64,000 nucleotides of DNA. Source: Heptranchias perlo (lineage: Eukaryota). The notes under the pieces were generated by a model, which was not told the origin of the DNA, made no database searches, and saw nothing but the letters and a program-made list of their open reading frames with translations. The DNA lies in the NCBI RefSeq assembly GCF_035084215.1, contig NC_090349.1, positions 8,680,001 to 8,744,000 of the forward strand. Reading direction: 5' to 3'. Positions within the stretch are counted from its first letter, which is position 1. The number at the start of each line of letters is the position of its first letter. A program made the translations under genes and the position numbers. Positions 1 to 64,000 of this stretch are shown in pieces.

Positions 1-1250
1 AAATGGTTACTGGCCCACACAATCCAACATAAATGGTTACTGGCCCACACCATCCAACATAAATGGTTACTGGCCCACACCATCCAACGTAAATGGTTAC
101 TGGCCCACACCATCCAACGTAAATGGTTACTGGCCCACACCATCCAACGTAAATAGTTACTGGCCCACAGCATCCAACGTAAATGGCTACTGGCCCACAG
201 CATCCAACGTAAATGGCTACTGGCCCACAGCATCCAACGTAAATGGCTACTGGCCCACAGCATCCAACGTAAATGGCTACTGGCCCACAGCATCCAACGT
301 AAATGGCTACTGGCCCACAGCATCCAACGTAAATGGCTACTGGCCCACAGCATCCAACGTAAATGGCTACTGGCCCACAGCATCCAACGTAAATGGCTAC
401 TGGCCCACAGCATCCAACGTAAATGGCTACTGGCCCACAGCATCCAACGTAAATGGCTACTGGCCACAGCATCCAACGTAAATGGTTACTGACCCATAAC
501 ATCCAACATAAATGGTTACTGGCCCATAACATCCAACATAAATGGCTACTGGCCACAGCATCCAACGTAACTGGCAACTGGCCCACACCATCCAACATTT
601 TAAAAAATGTATTAGTTCATGGGATGTGGGCGCGCTGGCGAGGCCAGCATTTATTGCCCATCCCTAATTGCCCTTGAGAAGGTGGTGGTGAGCTGCCTTC
701 TTGAACCACTGCAGTCCAATATAAATGGCAACCGGCCCACACCATCCAACATAAATGGCAACCGGCCCACACCATCCAACATAAATAGCTACTAGTCCAC
801 ACCATCAACATAAATGGCAACCGGCCCACACCATCCAACATAAATGGCTACTGGCCCACAGCATCCAACATAAATGGTTACTAGTCCACACCATCCAACA
901 TAAATGGCTACTGGCCCACACCATCCAACATAAATGGCTACTGGCCCACACCATCCAACATAAATGGCTACTGGCCCACACCATCCAACATAAATGGCTA
1001 CTGGCCCACACCATCGAACATAAATGGTTACTGCCCCACAGCATCCAACAAAAATGGCTACTGGCCCACACCATCCAACATAAATGGCTACTGGTCCACA
1101 CCATCCAACATAAATGGCTACTGGTCCACACCATCCAACATAAATGGCTACTGGCCCACACCATCCAACATAAATGGCTACTGGTCCACACCATCCAACA
1201 TAAATGGCTACTGGTCCACACCATCCAACATAAATGGCTACTGGTCCACA
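1..1250. repeat. 30-bp minisatellite (AAATGGCTACTGGCCCACA[C/G]CATCCAAC[A/G]T), about 38 copies, running off the window start
   Basis: Tandem array directly visible; interrupted at about 599-714. Confidence 0.98.
599..714 (-). mobile_element. 3' end of a non-LTR retrotransposon inserted in the minisatellite
   Basis: Reverse complement of the terminus at 37195-37310 and 26880-26998 (…GGGCAATTAGGGATGGGCAATAAATGC…CCCACATCCCATGAA-polyA). Confidence 0.9.
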
Positions 1251-1388
1251 GAGCTCCTCCAAATCAGTAAGTAAAAGAAAAATATTTTGAGGTTTTCATT
1301 TTGGGAGAAATCCTTGTGTAAACCAGCATCTCAAGCTGCCTGTGTGCAGTGAGTGATGTCAGCGAGAGATGCATGTCAGAGAGAGGCG

Positions 1389-1602
1389 TGTTAATTGTAC
1401 CCATGTGATTTATATCAATTAGTGTTAATTGTATTCAGGTGGTGCATATCAATTGAGGACACGCTTGTATCTATTTATAAGAGAGCTGATCTAGGGGGTG
1501 GTGTGGGTGTAATGCGGAGCTCTGTGAATAAAGACTTGGAAGCAACTGAAGACTAGGCTCTAGTATTCTATCCTTCACCACCTGGCTATCCAGTTTGTAA
1601 CA
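1389..1602 (+). mobile_element. Solo LTR (214 bp)
   Basis: TGTTA...TAACA inverted termini, 5-bp TSD AGGCG/AGGCA (one CpG-type change), internal TATA-like TATTTATAAG and AATAAA. Confidence 0.75.
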
Positions 1603-2262
1603 AGGCACCCCTTCAACGTGAGCTCCACACAAGTTTTTTGCTGGTTTTGTAGTAACCATTCCTGGTTAAGATTCCCAGCTATTTCCCATCTAATAGGAAT
1701 TTTGATTGGACACTAAGAATTAGTATCAATGGATTTATGGAGAAAACTAGACAGGATTTTATTTTTAAAATCTGTTCTTCAAGATGGAATCAAACTTTTT
1801 TTTGATGCTTCCTCTTCATTCCAACCCCCTCACTCTAAGAAAGTTCAAAATTTGACTGATTGCTTGCGAAACTTCACAGTGTTGGTCTTGAATTGTCACC
1901 TGTTCATTAATAATTCAGCTGCCTTGAATTTATTTTAATGATTTTCCATGTGTACTTACCCCTTTCCCTGTCTGCTTTGTTAATTCAGCTGCAAGCCACT
2001 TCCTGTGCAGTGCAGTGATTAAGGCAGGTACAGCTACTGCGTGGAGATATGCCAGGAGGAACTGTTGGCTGTTTGCCTGAATGTTGTTAAGTAAACATTT
2101 TATGGTGATCAAGATGTTAGTTAGTGGAACCTGGGAATGTCTGGGGTGTTGCCAAGCCATTGCCATATTTTAAATGTCAGCTTATGCCCCAAAAATAAAC
2201 CTGGGAAAATATTCCACAGTTTATGGTGAGCAGAGCCCTATTTGATCATTCAACAGGATTTA

Positions 2263-2878
2263 GGAACACAGTAACAAAAGTAGGCCATTCAGACCCTCCA
2301 GCCTGTTCCGCCATTCAATTAGATCATGGCTGATCTGTACCTCAACTTCATTTGCCTGCCTTTGTTCCATATCCCTTGATACCCTTACTCAACAAAAGTC
2401 TAGCCATCTCAGTCTTGAAATCTCCAAGAGACCCAGCATCCACTGCCTTTTGGGGAAAGAGAGTTCCAGATTTCCATTACCCTTTGTGTGAAAAAGTGCA
2501 CCCTGATTTCACTCCTGAATGGCCTGGCTCTAATTTTAAGAATATGCCTTCCTGTTCTAGGTTTCCCACCAGAGGAAATAGATGCTCTTTATTTACCCTA
2601 TCGAATCCTTATATCATTTTAAACACCGCAATTAGATCACCCTCAATCTTCTACACTCAAGGGAAGACAAGCAAAGTTTATGCAACCCGTCCTCATAATT
2701 TAACCTTTTAAGCCCCGGTATCATTCTGGTGAGTCTGTGCTGCAGCCCCTCCAAGGCCAATATACCCTTCCTGAGGTGTGGTGCCCAGAACTCAACGCAG
2801 TACTCCAGGTGGGGTCTGACCAAGATTCCGCACAAATGAATCATAACTTCCTTCCCTTTGTATTCCAACCCCCTTGAG
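2263..2878 (-). mobile_element. CR1 LINE 3' fragment
   Basis: LVRPHLEYCVEFWAPHLRK peptide plus the CR1 3' tail. Confidence 0.9.
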
Positions 2879-2899
2879 ACATTCTACACAATTTAACTG

Positions 2900-3445
2900 A
2901 AAGAGAAAGAATGCAGTATAATTGGAGTGCTCCAATCACTACAGAACAGGAATCAACAAAGCAAACAGAATGTTGAACCATATAGTGAAAACAGTACAGT
3001 TCAAGTTGGAGGAAATCATGCTTTGATCAGTTCACTCTTCAAGCACTGTGCCTAGTTCTGGTTAGCTAGATACAAGGGGAACATTCAAGCCCCGAAGGCA
3101 ATACAGAAAGGAGACATGAGATTGAAAGCACTGAGTTATGAGTAAAGAATGGAGAAACTTGGGCTTTTCAGCCTTGAAACGAAGCTACAGGTATATAAGA
3201 TTGTAAATGATAGAGAAAAGGTAAATCCAAGACACTATTTCAAATTGAATAATAGGACAAGACAAGTAAAAGGCAAATTTAGGACGGTCAGGAATTTCTT
3301 CTTTACACATGGAATGGAGTTCTGGGCATGACAGAAGTGTGAAAAACAGTTGAATGATGTGATGGAGGAGGTCTATGGGGTCTTTCTGGATATATGGGTT
3401 GCTAATATGGGCCAAACAGCCTTCGTCTTCCATAACTTACCTTGT
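2900..3445 (+). mobile_element. Old degenerate CR1 3' fragment
   Basis: EKLGLFSLE...VYKIV remnant. Confidence 0.65.
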
Positions 3446-6400
3446 GATAGATATAGGTTAAGGAAGCAGGGAGGTCCGTTGATGTCGTAACTGTTTTTTG
3501 TCCAAAGTACTACTACGGTTTTGGGGTGGAGTGGTTTATAGTTGTGACTGCTACAGGTGATCCCAGGGCAAATTTATTTTTGTGTTTTTGTATGTTATCT
3601 AAATTGGTCTCTGATTTACATAATGATTCAATTTTATAAGTCATTGAATAAAGTGCTTTCCGCTGTTTATGTTATGCTGGTTTTTGTCCTGGAAGCTAAC
3701 CGCAAAACATGTATTTGTTAAGAGCAATCCATTTAAGAAAGGAAAGAACTGAGTTGCCTCAGTTGCGTGATAAAAAAGATTCTCTTGATGTACAGAAGGT
3801 GATGGTTAACAGCCCTTCCCAGGATCATCTATCCTGAAGGTGTTCACACTGCTGAGGCAGAGAGAAACTTGAAGAACATGTGGTTTGTGAATTCATGGAA
3901 CGGAATATCTTTGTTCAGGCGATGGCAAGCATGCAGGGGAGCAAGAACATAAACCGCAGAACTGAAAAGGACATCTGCTATAAAACTGAAACATCTTCAA
4001 ATGGTTGGGGCTTGGAGGAGATCATGTTAAGAGGTCACCCTCTGCAGCTCCTACTTGTATGCTGGAAAGAACCAACTCCAGGGTGTTGTGACTATAGCTC
4101 CCACTTTAAAAACTGCAGTTTGAGAACAAACTCTGCAAGATGAAATCAAACTTTACTTAGTGCTATTAGGACAAAGTTCACAGTAGCACGAGTAGACACC
4201 ATTTCCTAGGATAAAATCTACTACTTGTTTTGAAGGTTGTTAAAGTTGATGAGTTGAGTTATCATGTAACAGCATTAAATTTAAATGGGATTTTGAGCAC
4301 TGTCCACGTTAAATATTGCCACAATTTCAATGCACTGCAAGCGGTTTCTCATTATTTCCAACAAACCATTTCTTCCATTAGGCCACTTAAAGCAGTGCTC
4401 CTTGCTGTGGCACATTCCCTCCCTCATTAAGGAAAATAATACAATTTAAAGGCCCCCATCAGTTCAAACAATTGCTTCTTTTATCATTTTCTGTGCAGCA
4501 CAATCTATAGTTTTAAAGGATTTGGGTCCAATGGTACCCAATATAAACAACTTCTGTAAGGACATGCCTAGCTTGTACAGAACTAGTGTTGTACACCATG
4601 TTGACCAGAGTAAACTTCTTCATCGTGTGAGCTTATTAAAACAATTCACCCCTGCCTTCCTGAGGTGGGTCCACTTAAAGTGACTATAGAGTTGTTGGGA
4701 TCCATAAGAATGACAAGACTTGCTTCCTCAAATATAGATTATAATCAATAACTGTATAATCAGCAAGCAGCCTCAGGGATGACTGCTGTGCACTAAATGG
4801 AGGCTGCAGTTCCTTCTTTTCGATGGACAGTGTATTAGCAGTTTTTTTTTCTGGCAGGGATGAGTTTTTATTATTTCCTTCCCTTGGACCTTCTAATTCA
4901 CTTGGGCCAAAATGTACAATTAATCTCATTAAAAGTCCAGTTCCAAACAGCACAGTACAAAGTACACCTAACCCTCAATTAGTTTGAATCCCAGGACTCC
5001 CCGTTATACTTGGGATTGCACAAGACTGACTTTCAGCAGCTGTTGGACAGAACACGCTTCAGTTGCGACATTATACACTAGTGGGGAGCCAGAATATGCA
5101 TCAACGCTGATGATGGAGCTTTGAACACCGTGCTCTCTTGCCTGGAGGATTGCATGCGGTAAATAGTTCCTGTGGGGAATACTGGGGCTGGGGTAAAGGT
5201 GGCAGAGTAACTAAATTTAACATCAATGCAAATTAGAAGGGCATTAGTGTCACTGCAGGCTTTTGAAGTACTCTGAGGTCTGTTGCTGTGTTGGCATCTG
5301 TGGCGGTGTGAACTTTAACCACATGGATTCAATAAAACGGTAGAGATCGTGGAATTGTCAGTGATTGAAAACATGTTATACATCACCGGTGGCAGAATTA
5401 TTTGACAAAAAGGGAAGTAAAAGGATAAAAAGATAACAGATATAAAGGCAAGACTTAACGTTTCATCCCTTTTGCAGACAGCATCTTCAAAGGTAACAAA
5501 AAAATGAAGATAAGCTGTTGGAACAGTAGCAAATTTAGGGCTAGTAAAACAGCAACAGGTGTATAGATTATCAAGTAACTAAAATTCTAACGCTGTTGTC
5601 TAGACAAATCCAATTACAGCCAGCCAGATAATAACTAGTCCTTCTTTGAAGTTAACAACTACACTCAACTTCAAATGCTTCTTGAAATTCATATTCTACA
5701 GGATAAACGAATTTTACTTCAACTTATGACCTACCCCAATGACATGGGCTGCAATAGATGACCAGCTCACAGCCTTATTGTTTCAATCGCATCTATGCTA
5801 AGCAAGTCACGTCTGACGGCGGCGGCCAATTTTGTCAATGCAGACTTTGCCACGCTTGCAAGGGACGGAATCAACAACAGACTTGCAATTTTCATTTCAA
5901 ACAAAGCCCCAATAATGGCGTATCATGTCCCATGAATGAATGGGGTGATCAATGTGGCCGTAGGACTGTCCTATTCTCTCAAAACAGCGAGAGATTTCTC
6001 GTTTCCAAAATCATCTACTGATGACTGAAGCCGCTACAGCGAATTCCTCTCATCTAATGCAGCTCTACTCCAGGGCAAGCTGGGTGACAAAAGTGTCCCG
6101 ACATAATCACTGGCAGCTCTGACATCTCCAATGTTTGTTACTGGGTGGTATTGCCTCCGTGTACCTGGAATCAATACTCCACACGTTAGTCATTGGACCT
6201 TCACAACAGGAAAGGAACAAGTCATTTTCCTTGATCTCCATTCTTGATCGGTTGAACGGAGTTCAAGAAACAACAAATTTCCCTTCCCACGTTTCCAAAT
6301 AAAGGTGTCATCCGCCTAAAGTAGCTCGAGGTGAGGGTGTGTTGAGATCACATTGCATTGATCGTGTCATTGTGCTTTACTTTGTTTGTAAAAAAGTGAA

Positions 6401-6917
6401 GTGTTTTATACGAACGTCTACAAGGATAACACTGCCATATTATAAAAATACCACTAACCCACAGCAAACCTAACTGGAATCACTGCAGGCAGTGTAAATA
6501 ATGTAACACGTGGTAAATCTCCACCTCCCCGCAATGAATGGATGCAGAGTTAGGGAAACATTTTCTTGTGAACTATAAAGTGAAATCTCAATTATTACAC
6601 TGAGCTAGGACTTCATTAATGTACAGAGCATGGAAAACACATTGAAACAATTCAAAACCAATCGCTGCATTACTGATCAATACATGATAAATACTCCGGG
6701 TGCAGTGCAGAAGACTAGTGAGATGCTGCAGAACAGCCTTTAACAGCAGCAGCTTGTAAAGCATCCAGAGGGCCAGGCTACAGAGATAGCAATAGAATAC
6801 TTCCATGACAGGAGGAACTTTTAAGTATTCCCTTGGCTTTCTCTCTCTCACATCATTTATTGGAAGCTAGTTTTCAACAGCATTAAATGTAAGAAACAAA
6901 TGTGAACCATGTCTTAC

Positions 6918-6951
6918 CAGTGCCTGTACCAGTGGGGTCACCTCCTTGAAT
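6918..6951 (-). CDS. PPIL2: PPIL2 coding exon (IQGGDPTGTGT-G)
   Basis: ttcttccag|ATTCAAGGAGGTGACCCCACTGGTACAGGCACTG|gtaaga; 34 nt. Contains the cyclophilin QGGDPTGTG motif. The next exon was not found in the window. Confidence 0.95.
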
Positions 6952-6984
6952 CTGGAAGAAAGAAAGAAACCCTTCATAATAGGA

Positions 6985-7510
6985 GCAACAACTTGCATTT
7001 CTATAGTGCTCCTCACATACTGAAAGATTTCTCATAGCATTCTACAAAAGAGAGGGAAATCTGAGGACTCTTACATTGTGGAAGTAAACAGTAGTCACTG
7101 AACAGTATGGAAAAATGGAAACCAGTGAGCTGGGGAGGGGCGTGAAGGTACAGTCAAAATGAAGGGTATAGGGGAGGTTTTTGAAAACAGGGATAGAACT
7201 GACAAGGTTGAGGATCTAGGGATGGTTGTTCCCAAAGACAAGAGCAGAATGACAAAGGATGGCCCCTAGCAATGAAACCGGGAACAAGAAGCAACGAAGT
7301 GTGAGAGGAACAGAAAGCACATCAGACAAGATATCTCTCGGTTAAGATGGAGCGAGACGATGAGGACATCTGAAATCAAGTATGAAAATCTTGTCAGTTC
7401 GCTGGGATATGGGGAACCAGTGGTGCTTATTGAGGATCGGGTGACGGGAATGTGGCACTTTGTGGGGGTAAGGACATTCCCATGGCATTACAGATGAGTT
7501 GTAATTTGTT
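6985..7510 (-). mobile_element. Degenerate L2-like LINE 3' fragment
   Basis: Starts with CAACTTGCATTTCTATAGTG, the reverse complement of the L2-type tail seen at 34745-34770; similar to 46480-46985. Confidence 0.55.
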
Positions 7511-7622
7511 AGGAAATTTGTTTTTCAGTACAAACAGATAATGGGATAATGCAGCTGCAATTGTGGATTGTTGGCTCAAATAGCCAACCATTTTCACCGG
7601 GTAGTCATTTATTCAATTTGTG

Positions 7623-8760
7623 GAATCATAGAATTTTACAGAACAGAAGATAGCTAATCAGCCCCGTGCTCCTGTGCTGACTCTCTGAAAGAGGTATCCC
7701 AATCCACTGCCCTCTCTCTATATCTTTTTATTTTTCTTCCCCCCCCAAATATTTATCCACTTCCTTTTTAAAAGCTACTAGTTGATCTCCTGTGATGTTG
7801 CACACAAAGAGTCAAGAGCACATTTATAATGGAAGCTGTCTCTGTAAACTTGTCACAGTATAATTATACCCTCATGCCAGTGGTGGTGCGATAGGGTCTC
7901 CACTAGGGAAGAGTATAATTGCAGTGTGAAAAGTTTCCATAGTTTCCATTAGAAATGTGGACAGAGGAATTTATAATGGGAACGGCAGACAGGAAATGCA
8001 CACAGATGTATATTACTAGTTGATCTCCTGTGGTGTTGCACAAGGAGAGTTAAGGTCAGGCAAAGCGAGGTTAGAGGCTGAGGGATATTTGGATCAAGAT
8101 GCACAGATACAATTCAATCCTCATTTTAAATCTGTCCTTATTTTTACATATTTACATCGTAAATTCCTATGTCCACATTTATAATGGAAACTGCCTATGT
8201 TAACTTGTCACGCTGTAATTACTCCAGCCAATAGTGGTTCATAACTAAAGGCTGCTATCCGTGGTATCTGAGTAAATCTCTTCTGTACCCTTTCTATAAC
8301 CTTGAAATCCATCCTAAAATAGGGCATTCAAAACTGGAACACAATGATACAACCTAACCGATGATTTGTATAGGTTTAGCATTACCTCTTTGCTTTCGTA
8401 CTTGATGTATTTATAGAACCTAGGATGCCATGTGCTCTTTTTTTTCCAGTTTGTTCAACTTGTTGTCCTATTTTAAAGATTTGTGTATGTGAACCCCTAA
8501 GTGTCTCTGCTGCTCTACTCTTTTTGCTATATATTTCTTCTCATTATTCTTTCTCATAAAATGTATCACCTCATAATTTTTCCACATTAAATTTCATCTT
8601 ATACCTATCTGCTTAATCTACGAACCTATTTATGTCCTCCTGAAGTCACATAGTTTTCTACACAGTTAACCATGCTCCCTATTTTTGTGTTGTCTGGAAA
8701 TTTTGATCTGGTGCCTCTACAAAATAAGACCAGATATTTTATGTATATTATTATTTATGT
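7623..8760 (-). mobile_element. Degenerate CR1 fragment interrupted by a palindromic element
   Basis: CR1 tail GAATCATAGAA at about 7623; RT-region similarity resumes at about 8260. Confidence 0.7.
7776..8255. repeat. Unclassified palindromic, partly tandem repeat (copy 1)
   Basis: Hairpin of about 140 bp (7819-7959). ACTAGTTGATCTCCTGTG is duplicated at about 7777 and 8015. Homologous to 56330-57010. Confidence 0.7.
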
Positions 8761-8809
8761 CTATTGAAAAAATTATTTATATATATTGAGAAGAGTCTGA
8801 GAATTTTAA

Positions 8810-9785
8810 AAAATTGGGAGGGCAGGTAATAACTGTGCTCTCAATAAGTTGCAGGATATGGGCAGTGGGAATGGAACACTTTTCAACCTAATGTCAGCAT
8901 CAAGAACTCTAAAAGTTATGTCACAGGCAGAAGGTCATCATAAATGGGAGTAGATCTGCCTGGGGCCAGGTCACGAGTGGAATCCTGTGGGGATCTGTTC
9001 TAAGACTGTTGCTGTATGTCATCTTTGTTAATGAAACCATTCACAGATGTGCACACGAGTTGGGAATTTAGATCAAATAAATAGGTTACAGGCTAATTTG
9101 CATAAGGTAGTGGTTGGTGGATGTTCCTAAATGCGGATAAGTGCAGTTTGGGTCTGAGGAGCTCCAGGCACATCCATATAATGCAAGGGTAGCTGCTAAC
9201 TGTTACAGAGCTGAAGAGGGACCTGGGGGTCACCACTGATATATCATTGAAGGTTCACAAGCCACATGATAAAGCCATTGAGAAGGTAAAGGTTTTGGGT
9301 TGCATGCGAGGACAGTCCAATACAAAACTAAAAATACTACATATGGGATGAATAAGCCCTTGGTAGTGCTGCATTTGGAATACGATGTCTAATTTTCATT
9401 CCCTCATATGGTGAGGGATGTTGGGGATCTCAAGAAAGTACAGAAGAGTGTGATCAAATTGAAACCCAGTCTTAGGACTCTTAGCTATCAGGATAAGTTA
9501 AATGAGTTGAGGTAATTTTCATTAGAGAAACATACGCTTAGAGAAGATATGAATAAGGCTATCAAAATTATGGAAGGATTAAATTCTGTCCAATTGGATA
9601 GGTTATTTTAATTGGATTGGGATGGGAGAACTAGGGGGCATGAATATAAAATCCTTAGGCGAAGAGTTACGTTAGATATCAGGAAGTATTTCTCTTCACA
9701 GAAAGTCCCCGCCCTCTGAAAAAGACTACCAAAATATGTGGTGAGTACGGGCTCCTCGCGGTCCTTCAAAATGGAGCTGAGAAAG
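8810..9785 (+). mobile_element. Old degenerate CR1 ORF2 3' region
   Basis: Remnants of CR1 ORF2 C-terminal motifs (RTRGH; RKYFSSQKV, cf. RxxFFxQRV). Confidence 0.7.
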
Positions 9786-12700
9786 AAGAACATTTCAAAT
9801 TTTAGTGGAAGTCACATACTGGGATTTTTTCGCTATTTAACTTAGGGGGACCTTTTCATAATTTACATTGCAATGTTACTATCAAGTTAAATTTAGTTCA
9901 CAAGGGATTAAATCCACCGAGCAGCCACATACTGGGGGATGTGAATTAGATCTAAGTTAACCAGCTAATGAAGTGATGCTTTCCTCATTCCACTTCAACT
10001 TGAGAAAAGAGAAATTGTTTAGACACTCCTATAAACATCCACACATTATTTTGGGATGGGCCCATTTAGTCTAGCCAACAGGGGATGGTTGCAGGGAAAT
10101 CTAATCAGGAGGAGGGGAGGTAGTAGTGGGATAACTGGCAGCTACTGGTCAAACCTTGGGCACAGAGAGCTGGGAGAGTGTCAGATATCAAGCACTTGGC
10201 ATACTGTCGAGCTAGGAAACAAAGGACACAGAAACACACAGTCTTGGAAGGGTTGATAAGGCAGCTAGACCTAGAGAGGAAGTTCTCTCATTTAAGAAGC
10301 TCATCTATTTATATTTGACCTATCATCACTAATGTGGTGATCAATCTGCCTTTTGGAAGACTGCAGAAGCACACATGGTGGCACATAGAAGATTACAATA
10401 TCCAGTTCTTACAACAAGAGATTTCACTATTACAGCCCCCGGGTCATTTAACTAGATATTGGGCAGTAGGGGTAAACTTCTGATCATAAGGGATGCAGGG
10501 TCCATTTACAAGAGAGACTGGTGACACTGGTCCCAACAGAATATCTGGTACAGACTTGATATTTGTAACAGAGGATAAGTTGTGGGGTGGCTGGCATGAA
10601 AGAGATTCATGAGGTTACTGCAGTCTCCTGGAGCTTGCTTGATTGCCTTAAAAGATTGGACAGGAATATCCCAGATTTTTTCCTTTTCGGCCTCAGGATT
10701 TTTTTGCCCCTCCCAGGAGGAGGTGGATTGATGGTGTGCACCATGTCAAGATGGGAGCAGGTTTTGATGGGCTAGATGGGACAGTTAATCTTTTCGTACA
10801 TTCGTAACTGTAGTAGGGGTTAAAAGCAGAGTGAAGTTCCCTCTGCAGCATTTCATTAATCACTTCCAAAGCAAGCAGAGCATTACTTAGATGCAAATTC
10901 TACTCAACCACAGCAATGTATCTTAACCCTAACCAGTACAGCTCTCTGACTGCGTCAGTGTGACATTCCGTATTGTGTAAATGGAATTACCGTAAACTCC
11001 TTCAACACAATTGATAGTTTTCAATTTATATTTAATAGCAGGTGAAATTGATACACTAGTGATAATCAAACAATTGTTTACATTTTTAATAAAATACAAC
11101 CTGAAGTGCAGTTTCATAATTATGAACGCACTTTAATTACATACTAGTTTACGTCTTGTGGTGGGGCCTTGCTACTTGGCTGTGCTGAAAGGGAGGAGAG
11201 ATTCAGACTGAGGGAGCACAGAGGCTGAGAGGGCCAGAAAGACCAGGCAGTCTAAGCTGCAAAGGACAAACAAAATAGCTGAAAATGTTAAAAACTGAAC
11301 ACTAACAATAAATGAAGTAAATAATTAAAATATATGGAAGTTGGATTAAAAAGGGAAATGCGGGCGGAGAGAAAAAAAAATGATTGCCTTGTGTGGTCCA
11401 GTGAAATTGATTGTTGAGGTGTGATTGGTCCATGCAAACCATGTGATCATGTAGCCCCCACAGACCAATCAGCAACACTGGAATGACCATAATCTACAAT
11501 ATCATTCTTACAGAGAAACAATTGTGAACCTTTTAATTTTGACAGGCAATGTTTAGAATAACATTCTTTTGTAACATACAAAATACTGTTTTTGTATTAA
11601 TGAAGTTTATTTTTAAAACAATAATCATTTTTTAAAATCACATAATTAAGAAGTTGCCAAAACAAACATATGGACAGACATCTTTAATATACTGAATTGT
11701 TTTGCAAAATTGGTAAAGTGGGAATGGAACATTTTTCTACTTTGTAAAAAACTTGTTGGAATGTGGGTGGTGCTGGCAAGGCCACGTTTAAAGATTTCAC
11801 TCCCAGCAACATCATCTGGTGCTTCCAACTCAAGTAAAACATAGGCTAGATGCAGATAAAGCTCCAACTGCTCTGCACCAGCATACCTAGACTCCAAATG
11901 CACTGGTGTGAATTTTACGATTTCCAGTGCCAGGTATCCTAATGGTCTCTGAACAAGATTGCAAAATTAAGAGTAGTGTGGTCCACTAAGCAATGAACTG
12001 AGTTCCCTTAGGGTAGGGCACTTACAGCTGCCAGAGGAAAAAAAAGAGACTTTCAACCAGTCAAGCTGGGCTGCATTCAAAATCAAACCACCAAGGTAAA
12101 AGGTCAGTGCGCTGATTCACTGAGCAACCGGGCTAGATAGCATTAACACTAAAGTAGTATCCGGTCAGCTTGCTATTTCATAAAAGTTTCTCTTTTGTAC
12201 TTAATTATTCCAAACACTTATAAAACAGAAGACAGATGTTACTATGTTCTGTGCTTTATTAGTTTTTAAGATCTTCAAACAAAAGACTGACCAAACTCCT
12301 CAAACGTTTGAGGTATATTTGCAGAGTTGCACTGCTTTGTTACACCAATCCTGTGAATTAGTATACTGCACACAATCTCACACACTATCCCTACATTGCA
12401 GGGAGCCCTATCTCACTGGGAGAATGCCAGCCAACAGCATTTCACTATCATGAGGGAACTGTAAGCAGCAAATTAGTAAATAGGAAGGAATTGCAGAGAT
12501 GGGAAAGTTTGGGAGCAGTTAAGTTTAAAGAAGCATAAAGGTGGTCCAAGATGAAACAAAGCAAGCTTTTTAAAATCACTGGCCTGTGTTGTGTGCCACT
12601 ATGTCAAAATAGGAGACACCGAGGCTAGCATGTAAAAGGTTCTCCCTGCAGAAACTCGTGGTGTGAATTTTAATTAAAGCTTTGAATTAAAATCTGTACA

Positions 12701-13254
12701 TTTTTTTTACACAGGACTATAGAATAATTAGTAAATAAATTTGGTATTTAAAAATTGTACCTAAAACCCATCCAAGTTTAAAAATTCATTCGGGTAAATT
12801 TACCACTTTTGAGCTAGGGAAATAAATTTATTGTTTTAATAGTATTTAGAAGAGTCGACAGAATAGTATTGTTTGTACTTTTGCAAAAAAAAAATATGAC
12901 CACTTGAATGGACCCTAATGTAAGATGGGCATTACAGTAAGTTGTGAGAGTTGAACACTGGTGTGAGCATTACTCATGAAATGCTTTCAGCAAACCGGAT
13001 TTAAAAAAAGAACTGTCTGCCAAATTCTAAAAGACGGTCTGTCTTCTTCTCTCATTAACTTCAATGAAACCTACAATATAAAGATTGGTTTAAACTCTTT
13101 GGTACTGGGTTCATGAAAACCATTTAAATATGTTTTTTTAAAATTGGGGCATTGATCACTGTTCTTGCAATACAGTCAGTAACATTGTACAGGAGGCATT
13201 TCAAACACATCTCACACTAAGCAGGTTACAAGTCAATAACAGCAGTAGACCTAC

Positions 13255-13344
13255 CATGAAATTCCGGATAGATCTGTGAAAGATTGTTCCATCATAATAT
13301 CCCTTTTTGCACAGTTTGATGAAATTTTCACATGCCTTTGGAGT
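13255..13344 (-). CDS. PPIL2: PPIL2 coding exon ([30 protein letters not shown])
   Basis: ttatag|ACTCCAAAG...TTCATG|gtaggt; 90 nt, phase 0 to 0. Contains the cyclophilin FHRSIRNF motif. Confidence 0.96.
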
Positions 13345-13425
13345 CTATAAAATTCGAACAGAGGAAAGAAACAACTTTATTTTCTCATATGTATTCAGAA
13401 ACCCTGCAATCAGTCTTACCAGTAT

Positions 13426-13451
13426 CCAGCATCCGCAGTATTTTGCTTTTG
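13426..13451 (+). mobile_element. 26-bp Penelope-like 3'-terminal micro-insertion with 10-bp TSD
   Basis: TTACCAGTAT (13416-13425) + CCAGCATCCGCAGTATTTTGCTTTTG + TTACCAGTAT (13452-13461). The insert is the reverse complement of 17203-17228 with one mismatch. Confidence 0.85.
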
Positions 13452-13696
13452 TTACCAGTATTTAGGATGTGTGGAAGTTTGACTAGACCAGGAGTATAAC
13501 TGTAGATCCTTTTAAGCCAAATGGCCTTGGTGCAGGAGGTGCTGAACTGTAGAAATCACTTCCTGTTATGAAGTAACCTTGTTTAGTGCAAGGTACTATC
13601 AATACAAAACAAAGTTATCACCATATTTGCTGGGATCAAATATTTGTATTTTGTAATTGCAGTTATCAGAAATCCAGACTGTACTTCTAAGTTATA

Positions 13697-14680
13697 GTAT
13701 CAGAGTATGTTACAGCACAGGAGGCCATTCAGCCCATCGTGCTGGTGCCGGCTCTTTGAAAGAGCTGTCCAATTAGTCCCACTCCCCTGCTCTTTCCACA
13801 TAGCTCCATAATTTTTTTCCCTTCAAGTGTTTAGCCAATTCCCTTTTGAAAGTTATTATTGAATCTGCTTCCACCACCCTGTCAGGCAGTGTATTCAAGA
13901 CAGCAACAACTCTGCGTAAAAACATATTTCCTCATGTCGCCTCTGGTTCTTTTGCCAATCACCTTAAATCTGTGTCCTCTGGTTACAGACCCTTCTGCCA
14001 CTGGAAACAGTGTTTCCTTATTTACTCTATCAAAACCCTTTACAAATTTGAACACCTCTATCAAATCTCCCCTTAACCGTCTCTGCTCTAAGGAGAACAA
14101 CCTCAGCTTTTCCAGTCTCTCCACATAACTGAAGTCCCTCATCCCTGGTACCATTCTAGTAAATCTCTTCTGCAACCTCTCTACGGCCTTCACATCCTTC
14201 CTAAAGCCCAGAATTGAACACAATACTCTAGCTGAGGCCCAACTTGTGTTTTATAAAGGTTTAGGATAATTTCCTTGCTCTTGTACCCTACACTTCTATT
14301 AATAAAGCTAAGGATCCCATTTTTTTTTTAATAGCCTTCTCAACCTGTCCTGTCACCTTCAAAGATTTGTGTACATTAAACCCCGATCTCTCTGTTCCTT
14401 TAAAATTGTATCATTTGGTTTATATTGCCTTTCCTCATTCTTCCTACCAAAATGCATCACTTCACACTTCTCTGGGTTAATTTTCATCTGCCATGTGTTT
14501 GTCCATTTCACCAGTCTGTCTATGTCCTCTGAAGTCTGTTACTATCCTCAACATTATTTACTACATTTACGAGTTTTGTGTCATCTGCAAACTTTGAAAT
14601 TATTCCCTGTATATCCAAGTCCAGGTCATGAATATATATCAAACAGAGCAATAGTCCGAAAACTGACTCCTGAGGAACAC
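13697..14680 (-). mobile_element. CR1 LINE 3' fragment
   Basis: ERLQKRFTRMVPGMRDFSYVERLEKLRLFSLEQRRLRGDLIEVFK peptide. Confidence 0.92.
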
Positions 14681-15552
14681 AACATTTCCTATATTGCTAT
14701 TGTTCCCACTTTAGCTTTAAAAAAAAAGCTTAAAATAGCACCAATGCATAAGTCTTGGAGTAGGCTGGAGTTCGAGTTCCCAACATTAACCTTCTGCACC
14801 TGAAGATGTTCAGGTAGTCAGCGTAATGGGAATAAACTTAAGTAAATAAGGGATTATCCACTCCAACAGTATTTTAAACATCTAACGGTGAGTTACCCCA
14901 TGACATTCATATGCTCTCATGTCAAAACAAGCAGACTGCTGCTCTACAAGTTGGTACCATGCACTTGTTCCTCATGGTCAGCCTCTGGTCTGTCTTCTTA
15001 GCTAAGTAACAATGTATGGAGGAAGGGAGGTGAAAAACACATTAAGACAGCATCGAAAAAGATAACAATTGATATTGTCCCTGAGGTAGAACATGGCCCT
15101 GGAATGATTTTAGCCGGTGTGACTGAAGCAGTGCAGAGTAGGTTCTGGCTATCACAGGATAGCTCACTAATACACTGTTAGCAACATTTGTTAGAAGTCA
15201 ATACAAGATTACAATGTATTGATTGACAATTTGCTCTGTTGCATTTTTACCAGAAATAAAAATTCTTCATTTGATGCAAACAGTTAACCAAAGACAAAAA
15301 TAAGATTTTAGAAGTATCCATATTTTTGAGAAGTTAGAAACACGGGGGCAGGAGTAGGCCATTTAGCCCCTCGAGCTTGTTCCTCCAATCAATTAGATCA
15401 TGGCTGATCTGTATCTTAACTCCATCTACCCGCATCTTGATCACCCCCGAACGGCCTAGCTCTCATTTTAAGGTTATGCCCCCTTATTGAATTCATCCGA
15501 ACCACCTACTTTGTAGGATGCATTCAAGCTCCTCACTCGTTGCCAATGTCAC

Positions 15553-17140
15553 AGTAAAAGAGGAGTAATAGTAATACAGAAATTGGATAGAATAAAAATA
15601 GATGAAGAGGAGGTACTTAAAAGATTGGCAGTGCTCAAAGTAGAAAAGTCACATGGTCCGGATGGGACATATCCTAGGTTACTGAGGGAAATAAGGGTGG
15701 AGATAGCGGAAGCACTGGCCACAATCTTCTAATCCTCCTTAGATATGGGAGTTGTGCCAGAGGACTGGAGTATTGCAAATGTTACACACTTGTTCAAAAA
15801 AGGGGAGAGGGATAAACCTGGCAACTACAGGCCAGTCAGCCTAATGTCGGTGGTGGGGAAATCTTTGAGAGACAATAATCCAAAACAAAATTTGCCACTT
15901 GGAAAAATATGGGTTAATAAATGATAGCCAGCATGGATTTGTTGAAGGCAAATCGTGTTTGACCAACTTGATTGAGTTCTTAATGATGAAGTAACAGAAA
16001 GGGTTGATGAGGGTAGTGCGGTTAATGTTGTGCATTTGGACTTTCAAAAGGCGGTTTGATAAAATCACATAATAGACTTGATGCCAAAATTGAAGCCCAT
16101 GGGATTAATGGGGCAGTGGCAGTGAGGATACAAAATTGGCTAAGAGACAAAAAGCAGAGAATAGTGGTGAACGGTTATTTTTCAGACTGGAGGGAATTAT
16201 ACAGTGGTTGGTATTAGAACCACTACTCTTTTTGATATATATTAATGACCTGGTCTTGGGTATACAGGGCATAATTTCAAAGTCTGCAGATGACACGAAA
16301 CTCGGAAACGTAGTGAACAGTGAGGAGGGATAGTAACAGACTTCAGGAGGACATAGACTGGTGAAATGGGCAGACACTTGACAGATGCAATTTAACGCAG
16401 CGAAGTGTGAGGTGATGCATTTTGGTAGGAAGAATGAGGAGAGGCAATACAAACTAAATGATTAAAATTTTAAAGGAGGTGCAGGAACAGAGAAATCTGG
16501 GGGTGTACGTACTCAAATCTTTGAAGGTGACAGGACAAGTTGAGAAGGCTGTATCCTTAGCTTTATAAACAGAGACAGAGTGTACGCTAAACTGGTGTGC
16601 CTCCAGCTGGAGTATTGTGTCCAATTCTGGCCACCACACTTTTGGAAGGATGTCAAGGTCTTAGGGAGGGTGTAGAGGAGATTTATTAGAATGGTACCAG
16701 GGATGAGGGACTTCAGTTATGTGGGGAGAGACTGGAGAAGCTGGGGTTGTTCTCCTTAGAGCAGAGATGGTTAAAGGGAGATTTGATAAGAGGTGTTCAA
16801 AATCATGAATGGTTTTGATAGTGTAAATAAGGAGAAACTGTTTCCACTGGCAGAAGGGTAAGTAACCAGAGGACACACATATAAGGTAATTGGCAAAAGA
16901 GGGAGAATTTTTTAATGCTGCAAGTAGTTACGATTTGGAACGCGCTGCCTTAAAGGGTGGTGGAAGTAGACAAATAATAACTTTCAAAAGGGAATGAGAT
17001 AAATACTTGAAGGGGAAAAACTGGCAGGGCTATGGTGAAAGAGGAGGGGAATGGGACTAATTGGATAGCTCTTTCAAAGAGCCGGCACAGGTATGATGGG
17101 CCGAATGGCCTCCTTCTGTGCTGTGTCATTCTATGATCTA
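15553..17140 (+). mobile_element. CR1 LINE, RT domain to 3' end, frameshifted
   Basis: KSHGPDG, PGNYRPVSL, LFLIYINDL and SADDTKL remnants; ends in a TTCTATGA-type tail. Confidence 0.92.
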
Positions 17141-17197
17141 TAACAAAGTGGCCAAAAGTTCATTAGGAAGAGTTGACATTGCACCTATTGCCAAAGA

Positions 17198-18044
17198 AAG
17201 AACAAAAGCAAAATACTGCGGATACTGGAAATCTGAAATAAAGGCAGAAAATACTGGGAATACTCAGAAGGTGAGGCAGCATCCGTGGACCGTGAAAAAG
17301 AGTTAACGTTTCAGGTCAACGATCTTTGATAAGAACTGGAAGAAGTTAGAGATTTAACAATTTATAAGCAAGTGTAGAGTCAGGGTAAAAAGGGGGGGCA
17401 GGGGAGGAAAGAACAAAAGGAAGGTCTCGAGGAACAGCATCTCACCTTTCGATTAGGCACTTTACAACCTTCCGGCCTCGAAAATGATTTCAACAACTTC
17501 AGATTATACTGATGATAACTCTGTTTCTTTCTCCACAGATGCTGCCTGACTTGCTGAGCTTCTCCAGTATTTTCTGTTTTTATTTCAGATAATAACCACT
17601 GCTCCCGTTTTCTCGGACAGCAGGCGCTGGTAATGGTTCTGCGGCTGCCATTTACACCTCCTCTGGACCCATCTTTTGTTTCTTTATTGTCCCATTACCA
17701 CCCACTTTTGCCTTGCACCATCATCCTTTTTGTCACTTAATCATTCCTGCCTTAAGTACGTATCTTAACCAAAAAAGGTTTAGTTGAAACTGAAGCTGTT
17801 CTAATAGACCTTTCCTTTTGTCCTTTTGTTCTTTCCTCCCTCCCCCCCACCCCACCCCACAACCTTTTTTCCCTAGCTCGGTTACTTCTTCCAGTTCTGA
17901 TGAAAGGTCGTCGACCTGAAACGGGGACATAACCTTAAAATCAGAACCAGGCCGTTCAGGAGAGAATTTAGGAAACACTTCTCTCCTATTTCTCTCTCCA
18001 CAGATGCTGCCTGACCGCTGAGTGTTTTCAGCATTTTCTGTTTT
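17198..18044 (+). mobile_element. Decayed Penelope-like element (second family): inverted pLTR, GIY-YIG C-terminal stub, direct pLTR
   Basis: 12-bp TSD TATTGCCAAAGA (17186-17197; 18045-18056). 17198-17427 is inverted relative to the right end. 17426-17512 encodes LEEQHLTFRLGTLQPSGLENDFNNFRLY*, typical of a PLE endonuclease C-terminus. Confidence 0.85.
17897..17923 (+). ncRNA. Disrupted hammerhead ribozyme core of the second PLE family
   Basis: CTGATGA-A-AGGTC-GTC-GACCT-GAAACG. The downstream stem III / stem I strand is interrupted by a CR1 fragment. A degenerate inverted copy lies at about 17300-17338. Confidence 0.7.
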
Positions 18045-18289
18045 TATTGCCAAAGATAGAGGTCTACCAAAATCATGAAAAAGTTCAGGAGGCACCAATT
18101 TACTGTAAAACAATATGTTTTGACACGAGAACATTATTTAAAGGAAATATAAGCTGATAAAAGATCTTTGATGCATTATAATAAATACACTGGTAGTTTT
18201 GCAGTTCTGTATCCTCCACTACATAGCTGGATAGTTTTGTAGGTACAGTTCGACCTTTTCCAAACAGTGGGAAGATTCAGAGAGGACTA

Positions 18290-18625
18290 GGAACATGGGA
18301 ACAGGAGGAGGCCATTCAGCCCCTTCAGCATGTTCCGCCATTCAATGACATCATGGCTGATCTGTATCCTAATTCCATCCACCCTACCTTGGCTCCATAT
18401 CCCTTAATGCTATTGGCTTGCAAAAATCTATCGATCTCAGATTTAAAGTTATTAATTGAGCTAGCATCTACTGCTTTTTGTGGGAGAGAGTTCCACATTT
18501 CTACTTTGCATGAACAAGTGTTTCCTAACTTCTCTCCTGAACGGCCTGGTTCTGATGTTAAGATTATGTCCCTGTGTCCTAGGCTCTCCCACCAGCGGAA
18601 AAAGTTTCTCTCTATACATTCTCTC
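18290..18625 (-). mobile_element. CR1 3' fragment
   Basis: REKLFPLVGEPRTQGHNLNIRTRPFR peptide plus tail. Confidence 0.88.
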
Positions 18626-19091
18626 TAATAATAGCAACTTTTCCAAGCTTTACATCATTGAGCTATTACAGCAGCTTAGAGAACTAAGCCTGATCTTGCT
18701 GGGAAAAAAGATTAAGGTAGAAACATGAAACAAGTTCAAATCATGATGCAGTGTCGAGAGCTAATGTGTTTCCAACGAAGGAGCGGGGTTTATAGCAAGG
18801 CTATCCAGGCGCTAAATGGAACAGTGGACCGCTTATTGCGTGTAGCATCCTCCTCATTCTTTGAAAGTTAATTTCTATATATACAAGTAGGAATCATTAT
18901 CCCACAGAGGATAGAAACTCAACAGGGATAATGCTCCTTTAAGTAAATTTATACCCTGGGCGTCCACTGATCGTCCCCCATTTTGCTGTATCACAGCCTC
19001 AATCTGACGCAGCCCTGCAGTTCTCTGTCTTGGCAAGTCAGTTGTAAACAATTTTACAACACCAAGTTATAGTCCAGCAATTTTATTTTAA

Positions 19092-19132
19092 ATTCACAAG
19101 CTTTCGGAGATTTTCTCCTTCCTCAGGTAAAT
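19092..19132 (-). ncRNA. Minimal type I hammerhead ribozyme in the inverted pLTR
   Basis: Exact reverse complement of 20143-20183. Confidence 0.85.
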
Positions 19133-20142
19133 GTTTCAAGATCTCCTTGAAGCCTACGCATTTATACATATTGAATAATACATGGTGTTTACAGACTGCC
19201 TCTGCAACTGCCCGTTGCCAAGGCAATCACCGTGTTCAGACAGAGAGGTGTCATCTGCAGAACCCCCGAATACACATTCAACAAAAAAACAAACAGGGAA
19301 AAAAAACAGAGAAAAAAAAGAGAAAAAAAACAGAGAGAGAGGCAGAAACATCTGGAAGGCAGAGAGAGCCAGCAAATGACCCATTATATTAAAAACAGAT
19401 AACATTTGTTCGCTGGTGGGGTAACGTGTAGCGTCACATGAACCTCTGCAAGACATGCCAGATCATCGACACAGATACCACCATCACACGAGATGACACC
19501 ACCCACCAGGTGCATGGTTCATACTCCTGTGACTCGGCCAACGTTGTCTACCTCATACGTTGCAGGAAAGGATGCCCCAGAGCATGGTACATTGGCGAGA
19601 CCATGCAGACGCTGCGACAACGGATGAACGGACACCGCGCAACAATCGCCAAACAGGAGGGTTCCCTCCCAGTCGGGGAACACTTCAGCAGTCATGGACA
19701 TTCATCCACCGACCTTCGGGTAAGCGTACTCCAAGGCGGCCTTCGAGACACACGACAACGCAAAATCGTCGAGCAGAAATTGATAGCCAAGTTCCGCACC
19801 CATGAGGACGGCCTCAACCGGGACCTTGGGTTCATGTCACGCTACACGTTACCCCACCAGCGAACAAATGTTATCTGTTTTTAATATAATGGGTCATTTG
19901 CTGGCTCTCTCTGCCTTCCAGATGTTTCTGCCTCTCTCTCTGTTTTTTTTTTCTCTTTTTTTTCTCTGTTTTTTTTCCCTGTTTGTTTTTTTGTTGAATG
20001 TGTATTCGGGGGTTCTGCAGATGACACCTCTCTGTCTGAACACGGTGATTGCCTTGGCAACGGGCAGTTGCAGAGGCAGTCTGTAAACACCATGTATTAT
20101 TCAATATGTATAAATGCGTAGGCTTCAAGGAGATCTTGAAAC

Positions 20143-20183
20143 ATTTACCTGAGGAAGGAGAAAATCTCCGAAAGCTTGTGAAT
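20143..20183 (+). ncRNA. Minimal type I hammerhead ribozyme in the upstream pLTR
   Basis: Stem I ATTTAC/GTGAAT; core CTGAGGA(+A); stem II GGAGA-AAA-TCTCC; GAAA; palindromic AAGCTT in place of stem III. Confidence 0.87.
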
Positions 20184-20269
20184 TTAAAATAAAATTGCTG
20201 GACTATAACTTGGTGTTGTAAAATTGTTTACAATTGTCAACCCCAGTCCATCACCGGCATCTCCACATC

Positions 20270-22978
20270 ATGACTACCATCGACACCACAAACTGCCGGC
20301 TCACAGTGGAAAGGATATCCAAGAAGATCGCGCATTTAGACACAGACATCAAGTTTTTACAGAGCTGCAAGAAAGCAGACAAGATCCTGAAAGGACTCCA
20401 GATCACGAACCCACTCAAGTCCACATACAACTCGGATTACGCTGAGAGACTCTGCCGCCGTACCTCTCGCACACTCCGCAACCATCTCATACACCAACTC
20501 TACAGCAGACGCCACAACCTCGAAACCAAGATAGAGTCCATACTCTCAACCTGTACTCAGGACACAGCAGACCAGCTACGTTATACCGCCAAACAGACGA
20601 GGCAACGGAACTACGCTGCCTACATGAAAACCAAGAGCAGGAAGCTTGAGAAACTCGGCATCACCACCAGCAACGACCAAGCTTCCCCTGGTACCACGGT
20701 TGCAACCACAGGGAAGTCTATTGTCAATCTATCCGACCACACCCTTCAACCAGACGAAATCGAAGTTCTCAGCCGAGGGCTCAATTTCTGCCCCACTACC
20801 AAAATGGACCCCACTAGTCTCGCGGCGGACACAGAGGAATTCATCAGGAGAATGAGGCTCCGGGAATTCTACCACAAACCCCAAGATTTCAGCAGCGAAC
20901 CCAATGAGACAATCGACGATCCGGAACAGCAGACAGAGGGATCCGCGGTACAGCAACCGAAGAGGAAAGAGTCAAACTGGACTCCTCCGGAGGGTCGCTG
21001 CCCTCAGCTGGACATGTATGCTCAAGCTGTCAGGAAATGCGTCAATGCCAGATTCATCAGCCGCACTCAGAAGACAGTCCAGAATGTCACCCGAGCACAA
21101 CGCAACGCCATCAACGCTCTCAAGACCAACCGCAACATCGTCATCAAACCAGCGGACAAAGGAGGAGCCATAGTCATACAGAACAGAACAGACTATTGCA
21201 AAGAAGCATACCGACAACTGGACAACCAGGAACACTACAGACGGTTACCCGCAGATCCGACCAAAGAACACACCCACCAGCTCAACAAACTGATCAAGAC
21301 CTTCGATCCAGACCTTCAAAGCATCCTACGCATTCTCATCCCACGTAATCCCCGCGTGGGAGACTTCTACTGCCTCCCAAAGATACACAAAGCCAACACA
21401 CCCGGACGTCCCATCGTATCAGGCAACGGAACCCTGTGTGAGAACCTCTCTGGATACATCGAGGGCATCCTGAAACCCATCGTACAGGGAACCCCCAGCT
21501 TCTGTCGCGACACTACAGACTTCCTACAAAAACTCAGTACCCACGGACCAGTTGAACCAGGAACACTTCTCACCACGATGGACGTCTCGGCACTATACAC
21601 CAGTATCCCCCACGATGACGGCATCGCTGCGACAGCATCAATACTCAACACCAACAACAGCCAATCTCCGGAAGCCATCCTACAACTCATCCGCTTCATC
21701 CTGGATCACAATGTCTTCACCTTCGATAACCAGTTCTTTACCCAAACACACGGAACAGCCATGGGGACCAAATTCGCACCCCAATACGCCAACATTTTCA
21801 TGCACAAGTTCGAGCAGGACTTCTTCACTGCACAAGACCTCCAACCAACACTATACACCAGATACATCGACGACATTTTCTTTCTATGGACCCACGGCAA
21901 GGAATCACTAAAGAGACTACACGATAACATCAACAAGTTCCATCCCACCATCAAGCTCACCATGGACTACTCCTCAGAATCAGTTTCTTTCTTGGACACA
22001 CGAATCTCCATCAAAGACGGGCACCTCAGCACCTCACTCTACCGCAAGCCCACGGACAACCTCACGATGCTCCACTTTTCCAGCTTCCACCCTAACCACG
22101 TCAAAGAGGCCATCCCCTATGGACAGGCCCTGCGAATACACAGGGTCTGCTCAGACGAGGAGGAACGCGATGGACACCTACAGACGCTGAAAGACGCCCT
22201 AGTAAGAACGGGATATGACGCTCGACTCATCGATCGACAGTTCCGACGGGCCACAGCAAAAAATCGCATAGACCTCCTCAGGAGACTAACACGGGACGCA
22301 ACCAACAGAGTACCCTTTGTCGTCCAGTACTTCCCCGGAGCGGAGAAACTACGCCATGTTCTCCGCAGCCTTCAACATGTCATCAATGAGGACAAACACC
22401 TCGCTATGGCCATCCCCACACCTCCACTACTCGCCTTTAAACAGCCACCCAACCTCAAACAGACCATCGTTCGCAGCAAACTACCCAGCTTTCAAGAGAA
22501 CAGCGTCCACGACGCCACACAACCCTGCCACGGTAACCTCTGCAAGACATGCCAGATCATCGACACAGATACCACCATCACACGAGATGACACCACCCAC
22601 CAGGTGCATGGTTCATACTCCTGTGACTCGGCCAACGTTGTCTACCTCATACGTTGCAGGAAAGGATGCCCCAGAGCATGGTACATTGGCGAGACCATGC
22701 AGACGCTGCGACAACGGATGAACGGACACCGCGCAACAATCGCCAAACAGGAGGGTTCCCTCCCAGTCGGGGAACACTTCAGCAGTCATGGACATTCATC
22801 CACCGACCTTCGGGTAAGCGTACTCCAAGGCGGCCTTCGAGACACACGACAACGCAAAATCGTCGAGCAGAAATTGATAGCCAAGTTCCGCACCCATGAG
22901 GACGGCCTCAACCGGGACCTTGGGTTCATGTCACGCTACACGTTACCCCACCAGCGAACAAATGTTATCTGTTTTTAA
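20270..22978 (+). CDS. PLE polyprotein, 902 aa: reverse transcriptase, Cys-rich linker, GIY-YIG endonuclease
   Basis: Uninterrupted ORF from the first ATG at 20270. Motifs: IKPADKGGA, LPKIHK, GRPIVS, MDVSALYTSIP, GTAMGTKFAP, YIDD, FLD, CxxxxCxxC linker, VVYLIRC...WYIGET, HF. Confidence 0.96.
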   Translation: MTTIDTTNCRLTVERISKKIAHLDTDIKFLQSCKKADKILKGLQITNPLKSTYNSDYAERLCRRTSRTLRNHLIHQLYSRRHNLETKIESILSTCTQDTADQLRYTAKQTRQRNYAAYMKTKSRKLEKLGITTSNDQASPGTTVATTGKSIVNLSDHTLQPDEIEVLSRGLNFCPTTKMDPTSLAADTEEFIRRMRLREFYHKPQDFSSEPNETIDDPEQQTEGSAVQQPKRKESNWTPPEGRCPQLDMYAQAVRKCVNARFISRTQKTVQNVTRAQRNAINALKTNRNIVIKPADKGGAIVIQNRTDYCKEAYRQLDNQEHYRRLPADPTKEHTHQLNKLIKTFDPDLQSILRILIPRNPRVGDFYCLPKIHKANTPGRPIVSGNGTLCENLSGYIEGILKPIVQGTPSFCRDTTDFLQKLSTHGPVEPGTLLTTMDVSALYTSIPHDDGIAATASILNTNNSQSPEAILQLIRFILDHNVFTFDNQFFTQTHGTAMGTKFAPQYANIFMHKFEQDFFTAQDLQPTLYTRYIDDIFFLWTHGKESLKRLHDNINKFHPTIKLTMDYSSESVSFLDTRISIKDGHLSTSLYRKPTDNLTMLHFSSFHPNHVKEAIPYGQALRIHRVCSDEEERDGHLQTLKDALVRTGYDARLIDRQFRRATAKNRIDLLRRLTRDATNRVPFVVQYFPGAEKLRHVLRSLQHVINEDKHLAMAIPTPPLLAFKQPPNLKQTIVRSKLPSFQENSVHDATQPCHGNLCKTCQIIDTDTTITRDDTTHQVHGSYSCDSANVVYLIRCRKGCPRAWYIGETMQTLRQRMNGHRATIAKQEGSLPVGEHFSSHGHSSTDLRVSVLQGGLRDTRQRKIVEQKLIAKFRTHEDGLNRDLGFMSRYTLPHQRTNVICF

Positions 22979-23235
22979 TATAATGGGTCATTTGCTGGCT
23001 CTCTCTGCCTTCCAGATGTTTCTGCCTCTCTCTCTGTTTTTTTTTCTCTTTTTTTTCTCTGTTTTTTTTCCCTGTTTGTTTTTTTGTTGAATGTGTATTC
23101 GGGGGTTCTGCAGATGACACCTCTCTGTCTGAACACGGTGATTGCCTTGGCAACGGGCAGTTGCAGAGGCAGTCTGTAAACACCATGTATTATTCAATAT
23201 GTATAAATGCGTAGGCTTCAAGGAGATCTTGAAAC

Positions 23236-23276
23236 ATTTACCTGAGGAAGGAGAAAATCTCCGAAAGCTTGTGAAT
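23236..23276 (+). ncRNA. Minimal type I hammerhead ribozyme in the downstream pLTR
   Basis: Identical to 20143-20183. Confidence 0.87.
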
Positions 23277-24371
23277 TTAAAATAAAATTGCTGGACTATA
23301 ACTTGGTGTTGTAAAATTGTTTACAATTGTCAACCCCAGTCCATCACCGGCATCTCCACATCTTGGCAAGTCAGCAGTGAGATTTAAGGCAGTAGCAAGA
23401 GTGCTGAAACATTATAGTAATAACAGTGGTACAAAAATCTGCTAAGTAAAACATGGCTCCAAGCTACTGCAGATCAGACAGAGAGAAGAGAGGTTGGTCT
23501 GGCCAGGAAAGAGCTTTGTTAGGTGGAGGTTGAACTTCTTTCCAACACTTTACCTACAACAAATAATCTACCACTATCCATTGTTCATTTAACTTCCACG
23601 CACGAATGGAAAGTACACCAAATTTGTACTGAGCTTCTGCCAAGCCAATTTGGAGCACTATATTGCCAGAGGGTTGTTGTTAAGACGATACTTAGAACAA
23701 GCACATAAAGAGCTCCAGGTCACGGTCCTGATGGTAAACCTTCACCCATTGTCCCAGAAAATGGCGCTGTGTGTCGAATGGATTGTAACCTTTCCTTGCG
23801 TTTCCTGCCCTGCCAAAAAATGACGTTATCACTGTGCAGGGTCAAAGCAACTGTATTGAGTTTTCAACCCAGCTGGTCCAGCAACTCAGTCGCACTGAAA
23901 ACTCTCCACTGAGGCGATAATGCCCTTGAGTGTATCAATTAACATGTAGCTTGCAAAAATGTATTTATTGTTAAAAGCCAAAATTTTGTTATTCATTGAC
24001 ACAAGAGCCTGTTGTGCTTAGTGCAAAATAATAAAGGATCCCCCTTTCTTAAGGCCTACAAGAAGTTACCTAAATTTATAGATTTACACTTTGATATATG
24101 GCTAATAGCCCATTTCTATACTGCAAGAGTAATTTCCTGTCCTGCAGCTGTTGCACCAAATTTATGCTGCAGGGTGGATTTAGTAACAAGTATGCATGTA
24201 CAAGTCAGTCCGCGTGCAAATGCTCATAGATGCAACTTCATCAAAACTAGCTGCAAAACTTCCCCGATGTTGGGGAAGGATGCTATGGGTCAGTAATATT
24301 ACGAAGCACATTGGAGGCTTCCACGGATTCAGCTTACCTACAGCCAAAATAAAATGCCAGACCCAATGGCT

Positions 24372-25621
24372 TATGACAAGGTCCTGAACATTTACCTGAC
24401 GAAGGAGGAAGCCTCCGAAAGCTTGTGAATTTAAAATAAAATTGCTGGACTATAACTTGGTGTTGTAAAATTGTTTACAAAGGTCCCACATGGCAGACTG
24501 GTCAAAAAAGTACAAGTCCATGGGATCCAAGGGAAAGTGGCAAGTTGGCTCCAAAATTGGCTCAGTGGCAGGAAAGGGTAATAGTCGGCGGGTGTTTTTG
24601 TGACTGGAAGGATGTTTCCAGTGGGATTCCGCAGGGCTCAGTACTAGGTCCCTTGCTTTTTGTGATATACATTAATGATTTGGACTTAAATGTAGGGGGC
24701 ATAATTAAGAAGTTTGCAGATGATACAAAAATTAGCCATGTGGTTGATAGTGAGGAGGAAAGCTGTAGACTGCAGGGAGATATCAATGAACTGGTCAGGT
24801 GGGCAGAAAAGTGGCAAATGGAATTCAAACAAGAGAAATGTGAGGTAATGCATTTGGGGAGGGCAAACAAGGCAAGGGAATACACAATAAATGGAAGGAT
24901 ACTGAGAGGTGTAGAGGAAGTGAGAGACCTTGGAGAGCATGTCCACCGATCCCTGAAGGCAGCAGGACAGGTAGATAAAATGGTTAAGAAGGCATATGGA
25001 ACACTTTCCTTTATTAGCACGGGCAGGTTATGCTGGAACTGTATAAAACACTAGTTAGGCCACAGCTTGAGTACTGCGTACAATTCTGGTCACCACATTA
25101 CAGGAAGGATGTAATTGCACTAGAGAGGGTACAGAGGAGATTTACGAGGAAGATGCCAGGACTGGAGAATTTTAGCTATGAGGAAAGATTGGATAGGCTG
25201 GTATTGTTTTCTTTGGAACAGAGGAGGCTGAAGGGTGATTTCATTGAGGTGTACAAAATTATGAGTGGCCTGGATAGAATGGATAGGAAGGGCCTATTTC
25301 CCTTAGCAGAGAGGTCAATAACCAGGGGGCATAGATTTAAAATGATTGGTAGAAGGATTAGAGGGGAGTTAAGGAAAACATTTTTCACCCAGAGGGTGGT
25401 GGGGGTCTGGAACTCACTGCCTGAAAGGATGGTAGAGGCAGAAACCTTCAACTCATTTAAAAAGTACCTGGATGTGCACCTGAAGTGCCATAACCTACAT
25501 GGCTATGCACCAAGTGCTAGAAAGTGGGATTAGGCTGGGTGGTTCATTTTCGGCCAGTGCGGACATAATGGGCCGAATGGCCTCCTTCTGTGCCATAAAT
25601 TTTCTATGATTCTATGATTCA
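24372..25621 (+). mobile_element. CR1 LINE, RT C-terminus to 3' end, interrupted near its 5' end by the solo hammerhead insertion
   Basis: GIPQGSVLGPLLFVIYINDL, KFADDTK and LVRPQLEYCVQFWSP peptides; (TTCTATGA)n tail. Confidence 0.95.
24385..24479 (+). mobile_element. 95-bp solo PLE terminus carrying a complete hammerhead (24390-24430)
   Basis: TSD AAGGTCC (24378-24384; 24480-24486). CTGACGA-A-GGAGG-AAG-CCTCC-GAAAGCTT-GTGAAT; the downstream part is identical to the pLTR through TTTACAA. Confidence 0.9.
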
Positions 25622-26433
25622 ATAATGAATGGTGTTAGTGGCAGCAATTTACCATTGGCTGGGAACAAATCACCACTCCTGAGGAAGATTTTACTCCCTG
25701 TAATGATACTCACTGCACAATGATTACAATACCAAAGTGTGCTTGATTTTGAAGACAATACTGTATGGATAAATTGGATATTAAATTTCCCTGTAACTGG
25801 AAATACAAACCTAAATAAGTTCGCTTCATCTGCATTCCCCAAAGTGTACAATTGGAGGAATATGGACGATAACTGTGGCAAATGAATTATAGACTGACCA
25901 CAAATGACTGATGAACAGGATCTGGTTTGACAAACGAGCTACTGACAAGCCTCTTATTTCTGTATAGGTAATTGATTGTTGCAAAGATTTATGACGCAGA
26001 CTGCATTGAGTGGGAGGAGCAAGGTCATGAATTGCAGCACACTTTAAACTGAAAAGTTGGGTTTCTATTTGTATTTTGAAGGACTCTTGATTTGTGTTGA
26101 CTTCACTTAGAATCCCTCACTATCACACACAGAGAGAACAAAACTAGCTAATAAATAGAACTGCTGAATACACCAGAACCAGTCTGATCGAACAGAGCAG
26201 TCGTTGGATCCACAAAAGAACAGGATAGATCCATTTGTTTATGTGTACAGGATATGCAATTTCTTTATAACCTGATGAAAGCTGTCTTCCAATTAACTTC
26301 AAATTCCATGGTAGGGGACAGCATTTCTCTCACACAATTTCCCCATGACATATTCATGCATTTGTATCAGCATCATTGTACTAATTCTCTTTAGCAAGGT
26401 GCATTCCAATTATTTAAGAGCAGCCGTGCTTCT

Positions 26434-26710
26434 AAGGAACATAGGAATTGCTAGATGAAAAAAGACCAAGGTCCGTCCAGTTCATGATACAATAATGGAG
26501 GTGTTTACTAATCATGGGAATCAATCTCTATCAATTAGTCTATAACAGGCTCAGACATGAGGCAAGGAAAATCCCCACTGGTGGAAATCTTTGGGAACTA
26601 TAGGTCCAAAGTCACCTGTTCCTCCCAGGCATGCTAAACTTACCATATGTCTTGTCTCAAATTACTCATATACTGTATCCTAAAATATTATCTGAAAGAA
26701 ATCTCTCTCT
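26434..26710 (-). mobile_element. Long 3' UTR of a CR1-like lineage
   Basis: Reverse-complement homology to 45745-46016; CR1-type TTCCTATG tail. Confidence 0.6.
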
Positions 26711-26802
26711 GGTTTGTCTTCTGTGCTTAAAAAAATATTTTCTACTGTCCTTGATCCAACAAATGTGGCAATACCCACTTATGGTTTTGTTAACTGACTC
26801 AT

Positions 26803-26998
26803 TCGCCGTTCCTTCATCATCGCTGGGTCAAAATCCTGGAACTCCCTTCCTAACAGCAATGTGGGAGAACCTTCACCACACGGACTACAGCGGTTCAAGA
26901 AGGCGGCTCACCACCACCTTCTCGAGGGCAATTAGGGATGGGCAATAAATGCCGGCCTCGCCAGCGATGCCCACATCCCATGAATTAATAAAAAAAAA
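26803..26998 (+). mobile_element. 3' end of a non-LTR element (same family as 36785-37308)
   Basis: Near-identical to 37115-37308; ends in an A-rich tail. Confidence 0.88.
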
Positions 26999-29279
26999 GT
27001 GCAGTACACTGATGCACCAAAGCACTGACCTACACAGTGACAGGACACATATTCACCCTAACAGTGCTCACCTGGTGAGTTCCTTATTTTGTCTGCACCT
27101 TCATGGTATGTGGGATAACCAAAAAGGAGTTGCAATTTGCAATAAAAGCTCATTTAAATAAATAGTACCCCCTGTAGTTGGCCATCCACTTCTTTTACAG
27201 CCAGTTCTTTAAACTTCACAACACAGGATGAGACACCAGAGAATAATAGCGCCTCTAACATTGAAAAATGTCTCAATGTTAACCCAATCTTTCGGATTCT
27301 AGAGTGGTGAAGTAAAGGATGTCTTCATCTCCTCAGTCACAAAAACCTTCTAAAATAGTTAACTCAATGACTGCCAGTATCAAATGCAAGCTATTCCACC
27401 TAAAATAATTTAAGACACTGGTAACCTTCCTTAACAGCAAGCATGACTTTCGATCATCTTCATTTCTAGAGCAATACATTTCTCCGAAGAGACAGCTTCA
27501 TTCCCTTAGCTTCCTCATTCTTCAAATTGTGTTACTCTAGATAAACCAATGGATTAAATCCACATTAGCAGAACTACTTAGAGTGAGTTTTCTCAAGAAG
27601 CATTCTAGTCATGCAAGTAATACTGATAATGGGAGAAAAAAACAAAGGAACAGTTCAAGTTGGATTTGTGTAGGTAGGAAAGGAAGTCAGAATCATGTGA
27701 TTGGATGACATGTTAAGGAACAGCATCAGCGTAATTTCCCCCTTTAGATAACGGAGTTAATTGGCTGATATTTGAATGAGAAAGGCCATTGTACTTGTGA
27801 GTACACTTCCATTTCTACTAGTCAGTGCACTCCAGGGATCCAGTGAGACTTCTTTTTCCTATAGCTTCCACCATTAATTTCTCAATGATCTAAAGCAATA
27901 TTACAGCCTCACAATGAGGTAACAGTTTTGTTAATTATTATATACCTGGGTCGGGATGAGAAACAGTAAAAAAAAAAGACGAAGAAAATAGTGGTGTAGT
28001 TTCAAAGCTGATAATTAAGAAATATGCCCTCCAAGCTTTGGCTTGTCTCTATTTAATTACCTGTTTTCCCTGCAGGCTTTTGTCTGTCCCCACTCACTTG
28101 CCTCTTGCTTACTATGGTAGAATACACTTAACATATGTTGATCATACATCAAAGGATTGCTGCAGATGTTGAAAGAACTGGCATATGAAAATTCAAATGT
28201 GTGAATCGTGTTGGTCTGTTCAAAATGAAATTGCTCATGTGTGCACAGATGAAGACAGAGATGATGATTATTCATTACAAATGATTACAGTACATGAACA
28301 TGGATTATCTTTAGCTCCTCAAGCAACTCGTGCACCGGGATTTCTTGTATGGAATACGTACATTTCTGGCACAATGAATGCAAGTTTCATTTCAGGCATA
28401 TAATGTCGCAGATATTCAAGTACTAACAACCCAAGTAAGGAAAGACTGAACCTTCAATAAAGACAAAGAAAGTAAATAATTAAGCTGTTAGTCAGAACTA
28501 GGTTCCTGGGTTTTTTTGTGGTGGTGATGGGGGGGCGGTGGGGGGGGGGGGGAAGAAGAGGAGATAAAATTAGCAAGATTAGGAAAGCACAGAATTTTCT
28601 GCTTTCTCTTCCTGGTTTCAATGACCTAACTTCATTTCTCCTTACAAACTGATAGTCAAACTTCCAATAGGAGATAGCTAATGAAGAATGACTCATCAAA
28701 ATTGCTCCAAATGTAGACCTTCCACAACTTCAGAACTCCTAGTACTTTTAACTGAACAAGAATGACAATTACATATTGAAGCAATGCAATACTGTTCTTC
28801 ACCAAATCCTCACTCCCCTGGGGCTCCTTACACTGTTCTGTTGCTTCTCACTGGAAGGCTGACAGAACCTCTACAAGTAACACAAACCAGAGAGAAACAA
28901 GCTTTGGCACAGAGGGAGAAGACCGTTGCTGTGACTTATTAGGCAAACAATACTATTAGAACAGGGACGTGGCTGCATTGAAAAATTCCACAAAAATAAA
29001 AACAAAGCCAAGAAAACAGGTAGTCACTGCGTTGGAAAAATATACAAGCCTTAATACGATTATTATGGAAAAAAGGTACCCTAACAGAATAATTGCTACA
29101 GGGAAACTGCACATCTTTAATCCATTATCAGGCACAAACGCACAGAGTAGGAGTGATTCACTGGTTTATTTTTGTCTGTATGATTTTCAGAAAAATCCAT
29201 GTTTCATATGACACGTGACCAGTAATGAAGATTGCTTTTCATAACAGTCAAACCATCATTGCACTACTTTTAAAGAAGG

Positions 29280-29720
29280 AAAGAAAGAATATATATAGTG
29301 CTTTTCACAACCTCAGCATGTTGCACAGCACTTTACTGTTAATGATGTACTTTTGAAATGTAGTCACTGTCGTAATGTAGGAAATGCAAAAGCCAATTCA
29401 TGCACAGCAACGTTCCACAAACAGCAATAAAATAAATGAACGGATCATCTGTTTTAGTGATGTTGGTTGAGGCATAAATGTTGGCCAGGACACAGAGAAC
29501 TCCCCTGCTCTTCTTCGAGTAGTGCCATGGGATCTTTTATATCCACCCGAGTGGGCATACGGGGCCTCAGTTTAATGTCTCATCGGAAAGACAGCACTTC
29601 TGACATTGCAGCACTCCCTCAGTACTGCACTGAAGTGTCAGCCTAGATTATGTCCTCAAGTCTCTAGAGTGGGGCTCACAGCACTCTTGCCTCTGAGTCA
29701 GAAGGTTAACACTGAACCAT
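29280..29720 (-). mobile_element. Deu-domain SINE (SacSINE1/AmnSINE-like) with L2-type tail
   Basis: GTGCCATGGGATCTTTTA...GCCTCAGTTTAATGTCTCATC...CAGCACTCCCTCAGTACTGCACTG core; homologous to 33826-34010, 34160-34465 and 53740-54095. Confidence 0.8.
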
Positions 29721-29853
29721 GGCTGGAATATTTCAGTACAGAAAGTCAGGACAGTGGAAGGAGGAGTTTTTTTTCCATCACTCCAATTTCTTCCTCCTTT
29801 CCTTCACCTTCTCTCTTGAATTCATGCTGGGTGAGCAATTCTGTGGGTGGCTG

Positions 29854-30797
29854 TGTAGATGGGAGCAAGAAGTTACAAAGGGACATAGACAGATTAAGTG
29901 ACTGAGCAAATGAAGTTCAATGTGGGGAATTGTGAGGTCATCTACTTTGGATCTGATAAAAACAAATTGCAATAGGTGCTGTGGAGGAGCAATGGGATTT
30001 GGGTGTCCACGTACACAAATCACTAAAAATTAATGCATAGGTACAAAAAGTAATCAAAAAGAATAATGGAATGTTGGAGGCTGCAAAACAAAGGAAGGAA
30101 GTTATGCTTCAGTTGTACAGAGCCTTAGTCGGACTCCATCTGGAGTTCTGCATTCAGATTTGGGCACTGCACCTCAGGAAAGATAAATTGGCCTTGAAGG
30201 GGGTACAGCGCAGATTCTCCAGAATGGTTTAAAAGGTTAAATTACGAAGACAGGTTGCATAAACTTGCTTGTATTACCTAGAGTTTAGAAGGTTGAGGGG
30301 TGATCTAATTGAAGTCTTTGAAGTCCAAGGGATATGGGGATAGGGCGGGAAAGTGGAGTTGAGCCTTGATCTTATTGAATGGCGGAGCAGGCTCGAGGGG
30401 CCATATGGCCTATTCCTGTTTCTATTTCTTATGTTCCTATGTTCTTAAAATGATAAAGGGATTCAATAGGGTAGATACAGGGAAACTATTTCCTCTGATG
30501 GGGGAATCGAGAACAAGGGGCACAATCTTAAAATTAGTTAAGTAATTTAGGACTGAAATCAGGAAGCACTTTTTCTACACAAAGAGTAATGGAAATCCCA
30601 CTAAAAGCTGAGGATGCTGGGTCAATTTAAATTGTCAAGACTGCGATTAATAGACTTTTTTATTAGGTAGGGTATTAGGGTATCAAGCGATATGGATCAA
30701 CGGCAAGAAACTGGAGTTGACGTACAGATCAGGCATGATCTGATTATATGGTGGAACAGGCTCGAAGGGCTGAAAGGCCTAATCCGGTCCTATGTTT
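29854..30797 (+). mobile_element. CR1 3' fragment with a nested short CR1 3' end (about 30322-30445)
   Basis: KLQRDIDRL and LVGLHLEFCIQIWA remnants; two CR1 tails. Confidence 0.85.
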
Positions 30798-30849
30798 AGC
30801 ACAAAAGATGAAAAAAATTGAAAAGACCAAATAAGAAATGCTGATCACC

Positions 30850-31950
30850 TGAGTTATTTCGGGGATTTTTTGCATGTCAAATTCAGTTCCTGTACTGGAG
30901 AGGTAGGTAAACTTTTGATGTATACATGTGTTGATCTAATGGAACAACTATCCTCCCAATTAGGGCACCGTGTACTGTTTCAACCTGTGTAGGGAGGGAT
31001 ACACAATGGTGTTGCAGTTGCCCATTGACTTTATCTTTTGGGTTAATGACAGGAGCTTGGAAGTTCTTTCAAACAGATTCTCTAATTCCATTTCTAGGAT
31101 TCTTTTTGTTTGCCAATTATTCCCTCCAATGAACAGTGAGGTCTTTCGCTTCAAAAATATTTGGTTTGTCTGAGGAGCTGATGTGGGCAACTCATGATGC
31201 AGACAACTTGCTGGAGTGGCTGTTTGCCAAGAAAAGTTATTCCTGATCAGTGGAAAACCTCACTTGTTTGGGCCTCTATTTCTCAGGGAAGTGAAAAACA
31301 GTTTGAATTAGTGGAAGAGAGGCAATTGTTTTGTTCAATGAAACTAGACAGAATGGCTCGTATCAATGGGCGTTGGAATAGTGAACATTCTTTTACGCTA
31401 TACTGATGTTTTGACTGAACTACCTCCCATTTTCTGTGAGTTACATCAAGGAAAGGGAGGAGCCCAGTTACTTCTTCCTCCTTTGTGAATGAGGGTCTGA
31501 TATTAATAGCCATGTGGAAAATGTTCTAAAACAACAATAAATGATCTCCTGTGGGTCAGCGACAAACCTCTGCCAGCTTTTGGGATTGATGGGGATGGAT
31601 GGCTTCCCTAATGGTGTTTTCTAAGTGCTGAAGGTGCAGCTCTGTCACAGCAGAGGCGACTGGAAGCTCCCATAATCAAACCATTGTTTGTTCAGAAGGC
31701 TCATTAAAGGAACATGTAACAGACAGGCATCAGCATAAAAACACGAAGCCCGGTGAGATACCTAAATGGCAAAAACAACGTTATGGAACGACAAAGGCAG
31801 TAGCAGTTCCAGGTTGACTGTACGTCTGACAAATCTAGTCTATACAGACCAAAAGACACGGTGAGCTTCATTAAGGAGGGCAAGCTGTCAGTATATCTTC
31901 TGCAATATTCATGAAGACAAGGGCGAGCTGTTCAAAAGGACCTTCAGAAA
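30850..31950 (-). mobile_element. Old degenerate Penelope-like RT remnant (third lineage)
   Basis: Motifs in the expected order on the minus strand: VSFGL (~31850), NNGLIMGAS (~31670), PKSWQRFVAD (~31570), FTKEEEVTGLLPFLDV (~31445-31490). Boundaries approximate. Confidence 0.65.
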
Positions 31951-33134
31951 AGGCTAATTACTAACTAAAAGCTGAACACGCTCCCACACACATGCCCCAC
32001 ACCCACCCCACTATACCATACCCCCCACAAACACACAGCACAGCCAGACGTGGCAGAGACTGAGCTGTAATTAGTAATTAAAAATAATTAAAAACAGGCT
32101 GCATCAATCTAACACTGCGTTGAATAAAAACACACTGAAGGGAAGGTTTCATTCACAGCCTGATAATTCCATCTGAACTGTAAAGGATGGATTTACTTGA
32201 TCACCATTACATTCAAAATAAGGCTCCTGTTGAGGGCAATGGGGAAGCTATTACCGAAACATCATCAAAAAAAATTAAAAATACGTAAACAATCTGATGT
32301 AGTGTCTTGAAAAATAATTTTAAAAATTATGCCCCTCCACCTTTTCCAACACCATATGTTGCTGCTAAAAAGTGGAACAGTCTGACCCATGAACCTCTCT
32401 CAGTGTTACTAAGGTCACTCTCCATTATCAGGTCACAGGCTGCACACTTTCCAGGGTAGTTTCAATCCCACCACTGATCTGTCTTCTCCGCACCTACTGC
32501 CTTTCCTCCAAGTAGTAGTACTGCAGCTGCAACTAAATACCCATTATTCCCGCTAAATTTTTGTGTCCAGATGCTTGTTACGAGTCACACAGGAGGCTTG
32601 TGGAGCAGGGTGGGTTTTTATTGTCATTAGACGCAGATCCACGGTGGCACAGTCTCGAAACGTACATCAAAAGGTCTGAAATACACTCCCCCAGGGCCCA
32701 GTAACATGATACTCATACTGGTCCAGGTGCACACTGCCTGTTCCACATCATGTTCTGGATAAGCAGATGCCTGATTATTTTAGTCCTTACATGGTATTCT
32801 TTCACTAGCCTAGTGCACCTCCTGGTGGTTAATGAAGTGAACAGCAATTGTAAAGGTACTCAGGATTTGCACAAAGCAAAAACAAAAGTAAACAATACAA
32901 ATTTAAATACAATAAGTGTCCTTATTTAGCTAAATGTATCTATTGCACAAACACGTTGCACAAACACATCGCACAAAGATCTGAGAGACCCAGTTGCCTA
33001 ACTAGTGCTGCATTGGAGTGACTGTGCAAAGTGGAATAAAGTGAAAGCAACGCAAAGGTTTCAAGAAAATTACTAGCAATTCCTAGTACTCCGATCAACA
33101 CTTGCCCTCCCCCAACTATTCCATGGATAAATGC

Positions 33135-33280
33135 ATGGTGTGTTGTGTCACAGACCAGTGAAAATCCCAAGTTAGAAGCCTGGTTTGTATTCAGTCAGCC
33201 AAGTAGAGGTAGGGGTGCTACAAATTGGCCTCAGCACCCCTGTACTAAGGATGGGGAGAAATTCATCCAGAATTCCTTTC
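33135..33280 (+). mobile_element. LF-SINE-like fragment
   Basis: GGGGTGCTACAAATTGGCCTCAGCACCCCTG core; a related inverted copy lies at about 44855-45205. Confidence 0.55.
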
Positions 33281-33289
33281 TAAAAATTA

Positions 33290-33700
33290 TTTGTTCACTG
33301 GATGTGGGCGATGCAGAGAAAACAAGACTGTCCTGCTCTTGCAGCCACAGTGCTGATATGGCTGGCAAGTTAAGCTCTGGTCAGTGGTGATCCCCAAGAT
33401 GTTGATGGTGGGGAACTTGGCAATGGTAGCACTTTGAAGGTCAATGAGAAGTGGTTCGGGTTTTTGTTGATCCATTCTACCGTTATCCAGTGATCCTTGA
33501 TGGAAAATGTGCATGCATCAGCCAAGAACAAGACTGGCTTGGTTGTGTAAAGCTCTTCAGTTGAATAGCCTGTCTAAGCTGCTACATGACCAGACAATTG
33601 AGCGAAGTACTGGAGGTCTGCCAATGCCTATGGAATTATATCATAGCATCAGTCATCATCTTCAAGAGAGGAGGAAGAAAATTGGCTACGAACGATTACT
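33290..33700 (-). mobile_element. Degenerate fragment of the non-LTR family seen at 36785
   Basis: PTINILGITTDQSLT peptide; begins with a TGGATGTGGGCGATGC tail remnant. Confidence 0.6.
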
Positions 33701-33825
33701 GACTATGATCTAACCCAGATTTACTTGTGTTTGCTGGTGTCCTGACAATGAGTTCACTTTGCCAGTAGTAAAGGGTCTTTTCTATCATTTTTTGCTCTAG
33801 ATTTGTTGGCTGTTGGATCTTAAAT

Positions 33826-34465
33826 GTCAGCCTTAGCTCAATGGTGCTTCTGAATTAGAAGGTTGTGGGTTCAGGTACTGATCTAGAGACTTGAGCCCAT
33901 AATTCAGGCTGACACTCCAGTGCAATATTGAGGGAGCGCTGTACTGTCAGTGATGTCGTCTTTCAGATGAGACATTAAAGCGAAGGCCCATCTGCCCTCT
34001 CAAATGGATGTTATAGTAGGTGCAACACAGGAGGCCATTCGGCCCATAGTGCCTGTGCCAGCTCTTTGAAAGAGCTATCCAACTAGTCCCATTCCCTTGC
34101 TCTTTCCCTACAGCCCTGTAATTTTTTTTTCCTTCAAGTATTTATCCAATTCTCTTCTGATTGTCAGAAAGTTATGGGTTCAAGCTCCACTCCAGAGACA
34201 CGAGCATATATTCTAGGCTGACACTCCATTGCAGTAATGAGTGAGTGCTGCACGGTCGAAGGTGCCGCCTTTCAGATGAGACTTTAAACTGAGTCCCCAT
34301 CTGCCCTCTCAGATGGACATAAAAGATCCCATGGCACTATTCAAAGATGAGCAGGGGAGTTCTCCCGGTGTCCCGGCCAACATTTATCCTTCAACCAACA
34401 TCACCAAAAAACAGGAAATCTGGACATTAATTTCATTGCTGTTTGTGGGACCTTGCTATGTACAA
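33826..34465 (+). mobile_element. Two Deu-domain SINE copies separated by a minus-strand CR1 3' end (about 34015-34150)
   Basis: Both carry the TCAGAAGGTTGTGGGTTCAAG...GGCTGACACTCCAGTGCA...TTTCAGATGAGAC head. Confidence 0.8.
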
Positions 34466-34467
34466 AT

Positions 34468-34770
34468 TACTATCCCTTTAACCTCCTCCAGCCCTACAAC
34501 CTTTCGAGATCTCTGTGTTCCTCCAATTCTGGCCTCCTGAGCATCCCCGATTTTCATCGCTCCACCACTGGCGGCTGTGCCTTCGGCTGCCTACCACTCT
34601 CTCCTCCTTTAAGACGCTCCTTAAAACCTACCTCTTTGACCAAGCTTTTGGTCACCTGTCCTAATATCTTATGTGGCTCGGTGTGAAATTTTGTTTGATA
34701 ATTGCTCCTGTGAAGCACATTCGGATATTTTACTATGTTAAAGGTGCTATATAAATGCAAGTTGTTGTTA
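34468..34770 (+). mobile_element. L2 LINE 3' end
   Basis: AACCTCCTCCAGCCCTACAAC...GCTATATAAATGCAAGTTGTTGTT tail. Confidence 0.8.
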
Positions 34771-35500
34771 TACAGCACTTTTAATCTGATTCAGAGGTTT
34801 AAGGAAAAAGAAATAGATACTGAGCCAAAGGAGTGGTGGCTAAAAGCTTGATCAAGGAGGTGGGTTTCAAGGAGGAAAGGAAGCTAGAGGGCTGGAGGGT
34901 TTTAGGGAGGGAATTCCAGAGTGTGAGCCTCGGCAGCTGAAGGCGAGGTTGCCAATGGTGGGGCAAAGGGAGGGGGCGTTTGAAAGGCTGGAGTCACAGG
35001 CATGACTAGGTTGGGGAAGGTTGCAGTGCTGGGAGGTTTAAACAGCTAAGGAGCAGGAGGCCATGGAGCATAATTTTAAGTTTGAGGTATGTTGGGGAAC
35101 TGGGAGCCAATGGATAAGCCGAAATTGAAGTTTATAGAAGTCTGAAAATAGAGCTGATGGGCAAACAGTTTTGGCTGAGTTGAAGTTTACGGGGGATGGG
35201 AGGCCAGAGAGCAGAGCACAGGAATAGTCATATCTTAAGGTGGCAAATGAATGAGGGTTTCAGCGGCAGATAGGCTAAGATGGGGCAGGTGTGGGCGATG
35301 TTACGGAGGTGGAAGTGTGAGGTCCCTGTGATGATGAGGATATGGGCCAGAAGCTCAGCTCAGACTCATAAGGGCATCGACACTGTGAACAGTCTGGCTC
35401 AGCCTGAGACAGTGGCAGGGGAGGAGGGGAGGGTTGGAGTCGGTGGAGAGTGTATGGAGTTTATGGTGGAGTCTGAAGACAATGGCTTTGGTCTTCCCAG

Positions 35501-36646
35501 ACCAAACAGAGACTGTTAGCTAAGATAGAAGCCCATGGAATCGAAGGAAAAGTATGGACTTGGTTAGGAAGTTGGCTGAGCGAAAGGCGACAGAGAGTAG
35601 GGATAATGGGAAGGTACTCACATTGGCAGGATGTGACTAGTGGAGTCCCGCAGGGATCTGTCTTGAGGCCTCAATTATTCACAATATTTATTAACGACTT
35701 AGATGAAGGCATAGAAAGTCTCATATCTAAGTTTGCCGATGACACAAAGATTGGTGGCATTGTAAGCAGTGTGGATGAAAACATAAAATTACAAAGTGAT
35801 ATTGATAGATTAGGTGAATGGGCAAAACTGTGGCAAATGGAATTCAATGTAGACAAATGTGAGGTCATCCATTTTGGATCAAAAAAGGATAGAACAGGGT
35901 GCTTTCTAAATGGTAAAAAGTTAAAAACAGTGGATGTCCAAAGGGACTTAGGGGTTCAGGTACATAGATCATTGAAGTGTCATGAACAGGTGCAGAAAAT
36001 AATCAAGAAGGCTAATGGAATGCTGGCCTTTATATCTAGAGGACTGGAGTACAAGGGGGCAGAAGTTATGCTGCAGCTATACAAAACCCTGGTTAGACCG
36101 CACCTGGATTACTGTGAGCAGTTCTGGGCACCGCACCTTCAGAAGGACATAGTGGCCTTGGAGGGAGCGCAGTGTAGGTTTACTAGAATGATACCCGGAC
36201 TTCAAGGGTTAAGTTACGAGGAGAGATTACACAAATTGGGGTTGTATTCTCTGGAGTTTCGAAGGTTAAGGGGTGATCTGATTGAAGTTTATAAGATATT
36301 AAGGGGAACAGATAGGGTGGATAGAGAGAAACTATTTCCGCTGGTTGGGGATTTTAGGAGTAGGGGGCACAGTCTAAAAATTAGAGCCAGACCTTTCAGG
36401 AGCGAGATTAGAAAACATTTCTACACACAAAGGGTTGTAGAAGTTTGGAATTCTCTTCCGCAAATGGCAATTGATACTAGCTCAATTGCTAAATTTAAAT
36501 CTGAGATAGATAGCTTTTTGGCAACCAAAGGTATTAAGGGATATGGGCCTAAGGCAGGTATATGGAGCTAGATCACAGATCAGCCATGATCTTATCAAAT
36601 GGCGGAGCAGGCACGAGGGGCTGAATGGCCTACTCCTGTTCCTATG
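35501..36646 (+). mobile_element. Young 5'-truncated CR1 with an open ORF2 C-terminus (321 aa from 35606)
   Basis: GVPQGSVL, IFINDL, KFADDTKIG motifs, no stops; TSD TTCCCAG (35494-35500; 36647-36653). Confidence 0.95.
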
Positions 36647-36784
36647 TTCCCAGTGTCTAGGATGGATGTTGGACAAGCAGTCCGAGATCTTAGAGACACT
36701 GGGGAGGTTGAGAAAGGTGGTAGAGAGAGGTAGAACTAGGTGTCATCGGTGCACATGTGGAAGCTGATCCAATGTTTGCAGATG

Positions 36785-37308
36785 GAACGTGTGATGGAAT
36801 ACTCTCCACTTGCCTGGATGAGTGCAGCTCCAACAACACCAAAGAAGCTTGACACCATCCAGGACAAAGCAGCCAGCTTGATTGGCACCCCATCCACCAC
36901 CCTAAACATTCACTCCCTTCACCACCGGCGCACTGTGGCTGCAGTGTGCACCATCCACAGGATGCACTGCAGCAACTCGCCAAGGCTTCTTCGACAGCAC
37001 CTCCCAAACCCACGACCTCTACCACCTAGAAGGACAAGGGCAGAAGGCGCATGAGAACAACACCACCTGCACGTTCCCCTCCAAGTCACGCACCATCCCG
37101 ACTTGGAAATATATCGCCGTTCCTTCATTGTCGCTGGGTCAAAATCCTGGAACTCCTTACCTAACAGCACTGTGGGAGAACCTTCACCACATGGACTGCA
37201 GCGGTTCAAGAAGGCGGCTCACCACCACCTTCTCAAGGGCAATTAGGGATAAATGCAATAAATGCTGGCCTCGTCAGCGACGCCCACATCCCCTGAACGA
37301 ATAAAAAA
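36785..37308 (+). mobile_element. 5'-truncated non-LTR retrotransposon (CR1/L2-group, clade uncertain)
   Basis: MEYSPLAWMSAAPTT.KKLDTIQDKAA peptide; polyA end; TSD AGATG (36780-36784; 37309-37313). Confidence 0.85.
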
Positions 37309-38334
37309 AGATGATGTTGTCATGGGGCAGCATGTAAATGAAGAGAAGGGGGGCCAAGGATGGATCCTTGGGAGACTCCTAAAGTGACAGTACAAGTTTG
37401 GAAAGAGAAGCATAGGTAGAGTTGTTTTGGCTACAATTGGATAGGTAAGAGTGTAATAAAACAAGGGAAGTTCTCCTCAACTGGCCTACAGAGGAGAAGT
37501 GTTAGAGGAGAATGGTATGGTCATGTCAAAAATTGTGGAGAGGTCGCAAAGGATGAGGAGGAATAATGCACCACAGTCACAATCAGAGAACATCGTTCAT
37601 GACTACGGATAGGGCCGTTTCAGTTCTGTGGGAGGCCACAAGAGTAGGAATGACAAATGCTCTGCTGGCACCTTCAATCATCCATGGGATGTTCAGATGA
37701 CAGTGTGATGATATAAATTTAAACATTCACATCTGTACATTTTCCACTGGACTTTCAGTCCATCATTTGTATCAAAATAGAGATTGAAGCATCCAATTAA
37801 AAAAAAAACACAAATTAGCTTTTGTGGCCAATTGTGACTTTCAAAACCACTCATTTTATGCGTGTTTTTAAAAAAAACGATTATAAAAGTCACAGATCCA
37901 TAAAGAGACATATACCATGGATGGAATGCCTGCTCTTTGATTCTTTCATATTTAGAAAACAAAAATAATTGAAATCAGATTTGTGGACCATGCTTGTCCC
38001 AGGAAGAATGGATGTGCTCGGTCAGAGTATCACTGGATGGGGAGAGGGTTGGGATGCTGCTCCTTGCAACCTTATGTTTACCCAGTCATTTTCTAACAGA
38101 ATAAATCTCTTCTGGCCTCACCCCTCCCTATCCCTATCCCTGTAACCTTATCCAGCCTTGCAATCACCAGAACCCCACCAATCTCCCCACAACCAAACTC
38201 TCTGTTCCTCTGACTCTAGACTCTTTGGTGGCCACCATTGATGGCTCTGCCTTCAGCTTCCTCGGTGCCACACCCTGGAATTCCCTCTCGAAAACGCCTC
38301 CGCCTCTCCAACTCTAACTCTTCCTTTAAAATCC

Positions 38335-39380
38335 CCACTGAGCCACATAAAGAGATATTAGGACAGGTAACCAAAAGCTTGGTCAAAGCGGTAGGTTTAA
38401 GGAACGTCTTAGAGGAGTGAGAGGTAGAGATGCGGAGAGGTTTAGGGCCTAAACAACTGAAGGCACGACCCCGATGGAGGGGTGAAGGAAAGCAGGGATG
38501 CACAAGAGGCCAGAATTGGAGGAACGCAGAGTTCCCAGGGATTGTAGGACTGGAGGAGGTGACAAAGATAGGGAGGGACAAGGCCATGGAGGGATTTGAA
38601 CACAAGGATGAGAATTTTAAATTTGAGGGGTTGCTGGACTAGATCTAATGTAGCATACGGGTGATGGGTGAACCTGACTTGATGCGAGTCAGGATGCAGG
38701 CAGCAGAGCTTTGGACAAACTGAAGTTTACGGAGCGTAGAAGATGGGAGGCCGGCCAGGAGAGCATTGGAAGAGTCAAGTCTGGAGGTAACAAAAGCATG
38801 AAAGAGGATTTCAGTAGCAGATGAGCTGAGGCAGGGGTGGAGATGGCCAATATTACGGAGGTGGAAGTAGGCGGTTTTAGTGATGGAGAAGATATGGGGT
38901 CAAAAGCTCAGCTCAGGGTCAAATAGGACGCCGTGGTTGCAAACGGTCTGGTTCAGCCTGAGACAGTGACAGGAGAGGGGGATGTAATCTGTGGGTAGAG
39001 AACGGAGTTTCTGGTGGGGGCCTAAGACAATGGCTTAGGTCTTCCCAATATTTAATTGAAGGAAATTTCTGCTCATGATGTCGGACAAGCAGCGTGACAA
39101 ATCAAATGCAGTGAATGGGTTGAGAAAGGTGGTGTTGAGGTAGAGCAGGATGTCGTGGAATCTGATATGTTTTCAGGTGATATTGCCGAGGAGCAGCATG
39201 TAGATGAAAAGTCGGAAGGGGCCAAGGACAGATCTTTGGGGGACCCCAGAGCTAACGGTGCAGGAATGGGAAGAGAAGCCATTTCAGGAGATTCTCTGGC
39301 TACAGCTTGATAGATAAGAACGGAACCATGGGAGGGCAGTCCCACTCAGTTGGACAACGGAGGAGAGGTGTTGGAGAGGC
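38335..39380 (-). mobile_element. L2 LINE 3' fragment, tail-to-tail with a short plus-strand L2 piece (about 38130-38330)
   Basis: Reverse complement of the L2 end at 34468-34690, extending into RT-region sequence. Confidence 0.8.
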
Positions 39381-41024
39381 ATTGGTATTTACCTACGTGG
39401 ACAAATAGTTTTCAATGTGCAAAACTAGAATGGACACAAACGAGCCCCATTCTCACAGCCTTGGCTTCTGTAATAGGAGTTGCCACAGGCACAGGGTAGC
39501 CATCTGTATTTTTAAGCTTTAAAGCTGATAGCTGCTCTTTCCATACACGTGAATTTGCACTGTTGGAAGAACTGTACTGATGGAATCATAACTCCAACCC
39601 TGGAGGTATTCTGCAGCACCTAACGCAGCTCAAACACTAGCCTCTCATTCACTGTCTTTCGTGCCACTGTTTACAATAACAAGAGCTGTTTTAGTTCACT
39701 CTGTGCTGTATGCACTCTCATTTCAGTACAGCTCATTGTTACTCTATTAGGGCTGGAATGCCCGCCTTTAAACTGTGTGAAATACAGATTTGAAACATTT
39801 TGTCATACAAAAAGAATCCCACACCAGAGAGTGTCCTTATTGCCAACATGCAAGAATGACTTTACTTGTACCAATGGTGCCATTTGGTTGAGCGATATCC
39901 ACAAACAAAAGTGAAAACTGTGTGTGTTCAAACTCGATTTGAGACAGGTGGACCCAACTGACGATGCCCTCTGGCGATGGTCCAACATGTGACCTGGTGT
40001 CAATAAATCATTCCCTCCAATGCTGAATAGACAATTTGTTTCAGATGGGATTAATGAATTGAACAATATGCTGCAACACAGCTGCTGGACTGCTCCTCGG
40101 TTCATTTAGTTTGGAAATTATAAAACAATGTTAACACAAAGCTCAATATCAGATATGGCGGCTGTTTGGCCAAATTTGATTGTAAACACCACGCAAATGA
40201 CTTTGTCCCCATCCCAATCCAGAATAACCTGTGGCTACCATCTTGAAGATTAAATCTTTCATTTGTTTGGGCCTTCTGTTTGAATGGTTCTGTCAATCAT
40301 TCTGGTATGAACAAGTCCCATTTACTGAGCTGTTCAACATATAAAGTGTTTCATGTGGTGCCATAGGCATAGTGCTGATTAACATTCTACTCCACTTGCA
40401 AACATGGTTCTATATTAAAGGAATGCCACTGACAGCCGATGTATGTTTTTCTCACCATTGATGGCATACACAAATATAAAGCTGACAACCTCCAGAAATC
40501 TTTTGGCATTCGATATGCAGATTTTCATGGGTCCCTGGAGCTGTTATCAGTCTCCACTTATACTTCAATGGAATAATTTTTTTTTTTTAGGAGCTGCAGC
40601 ACCAAATAAACAAACAGGAGAGCAGTATATGATGCCCGCAGGTCTCCAATGGGTGTCACTCTTCTGGAAATGTGTGTATATTTCTACATATTTCACATAA
40701 AAGTGCTCACAGTCTTTCTGCTCTATAGCCATTTCCCTAGTCATCAGAAACTAATGGGAACAAACAGATCAGAAGCAATGCCACAAAAGAGAATCTTATA
40801 ATCAATTCTTTGAGACACAGACGCCAATATAGCTTGATAAGATATAAACTAACTTTCTGTGTTTACTGTAAGATCAGAACAATTTCCTTTATAGTGCATA
40901 GCAGGGAAATGACATTGCACAATGTAAGAATAAAATAATTTTTGGTTATGGCCATTAGGTGTAACAAGCATTCTTGGTAGATTTCTGTTCACCAACCCAC
41001 CTTCTCACCATATTCCTCCAATCT

Positions 41025-41823
41025 AAGAACATAGGAACAGGAGTAGGCCATTCAGCCCCTCAAGCCTGTACCACCACTCAATTAGATCATGGCTGATCTG
41101 TATCTTAACTCCATCTACCCATCTTGGTTCCATACCCCTTAATACCCTTGCCTAACAAAAATCTATCAATCTTAGTTTTGACATTTTCAGTTGACCCCCA
41201 GCCTCAACATCTTCTTGAGGGAGAGTGTTTCAGATTTCCACAACCCTTTGTGCAAAGAAGTGCTTCCTGACATCACCCCTGAACAGCCTAGCTCTAGTGT
41301 TAAGGTTATGCCTCCTTGCTCTGGGCTCCCCATCAGAGGAAATAGTTTCTCTCTATCACACCCTTTAATCATCTTAAACACCTCAATTACATCATCCCTT
41401 AATTTTCTATAATTGAGGGAATATATGCAACCTTTCCTCATAATTTAACCCTTTTAGCCCCAGTATTATTCTGGGAATCTGCACTGCACTCCCTCCAAGG
41501 CCAATATATTCTTCCAGAGGTGTGGTGCCCAGAACCGAACGCAGTACTTCAGATGTGGTCCAACCAGAGCTTTGTACAACTGTAGCATAACTTCCACCCT
41601 TTTGTAGTCCAGCCCCCTTTAGATCAAGGCTAACATTCCACTCGCCTTTTTAATTATTTTTTGTACCTGTCCACCAGTTTTTAAAGAGACCTCTGAACAT
41701 GGATCCCTAAATCTCTCTGCTCCTCCACAGTTCCGAGCTTCTCACCAGTTAGAAAATACTCTGATATATCTTTCTTAGATCCAGAGTGGATGACCTCGCA
41801 CTTCCCCACTTTGAACTCCATCT
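41025..41823 (-). mobile_element. CR1 3' fragment
   Basis: AAGAACATAGGAACAGGAGTAGGCC tail; LRDDVIEVFKMIKG peptide. Confidence 0.9.
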
Positions 41824-42566
41824 CATCTCTAGAAATTCACTTAATTACCTCTAGAAATGCACCTAATTACCTCATTTTATATCCCCCATTTTAATGGCTC
41901 ACATTATAAATTAACAATCTAAGCGAAGGGCTTGGATCATTTATTTGTAGAATAAGAGATACCTGGAGAGTGAGCTATAAGCTGAAACCTAACCAAGAAG
42001 TTCACATAAAATCAAACCACATTAGTGAACCTCAAGCATTTAACGAAAGTCATCTGAACCCATATTGGAGTATTACTTTGAAATCTCTCCTATTTTGTTA
42101 TATTGGCCCCATTTGGTGGTGCTAAGTGACTCTTATAGTTTTTATTCATTCTCCTTTACTGACAAGTTTCATGGGTTTTTTTTTGGTGGGGGGAGGCACT
42201 GAGTTAGCTGTTCTCTAACGGATTAAAGCAAGGGCTGACAGTTTTCTGCGGTAGCCTGACAACGGGATGCAGAATCGCGTGGTGATGACAGAAGGGTGTT
42301 GGAGGGGCTTGTGGGTCCAGCATTATGACCTAGAAGGGGATAAAAAGGGTTTCAAGACATCACCGCTACAGAGCAGATGCAAGCTGTGCAGTGAGAGGTG
42401 TGAAACTGTTCTCCCCAGCATAGACACTGATCACTTTGACAAGCATACACATACAATCCTCTTCCAAAAGAATTAAATGCTGTATTTGCCAAAATTCAGA
42501 ACTTAAAATTTAGCTGCCAGTTAAGGGTGAAACCAAACTTGCATAGTTAACACTTTGTTAGATATA

Positions 42567-42997
42567 TGGACTGGAGAACTTTAGCTATGAGGAAAGACTG
42601 GATAGGCTAGGGTTGTTTTCATTGGAACAGAGGAGGCTGAGGGGAGATTTAATTGAGGTGTATAAAATTATGAGGGGCCTATTTCCCTTAGCAGAGGGGT
42701 CAGTGACCAGGGGACACAGATTTGAAGTAATTGGGAGAAGGATTCGAGGGGAACTGAGGAAAAATCTTTTCACCCTGAGGGTGGTGGACGTCTGGAACTC
42801 ACAGCCTGAAAGGATGGTAGAGGCAGAAACCCTCAACTCATTTAAAAAGTACTTGGATGTGCACCTGAAGTGCCGAAACGTACAGAGCTGCAGGCCAACT
42901 GGTAGAAAGTGGGATTAAGCTGGCTAGCTCTTTTTCAGCCAGCATAGACACGATGGGCCGAATAGCCTCCTTCTGTGCCACAACTTTCTATGATTCT
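42567..42997 (+). mobile_element. CR1 3' fragment
   Basis: LFSLEQRRLRGDLIEVYKIMRG peptide; same subfamily as 25160-25621. Confidence 0.92.
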
Positions 42998-44377
42998 AAA
43001 AGGGGACTACAGCTTGTATAGATCATGGTAGAATATGTAACAAAAAAAGACTTTTATATCAGTTTTATTTTTCATTGTGATCTCTTTGAATTAAATATTT
43101 ACACATTCAGTAATGACTGGCAAATACTAAAGCAATTTTTAGTGCTGAACACATTTTAGTGGTAACACTTCAAGGGAGAATGGCCCACTGTAAAAATATC
43201 AAGATATACAGCAAGTTACAAAGTAGTATACCTACCTGAATACTTCATAACAAAACCTGACAGTTGCACAAAGAATGGTTTTGCTGTTAATCTAAATTCA
43301 AATTAATAATAGATGCAGTTGCAAGATCAATACTTTGCCTCTATTTTGTGAATACTATGGTCATTGTTACTTTGAATTTTTCTCCTTTGTCCTAAATTCC
43401 AAATACGCACACTACACACGCGGTGTCATCCTTGCATCCTCAAAGTACTTAAATCAAAGAGCGCTGTGACTTTGAGAAAGTAGGGCTCCAGGAAAGACTG
43501 GTAATACACTGCTCCCTTATTTTTGGTTTACATGCATGCAATCAGTCCACTTTTGGGGGGCCAGTGGGAAAGAGTTGCACATTCTCTACCCATCAAGCCT
43601 ATATTCCAGGACCCACAAAGGGTCATGCCCTGGGCACCAGAGGTACATACTTCATTTCCTTTATATCACATTGGATCGTGGGCAGTGGAAGGCCTGCATG
43701 TCTGCCACAGAGAACAAAACTAACAATATGAAAGTACCTCAACACTCAGTGTTCTGTCTCCTAATCTAACACACTCTTTTCAGGGCTTCAAAACCAACGA
43801 ATTCCTCCTTTCTCAGCTCAACAGGGTTTTAAAACTCATGCGTCACCTAAAAATGACTTCTCGATTTATCTTTTCTTCTTTCTTATTCTTTTGAACCTTG
43901 GTAGTATGCTGCAATATTCACCGTGGCCCCTCACCAAGGTTCCTCAATAAAATAGTCCACCCTCAAGATATTTTGAAAGCAATGGACAAATGGTTCAAGG
44001 GTATTGTAGCTATTTAAATCAATTTCAAGCAAAATTGAAGGCTAACCTCTGCCAATGATAAATCAATCATTGAGAACCCTGAAGTTGGACTCTTCGTAAG
44101 AGGTTAATGCACTTAAGGTATATATGATTTTGTTAATTTCAATGAACAATACTAGATGTTTGTGCAAAGGACTTTAAGGAAGCAGGGATGAGAGGAGGGC
44201 CTATTTACAGATTGAGCTGGTGCAGGGTGAAACTCGTGCCTGGCATAAAATTTCTTACTGAAAATTTAAAATAAACACACACAGTGTAAATGTTACATTG
44301 CAGCAAAAGTTTCCAAAGATTTCTCTGGAAGCCGTGGCTACCCTAAAACTCCCGAGTTGGGTAACGGTTGTACGAAC

Positions 44378-44484
44378 CATCTCACAGTGCAGCTCCAGGT
44401 TCACATCCCCCTTGTTCGTGTGGAGTCGGACATACCCCTTCTTTTTGACATAGCGGTAGCGGACCTGGTCATCTTCAATTGCGG
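44378..44484 (-). CDS. PPIL2: PPIL2 coding exon (A-AIEDDQVRYRYVKKKGYVRLHTNKGDVNLELHCEM), start of cyclophilin domain
   Basis: ttcacag|CCGCAATT...GAGATG|gttcgt; 107 nt, phase 1 to 0, compatible with both neighbouring exons. KKKGYVRLHTNKGDxNLELHC is characteristic of PPIL2. Confidence 0.96.
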
Positions 44485-44854
44485 CTGTGAAGGAACATAG
44501 CAGAATCTTCAAAAATAGGTACAGAGGTCTGAGTGATGAGCAGTTCAGACTACACCACAATCATTGACATCAGAACAAGGGAAGTAGGAGCTAAAACAAA
44601 GAAGAAAAGGCCAAAGACTTTACATACAGCCTAGCAAGGTAAAAACCTACCCTTTACTATTACTATTTATTAAGAATGCAAATTGGGAAATAATTCTGGT
44701 GTCATTTGAGGATCTATTAAAAGCATTTTGTCACTGTTTAAGCACATCTCTCATGTGTTTCCAGCTCTTTCACAGGCATCATTTGTCTGCTAATTGTATC
44801 ATAGTAGCAGGTTTACTAATTTTGTTATTCTGTTTAGAGTTTTCTCCTACTAAT

Positions 44855-45205
44855 CTTCTCTCTACCCATCTCCTCCTGAAGACATTGACTCCTTGCTAGG
44901 GTATGGTTTATAAGCACCAGCTGCTCTCTGCTAGTTTGCTCAACTAGCTGTTATTCATGTTCACAGTGACTGTTGGTACGCTCTTTGATTGTGGTGGCAA
45001 TCATTGGTCATTTTGATTCTCTTCCTACCCAATGCCCACGCACATGAATTTCTAGGAGGGGCAGGGTTCACAGAATAGTGGTCATGGGCAGAACCCCTAA
45101 CTGAGGCACCAATGCCAATTACAGTGTCCCCGTGACTGCCTCAGTGGAAATAAGCTACCTTAGCACAGATCTGTGATCGAACAGTTCTAGGTCTGAATGG
45201 GTCAG
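44855..45205 (-). mobile_element. LF-SINE-like degenerate copy
   Basis: Contains a degenerate reverse complement of the core at 33210-33245. Confidence 0.45.
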
Positions 45206-45744
45206 CTACTAGAATTTAATAGGTTTTTAACCAAACACATGCTGTAGATATGTCAGATGCTCTAGTATTGGGTGGAAACCTCACCTTATTGGGACTCTAA
45301 AATTTCTGGAGTAGAAATCTGTTCTCTTCCCATTCAAGACGAACCCCTTCCATTACCCCAACTGTAGTCTGGCGATATTAGCTCCCACCATTCCTGGAAT
45401 GACTTAAGCCTTTGTACCAATTTTGGTGGTGAGTTGTCCGATGTAAAGGGCAATGAAACTTTAGCTGGGAGAAAAACGGACTGGTGCTGTAACACAGGTT
45501 CTAGGCTTTTGTATTAAGCGGGGACAGCTAACTAACTACAATGTGGCAAACCTAACTACAATGTGATGATGACATTTTCATGTGCGTGCATTGCGTCTGA
45601 TTACTTCAGAATCAATCAAGCCAGACTTTACTCCTACTGTGTGCGGAGGATGCTTAATGAAGAAGAATGAATTGTAATGATTAATATACTTTGTCCTGCT
45701 GTGTGCTTTCTGATATAATGCCTTCAGACTGTTATTTATTCATT

Positions 45745-46016
45745 CAAATGCAAATTAGATAGATTTCTTTCAGAAAATAACATTTTGGGATACAGTATTT
45801 GAGACATGACGTGGCAAGTGTAGCATACTTGGGAGGAACAGGTGACTTTGGATCCTCATGTCTCATGTCTGGGTCTGTTGTAGACTGATTCATAGAGATT
45901 GATTGCTACGATTAGTCAACAACTCTATTATCGTTGTATCATGTGACTATCCAGATGCTGGAAGACGAACTAGATGGACCTTGGTGTTTCTGCATTTAGC
46001 AGTTCCTATGATTCTT
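45745..46016 (+). mobile_element. Long 3' UTR of a CR1-like lineage
   Basis: Homologous to 26434-26710. Confidence 0.6.
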
Positions 46017-46479
46017 ATTTAAATTAGCTGGGGCAGGAAAGGAAAATCAACCCAGACTTCTACGGGCCACGGATACTCCTTTCACCTCACCTCCTCAGGG
46101 AGCTACATATCATTGACCAACCGAGCAGTAACCAAGCAACCTACTCCCAGGTGTCTGTCATTGCCACACGAGCCATCTGCTAGATGGTGGGCGAGTGCAT
46201 CACAGGTTGACTTGAGCTTCAATTTCTTTTGCATTTTCTCTTGCTGGATTGGTTCTGAAGTAACTGGATGCAATGCATGCACATGAAAATGTTATGACGT
46301 TGGAGGCAGACATGCCACACCAAGCCTCCCAGTTAGAACATATGAGTCTTACAAGCACTCAAGTCCTACAACTCATAGTGCAGCAACTGGCAGCATTATC
46401 TGGATGATAAAGGGGACCATTTGACAATTATAATGTTACATTTCTACACTACTGCAGTTTTATTTGGTTTCTCACAAAT

Positions 46480-46985
46480 ATAGCTTGCATTTCTATAGTG
46501 CCTTTAACGTAGAAAAAACATTCCAAAGTGTTTCATAGGAGCGTGAGGAAAAAATAAGCGCCAAATCAAATGATGAGAAACTAGGAGAGATAATCAAAAG
46601 CTTGGTTGAAATGATGGGCTTTAGGGAGGGTGTTGATGGAGGAGAGGGCGATGGAGAGGCAGAGAAGTTTAGGGAGGGAATTCCAGAGCATGTGGCCTAG
46701 GCAGCTAAAGGCACAACCGCCAATAGTGGGGTGAAGGGAGAGGGGATGCATAAGAGGCCTGAGTCAGAGGAATGGAGAGTTCTGGGAAGGGGCTGTAGGT
46801 TACAGGAGGTTACAGAAATAGGGAGGGGCAATGCCATGAACGTATTTAAACAAAAGGAAGAGAATTTTAAATTTGAGGGGTTGGGGACTGGGAGACAATG
46901 TGGGTCAGCAAGGACAGGAGTGATTTGTGAGTGGGTCTTGGCGTGGGATAGGTTATGGCCAGCAGGGTTCTGGATGACATTCTGA
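46480..46985 (-). mobile_element. L2 LINE 3' fragment
   Basis: GCTTGCATTTCTATAGTGCCTTTAACG tail; HSQITPVLADPHCLPV peptide (L2 HITPVLxxLHWLP motif). Confidence 0.82.
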
Positions 46986-47039
46986 ATTAAGCTATCAAAA
47001 ACAGTCAATGTTACAGACAAACTTTGCATTGTTTTGTCA

Positions 47040-47600
47040 AGAAAAGAACAAAAGTCAGAGAATCAACGAGGTGGTGGGGGGGGGGGGGGAAAGAGCATGA
47101 AGGTGAGGAGGGAAGGGGAGAGCAAGAGCGAGAAGGGTGCTGGAGAGCTACAGAAGAGTAACAGAGGGCTCGTGAATAGGCAAAGGGAAGAGGAACAGAG
47201 TGTGAGCGTTAGAGCTAGTCAGAGAGGAAACAGGGAGGGTCGCACAAGAGAAAGGGAGGAAGGGAGAGAGAGAATGAGTATATGAGCAAGCGAGAGATAT
47301 ACAGACACAGAAGGAGGGAGGGGAATGAAAAGGGGGCACCTGGGGGGAGGAGAGAGACAAAAGGCATAGGGCGCAGGAGGGAGGCGGGGGGGGCCGCGGG
47401 ACTGAAGGGTGGAGGGATCGAGGGGCAAGGGATGGAGGGAAGGAGAGATGGCGGCTGGGTGGACAAAGGGGGAAAAAAAAAGAGAGAATTCGAGAGGGGG
47501 AGAGGAAAGAAAGGAGAGAAAAATAAACAAATAGCATGAAGGACAGGATGAGCAGGCATAAGATACACAACATGCAACAAGAGATAAAAGAAAAAGAGAA
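47040..47600. repeat. Purine-rich (GA) low-complexity tract
   Basis: Composition directly visible. Confidence 0.85.
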
Positions 47601-48009
47601 ATAAGATTTAGTGACAAATAATCCATACTATGTCACAGATTTTCAACTCTGGTACGTAATACTCCCCAACAAAATACAATTATTTGGTTTTGTTTACTAA
47701 TAGATGGAAAAAATTTGCAAAAATGAACATGGTAACATGCGCACACTAGACATCATTCGATGCCAATGATCATTTCAGCAAAGGGAAAACCAAGTGATCC
47801 CCTCCTGCACGCCCCACTGACATATGCCTGTTGTTCTTTATTACTGCTATTACATTGCATAACATATAAACTGACCCACAAAGAGCAACTGTTTAAAGAT
47901 AAGTTCTAAAAAGTTTGAACCTCTCAGTTATCTCATGACTCAATTGCCATCTCTAAGTCGAGGTGCATGGAGGACACTGGAAATTCTAAAAGTAAACTGA
48001 GACTTTTGC

Positions 48010-49022
48010 AATGCTGTCTCTAGTGACGCAAGGTATCATTACACCTCTGTGGCATTGCTCTCTCCTGGTTCTGCTCATACCTGTCACACCGCAGAAATGA
48101 CCTCCGGCATACCCCAGGGGGTCCATCCTTCAACCCCAGCTCTCCATCTTTTGCATGCTATTCATTGACAATATCACACAGCAGCATGGGGTCATCGTCC
48201 ACTAATGACACTCTGCTCTACTTCTCTGCCTCTTCTACCAATTCAAAAGCTATTGCTGTTCTTTACAACTTCCTGTCCAATATCAAGACCTGGACAAGCA
48301 AAATTTCCTCTGGCTTAGCATTGGCAAAACCAAATCCTTCTTTGACTGCCGCTGACACCAATGCGTCTCTGACCTTGATTCCATCAACCACTTGAGCTGA
48401 TTCTAAAGCGAAGTCAGGAAATGCAGAACCCTGACAATGTGCTTGACCCTAAGCTCAGTTTCCTCTTCCACACTATTCTGTTTCTTCCACCACTACAATC
48501 CTTATAACCTCTCCACCACTGCCACTAAAACCCTAGTCATCATCTTGAGGCTTGACATCTCTAGTAGTCTCCTAACTGGTCTCCGTCCTCCAACTCTCCA
48601 CAAGTTAGAACTCATTCAATACCGTAGCTTGCATCTTCACCTGCACTTCCCATCACACCCGTCCTCTCAAAGTTGTTCTTGCTTCCTGTGCCGCGGTGAG
48701 TTCAATTCAAAATCCTTGGCCTCGCCCACACTACCTCAGTAATCTCTTCTAGCTTTACATCCCAATACACAACTTCTGATCCTCCTTGTCCCCTGTTCCG
48801 TTACTGGTTAGTCTATGCTCATGTTCTTGGGAACTCCCTGCCTAGTTCCTTCTCCCTTCCTTTCTTGATTTCAAAAACCTCCTCAAGACCCCTGTTTTTG
48901 ATCTCCAACCCTAACCTACAGCATTTTCTCTTTTTCCCTTCCACTGTTTTTCCTCCTTAATACTGAGCACTTTTGAGACATCTTTCTGTACAAGGTGCAC
49001 TACAGAAAAGCAATTTGTAGTT
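48010..49022 (+). mobile_element. Old degenerate L2 LINE
   Basis: SGIPQGSIL and LDISSSLLTGL remnants; L2-type tail. Confidence 0.65.
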
Positions 49023-49134
49023 CAGTTGGTGAGCTCAATGATGGGTATTTTCACTAGAAAAGGAGAGGGTGAATGTGAGAGCGAGTATGAGTGCGAGAAT
49101 TAATAAATAGAATTTAAGATTGATACCTAGAGTG

Positions 49135-49326
49135 GAAAATGGAGGAGGTGGCTTAGTCACAATGACACTTTATTATAGTCATAAAAGCAAGATCATAGGG
49201 TGTTATTTTTAAGCTCCAAGACCATCAAGCCCTAAATAGTCTTTGTGCCTTGACAACTATTTTCTTGGTATTTGCAGTACCTATGATGGAACACTCAAGA
49301 AATCAATTCGCCTTCTGCTTGGTCCA
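49135..49326 (+). repeat. Unclassified ~200-bp interspersed repeat, copy A
   Basis: Homologous to 52472-52673 (TAGTCACAATGACA; CAAGCCCTAAATAGTCTTTGTG; TTCTTGGTATTTGCAGTA). Confidence 0.8.
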
Positions 49327-49361
49327 AATATTGACATCTTAAACTTCAAACTAAGCTGTCC

Positions 49362-51375
49362 CAAATTAGTTGGTAATTGGTTGGGAGGTTGCAGACAGAT
49401 GTGATTGGATGTGTCAAGCAGTGCTCTACAGGGATCTGTACTGGGGCCTCAGCTTTTCACCATATATATCAATGACTTAGATTAAGGAATGGAGAGTTGT
49501 GTATCCAAATTTGTAGATGACACTAAGTAAGGAGGCATAATAAGTTGCAGTAGATGGAAACAGTAAGTTAGAAAGGGACGTAAGACAGAATAAGTCAGTG
49601 GGCAAAACTATGGCAGATGGAGTTTAATGTGAGGTCATCCACTTCGGGTTTGAGAAAGACAAATCGGAATATTTTCTTAATGGCGAGAGATGAGGAGCTG
49701 TGGAGCAGCAAAGAGATATAGGTATCCATGTACACATATCACTAAAAGCTAGTGTACAGGTACAAAAATTAAACAAAAAGACTAATGGAATGTTGGCCTT
49801 TACCTCAAGGGGGTTGGAATACAAAAGTGAGGAAGTGATGCTTCAATTGTACAGCACCTTGGTAAGATCCCATTTGGAGACTGCATTCAATTTTGGACAC
49901 GAACCTCAGGTAGGATATATTGGCCTTCGAGGGGATTCACCAAAATAATACTGGGGCTTAAATGGTTAGAATCAAAGAAAGTTATGGCACAGGACGGGGT
50001 CATTCGGCCCATTATGTCCATGCCAGCTGAAAAAGAGCTATCCAGTTTAATCCCACTTTCCATCACTTGGTCCGTAGCCCTGTAGGTTACGGCATTTCAA
50101 GTGCACAAGTACTTTTTAAATGAGTTGAGGGTTTCTGCCTCTACCACCTTTTCAGGCAGTGAGTTTCAGATCCCTACCACCCTCTGGGTGAAAAAATTTC
50201 TCCTTAGCTCCCCTGTAATCCTTCGACCAAATACTTTGAATCTAAGCCCCCTGGTCACTGACCCCTCTCTGAAGGGAAATAGGTCCTCCCTATCCACTCT
50301 ATCTGGTCCAGTCCTAATTTTATATATCTCAACTAAATCTCCCCTCAGCTTCCTTTGTTCCAAAGAAAACAACCCCGAGTCCATCCAATCTTTTCTCATA
50401 ACTAAAATTCTCCAGCCCTGGCAACATCCTCGTAAATCTCCTCTGCACCCTCTCTAGTGCAATCACATCTTTCCTGTAATGTGATGACCAGAACTGTACG
50501 TAGTGCTCAAGCTGTGGCCTAACCAATGTTTTATACAGTTCTAGCATAACCTCCCTGCTCTTATATTCTATGCCTTGGCTAATAAAGCAAAGTATCCTGT
50601 CAGCCTTTTTAATCACCTTGTCGGCCTGTCCCACCTCCAGGGATCTGCGGACATGCCCACCAAGGTCCCTTTGTTCCTCTACATCTCTCAGTATCCTCCC
50701 ATTTATTGTATACACCCGTGCCTTATTTGCCCTCCCCAAATGCATTACCTCACACTTCTCTGGACTGAATTCCACTTGCTGCTTTTCTGCCCACCTGTCC
50801 AGTCCATTGATATCTTACTGCAGTCTACAGCTTTCCTCCTCACTATCAACTACAAGGCCAATTTTTGTATCATCTGCAAACTTCTTAATCATGGCCCCCA
50901 CATTCAAATCCAAATGTCCAAGTCCAAGTTGAATTATAATGACAGTTTGAATAAACTTGGTTTGTATTCCTTGAGTTTGGACGGTTGGGAGTGACCTAAT
51001 CGAGGTCTTTAAAATAATTAAGGGACTTGTTAAGGTACATACAGAGAAACTATTTCCTTTGGTGGTGGTGGGGGGAGAAAAATCCAGAACCAGAGGGCAT
51101 AATCTTAAAATTAGAGCTAGACTATTTAAGAGAAATAAGGAAGCACTTTTTCACACAAATGGTAGTGGAAATCTGGAACACTCTCTCCCAAAACGGCTGT
51201 GGATGTTGAGTCAATTGTAAATTTCAAGACTGAGATTGATAGATTTTGTTACATAAAGGTATCAAGGGATATGGAGCAAAGATGGGTAAGTGGAGTTGAG
51301 GTACAGATCAGGCATGATCTAATAGAATGGTGGAACAGGCTTGAGGGGCTGAATGGCCTACGCTTCCTATGTTCG
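49362..51375 (+). mobile_element. CR1 fragment with a nested opposite-strand CR1 (about 49968-50912)
   Basis: The host CR1 breaks at about 49967 and resumes at about 50928. The insert encodes LVRPQLEHYVQFWSSHYRKD on the minus strand. Confidence 0.9.
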
Positions 51376-52261
51376 TAGACCGGGTCCGGTCATCTAAATG
51401 CAAATCTAAAAAGTGAGCCTGCTGCAAGCAACCATCTGCAACTCAGAGAACTTGCTAAGTAATCTAGCGCTAAGTTTTGATTTCAGATTTTAGTTTCTAC
51501 TTTGAGGCACAGAATCTGATGTACAAGCATATAAATCTAACTGAAGGGGTCAAAAATAGTTCTTTGAAGTAGAGCCCTCAGTGAGTTTCTCATTCATCAC
51601 AGACAGTATAAACTGACAGGTTGGGCCCTGTATGAACCCCGGATGTGAGGTTCCACTTCAAACAACATCCTCCTCTTTGATGAGACTGATTGGTAGTGAG
51701 TGGGAGAGGATGTGGGGTGCATGTACAGAAAGGAAGAACCTTTTCAAACCTGCTCTGTAAATTTGCTTTGGATTAATGATTAATATCCACAGGGTAATGT
51801 TTCCCATCTTTCAGTCCTCAGAAGAGCTACAGATTTGAGGGTGCTCCTTTAGCTAGCTGCAAAATGAAGCACTTTGCAGGAATTAGTACCAGGAAATAAG
51901 ATCTATCCTGTAGCCTTGCACTACTCAAGGAAAATGATAATGCTGTTCTGCTTCTGATTAGCACAGTAGAGGAGAAAGCACATTCAGCAGCAGCAACATG
52001 TGGGGACTTGCTGTAAATGCTCAACATGGAGCTGTAATTTGTCATTGGAGGTTGTGTAGCCCCTGGGTGTAGACGAATAGATGTGGTTTTTATTATTTTA
52101 CTTAATGCATGGATGGAAATCAAACATAATTATCATTCCCTCGAATCTCTGCAGTCTGTTAAAGCTTCAAAGCAACAAAGGCAAGACACGGGATCCAAGT
52201 CAGAGTGATCACTTAAACTGCATATACAGTACTGCCGAACCAAGGCTTACAGGATCTGCAA

Positions 52262-52408
52262 ATACTGTAAATCAGAACAGCCCCCAACCCACCAGAACAT
52301 ACTGTAAATCAGAACACACTTTCTAACCTACTGGAATATACTGTACATCAGAATTATCCTTCCTAAATTACTGGAATATACCGTAAATCAGAATGCCATT
52401 CCCAACCC
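52262..52408. repeat. Degenerate ~38-bp tandem repeat, 4 copies (ATACTGTAAATCAGAA...)
   Basis: ATAC(T/C)GTA(A/C)ATCAGAA recurs at about 52262, 52299, 52338 and 52378. Confidence 0.8.
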
Positions 52409-52471
52409 TTTGCAAAAGGAGGGCAAAGATGGCAGTGTGTGCAGGGTTTTATGAAAGATACTTGGAGTGGC

Positions 52472-52673
52472 GAATGGAGGGGGTGGTTTAGTCACAATGA
52501 CAAACTTTATTAAGATAATGGAAGCAGGATCATAGGGCACCATGGGAGCTTATTTTTCAGTTCCGAGACTCCCAAGCCCTAAATAGTCTTTGTGTCTTGA
52601 TACTGCAAATATTCTTGGTATTTGCAGTATCATGACTGAATGCTCAGGAAATCAATTTGCCTTTGTTGCTCCA
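52472..52673 (+). repeat. Unclassified ~200-bp interspersed repeat, copy B, with a perfect 14-bp hairpin
   Basis: Homologous to 49135-49326; stem at 52598-52611/52619-52632. Confidence 0.8.
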
Positions 52674-53471
52674 GTAACCGACAATTAAATAATTTTCCCA
52701 TCTATTTGGACTCCACCCTACATCCTTCAGCAAAATGTTTTCTGACTTTTTGCTCCCATTTAATTTGTTTTGCCCTGCTTTACCACCCCCCCACCCCTCA
52801 CACCATTCCTGAGCCAAGAGGGTTCCTTAGGGCCTTTGCCCAGGATTCCAGTGATAGCTGTGAACTGTGTGGACAAGGTCAGGGTGACCTGCTCAAGGAT
52901 GATGTTCTCCCACAGAGAGGCAGTCAGGCCTGACCTGAGTATGCCTTTCTGATGGCAGGCACAGGAACTTGCCATGAAAGATTAGAGGCAAGAACCCATG
53001 CCCTACTCCTTAGTGACACAGTTCACTGGAGCACCAGAATACTAAATCACCATTAATACATTTATCAAGTACTTTTCATAGCAAGAACATTATATTCAGT
53101 TAGGGTACATAGGTAAGAAAAATCTTTTGGATATATGCATTATTGTTTGGTAGGATAGCAAATACAGCATTATATATCACTAATGCTGTTACCAGTTTGC
53201 TAGATGGAGGGGATATGGAAGAAGGAAAAAAAAAGGGGTACACAACCATCTGGACCAGCTCTGTCCAACAGGCATCATGGCATCAGTCACCTCACCTGCA
53301 TGAAAGGGAAGGGATCTGCAATGAGGAATGGGTAATGTTGCTGAAGAAGCGATTTGATGAAAGGGAACCAAGTCACAGGCAGTATATTGTCCTGTCAGAG
53401 AAGGCTAATACTGGGATAGGAGAGGCGTCATGTTCTCGTGCAGGCGGGATTTGCTGCTATAGTAATGAGAT

Positions 53472-53607
53472 ATTTTTTTCATTCTCAGAATGTGGGCGTT
53501 GCTGGCAGGGCCGGCATTTATTGACCATCCCTAGTTGTCCTCAAGAAGGTGGTGGTGAGCCTCCTTCTTGAACCGCTGCAGTCCGTGTGGTGAAGGTGCT
53601 CCTACAT
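53472..53607 (-). mobile_element. 3' end of a non-LTR element (family of 36785-37308)
   Basis: Same sequence as the insert at 599-714. Confidence 0.85.
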
Positions 53608-53739
53608 TGGATATGCACATATCTGTGCTCATATTTTGAGTTATGATTTTGATTCTATTGCACGACTGCCAACCATGTTCTTTGTTATTTCTTTCAACGC
53701 TTTAGTTGGCTATTTACTAATTAGAAGAGATAGAAAAAA

Positions 53740-54315
53740 TTTGAATTATTACGACACCGTTTCATGTTCTCAAGACATCCAAAATGAATTACAACCAATA
53801 GATTACTTCTGAAGTGCAGTCACTGTTGTCTAGGCAAACGCAGCAGTTTGCACATAGCACGGCTCCATAAACAGGAAATAAATGAGCAGATAATTTGTTT
53901 TTACTGGTGTTGGTTGAGGGAGGAACGCTGGCTGAAACATTATCTTTGATTACTGCCAAGGGATCTTTTAACATCCTGAGCAAACAGATGAATCCTCAGT
54001 TTAACATCTCATCCAAAAGATGACATCTCCAACAATACAGCACTCCATCAGTGTCAACCTAGATTACGTGCTCAAGTCTCTAGTGAGGTTTGACCCCTCA
54101 GTGGTGACGGTGGAAAAAGCTGTTGAGACTAGGTCAATCGAAAATTTAAAAACTGAGATCAATAGATTTTTGTTAGGCAAAGGTACTAAGGGTTATGGAA
54201 CCAAGATGGATAAATGGAGTTAAGATGCCATGATGTGACAGAACGGCGGAACAAGCTCGAGCGGCTGAATGGCCTACTCCTGTTCCTGTGGGTGCTATCA
54301 ACTGAGCCAAGTTGA
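53740..54315 (-). mobile_element. Deu-domain SINE interrupted by a plus-strand CR1 3' end (about 54100-54289)
   Basis: Homologous to 29290-29720. Confidence 0.7.
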
Positions 54316-55253
54316 CACATACAAGGTTTCAGTTCGATTTTCACAGCCATACCATAAGTTTTAAACTGGAGTGCCCGGAACCTACAGGGTCCACAAGGTC
54401 ATCAGATTTCTGGATTCTTCTGTTTTGGATGACTTACCAACACATTATTTCTGTTGCTGTATATATTAAACATTTGCTGCTGCAGTAGTAAAGTTTTCTT
54501 TTAGGCAGTTGATGCAGTCTTTCGGAGGTTAGACCAGGGGGTCTAATAACGGCATGGGGTTTCTCCCATACAGGCAAAGATGAAACCACTGACTCATACT
54601 GCAAATGACCACAAATTATATGGGCCCATTTTTGTTGTAACTGCACATCATCATACCTTATGATTATTTTTCAGACTCTGACCTCAATTTTACAAACAAA
54701 ACCTAAAAAAAAGTTATGACTGTTTTAAGAGCTTTAACCTCGAGACTATTCTAGCAGCAATATCGACACTAAATCAACATTTAATTAACTTTGATTTCAT
54801 TTTGCACTGTTTTGCTGTGTGCAATGCAAGAGGAAAAAAGGGTGGGAGAGAGATCATTGTCTCCTCTCTTTTATCTTTGCGAATTGCATGAATTGAAGTA
54901 ACAATTCAAAATTATTAAACCTAAAATCGCGCATGTTTGCAGTACTGTTCTAGCTGGCTGCCTATTCTTCACTCCATTTTTGACTAACCTCAAAACCCAA
55001 CATGTCTTTACTGAGCCGGAAGGTAATATTTCTTTTAGTATACTGATAATCCATATTCTCAAACTAAACCTTCAGATATTGGCATACAGAGGTGCACACG
55101 GCCACTGAGTTCTGTGTTCTAATTAAATAGCACATTCTGTTTTTAATTGGATAAGTGGCAAGACAGTGGTGAGTAGCCTCCAACTTTGACACTCCTAACT
55201 AAGAGAGACTTGAACCTATTATTTAGAGTAGCTGGAGTAACTAATCCAATTAC

Positions 55254-55329
55254 CTGCTTCATGTGTAGTTTCTGGCATCATTGCTGTGGACGTGAAGGAA
55301 GCGGAGACTTTTCCCGTGGAGTAATGTGC
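55254..55329 (-). CDS. PPIL2: PPIL2 coding exon (AHYSTGKVSASFTSTAMMPETTHEA)
   Basis: Minus strand reads ttcccacag|GCACATTAC...GAAGCAG|gtaatt; 76 nt, phase 0 to 1. The peptide matches vertebrate PPIL2 AHYSTGKVSASFTSTAMVPETTHEA as recalled. Confidence 0.95.
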
Positions 55330-56329
55330 CTGTGGGAAGCAGCAACAATAATTCCATGAAATTCATTTTTCCCCCTTTAAATTAAACCTTGAATCAGATT
55401 CAGTGGATCATCCTGAGACATATGATTTTGATATACGAGTGGGTGATCTCATGTTGCTTTCTTGGTTTGTTTCCTTTAACTAAAACAGTCACATGACTTG
55501 CAAATCAGTGAGATAAAGCAGTAGTTTTGAGGATACCATGCTGAGAGATTGTACTGGGGTGAACACCTGCTGGTTCACTACATTGTAATGCACACTGATA
55601 GTCATTTTTATATTGCAGCAGTAGAGAACGAATTCTTTACTTTACGTTGTTTCAAAACAAAGCATCAGTTCAGGATTTGAGGCTGATCTGATGTACAAGT
55701 CATACTGCATATATTTACTGACATACAAATATGCTTGAAGGTGTAAGCTAGACACGAACTTTCATTGCACATCCAACTATATAAACACTCGCTGAGACAT
55801 CAGCTAGTTTTTTTTAAACTAGAAACATTGTCTTAGCAGCGGAACTCCACCATAGAGCTAGTAGTGGAATTAGGAGTGAAATGTTAGACGACTCACAGTA
55901 GACAGACGGGTAGATTCAGAGACCTTGGATGAAATGGTGCTGGGACTGCACTTTCCCACAAGACTCTGCACCCTACTGGAGTGGGGAGATGATTTTACTG
56001 GATTCAGTCAGCACGCTTGATGTGCATCATTTGAGCACGCTCCCTTCACGTTTTTCATATGCATAGGGAGTGCAGATTGTGGGGGATGGGATAGCAAGAG
56101 AGCGGCAACTATTTAAGAGAAGTTGCTCCACTTCAAGACAACTTCTTATTTGGCTCTGCCAAATCGACCAGGTCAAGAAGTGGCCAGAACGGCCTTGAAG
56201 CCTTAAATTTTCCACTCTGATGGGGGGAAAGTTTTTTTCTACTCTCTAACCTGGATCAAAGCATATACATTTTATACCTGTATCCTACACACCTATCCTA
56301 ATTGTCTAGTAGCATTAAGTTGGAATGGT

Positions 56330-57010
56330 TCTAAGTATTGGGAGTCAAGGCCAAGTGTAGTCTTCAAGTGAAACAGGGTGAGAGGGCCAGGAATAACTGG
56401 GCCAGCGTGCACAGAAGTAATTCAGTCCTCATTTTAAAATCATACATTTAGATAATGTCTTTTTAGATAATACTTTGATTTTATATCATTTATAGTTAAG
56501 TAGCAACACTTATGGCAATTTGGGAAGCAGAGGACGAGAGTTAGTCGGAGCATAGGAGTTTCTCTGCAGTACAGGCTGAGGATGATGCAAAACTGAATGC
56601 TCCAGACCTACTACTAGTGGGAGGGTGTAATTACAGCAGATATAAGATTTCTAACACATTACTAGTCCCTCTCCTGAAGCGTGGCACACACAGAGTCAAG
56701 AATAAGTGTAATCTTCAGGTGAAGTGAGGTTTGAGGGCAGGGGGATAATTGGACCAGGATGCACCGATGAAATTCAGTCCCATTGTAAAGTCACACATTC
56801 TCTCCTTATTTTTATAGATTTCCATTATAAACTCCTATGTCCACATTTATAATGAAAACTGCCTGTGTAAACTGGTTACACTGTAATTACAGCTTCCCAC
56901 CATTGGTGGCACCATCACACCCACTGGGTGGGAGTGTGCAATTTTAGCTTGGCCTGGCAACTTTCATTATAAATGTGGATACAGGAATTAATAATGGAAA
57001 AAGTTGATAG
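56330..57010. repeat. Unclassified palindromic, partly tandem repeat (copy 2)
   Basis: 45-bp inverted arms at 56819-56863 and 56956-57000; internal direct repeat 56344-56450 vs 56693-56800; homologous to 7776-8255. Confidence 0.75.
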
Positions 57011-57869
57011 TATGCGTGCATAGAATACGAGATTTTTAATAAGTGGAGAAGAACTGGAAAGGATTGAGTGGAAGGCTCATTCCCTGTGCTGGGATCAGGC
57101 TCTCCCATGGCTAACTGTAAATGGGACATGGTACATGGTACATGAAGGGATTTTGTTGATTTAAATGTTTTCAACTTTGTTTTGTAGTAAACGCAAACTT
57201 ATGAATCTATTTGATTTATAGCGCAAGACATAATGAGATGAATACTATTGTTAATTATACAACTGTAACACAGAGAACAGTTAACCTCTATTCATAGAAT
57301 CATAGAAAGTTACGGCACAGAAGGAGGCCATTCGGCCCATCGTGTCCGAGCTGGCCAAAAGAGAGCTATCCAGCTTAATCTCACTTTCCAGCACTTGGTC
57401 CATAGCCTGTAGCCCTATTCTTTCGCATCACAAAATCAATCTTCACGTTGTGGTAAACACATAAGCTTTCATTGCCCTACTTTTTCTGTTTACATCCACA
57501 GTAGCCTTTCTGACCTAGTTCCTTGAGAAGGACAAACTGAAGTGATATTTCCCTCAGATTTCTCTGCTTTGCTTCATTAATTAACTGTCTGCCTTTTTGT
57601 TTAATTCATTCTGGGGATGTGGGCATCGCTGGCAAGGGTGGCATAATTGACCTTGACAAGGTGGTGGCAGGGAGAGAGAAATGGGAGATGACGACTCAGG
57701 TAGACGGAGCGTAGGAAACTCTTGGAGGTCTGAAATTGTCCAACAACTATTCAGTGATAAATATCTATGATGCAGACAAGTGCAACGATATAGGGATGGG
57801 AACTCACAAGCAACACTACAAAACAAGTGGTTACCCGGGTGGAAAGAAAAGAAATTACAGTGTTGAGAA

Positions 57870-58290
57870 AAAGGCAAGTAGTAGTTATGGGGGATTCTAT
57901 GATTAGAGGGATAGATCACGTTCTCTTCATCTGTGAGTAGGAGTCTCAAACAGTGTGTTGCCTTCCTGGTGCCTGTGTAGGGGACATACGGAGTGGGCGA
58001 AGATGACTCTAGAAGGGGAATGTGAGCAAGTGGAAGTAGCGATTCACATTGGAACTAATGACAAAGGGGGAAACAAGGAGGAGGTCTTGCAAAGGGTGTT
58101 TCATCAGTTAGGTGCTAAGGTTAAAAAGCAGGACTGCAAGGATAGTAACTGAGATTACTTCAGGTGCCACATGCTAGGCTAGTTAGGGATAAACAGATTA
58201 AACACATCAATATGTTGACTGACAGATGGAGTAGAAGGGACAGTGTCAGATTTCTATAGCATTGGAACCACTTTTGGGGAACTAGAGTCA
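57870..58290 (+). mobile_element. CR1 ORF1 esterase (SGNH/GDSL-like) remnant, the 5' part of an old long CR1 continuing at about 59225-59580 and 61100-61940
   Basis: VVVMGDSMIRGID...VCCLPGA...IHIGTNDKG. Endonuclease-like remnants (LNIPGY, SIWIELRNNK) and PGIYRPVDLTS follow downstream. Confidence 0.75.
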
Positions 58291-58301
58291 CTAAGTATTA
58301 C

Positions 58302-59222
58302 ATTACATAGAATGTACAGCACATTCAGCCCAACAGGTCCATGCCATGTTTACATTCCACATGAACCTCCTCCCACCCTTTTTCATCTAACCCCATCAAC
58401 ATATCCTTCTATTCCATTCTCCCTCGTGTGTTTATCTAGCTTCCCTTAAATGTATCTATGCAAGTCGATGTGATCGCTTTGGAGAGGGTGCAGAGGAGAT
58501 TCACCAGGATGTTACCAGGGCTGGAGCGCTTCAGCTATGAAGAGAGACTGGGAAGATTGGGTTTGTTTTCCTTGGAGCAGAGGAGGCTGAGGGGGGACAT
58601 GATTGAGGTGTACAAAATTATGAGGGGCACAGATAGGATGGATACTAAGGAGCTTTTTCCCTTCGTTGAGGGTTCTATAACAAGGGGACATAGATTCAAG
58701 GTAAAAGGCGGGAGGTTTAGAGGGGATTTGAGAAAGAACTTTTTCACCCAGAGGGTGGTTGGAGTCTGGAACTCACTGTCTGAAAGGGTTGTGGAGGCAG
58801 GAACCCTCACAACATTCAAGAAGCATTTGGATGAGCACTTGAAATGCCATAGCATACAAGGCTACGGACCAAATGCTGGAATATGGGATTAGAGTAGACA
58901 GGGCTGATGGCCGGCGTGGACACGATGGGCCGAAGGGCCTCTATCCGTGCTGTATAACTCTATGACTCTAAGTCGCCTCAACTTCTCCTAGTGGTAACAA
59001 GTTCCACATTCTAATCACTCTCTGGATAAAGAAGTTTCTCCTGAATTCCCTATTGGATTTATTAGTGACTATCCTGTATTTATGGCCCCTAGTTCAGTCT
59101 CCCCCGCAAGTGGGAACATCTTCTCTACGTCTACCCTATCAAACCCTTTCATAATCTTAAAGACTTCGATCACCCCTCAGTCTTCTCTTTTCTAGTCCCA
59201 GTCTGTTCAATCTTTCCTGATA
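58302..59222 (-). mobile_element. CR1 3' fragment split by a nested plus-strand CR1
   Basis: Minus-strand CR1 tail at about 58302-58461, resuming at about 58976. Confidence 0.75.
58468..58969 (+). mobile_element. Young CR1 3' fragment with TSD
   Basis: Open frame DVIALERVQRRFTRMLPG...GYGPNAGIWD; TSD AAGTCG (58462-58467; 58970-58975). Confidence 0.92.
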
Positions 59223-59589
59223 GATTGGGAAATGATGCTGGAGCCTTGATAGAAAGCTGCCGAGATAAGACTGGGGGCTGAATATTCCTGGCTATAAAAT
59301 TTCCCAAAGTTATGGAGAAGGAAAAAAGGGAGGTGTGGTGACCTTATTAATGGCATGATTACAGCCATAGAAAGTTTTTTTTTAATTGATGTTGGTGCTT
59401 AGATGGTTTCTATCTGGATTGAGTTAAGAAACAATAAGTGATCAATTACCATATTGGGAGTAATTATAAATCACAATCATGGGGAGAAAATTGAGGATTA
59501 AATTTTATAGGTAATTGAGAGAAGTTTGCAATAATAAATTATAATAATATGACTTTAATTATGCTAAGGAAGACTGGGATAATAAATTG

Positions 59590-60793
59590 AAATTCTTTAA
59601 TGAAGTAACGGAGAGAGTTGATGAGGGTAGTGCGGTTGATGATGTGTATATGGACTTTAAAAAGGCATTTGAAAAAGTACCAAATAATAGACTTGTTAGC
59701 AAAATTAAAGCCCATGGGATATACGGACAGTGGCAACATAGATACAATATTGGCTAAGGGACAGAAAACAGACAGTAGTGGTGAATGGTTGTTTTTCAGA
59801 CCGGAGGGAAGTATACAGTGGTGTTCCCCAGGGTTAAGTATTAAGACCATTGCTCTTTTTGGTGTATGTTAATGACCTGGATTTGGGCATACAGAGTATA
59901 ATTTCAAAGCTGGCACGAAACGTGGAAATGTAGTAATCAACATGGAGGATAGTAACATGACTTCAGGAGGACATAGACAATGTGGTGAAATGGGCAGACA
60001 CATGGCAGATGAAATTTAACGCAGAGAAGTGTGAAGTGATACATTTTGGTAGGAAGAATGAGGAGAGGCATATAAACTAAATGATACAATTTTAAAGGGG
60101 GTACAGGAACAGAGTGACCTAGGGGTGTGTGTACACAAATCTTTGAAAGTGGCAGGACAAGTTGAGAAGGTTGATAAAAAAGCATATGAGATCCTTGGGT
60201 TTATTAACAGAGGCATAGAGTACAAAAGCAAGGAAATTATGTTACACCTTTATAAATCACTGGTTAGGCCTCAGCTGGAGTGTTATGTTCAATTCTGGGC
60301 ACCACACTTTAGGAAGGATGTCAAGGTCTTAGAGAGGATGCACAAGAGGTTTACCAGGATGATTCCAGGGATGAGGGACTTCAGTTATGTGGAGACTGGA
60401 GAAGCTGGGATTGTTCTCCTTGGAACAGAGAAGGTTGAGAGAAGATTTGATGGAGGTATTTAAAATCATGAAGGGTCAAGACAGAATCGATAGAGAGAAA
60501 CTGTTCCCTTTGGCGGAAGGGTCAAAAACCAGAGGACATGGATTTAAGGTGATTGGCAAAAGAACCAGAGGCTACACGAGGAAACATTTTTTTTTTACGC
60601 AGTGAGTTGTTTTGATCTGGAATACACTGCCTGACTTTCAAAAGGGAATTGGATATATATTGAAGGTAAAACATTTACAGAGCTATAGGGGGAAAGAGCA
60701 GGGGAGTGACGTTAATTGGATAATCCTGCCGAAGAGCCGGCACAGGCACGATGAGACAAATGGCCTCCTCCTGTGCTGTATCATACTATGATT
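59590..60793 (+). mobile_element. CR1 RT to 3' end, frameshifted
   Basis: LVRPQLECYVQFWAPHFRKDV peptide; same subfamily as 15970-17140. Confidence 0.9.
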
Positions 60794-60794
60794 T

Positions 60795-61085
60795 ATATAG
60801 TGCCGTTAACAGATAAAAATGACTCAAAGTGCTTCACAGAGACAAAATAAGAAGACTGTTAAAGAAGCAGGGGCTGGAGAGACTGAAGGGTTAATGCAGG
60901 GCGTGAGGCCTAGACAGCTGAAGACATGACTGCCAATGGTGGGCTGAAGGGAGAGAGGAATCACAAGGCCAGAGTGAGGCGAACGGAGAGTTCTGAGGTC
61001 GGGGGTGGGGGGGTTGGTGTAGGGCTGGAGGTAATTGCAGTGATAGGGAGTAAGATAAAATTTTATAGCTAAAATGGGGGGCATT
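60795..61085 (-). mobile_element. L2 3' fragment
   Basis: Similar to 46500-46880. Confidence 0.65.
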
Positions 61086-62515
61086 CTTAAAAAGCATCCA
61101 GGAGTGTTTCCTTAATCAGTATGTTGCACATCCAAACAAGGAAGAATGTAGTGTTAGATCTGGTTCTGGGTATCGAAGCAGGACAAGTAAGGAACATGAA
61201 GATAGAACTCTTGGAAATAGTAACTACATATAACTTAAGGTTCACATTGAAAATAGAAGATAAAGTCATGGTAAAGGGATCGCTCTAAAAACAAGCCAAC
61301 TTTAATAAATAAAGGGGACTTCACCTAAATTAATTTGGTTGGAAAAATGACAGAACGAACAGTGGGCTAGCAATTGGAGGTAATTAAATATGAGTTACAG
61401 AAGGTACAGGTAAAATACTGTACCTGTATAGCAGTAACGGCTGTGGGTCAATGGATAAATTGAGAAGCTTGACCAGAAATTAAGCTTAAAAAAAGAGGCA
61501 TCTGGTAAACATAGAAGAGATAATGCAGAAGAAAACAGTGAGAAATATAAAAACTATAACAGGGATACCAAAAGGGAGATTAGGAAATTGAAGTGGGAGT
61601 ATGAATCAAAACTGGTGGTCAACATAAAGGGAAATAAGGCTTTTATTGTCCCAAATGCCTGGTAAGTATTATACCCTGTGCAAGAAAGGGATAAGGGGTA
61701 AGCCAGGAATTTACAGGCCAGTAGATCTTACCTCTTGTCGGTAAACTTCTAGACTCTATAATACTGGATGAAATTAGTGAATGCTTAGAAAGGCATGGGC
61801 TAATAAAGGAGTCAGTATGGGTTTGTAATGGGCAGTTCATTCTTGATCAACAATTTAATTTTTCAAGGAAATCATAGTGTATAGATTAAAAAAAGGGATG
61901 GATGCTGTATTTAAGAAGATATCTGATAAAGTGCCTGTTACAAGTTTGGGGTCTTGCCGTAGATTTTCTCTTGGGTACATCAGTGTTGGTCACTCCCATA
62001 AGTGATCTGCACGTCTTATGTTCAGGGATGTGCCTGTACTGCCCAATATTTAATTATGCAATAACGTAGCCCAGGGGTGGAGCAACAGTGTCCCCTTGTG
62101 ATTGAAACTGGATATTCATGACTTTTGGACATGTGTTTCTTCAATTTTTTTTAAAGGCAGACTGAGAAAACACATAGTAAAGCAAGGTCAGATATGAAGA
62201 ATTAAACTGTTTTATTTCCTAGCACATGGACATACAAAGCAACAGTTACAATCAGATTCACTTATTTCAATCAATACAAATTGTCTTTGTGGATTAAGAC
62301 AAAATAATGAACATGCTATGCTTTCTCACATTAGTGGGTCATCTTACTTCACTTAAACAAAATAACCCCTAATTATTCTCCTGCATGCTACTTCAGAGCC
62401 TGGCCAAAGCATTGTCCTCACAGCTTTTAATTTGAAGACCTGGCTGATTGCCTACATCTGTCTTTTATCTCCCTCTGTTCACAGGCACAAAGAAAGACAG
62501 GCTTTCCAACACAAT

Positions 62516-64000
62516 GGCCCCGATATTACCAGGGAGGCGGGTTGGCGGGGGGGGAAGAGGGGGGGGGGGCGACTGGGCGCATGGGTAACCTGCCCAGTAA
62601 AATCCGTCCGTTCCCCACGCGATCGCGGGTAAATTGAAGCCACTTACCGTGGCTTCCGGGTTTCCCGCTGTCAACCAGCGCAGCAGGCGGACTGTGTACC
62701 CGCATCACAGGCTGTCAGCAGGAGGAGCTCTATTTGAAGGGGCAGTCTTCCAACGCTGCTCCTGGAGCAAACACCCAAAATTATAGAATAGGGCAGCCCA
62801 AGGGAAAGGCTGCTCCCAGATTTACTGATGCTTAATTCCAGGTCCTACTGGATGGGGTGAGGAGGAGGAGGAGGAGGAGGAGGAATATATTCTACCTGGC
62901 GGACGGAAGGATGTGGCCTGCCTCTGCCACCAAGAAGGCCTGGCTCGAGGTGGCAGAGGAGGTCACCAGCAGCAGCAACGTCTCCCACACCTGGATCCAG
63001 TGCAGGAAGCGCTTCACCGCACCCACCCCGCATCTCCTTCTGCACAGCCAACACTACTCTATCACATCACTCCTCACACCCACTCAAAGCTCATCCTCAA
63101 CTTACCTGCACTTACTCACCACTTCCTCGCCTCCCCAATACTCATCCCACCACTACCACTCAACCCAATCCTCATACAATGTCATCGCTCTATCTCATAC
63201 TCACTCTCTGATGCATCTCTTTCACAGTCAGCCTCACCCAAACCAATGCATTCAGCGGTTGGCCACGTCACCACCACTCACTCATGCCTCTCTACTTTCT
63301 CCCCTCATGGGAGAAGAGAGCCCAGAATGCACAGGAGAGGGCGTGGACCGGAGGGGGGCCGTAACATCTAGTCGTCCTCACAGACGCGGAGCAGGAGGCT
63401 CTGGAACTGAGCCACACCCTCGAGTGCCTGACCGTCGGGGACGCCGAGACTGGCACCCGACAAACGGCTGGTGACAGAATGGTTAACATTCAGCACACAC
63501 AATAGCAATTGATATTAACATGCCTTGCCATCTTCAGCAACTCAACATCTGTCATCATGCTTAATATTGCCTTCTGTTCTCTTACAGGGCCTTCAGCGAC
63601 CGCTGTGACGGCGGAGGGAGATTCCTCAGAGGACCTGCAGCCTCTGAGGGGGCACCATCACATCTGAGCGAGCCATCTACCAGCAGATACACACACCTCG
63701 GTGGGTCCCCGTCCTCAGTTAGCTGGGGTCGCACAAGATGAGTCACCACACACGTGAGCACGAGAAGACACTGGTGGCAGGGGCAACTGTGGAGAGTCTG
63801 CGTCGGTGGGAGCACTCTTCTCCAGGCTCTGCTCAGCTGGATACAGATGCTGAACCTTGGGGGCCATCCATGAAAAGGAGAATGATCGAGGGGCAGCAGC
63901 ACATTTGCGAGGCGCTGGAACAGGTGCCAAGCGCACTCTCTACAATCACGCAGAGGATGGAGGAGTCCAACTCCTGCATGAGTGGAATGGTTGCACAGGT
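62516..64000 (+). mobile_element. PIF/Harbinger DNA transposon left part, with a pseudogenised Myb/SANT-like ORF; runs off the window
   Basis: Abrupt GC rise at GGCCCCGATATTACC (putative TIR). Reads KAAPRFTDA*FQVLLDGVRRR...IFY...TKKAWLEVAEEV...TWIQCRKRF, a Myb/SANT-like (NAIF1/MSANTD-type) domain with an in-frame stop. Splice acceptor ttctcttacag at about 63587. Confidence 0.75.

Follow-up and report, generated by a model that had tools for sequence, protein, structure and literature searches.

A young Neptune-type Penelope-like retroelement in a PPIL2 intron of the shark Heptranchias perlo and its probable formation by priming on both target strands

The window analysed here, a stretch of 64 kb from the genome of the shark Heptranchias perlo, contains four exons of PPIL2 on the minus strand, mapped with shark PPIL2 proteins (Table 1). 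The exons are in frame, with contiguous codons and AG/GT ends; PPIL2 is also the PDB match (E=7e-14) of an ORF found on the minus strand near 44400. All 103 exon residues are identical in PPIL2 of H. perlo, 101 in Heterodontus and in Pristiophorus, 96 in Amblyraja and 95 in Callorhinchus. Between codons 299 and 300 the gene is interrupted by an intron of 31,033 bp (44377-13345), which harbours, antisense to the gene, a Penelope-like retroelement (PLE) at 19042-23360, flanked by a 14-bp target-site duplication (TSD). A preliminary description of this DNA had placed the element in a PPIL2 intron and set it against the decayed repeats around it, and both statements are borne out, the first by the four mapped exons and the second by self-BLAST, in which the other dispersed repeats give 86 pairs of at least 150 bp with a median identity of 75%, the best pair outside the PLE reaching 90.8%. 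Decayed, CpG-depleted LINE reverse transcriptase (RT) fragments fill the PPIL2 introns (24440-25533, 35477-36571, 50329-50814, 58440-58892 and 60062-60463); two of them were put to Pfam and both matched RVT_1. The first 1250 bp of the window (1-1250) are a 30-bp minisatellite (41.6 copies, 86% matches), and a GC-rich ORF of 212 aa on the plus strand (62836-63474), with no Pfam match, resembles by eye a Myb/SANT protein of a type that we presume to be Harbinger-like.

Table 1. Features of the PPIL2 locus and of the retroelement (window coordinates)
Feature	Position	Strand	Basis or remarks
PPIL2 exon	55329-55254	-	shark PPIL2 protein mapping
PPIL2 exon, aa 264-299, upstream of host intron	44378..44484	-	protein mapping
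PPIL2 exon, aa 300-329, downstream of host intron	13255..13344	-	protein mapping
PPIL2 exon	6951-6918	-	shark PPIL2 protein mapping
Left target-site duplication, 14 bp	19028..19041	.	exact 14-mer match to copy at 23361
Inverted 5'-truncated pLTR, 403 bp (= 22923-23326), without the 34-36-nt tail	19042..19444	-	self-alignment; T8 run
Predicted hammerhead core, inverted copy	19098..19126	-	descriptor; sole copy in sense to PPIL2 pre-mRNA
5'-truncated upstream unit (5' pLTR): EN half of ORF, 3' UTR, tail	19441..20269	+	self-alignment
4-nt microhomology at inversion junction, common to inverted and direct copies	19441..19444	.	overlap of the two alignments
Predicted hammerhead core, 5' pLTR	20149..20177	+	descriptor; predicted cut after 20177, 92 nt before ORF ATG
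Stop-free ORF, 902 aa	20270..22978	+	N-terminal helical region, DKG motif (293-300), RT, linker, GIY-YIG EN
Codon 40 (CTG), Leu in place of the Pro of homologues (P40L)	20387..20389	+	homologue alignment
3' UTR of full unit (non-coding part of 3' pLTR), T9 run	22979..23360	+	sequence and self-alignment
Predicted hammerhead core, 3' pLTR	23242..23270	+	6-bp stem I; extra nt before 5-bp stem II; palindromic 15.2/16.2
34-36-nt tail between two inferred RT start sites	23327..23360	+	end comparison; starts at centre of imperfect palindrome
Right target-site duplication	23361..23374	.	first 2 nt also microhomology with element end
Separate 94-bp 5'-truncated insertion, same PLE family	24387..24480	+	90/94 identical; tail-less end; 6-7-bp TSD

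A scan of both strands of the 64-kb window found the 14-mer of the TSD only in its two flanking positions, exact on both sides, as had been claimed. Since the first two nucleotides of the right copy also match the element end, the 3' end of the element is either 23360 or 23362. The 5' direct unit (19441-20269) and the 3' one (22535-23362) agree at 829 of 829 aligned bases and differ by one T indel, and the inverted pLTR copy carries a single substitution, at 19435, which sits 6-9 nt from the inversion junction. The homopolymer T run counts 8 in the inverted, 10 in the 5' direct and 9 in the 3' copy; alignment thus confirmed what had first been seen by eye, namely three pLTR copies that differ in the length of this run and in one base near the junction. 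With its 829-bp direct and 403-bp inverted pLTRs, a tail of 34-36 nt at one end and the 14-bp TSD, the insertion has the layout of EN+ PLEs. Its right end corresponds to the tail-including site and its left, inverted end to the tail-less site, and each of them adjoins a copy of the TSD.

The separate insertion at 24387 lies within a LINE which we take to be of the CR1 type, antisense to PPIL2. It shares its end base with the inverted pLTR, both stopping 34-36 nt before the full 3' end, and this coincidence of two independent ends at one base matches the two RT start sites reported for the PLE of the green anole (PMC11167929). The four differences of the 94-bp insertion fall within a span of 13 nt (P=0.006, simulation).

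The upstream unit (plus strand) also contains a candidate retained intron, with a consensus-like donor at 19720 and pyrimidine-rich acceptors at 19921 and, by eye, at 20021; introns in PLE 5' UTRs are known. The 5' pLTR, which has a TATA-like motif at 20109, is presumed to be the promoter of the full unit, by analogy with the role of pLTRs that can be derived from PMC8557442 and PMC11167929. The locus possesses in any case the upstream pLTR that is required for acting as a source.

The long ORF reported in the preliminary description proved to be free of stops over its 902 codons and matches the Pfam family RVT_1 (E=3e-10), while its C-terminal 162 aa match GIY-YIG just short of the curated cut-off (E=4.5e-4). 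Atlas clusters matching the ORF carry RVT_1/GIY-YIG at 0.98, and a PDB sequence search with the element protein returned one weak RT match (E=0.88). In a 97-sequence alignment the RT residues D438 and those of YIDD 532-535 (D534, D535) are present and conserved, as are the cysteines of the linker, C753-X4-C758-X2-C761, which fits the pattern CX2-5CxxC in a regular-expression search, and the endonuclease (EN) residues Y792, C796, C800, Y805, G807, R816, H820, H836, E866 and N881. The CCHH motif is likewise present (regular-expression match at 792), its two Cys lying between GIY and YIG.

The ORF is nevertheless not pristine. At columns with at least 90% conservation the window protein departs at 4 of 120, and three of these departures are common to other shark copies, which leaves P40L as the only change specific to this copy. 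Residue 40 is Pro in 45 of the 46 homologues that cover the position, and also in the H. perlo protein P0252. P40L probably arose by a CpG transition, and it may represent a defect of this copy. A further 16 residues differ from every covering H. perlo protein among the matches listed, some of them by CpG-type changes; those inside the duplicated region are present in both direct copies and are therefore older than the insertion. At its C-terminus (22943-22978, plus strand) the ORF extends 11 aa beyond the end of the H. perlo proteins P0001 and P0002, apparently via stop loss, and since the extension is found in all pLTR copies, it was inherited from the source. The earlier suggestion that the element may be transposition-competent is weakened for this copy: the ORF is open and the catalytic and Zn-finger residues are present, but the change of a Pro found in nearly all homologues makes competence doubtful. 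Because of P40L we give the protein of this copy, judged from its sequence, about an even chance of working.

Motifs read by eye fit a Neptune-type PLE, as had been claimed from RT plus GIY-YIG and a Cys-rich linker. The linker was described in Neptune and Nematis and as absent from Poseidon (PMC8557442), and the presence of this Zn-finger between RT and EN rules out the Penelope/Poseidon clade. Naiad and Chlamys are ruled out by the C-terminal position of the EN, which is N-terminal in these groups, and by the predicted hammerhead, the canonical form of which these groups lack. Compared by eye with the supplementary alignments of PMC8557442 (three references per clade, from which the Nematis, Neptune and Poseidon patterns were also taken), the element carries the Neptune-like block KxADKGGA..RQL..PKIHK and a long linker spacer; membership in Nematis fails, as neither the short linker-to-GIY spacer nor the SDKxG[ED]F-type motif is found. 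Regular-expression searches among the 120 homologues listed found KxADKGGA in 82, and neither the Nematis-like SDKxG[ED]F nor the Poseidon-like ADKG[RN] in any; the spacer is long in 91 of them, and the short Nematis-like form occurs in none (0/120). That the element belongs instead to Nematis or to another linker-bearing PLE we regard as very improbable in view of these counts, even if the linker is common to both clades, Neptune is paraphyletic in PMC8557442, and the assignment rests on motifs, our tree having no labelled PLE references.

Using our own descriptor we found one minimal type-I hammerhead core per pLTR. The scan gave four matches in the window, all in this PLE family, and none in 30 random 64-kb sequences. 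Stem II is preceded by one extra nucleotide in the hammerheads of the pLTRs, which also have G10.1-C11.1 and a palindromic 15.2/16.2, all of them traits listed in PMC4209133. The fourth match lies in the 94-bp insertion, where the four changes hit the loop, the core position that is variable, and a stem II pair on both of its sides, the changes in the pair being compensatory. Rfam reported nothing at gathering score over the 64 kb and one chance match (E=2) around the element; the RNA folds of the ribozyme region are modestly stable (z -1.4 and -1.9), and a two-copy cofold did not yield the stem-III dimer. The ribozyme is therefore predicted from core sequence, stems and covariation and not from folding energy. 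The distance from ribozyme to ribozyme is 3093 nt, and no upstream ATG lies between the predicted cut (20177) and the ATG of the ORF. In the PPIL2 pre-mRNA the inverted and 5' pLTRs (19042-20233) would be able to form a perfect duplex of about 400 bp, which might serve as a substrate for editing. Cleavage of the PPIL2 transcript by the inverted-copy ribozyme is unlikely because this ribozyme can pair into the 400-bp duplex.

Protein searches yielded 777 matches among 8000 candidates and 388 among 3091, and 120 of each were listed. Of the proteins listed, seven named ones from H. perlo have 91.6-99.2% identity over the aligned parts, followed by 15 proteins of Scyliorhinus, Mustelus and Chiloscyllium (79.7-88.8%) and then by turtle, gecko, frog, crinoid and hemichordate proteins (about 41-48%). 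The uncharacterized RT proteins of H. perlo (P0001, P0003, P0244, P0245, P0252) and of the three other sharks belong to the same family as the element, but they are partial gene models that bear no element annotation, and the 240 matches listed, which are gene predictions and not an ORF census, include no full-length named shark homologue. One further H. perlo model, P0016 (epn2 isoform X2), joins epsin-2 to about 260 aa of the PLE RT region at 96% identity and could be an exonized copy or an annotation artefact. In a quick tree of 41 rows (rows aligning over less than 150 aa were to be dropped, and none was), the window protein groups with the H. perlo copies inside a single shark group. The turtle and gecko elements group there with crinoid and hemichordate proteins (SH-aLRT 98) and not with the sharks, which may point to paralogous lineages or to transfer. 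For the shark element itself, horizontal transfer is not supported by the sequences: the shark proteins form one group and identity falls with host distance. Domestication is ruled out by the TSD, the pLTRs and the many dispersed relatives. Against older copies, the window protein has V626 and L673 in common with P0244 and P0245, and therefore the subfamilies are nested, with this copy near the tip.

The near-identical relative that one would look for after a recent insertion was found among the proteins: P0252 differs from the window protein at 2 of 257 aa (99.2% over residues 1-257) and is encoded on a contig of 42.9 Mb, different from the 48.5-Mb contig that carries H. perlo PPIL2. P0252 has in-frame tail residues before its ATG, and therefore the junction between pLTR and ORF exists at another locus. 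This speaks against an assembly artefact of collapsed repeat copies as the origin of the tandem and inverted arrangement, as do the perfect flanking TSD, the lack of any N in the window and the biologically specific tail-less end; we hold such an artefact to be hardly credible, even though assembly problems are frequent with such structures (PMC8557442) and the homopolymer differences could be read errors.

The element was also described as very recent. It is indeed young in comparison with the neighbouring repeats, as indicated by the 99%-identical relative and by a CpG observed/expected ratio of 0.85 in the ORF, compared with 0.30 outside and with values of 0-0.34 for five fragments of LINE ORFs, but for its age there is only a limit set by divergence, which amounts to about 2-3 million generations or less. 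Among the pLTR copies none of 78 CpGs has changed, and the unique ORF holds 118 CpGs. Counting 0 or 1 substitution in 2060 site-lineages limits the divergence to 0.15-0.23% per site (95% upper bound). At 7e-10 per generation, a rate from another shark, the epaulette shark (PMC10587355), this bound translates into 2.1-3.3 million generations. If a tenfold CpG rate is assumed, it falls to 1.5-2.3 million, and across the confidence interval of the epaulette-shark rate it spans 1-16 million; the lower bound is zero. These values invite comparison with the time to fixation. In standard theory, a neutral variant takes 4Ne generations to become fixed. With Ne of about 710,000 (PMC10587355), a value from another species, this amounts to about 2.8 million generations. 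As the age bound is comparable, it is plausible, by analogy, that the insertion is still polymorphic.

On the same data the copy could be fixed, inactive and some millions of years old, its pristine look being due to slow mutation in sharks, and P40L and the other CpG-type changes having arisen after insertion or come from a crippled source. We take this to be a serious possibility, with somewhat less than an even chance: it agrees with the upper age bound of 1.5-3.3 million generations, with P40L, with the two residues at which P0252 differs and with the expectation that at 0.23% divergence an ORF of such size would still be open in about half of all cases (under an assumed indel rate). However, the absence of substitutions in 829 bp and of changed CpGs across the pLTR copies means that few changes can postdate the insertion, and the data fit an age of zero equally well. 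This alternative bears on age and activity alone and does not conflict with priming on two strands. The most far-reaching reading is that a hexanchiform shark has a Neptune family in which transposition continues to this day, and that the PPIL2 insertion, still segregating, documents in clean form how both strands were primed at two RNA start sites; this seems to us rather unlikely, though worth stating. If it were true, the family would offer ready natural material with which a Neptune-clade element could be reconstituted biochemically, and P40L would be a natural probe of the unstudied N-terminal motif P-[KR]-G-L.

We are quite confident of a more limited conclusion, namely that the locus contains a young, real insertion of a Neptune-type PLE, from a shark family transposing within low divergence of the present, probably formed by priming on both strands. 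We infer the enzymatic steps behind the observed ends and junctions from the anole PLE, whose purified protein was reported to cut and extend both target strands, starting at two neighbouring sites of the RNA by which the tail is delimited (PMC11167929). By this analogy the GIY-YIG domain would nick the two target strands 14 bp apart, and one 3'-OH would serve as primer for reverse transcription from the RNA start site that lies downstream and includes the tail (23360-23362), the cDNA running through one full unit of 3093 nt and 829 nt of the next to give the partial tandem. The latter would require a multimeric or circular template, the circular form having been proposed in PMC4209133. The other 3'-OH would prime at the upstream, tail-less start site (23326) and copy about 400 nt the opposite way, after which the two cDNAs would join over the 4-nt microhomology and repair would yield the TSD. 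The hammerheads probably help to process multimeric or circular RNA and need not be essential; the ribozyme of the anole PLE was found to be protein-assisted and dispensable in vitro (PMC11167929).

Alternatively, the inverted pLTR could stem from self-priming or fold-back of a single cDNA or antisense RNA, and not from priming on the second target strand. Self-priming was favoured by Arkhipova et al. for the junction palindromes of rotifer PLEs (PMC3846280), and the lone substitution near the junction could mark a template switch. The shark junction has only a 4-nt overlap and no long palindrome, however, and the inverted copy has its outer end against the TSD precisely at the tail-less site, where the independent direct insertion ends as well, so that we consider this origin improbable. 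From one locus, twin priming on one RNA, priming on two RNAs and self-priming are inseparable.

The element is ordinary for its class and its architecture is textbook, being also the typical arrangement in Fig. 2 of PMC8557442. Like the Neptune references of that paper (Neptune1_Ac, DreriNep1, Neptune1_Nv/Ap), it has a single ORF with RT followed by a C-terminal GIY-YIG with CCHH, the CX2-5CxxC linker with a long spacer, the KxADKGGA..RQL..PKIHK block and a pLTR hammerhead; it differs in its shark lineage, in its target, which is ordinary intron sequence and not the microsatellite bias discussed for Neptune, and in P40L and the C-terminal extension relative to P0001/P0002. Poseidon_Ac (PAc) of the green anole, which was reconstituted in vitro (PMC11167929), is alike in the partial tandem, the tail with two start sites, both-strand priming and a minimal hammerhead, but it lacks the Zn linker, prefers AT-rich targets and has its tail and ribozyme cut site inside the start of the ORF, whereas both lie upstream of the ATG in the shark element. 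Pen2a_Av from Adineta vaga (PMC3846280) shares the two direct and one inverted pLTRs, the TSD and the one-end tail; it is a member of the Penelope/Poseidon group with a stop in its ORF and a pLTR of 218 bp (829 bp in the shark). The active Neptune subfamilies of Fundulus killifish (PMC12602865) are, like the present one, vertebrate, with intact RT and EN and recent spread; their activity is backed by copy-number gain in hybrids, the case for the shark family by one locus and protein relatives only. Active vertebrate PLEs are thus already known, from anole Poseidon in vitro (PMC11167929) and from Fundulus Neptune (PMC12602865). Neptune has been reported as widespread in vertebrates (10.64898/2026.07.22.740005), and PLEs as expanded in whale-shark introns (10.1101/443036).

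Neptune elements have been called poorly characterized (PMC12602865), and the in vitro work that we found on PLEs concerns the Penelope/Poseidon clade (PMC11167929, PMC8557442). Our literature search, with thin coverage of subscription journals and with Repbase/Dfam outside its scope, found no published description of this shark Neptune family, no reconstituted Neptune-clade element and nothing on turtle Neptune. Being nearly pristine, and with its exact ends, its ribozyme and the two start sites all visible, this copy would be a good construct to test the role of the Zn linker in targeting, and the same construct could be useful for studying how inverted pLTRs form. The insertion itself points to recent retrotransposition in a vertebrate lineage that mutates slowly.

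What the first reader, a model, noticed from the sequence alone, without database searches (positions are those of the whole stretch)
20143..23276. Pair of identical minimal hammerhead ribozymes bracketing the ORF, predicted to work as a dimer
Seen in sequence: both direct pLTRs contain ATTTAC-CTGAGGA-A-GGAGA(AAA)TCTCC-GAAAGCTT-GTGAAT, 3093 nt apart. Stem III is reduced to the palindrome AAGCTT and cannot fold as a monomer. Established knowledge: minimal type I hammerheads occur in PLE pLTRs and are proposed to cleave as dimers. Inference: cleavage after CUU (20177 and 23270) would release a ~3.1-kb unit-length, uncapped and possibly circularisable RNA with a 92-nt leader before the ATG. The extra A after CUGANGA and the CUU triplet depart from the canonical core.
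Basis: partly seen in the sequence, partly recalled or inferred. Interest (0 to 1): 0.8.

Follow-up and report, generated by a model that had tools for sequence, protein, structure and literature searches.

The report
Penelope hammerheads bracket one transcription unit
The two motifs are the known minimal hammerhead RNA motifs of an intact Penelope-like jumping gene, and the ends of its many genomic copies suggest that the pair likely cuts and closes the RNA into a circle that rebuilds the promoter, while RNAs with a lone hammerhead stay uncut and yield tens of thousands of short stubs.

Summary
Observation confirmed: identical minimal type I hammerheads lie at 20143-20183 and 23236-23276, in the pLTRs of an intact 902-aa Neptune-type Penelope-like element. 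The kind is known since 2014; the 'extra A' and CUU fit the published PLE consensus. This scan noted the same in other genomes. Catalytic positions vary in 0.6% of cells against 10-23% beside them, and stems covary modestly.

New in my searches: copy ends read out the mechanism. A TATA box, a predicted start 4 nt before stem I, and the unit's only AATAAA 11 nt after each cut would give an mRNA holding exactly two hammerheads. Terminal copies break at TATA+30 (40 of 71), not at the cut (109 against 64-100 next to it), so they were copied through an uncut ribozyme. Copies that crossed the ORF pass that start (2 of 48 stop; p=9e-10), so their template had no 5' end there. It was a re-ligated circle (my best guess, about 50%) or read-through RNA. 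Cleavage, transcript ends and circles were not observed; no usable RNA data.

The parts
19030..19041 (+). left target-site duplication (12 bp) of the whole insertion
   Evidence: same 12 letters at 23363-23374
19042..19444 (-). inverted, 5'-truncated pLTR arm without tail
   Evidence: aligns to 22923-23329 with one gap and two mismatches, one near each end
   Evidence: core 19098-19126
19441..20269 (+). 5' pLTR = 5'-truncated upstream copy of the unit
   Evidence: identical to 22535-23362 but for one gap in a T run
20109..20114 (+). TATA box (predicted promoter); copy at 23202-23207
   Evidence: sequence; 18 of 444 cells vary in 74 long copies against 358 of 1554 in the following spacer
20139..20139 (+). 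predicted transcription start, TATA+30, 4 nt before stem I; copy at 23232
   Evidence: modal 5' end of short genomic copies; inferred, not mapped on RNA
20143..20183 (+). 5' minimal type I hammerhead; predicted cut between 20177 and 20178
20188..20193 (+). AATAAA hexamer 11 nt after the cut (promoter-proximal copy)
   Evidence: one of only two on the sense strand of the insertion; in 368 of 373 copies
20178..20269 (+). 92-nt leader holding the two inferred reverse-transcription start sites, +56 (20233) and +92 (20269)
   Evidence: 3' ends of 373 copies cluster at +56 to +61 and +91 to +97; same two-site tail pattern as PMC11167929
20270..22978 (+). intact 902-aa ORF: DKG, RT (YIDD), CX4CX2C linker, GIY-YIG with two internal Cys
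   Evidence: RVT_1 E 3e-10; GIY-YIG E 5e-4, 20.9 bits, below the 22.6 cut-off
22535..23362 (+). 3' pLTR ending in the 36-nt tail (23327-23362)
23236..23276 (+). 3' minimal type I hammerhead; predicted cut between 23270 and 23271
23281..23286 (+). AATAAA followed by a GU-rich run: predicted polyadenylation signal
   Evidence: function inferred
23363..23374 (+). right target-site duplication
24385..24480 (+). separate short insertion of another subfamily: starts about at the predicted transcription start, ends at +56, 7-bp TSD; fourth hammerhead at 24390-24430 with G-C for A-U in stem II and N7=C

Best explanation
The two motifs are ordinary minimal hammerheads in the terminal repeats of an intact Neptune-type Penelope-like retrotransposon, and they likely act as a pair that cuts the element's RNA at both ends so that it would be ligated into a 3093-nt circle, the predicted template for promoter-bearing copies. 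Steps. (1) Shown: anatomy, conservation of the catalytic positions, and 3' ends of copies at +56 or +92 after the cut. (2) Inferred from copy ends and motifs: RNA polymerase II starts 30 nt after the TATA box, 4 nt before stem I of the first hammerhead, and polyadenylates after the AATAAA just past the second, so the mRNA holds exactly two hammerheads and has the +56/+92 priming sites only in its 5' leader. (3) Inferred: on an uncut RNA, above all one from a lone repeat that has no partner hammerhead, reverse transcription primes in the leader, reads through the ribozyme and runs off the 5' end, giving the 95-135-bp stubs that make up about half of the copies. (4) Inferred, least certain: when both hammerheads pair through AGCU and cut, ligation joins the 3' repeat to the leader; the reverse transcriptase then goes round past the start site and regenerates the TATA-bearing partial tandem seen in this window. 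Identity as a PLE minimal hammerhead about 0.95; step 2 about 0.8; step 4 about 0.5.
For: Fit to the published consensus. In 74 long copies picked without looking at the core, 5 of 814 catalytic cells vary against 13 of 74 at N7, about 10% in the stems and 23% in the upstream spacer. In 40 distinct motifs from 153 long copies, 93% of cells are paired and 12 cells change on both sides (0 of 500 shuffles; slid controls 24-48% paired). Of 100 copies picked by a downstream 26-mer, 46 break in the 20 nt before the core and 17 in the 52 nt after. The mode follows the TATA box, not the ribozyme or the priming site: 10 nt kept where TATA is 39-40 nt away, 16-17 where it is 46-47 (35 vs 66 copies, p=1.3e-5), with or without tail and in solo copies too. 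Genome-wide, 479 copies start at the A of an initiator-like TCATTTC against 15 four bases upstream. No pile-up at the cut: 109 at +1 against 87, 64 and 100. ORF-linked copies: 2 of 48 stop at the start window against 40 of 71 terminal copies (p=8.6e-10). Inversion junctions were all different in the ORF-linked copies that showed one. 5' and 3' repeats are identical in 6 of 6 true unit-spaced pairs, 5 of which differ from the window's copy (L112 is two separate insertions).
Against: No cleavage, RNA end or circle was observed; only contigs of runs guessed to be RNA were available. Nearest-neighbour energies do not favour the active dimer: -16.9 kcal/mol against -19.4 for two monomers and -23.7 for a dimer without stem III, and the register that pairs A14 with U17 is stronger (-4.3 vs -2.5) (tertiary contacts not modelled). 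Published PLE min-HHRs cleave weakly even as dimers, 8 of 9 Xenopus retrozyme dimers did not cleave, and in the anole element ribozyme mutants did not affect insertion in vitro and no RNA ends mapped to the cut. Arrays of two or more full units exist in this genome and could be the templates instead. Only 3 of 11 pairs show two-sided change, no more than shuffles (200 of 500), and related copies inflate that test. No cap-derived G (1 of 9 resolved junctions). The TATA-47 and TATA-41 groups do not fit TATA+30, and only 80 of 145 breaks lie within +28 to +32. The 1613 window-type starts include fold-back junctions with AAA microhomology.
Confidence: 0.5

Rival explanations
1. Long copies are made from uncut linear read-through RNA (transcripts of multi-unit arrays, or host pre-mRNA); the hammerheads cut late or rarely and only trim or down-regulate the RNA.
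For: Arrays with 3081-3083-nt spacing exist. No fossil of cut RNA. In the anole element unprocessed RNA was the dominant substrate. PLEs retain introns, and Naiads thrive without canonical hammerheads.
Against: Multi-unit arrays are few (2 seen among the 58 ORF starts listed on contig C1), whereas 43 of 75 ORF-linked copies extend 5' past the TATA box and should yield daughters that stop at the start site; these are 2 of 48. It needs read-through of a conserved AATAAA and does not say how tandems first arise.
Confidence: 0.3
2. Retrovirus-like strand transfer: the RNA is terminally redundant from -38 to about +30, the short cDNA is a strong-stop product that hops to the 3' repeat, and no cleavage is needed.
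For: Promoter, repeat and AATAAA are laid out like U3-R-U5; the short copies look like aborted strong-stop DNA; 6 of 75 ORF-linked copies stop at +52 to +54, close to the first priming site.
Against: A second arrival at the RNA 5' end should stop as often as the first, but does so in 2 of 48 against 40 of 71; it does not explain conservation of catalytic positions.
Confidence: 0.1
3. The motif serves mainly as an RNA dimerisation signal: the palindrome tethers two template RNAs in one particle, one primed at +56 and one at +92, and cleavage is secondary.
For: All 75 back-to-back pairs have exactly one tailed arm. Arms are identical in 53 of 75 (random pairs 7.8%), but in 5 both arm types recur elsewhere, and about 5 more differ at subfamily-variable sites, so two templates were sometimes used. 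The 6-bp non-cutting duplex is the more stable register.
Against: A protein dimer explains two templates equally well; gene conversion could explain differing arms; a tether alone would not need CUGANGA and GAAA conserved.
Confidence: 0.1

Closest known systems
Minimal hammerheads (min-HHR) in pLTRs of metazoan Penelope-like elements (Cervera & De la Pena 2014, PMC4209133)
   Same: Type I fold, no stem III, palindromic 15.2/16.2, extra nucleotide after A9, G10.1-C11.1, one motif per pLTR about 3 kb apart, many solo and opposite-strand copies; dimer cleavage and circles already proposed.
   Different: 84,863 descriptor matches here (control 269) against about 4,000 and 9,000 reported for coelacanth and Xenopus (other descriptor). 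Stem I is 6 bp. Solo copies are explained here by run-off at a TATA-directed start.
Neptune clade of endonuclease-bearing PLEs (Craig et al. 2021, PMC8557442)
   Same: Single ORF, DKG, RT, CX2-5CX2C linker, C-terminal GIY-YIG with two internal Cys; partial tandem plus inverted 5' arm plus tail on one end.
   Different: Clade not tested with a tree; Nematis shares the linker motif.
Poseidon element PAc of the green anole (Frangieh et al. 2024, PMC11167929)
   Same: Two internal reverse-transcription start sites that define the tail; unprocessed RNA as template; no RNA ends at the cut.
   Different: In PAc the ribozyme overlaps the start codon and priming is inside the ORF; here both lie in a 92-nt non-coding leader that ends at the ATG.
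Non-LTR retrozymes (Cervera & De la Pena 2020, PMC7229834; Li et al. bioRxiv 10.64898/2026.07.22.740005)
   Same: Hammerhead dimers, RtcB-type ligation to circles shown in vitro for axolotl and mussel repeats; PLE origin. Locus L410 is such a 404-bp array made from this element.
   Different: Retrozymes are short and non-coding, and those of the 2020 paper carry canonical cores; this is the autonomous 3.1-kb coding unit.
Drosophila virilis Penelope promoter (Schostak et al. 2008, PMC2377424)
   Same: Transcription starts inside the upstream pLTR; regeneration of the pLTR is called unexplained there.
   Different: That promoter is TATA-less and internal, with an intron; here a TATA box lies upstream of the start and is lost from run-off copies.

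Membership tests
PLE minimal type I hammerhead | core CUGANGA ... GAAA ... NUH | tested here: met
   5 of 814 catalytic cells vary in 74 copies picked without the core
PLE minimal type I hammerhead | extra nucleotide after A9 and G10.1-C11.1 | tested here: met
   A at 20156 in 74 of 74; listed as conserved traits in PMC4209133
PLE minimal type I hammerhead | stems I and II, supported by covariation | tested here: met
   pair probabilities 0.76-1.0; 93% paired, 12 two-sided cells, but only 3 of 11 pairs with a two-sided change
PLE minimal type I hammerhead | stem III reduced to a palindrome | tested here: met
   AGCU; 15.2 invariant, 16.2 changed in 2 of 74; a second family in this genome has ACGU
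PLE minimal type I hammerhead | located in pLTRs of a PLE | tested here: met
PLE minimal type I hammerhead | self-cleavage as a dimer | not testable with these tools
   energy model does not favour the active dimer; no genomic pile-up at the cut; needs an assay
Rfam hammerhead models | match at gathering score | tested here: not met
   no hammerhead family among hits up to E 10 in 18000-26000
Neptune-clade PLE | single ORF with RT and C-terminal GIY-YIG bearing two internal Cys | tested here: met
   (GIY-YIG just below Pfam cut-off)
Neptune-clade PLE | CX2-5CX2C linker between RT and endonuclease | tested here: met
   residues 753-761; shared with Nematis
Neptune-clade PLE | partial tandem, inverted arm, tail on one end, TSD | tested here: met
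Neptune-clade PLE | placement in the RT tree | not tested
   no clade-labelled reference proteins fetched
Non-LTR retrozyme | short non-coding tandem unit | tested here: not met
   3093-nt unit with a 902-aa ORF; met only by the derivative at L410

The most novel reading that the evidence does not exclude
The genome holds a fossil record of how Penelope-like elements rebuild their promoter. The transcription unit is cut to hold exactly two hammerheads, and the priming sites lie only in the 5' leader. Dimer-dependent cleavage and ligation is therefore the gate that turns the mRNA into a circular template for full, promoter-bearing copies, while single-hammerhead RNAs stay uncut and give strong-stop-like stubs from a particle that can carry two RNAs. 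The 3.1-kb circle would be an autonomous, protein-coding ribozyme-made circular RNA of a vertebrate-type retroelement.
Probability: 0.4. Interest if true: 0.72.

Novelty: new member of a known kind. Interest (0 to 1): 0.42.

Why it matters
The motif itself is a known kind. But the papers read here call the role of PLE hammerheads unclear (PMC8557442), lack in vivo evidence of cleavage (PMC4209133) and see no obvious mechanism for pLTR regeneration (PMC2377424). A young family with tens of thousands of copies lets these questions be tested from DNA alone. It gives exact predictions: start at 20139, cuts at 20177 and 23270, poly(A) after 23286, priming at +56 and +92, and a 3093-nt circle. It also rules out one model, the cut linear unit RNA as the template for long copies.

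Tried and rejected
Rfam scan: no hammerhead hit. Sequencing runs: no RNA holder listed on record; four same-sample runs only guessed to be RNA. Their contigs cover the leader and all 30 ORF bins but cannot show ends, strand or level, so they are not used as evidence. Pile-up of 5' ends at the cut, suggested by three copies at +3: rejected by genome-wide counts (after allowing for the letters excluded by each pattern, at most about 1.5-fold by my rough estimate). An apparent pile-up at -30 was an artefact of using one reference for several subfamilies, and the -99 cluster an artefact of the reference panel. Stalling at the ribozyme structure, or a fixed length from the priming site: disfavoured because the mode shifts with the TATA box and not with the tail. 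A 3' splice site at the hotspot: no AG precedes it in either subfamily (sequence). Cap-derived G: not seen. L410 as proof of rolling-circle copying: not accepted, because two neighbouring units share a substitution, which points to DNA-level expansion as well. Lunse et al. (title in a reference list: PLE hammerheads cleave as dimers) could not be read; I saw only its citation and a review's summary. Searches for prior description of the start-site pile-up, the poly(A) layout or two-template arms found none; subscription papers and the supplements of PMC11167929 and of the preprint were not seen and may bear on this. The third subfamily group was analysed only from loci already in hand. The last group (sequence 3' of stem I) was not summed; its columns are also well conserved, so conservation is not unique to the core.
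Full report
1. The observation. The motif stands letter for letter at 20143-20183 and 23236-23276, 3093 nt apart. The core pattern occurs four times in the window and never in 100 shuffles. The insertion runs from a 12-bp target duplication at 19030-19041 to its twin at 23363-23374. It consists of an inverted arm without tail, a direct partial copy (19441-20269), the ORF, and a 3' repeat that ends in a 36-nt tail. The ORF has 902 codons and no internal stop, with DKG, YIDD, a CX4CX2C linker and a GIY-YIG motif holding two cysteines. By the features in PMC8557442 (parts 1-2 of 10 and passages) this is a Neptune-type Penelope-like element; I built no tree. The host is an unnamed 3.25-Gb genome, which I did not identify.

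2. It is a known kind. PMC4209133 (main text parts 1-2 of 4, supplement parts 1-2 of 3) describes minimal hammerheads in both pLTRs, about 3 kb apart, with solo and opposite-strand copies, weak dimer cleavage and a proposed circle. Rfam has no model that finds the motif. Earlier notes of this scan report the same arrangement in other genomes.

3. Is it under selection as a ribozyme? A relaxed descriptor finds 84,863 matches in the genome against 269 for the reversed pattern; a downstream 26-mer finds 65,442; the leader-ORF junction finds 848. In 74 long copies chosen by flanking anchors only, 5 of 814 cells vary at the eleven catalytic positions, 13 of 74 at N7, 88 of 888 in stem I, 78 of 740 in stem II and 358 of 1554 in the spacer after the TATA box. 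The A-rich stretch after stem I is well conserved too. Among 40 distinct motifs from 153 long copies, 93% of stem cells pair and 12 change on both sides (0 of 500 shuffles), but only 3 of 11 pairs carry such a change, which shuffles match, and the rows are related. Stems I and II fold with probabilities 0.76-1.0. The active double hammerhead scores -16.9 kcal/mol, worse than two monomers (-19.4) and a dimer without stem III (-23.7), and the six-pair palindrome that traps U17 is stronger than the active four-pair one. A slow or protein-assisted ribozyme is expected, as for the anole element (PMC11167929, parts 1-2 of 4).

4. What copy ends show. The 3' ends of 373 copies cluster at +56 to +61 and +91 to +97 after the cut, the two-site tail pattern that PMC11167929 traced to internal priming. 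This insertion ends at +92, so the cut linear unit (20178-23270) cannot have been its template. For 5' ends I took the first 100 genomic matches of the downstream 26-mer: 46 break at -48 to -29, 17 between +23 and -28, and 22 run beyond -200. The mode follows the TATA box. In the window's subfamily (TATA 39-40 nt before C3) 10 nt are kept; in subfamily B (46-47 nt) 16-17 are kept, which is the A of an initiator-like TCATTTC (35 vs 66 copies, p=1.3e-5). It is the same with and without tail and in solo copies with clean target duplications. Over all subfamilies 80 of 145 short breaks lie at TATA+28 to +32; the groups assigned TATA 41 and 47 do not fit. Genome-wide, 479 B copies start at that A and 15 four bases upstream; 1613 start at the window-type site, a count that includes fold-back junctions with microhomology. 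At the cut there is no excess: 109 at +1 against 87, 64 and 100 at +2, 0 and -1. I infer that short copies are run-off products at a polymerase II start, copied through an uncut ribozyme. No cap-derived G supports this (1 of 9). The fourth motif in the window is such a stub.

5. Long copies differ. I examined 98 ORF starts from the places listed; 75 continue at least 170 nt into the ORF (short ones and the L410 array left out). Of 48 that reach -29, 2 stop in the start window, against 40 of 71 terminal copies (86 after dropping 9 segmental duplicates and 5 ORF-linked ones; p=8.6e-10). Forty-three of the 75 pass the TATA box. Their template had no 5' end at the start site. The only AATAAA hexamers on the sense strand of the insertion lie 11 nt after each cut, before a GU-rich run, and 368 of 373 copies keep it. 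With cleavage 10-30 nt downstream (established knowledge, recalled), an mRNA from 20139 would end before +56, hold exactly two complete hammerheads, and offer priming sites only in its 5' leader. To reach the ORF the enzyme then needs a circle, read-through RNA or a strand transfer. A transfer should stop at the start site on the second pass as well, which is not seen. Read-through from multi-unit arrays is possible: such arrays exist but are few. A circle made by paired cleavage and ligation fits all counts, and RtcB ligation of hammerhead-cut retrozyme RNA is shown in PMC7229834 (passages). I give the circle about 0.5, read-through 0.3, transfer 0.1 and a pure tethering role 0.1.

6. Two templates. 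All 75 back-to-back short pairs have exactly one tailed arm. Arms are identical in 53 (random pairs 7.8%); in 5 both arm types recur elsewhere, 13 have one private type and 4 two private types. Two RNA molecules were probably used in some events, whether held by a protein dimer or by the palindrome.

7. Prior art and limits. [quoted passage not shown] PMC3846280 (passages) notes a TATA and initiator in a rotifer pLTR. The review PMC6765202 (passages and part of section 11) repeats the dimer and circle model. The preprint 10.64898/2026.07.22.740005 (parts 1-3 of 5) found cleavage in 1 of 9 dimers. PMC6155905 was seen in passages. I found no description of the start-site pile-up, the poly(A) layout or two-template arms in searches; subscription papers, Lunse et al., and unseen supplements may hold it. 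No RNA evidence was obtained. The sampled copies come mostly from the start of contig C1.

8. Verdict. Interest 0.42 rests on the copy-end evidence, which makes the open question of what PLE hammerheads do directly testable.

Noticed in passing
L077-L084, L144 (G000:C1:927,781-1,017,683): A second, unrelated minimal hammerhead family (N7=U, stem III ACGU, GUC triplet, 7-bp stem I) repeated eight times at 8-22-kb spacing, as if inside a large tandem repeat.
   Followed up: no
L410:857-4683 (G000:C2:21.27 Mb): A retrozyme-like array of ten hammerheads at 404-bp period, made from an internally deleted copy of this element, inside one 11-bp target duplication and ending at +92; seven units identical, two share one substitution.
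   Followed up: partly
L119 (G000:C1:4,460,972-4,467,183); G000:C1:188,733,832-188,740,032: Arrays with two or more full units at 3081-3083-nt spacing; candidates for read-through templates.
   Followed up: partly
L098 (G000:C1:2,628,675-2,628,780): A fold-back insertion whose two arms join exactly in the stem III palindrome.
   Followed up: no
75 loci listed: Every back-to-back short pair has one arm with the tail and one without; some arms come from different subfamilies.
   Followed up: partly
ORF-linked copies: Six of 75 begin at +52 to +54, near the first priming site, as expected after exactly one turn on a circle or from a block at that site.
   Followed up: no
window 25030-25533, 35606-36571, 50329-50745, 58458-58892: ORFs that look like C-terminal fragments of a LINE-type reverse transcriptase (resemblance recalled, not searched).
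   Followed up: no
window 805-1224 (minus strand ORF): A 30-bp-period tandem repeat that reads as a 139-aa repetitive ORF.
   Followed up: no
window 17231-17590, 17307-17923, 17918-18578: Several older inverted repeat pairs just left of the insertion, probably decayed short interspersed elements.
   Followed up: no

Follow-up and report, generated by a model that had tools for sequence, protein, structure and literature searches.

EN+ Penelope-like elements (PLEs) are the closest described relatives of the insertions studied here. According to the accessible text of PMC3846280 and PMC8557442, their 5′-truncated insertions carry a TSD, the end of a pLTR and an optional tail of 30–40 bp at one end, the one-sided tail being a known PLE feature; head-to-head arms, TATA/Inr-like motifs in the pLTR and 5′ microhomology are also described. 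All of these recur in our copies. However, the 5′ ends described below are non-random, about half of them lying at TATA+30–34 and moving with the TATA box; a class of this kind does not appear in the accessible text of either source. Metazoan PLEs possess minimal hammerhead ribozymes with a bulged base before stem II and a palindromic remnant of helix III (PMC4209133, in the sections available), and the hammerhead at our locus has both. The same source attributes thousands of single hammerhead motifs to truncated PLEs and proposes cleavage and circularisation as the route to the template, whereas insertions in our data rarely begin at the cut.

The anole Poseidon element PAc provides a biochemical reference. 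As reported in the available part of PMC11167929, the tail lies between two internal RT start sites, the protein works mainly on unprocessed, uncleaved RNA and depends on RNA sequence beyond the RT start on its downstream side, and a dimer nicking both strands is predicted. The bracketing start sites and the uncleaved template have counterparts here. The differences are that PAc was studied in vitro, that the available text describes no 5′-end class, and that the elements analyzed here carry a Cys-rich, Neptune-like RT-EN linker. Non-LTR retrozymes (PMC7229834 and bioRxiv 10.64898/2026.07.22.740005, as far as their accessible text goes) resemble our insert in being small, non-coding, pLTR-related and equipped with a type I hammerhead. 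Unlike the insert, a lone piece with a TSD on either side and the sequence of a coding element, they are described as tandem units of 150–450 bp with at least two hammerheads, expressed as circles. We considered assigning the insert to this group and rejected it, as the locus holds a single unit with TSD and no tandem repeat.

The locus lies in a window of 64,000 nucleotides, the whole stretch of DNA analyzed (Table 1). The initial annotation proposed a 95-bp insertion in a CR1 element with the TSD AAGGTCC, and this is confirmed: two copies of AAGGTCC enclose exactly 95 bp. The insert splits the DKV-PH codons of the host CR1, about 10 bp inside the CR1 5′ end. Other CR1 copies (e.g., L110, L154, L200, L290, L335) have the site intact, with AAGGTCC present once, demonstrating that the TSD is real. 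Because TCC is common to the TSD and the element, the 5′ end of the insert is ambiguous over 24382–24385, that is, 10–13 nt upstream of the hammerhead core. Sequence comparison finds in it neither a TATA box nor the downstream ORF-side RNA.

Table 1. Features of the insert, its host and the neighbouring full PLE (window coordinates).
Feature	Position	Strand	Basis or remark
Full PLE, other subfamily (W)	19029..23374	+	13-bp TSD 19029-41/23362-74; pLTR-ORF-pLTR with tail
TATAAAT box, 5′ pLTR	20109..20115	+	39 nt upstream of hammerhead core; predicted start 20139; 3′ pLTR copy 23202
918-codon open frame	20222..22978	+	RT (PF00078), Cys-rich linker, weak GIY-YIG
Host CR1-type LINE, 5′-truncated	24367..25620 (approximate limits)	+	RT match, DKV codons
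Left TSD AAGGTCC	24378..24384	+	last 3 bases TCC also match PLE (5′ microhomology)
Short PLE copy, 95 bp	24385..24479	+	matches pLTR end of coding sister subfamily; without TATA box, tail or ORF
Start positions of 49/100 sister (S) copies	24387..24391	+	TATA+30 to +34; putative transcription start
Minimal type I hammerhead	24390..24430	+	predicted fold; architecture as in PMC4209133 (available sections)
Cut-to-proximal-3′-end stretch, 55 nt	24425..24479	+	putative tail-less RT start site, after PMC11167929 (available part)
Right TSD AAGGTCC	24480..24486	+	sequence

A full PLE ends 1.0 kb upstream of the insert, in agreement with the distance of about 1 kb noted initially. It begins with an inverted tail-less arm (19042 to ~19435) and contains hammerheads at ~20143 and ~23236. 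Its open frame encodes RT with a C-terminal GIY-YIG domain, the latter matched weakly (E 3e-4; 21.3 bits against a cut-off of 22.6). The insert qualifies as a copy of an EN+ Penelope-like element: it belongs to a family coding for RT and GIY-YIG, consists of pLTR sequence with a minimal hammerhead, ends at one of two 3′ sites that bracket the tail, and has a TSD. A Cys-rich RT-EN linker serves as the Neptune-clade criterion, taken from the accessible text of PMC8557442, and on their sequences the window PLE and the parent subfamily of the insert likely belong to this clade. The window PLE also appears very young, with its open 918-codon frame, its 13-bp TSD and pLTR repeats that are 100% identical over 300-nt blocks.

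The hammerhead of the insert consists of stem I (24390–95/24425–30), the core CUGAcGA (24396–24402) followed by a bulged A, stem II (24404–08/24412–16) with a 3-nt loop, GAAA (24417–20) and the palindromic AAGCUU. Cleavage is predicted after position 24424 (24424/24425), and the insert spans this cut. Both stems form in the predicted fold of the 95-mer, which has an MFE of −18.7 kcal/mol (z −2.1; 9 of 200 shuffles were equally stable). An Rfam search of the window returned nothing at the gathering threshold. In sequence and modelled structure, the insert has the conserved core and both stems expected of an active hammerhead.

The differences from the hammerhead of the window's full element listed in the initial annotation are real: N7 is changed from G to C, the closing pair of stem II from A-U to G-C, and the loop from AAA to AAG. 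The pair swap was put forward as evidence of selection on the RNA fold, and this reading is not supported. The swapped pair merely closes the 3-nt loop of stem II, and exact genome-wide matches number 8,967 for A-U, at least 10,636 for G-C, 4,815 for G.U and 6,950 for A.C at this pair, counts that are not strictly comparable, as the exact patterns were of unequal length. A successful subfamily therefore tolerates an A.C mismatch at the very same pair, and the swap is no proof of selection. Covarying PLE hammerhead families have already been published (PMC4209133, available sections). Within our data, recurrent variants occur in 0 of 14 core columns versus 12 of 27 other hammerhead columns (p=0.003; 62 of 90 3′-anchored copies in register, the remaining 28 having been excluded for truncation or a shifted register, and some stem I "variants" being flank). 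This contrast is weakened by the downstream columns, where 0 of 16 have a recurrent variant in the same 62 copies; most stem changes among these copies are G.U wobbles. The catalytic core thus seems to be spared across the family, which gives better, though limited, support for the fold than the pair swap does. The A.C group itself (L325–L354) offers no clean fourth test of the TATA relationship described below, its loci being a mixture with the TATA box 35, 36 or 41 nt away.

Genome matches were counted with exact sequence patterns. The variant hammerhead of the insert has 10,636 matches. Stem I is that of the insert in 1,347 of them (subfamily S) and a different one in 4,983 (subfamily T). 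The hammerhead type of the window's full element (subfamily W) has 8,967, and a pattern anchored downstream has 62,115. The sister subfamily postulated from the single insert thus exists, as S. In 8 of the 8 longer loci inspected, the S hammerhead sits on PLE coding sequence (RT/GIY-YIG); at L138, 587 of 594 protein residues (99%) are identical to the window ORF. The insert matches two S copies (L062 and L110) over its whole length, and its 49-nt module downstream of the hammerhead is the same in 36 of 37 long and 61 of 63 other S copies. Within this module, short copies show no diagnostic variants. Genome-wide, 22 matches apparently start 13 nt upstream of the core: 8 of these are genuine ends, 1 has its end at a more distant position upstream, and the other 13 are long copies carrying a substitution. 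None of the 22 shares the flank of the insert, so its 5′ junction is unique and it has left no daughter copies. Given this junction and the identity of hammerhead and module with coding S copies, the insert is, as judged by sequence comparison, a young daughterless piece of a coding subfamily. Its attribution to the PLE protein in the initial annotation stands, the insert having been made by PLE machinery.

These comparisons also bear on the idea that the insert represents a discrete retrozyme-like mini-element, a non-autonomous family of its own that would be transcribed separately and moved by the PLE protein. The genome does contain many TSD-flanked solo copies of 90–135 bp with a sharp 5′ end, and non-LTR retrozymes are reported to be pLTR-derived (bioRxiv 10.64898/2026.07.22.740005, accessible text). 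However, the hammerhead sits in coding copies, short and long copies share the 3′ module without diagnostic variants in the 49 nt compared, there is no tandem repeat and no TATA box inside, and the junction is unique. Furthermore, tailed and tail-less short copies coexist, which is impossible from a tail-less template, and the downstream RNA needed by the anole protein (PMC11167929, available part) is missing from short copies. The minimal unit suggested in the initial annotation is therefore largely refuted, and we consider it very improbable. A SINE-like lineage of its own was rejected likewise, as neither diagnostic variants nor a shared junction were found in the 49-nt module and the 5′ junction.

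A sharp pattern emerged for the 5′ ends of the class. Among the first 100 S places, mostly from one contig (C1) and with head-to-head arms that are not independent, 49 copies end 4–8 nt upstream of the hammerhead core, 14 at 9–99 nt and 37 beyond. The density of ends is thus about 9.8% per nt at 4–8 nt and 0.3% per nt at 9–99 nt, an approximately 30-fold excess. Genome-wide, apparent starts number 271 at 8 nt, with 29 out of a checked 30 proving real, versus 22 at 13 nt (8 real). The same cluster appears in the 3′-anchored sample, in which copies with a false stop at 192/196 nt, in a T-rich tract, were classed simply as long. The distinction drawn at the outset between sharp and random 5′ ends is hence settled in favour of sharply shared ones.

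If all short copies were random 5′ truncations, the peak would have to be an artefact of anchoring or end-calling. The scattered ends of the 37 S copies that run beyond 100 nt suit such truncation, and the insert itself fits a microhomology-assisted one. Against it stand the excess per nucleotide over upstream positions, the recurrence of the cluster in the 3′-anchored sample and the low number of ends near the predicted cut (968 matches against 62,115 anchored copies). For the class this explanation is refuted, and we regard it as having hardly any chance of being correct.

The position of the peak differs between subfamilies, and it does so in step with the TATA box. TATAAA precedes the core by 38 nt in S (36 of 37 long copies), by 45 nt in T (26/26) and by 39 nt in W (11/11). 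In T, 42 of 101 copies end at 12–19 nt, with modes at 15–16, and 18 end at 4–9 nt, 16 of the latter being head-to-head. Ends at 4–9 versus 12–19 nt are distributed 49:7 in S and 18:42 in T (Fisher p=1.8e-10), and among solo copies 12:1 and 2:12, respectively (p=6.9e-5). Counted from the first T of TATA, the modal end is +30 for S, +29/30 for T and +30/35 for W, the last being weak (n=29). The T peak is 7 nt further up than the S peak, exactly as is the T TATA box, indicating that the ends follow TATA+30 and not the ribozyme. The shared end had been expected to be a ribozyme-defined boundary of a mini-element; instead, it moves with the TATA box. An optimal TATA-to-start spacing of 30–31 is described in PMC1779604 (available text), where motifs downstream of −28 are generally nonfunctional. 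In its simplest reading, the peak likely represents the transcription start of the PLE mRNA.

A different explanation is that the ribozyme fold, or its complex with protein, sets the ends, with a 5′ exonuclease stalling or RT being released at the edge of stem I and the TATA spacing being incidental. The peaks of S and W straddle the 5′ edge of stem I, and T keeps a minor peak near it, the 18 of 101 copies ending at 4–9 nt, which counts against a TATA-set start. Weak extra pairing is also possible in T, whose positions 9–16 pair with the 3′ side at a predicted probability of 0.0–0.3. However, the main T peak lies 7 nt further up, matching the TATA shift, stem I is not extended when T is folded under constraint, and the stronger stem II hairpin (−7.1 kcal/mol, versus −1.5 to −3.4 kcal/mol for the upstream hairpins) gives no comparable pile-up of ends. 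We therefore hold fold-set ends to be unlikely and retain the transcription start as the preferred reading of the peak. Stalling of RT at an upstream hairpin is unlikely too. We also rejected the use of stem I as a 3′ splice site, for which D. virilis offers a precedent: an AG is missing ahead of the peak, and an upstream exon common to the copies was not seen. We looked for a copied cap G and found no sign of it, no S copy among 100 ending at 9 nt. The internal promoter of Drosophila Penelope is described as TATA-less (PMC2377424, available text), which speaks against a TATA-set start. We found no description of TATA-tracking 5′ ends in the open-access literature covered (titles, abstract beginnings and the text of the cited papers).

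Predicted RNA folds vary with the start chosen. With the upstream pLTR attached (L062, L256), S and W are predicted to adopt a non-hammerhead fold and T a hammerhead. RNA beginning at the peak is predicted to form the hammerhead, as T does with or without the upstream pLTR; S, T and W are inconsistent in this respect, and these folds were given no weight in the interpretation.

Ends at the ribozyme cut itself are scarce. The pattern yielding the 968 matches covers ends within 16 nt around the predicted cut and is estimated to catch about 45% of them, corresponding to roughly 0.2% of ends per nt. No peak was found at the cut, and ends spread flatly over the 16 positions: a script placed the start at the cut in 1 of 30 loci, and visual inspection in 8 of 100 listed rows. 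This distribution bears on templates, not on catalysis. Cleaved RNA would accordingly be a rare template at most, in agreement with unprocessed RNA being the main substrate of the anole element (PMC11167929, available part). The insert spans the cut, from which the initial annotation had deduced uncleaved or re-ligated RNA as the template; the missing cut-site peak supports uncleaved RNA.

The 3′ ends are bimodal, lying at about +56 and about +94 nt from the cut and bracketing the tail in the manner of the paired RT initiation sites known from the anole PLE (PMC11167929, available part). In S, 47 of 100 are proximal, 52 distal and 1 other; in T, 50 are proximal, 47 distal and 4 other. The insert uses the proximal site. 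Among head-to-head pairs (L061–L284), 52 of 55 combine one proximal, tail-less arm with one distal, tailed arm; in the remaining 3 one arm falls just outside the bins, and pairs with two like arms are absent (0/55). The window's full PLE obeys the same rule. Such a strict one-tail rule suggests that one complex primes both strands, using the RT start sites as a pair. Separately, inverted junctions form a minor cluster 19 nt upstream at the palindrome AGGAGCTCCT (L085, L101, L136, L050), likely through fold-back.

Retroviruses and LTR elements produce minus-strand strong-stop DNA, a short cDNA reaching from an internal priming site to the 5′ end of the RNA. In the mechanism that we propose for PLEs, the mRNA likely starts about 30 nt downstream of the TATA box in the pLTR and immediately before the hammerhead, which would place an internal RT start site a mere 95 or 130 nt or so from the RNA 5′ end. 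Priming at the 5′-most internal site would then run off this end and yield a strong-stop-like cDNA, by analogy with the retroviral product, consisting of the hammerhead and spacer. Roughly half of the copies in the subfamily could have arisen in this way, whereas a longer copy would require a downstream site in a read-through or tandem transcript. In contrast to retroviral strong-stop DNA, the PLE product would be primed by nicked target DNA and integrated directly, with no tRNA primer and no strand transfer. The insert was likely made by target-primed reverse transcription from the tail-less internal site on uncleaved RNA, and it is likely immobile. The run-off product presumably cannot move again, as it lacks the TATA box and the downstream RNA needed by the anole protein. 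We consider it probable that short copies are dead-end cDNAs extending from the mRNA start to an internal RT site, the insert stemming from the pLTR end of a coding PLE.

At class level, 5′ ends follow TATA+30/31 across subfamilies. The insert itself starts at TATA+25 to +28, at the TCC microhomology, 2–5 nt upstream of the peak and not inside it, and no S copy ends at 9–11 nt (0 of 100 sampled). Microhomology-assisted truncation of a read-through template has, in our estimate, slightly better than an even chance of explaining this copy; an early transcription start is a substantial possibility falling somewhat short of even.

We lean, with moderate confidence, towards a broader model for these vertebrate PLE subfamilies, in which about half of the insertions would be strong-stop-like cDNAs that map the pLTR start to the base, ribozyme cleavage would set no template ends, and each head-to-head insertion would reflect one complex priming both nicked strands, with one proximal and one tail site. 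If this is correct, lone hammerheads in their thousands, inverted arms and the presence of a tail at just one end of PLEs would all come down to one mechanism. Should short copies be run-offs, genome sequence alone would give PLE start sites, the lone hammerheads of fish and amphibian genomes would be by-products rather than mini-elements, and cleavage would not define templates in vivo. The rule of one tailed and one tail-less arm translates directly into a prediction for PAc in vitro. Taken by itself, the insert is ordinary; the TATA-tracking class signal offers a testable handle on PLE transposition.

Two further observations were made. Head-to-tail tandem PLE units with a spacing of ~3,081 bp occur at L164 (G000:C1:4459500-4469400), L149 and L162 and are candidate templates for long copies. 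Elsewhere in the window, a tandem repeat of ~24 nt at 785–1295 has open frames on both strands.
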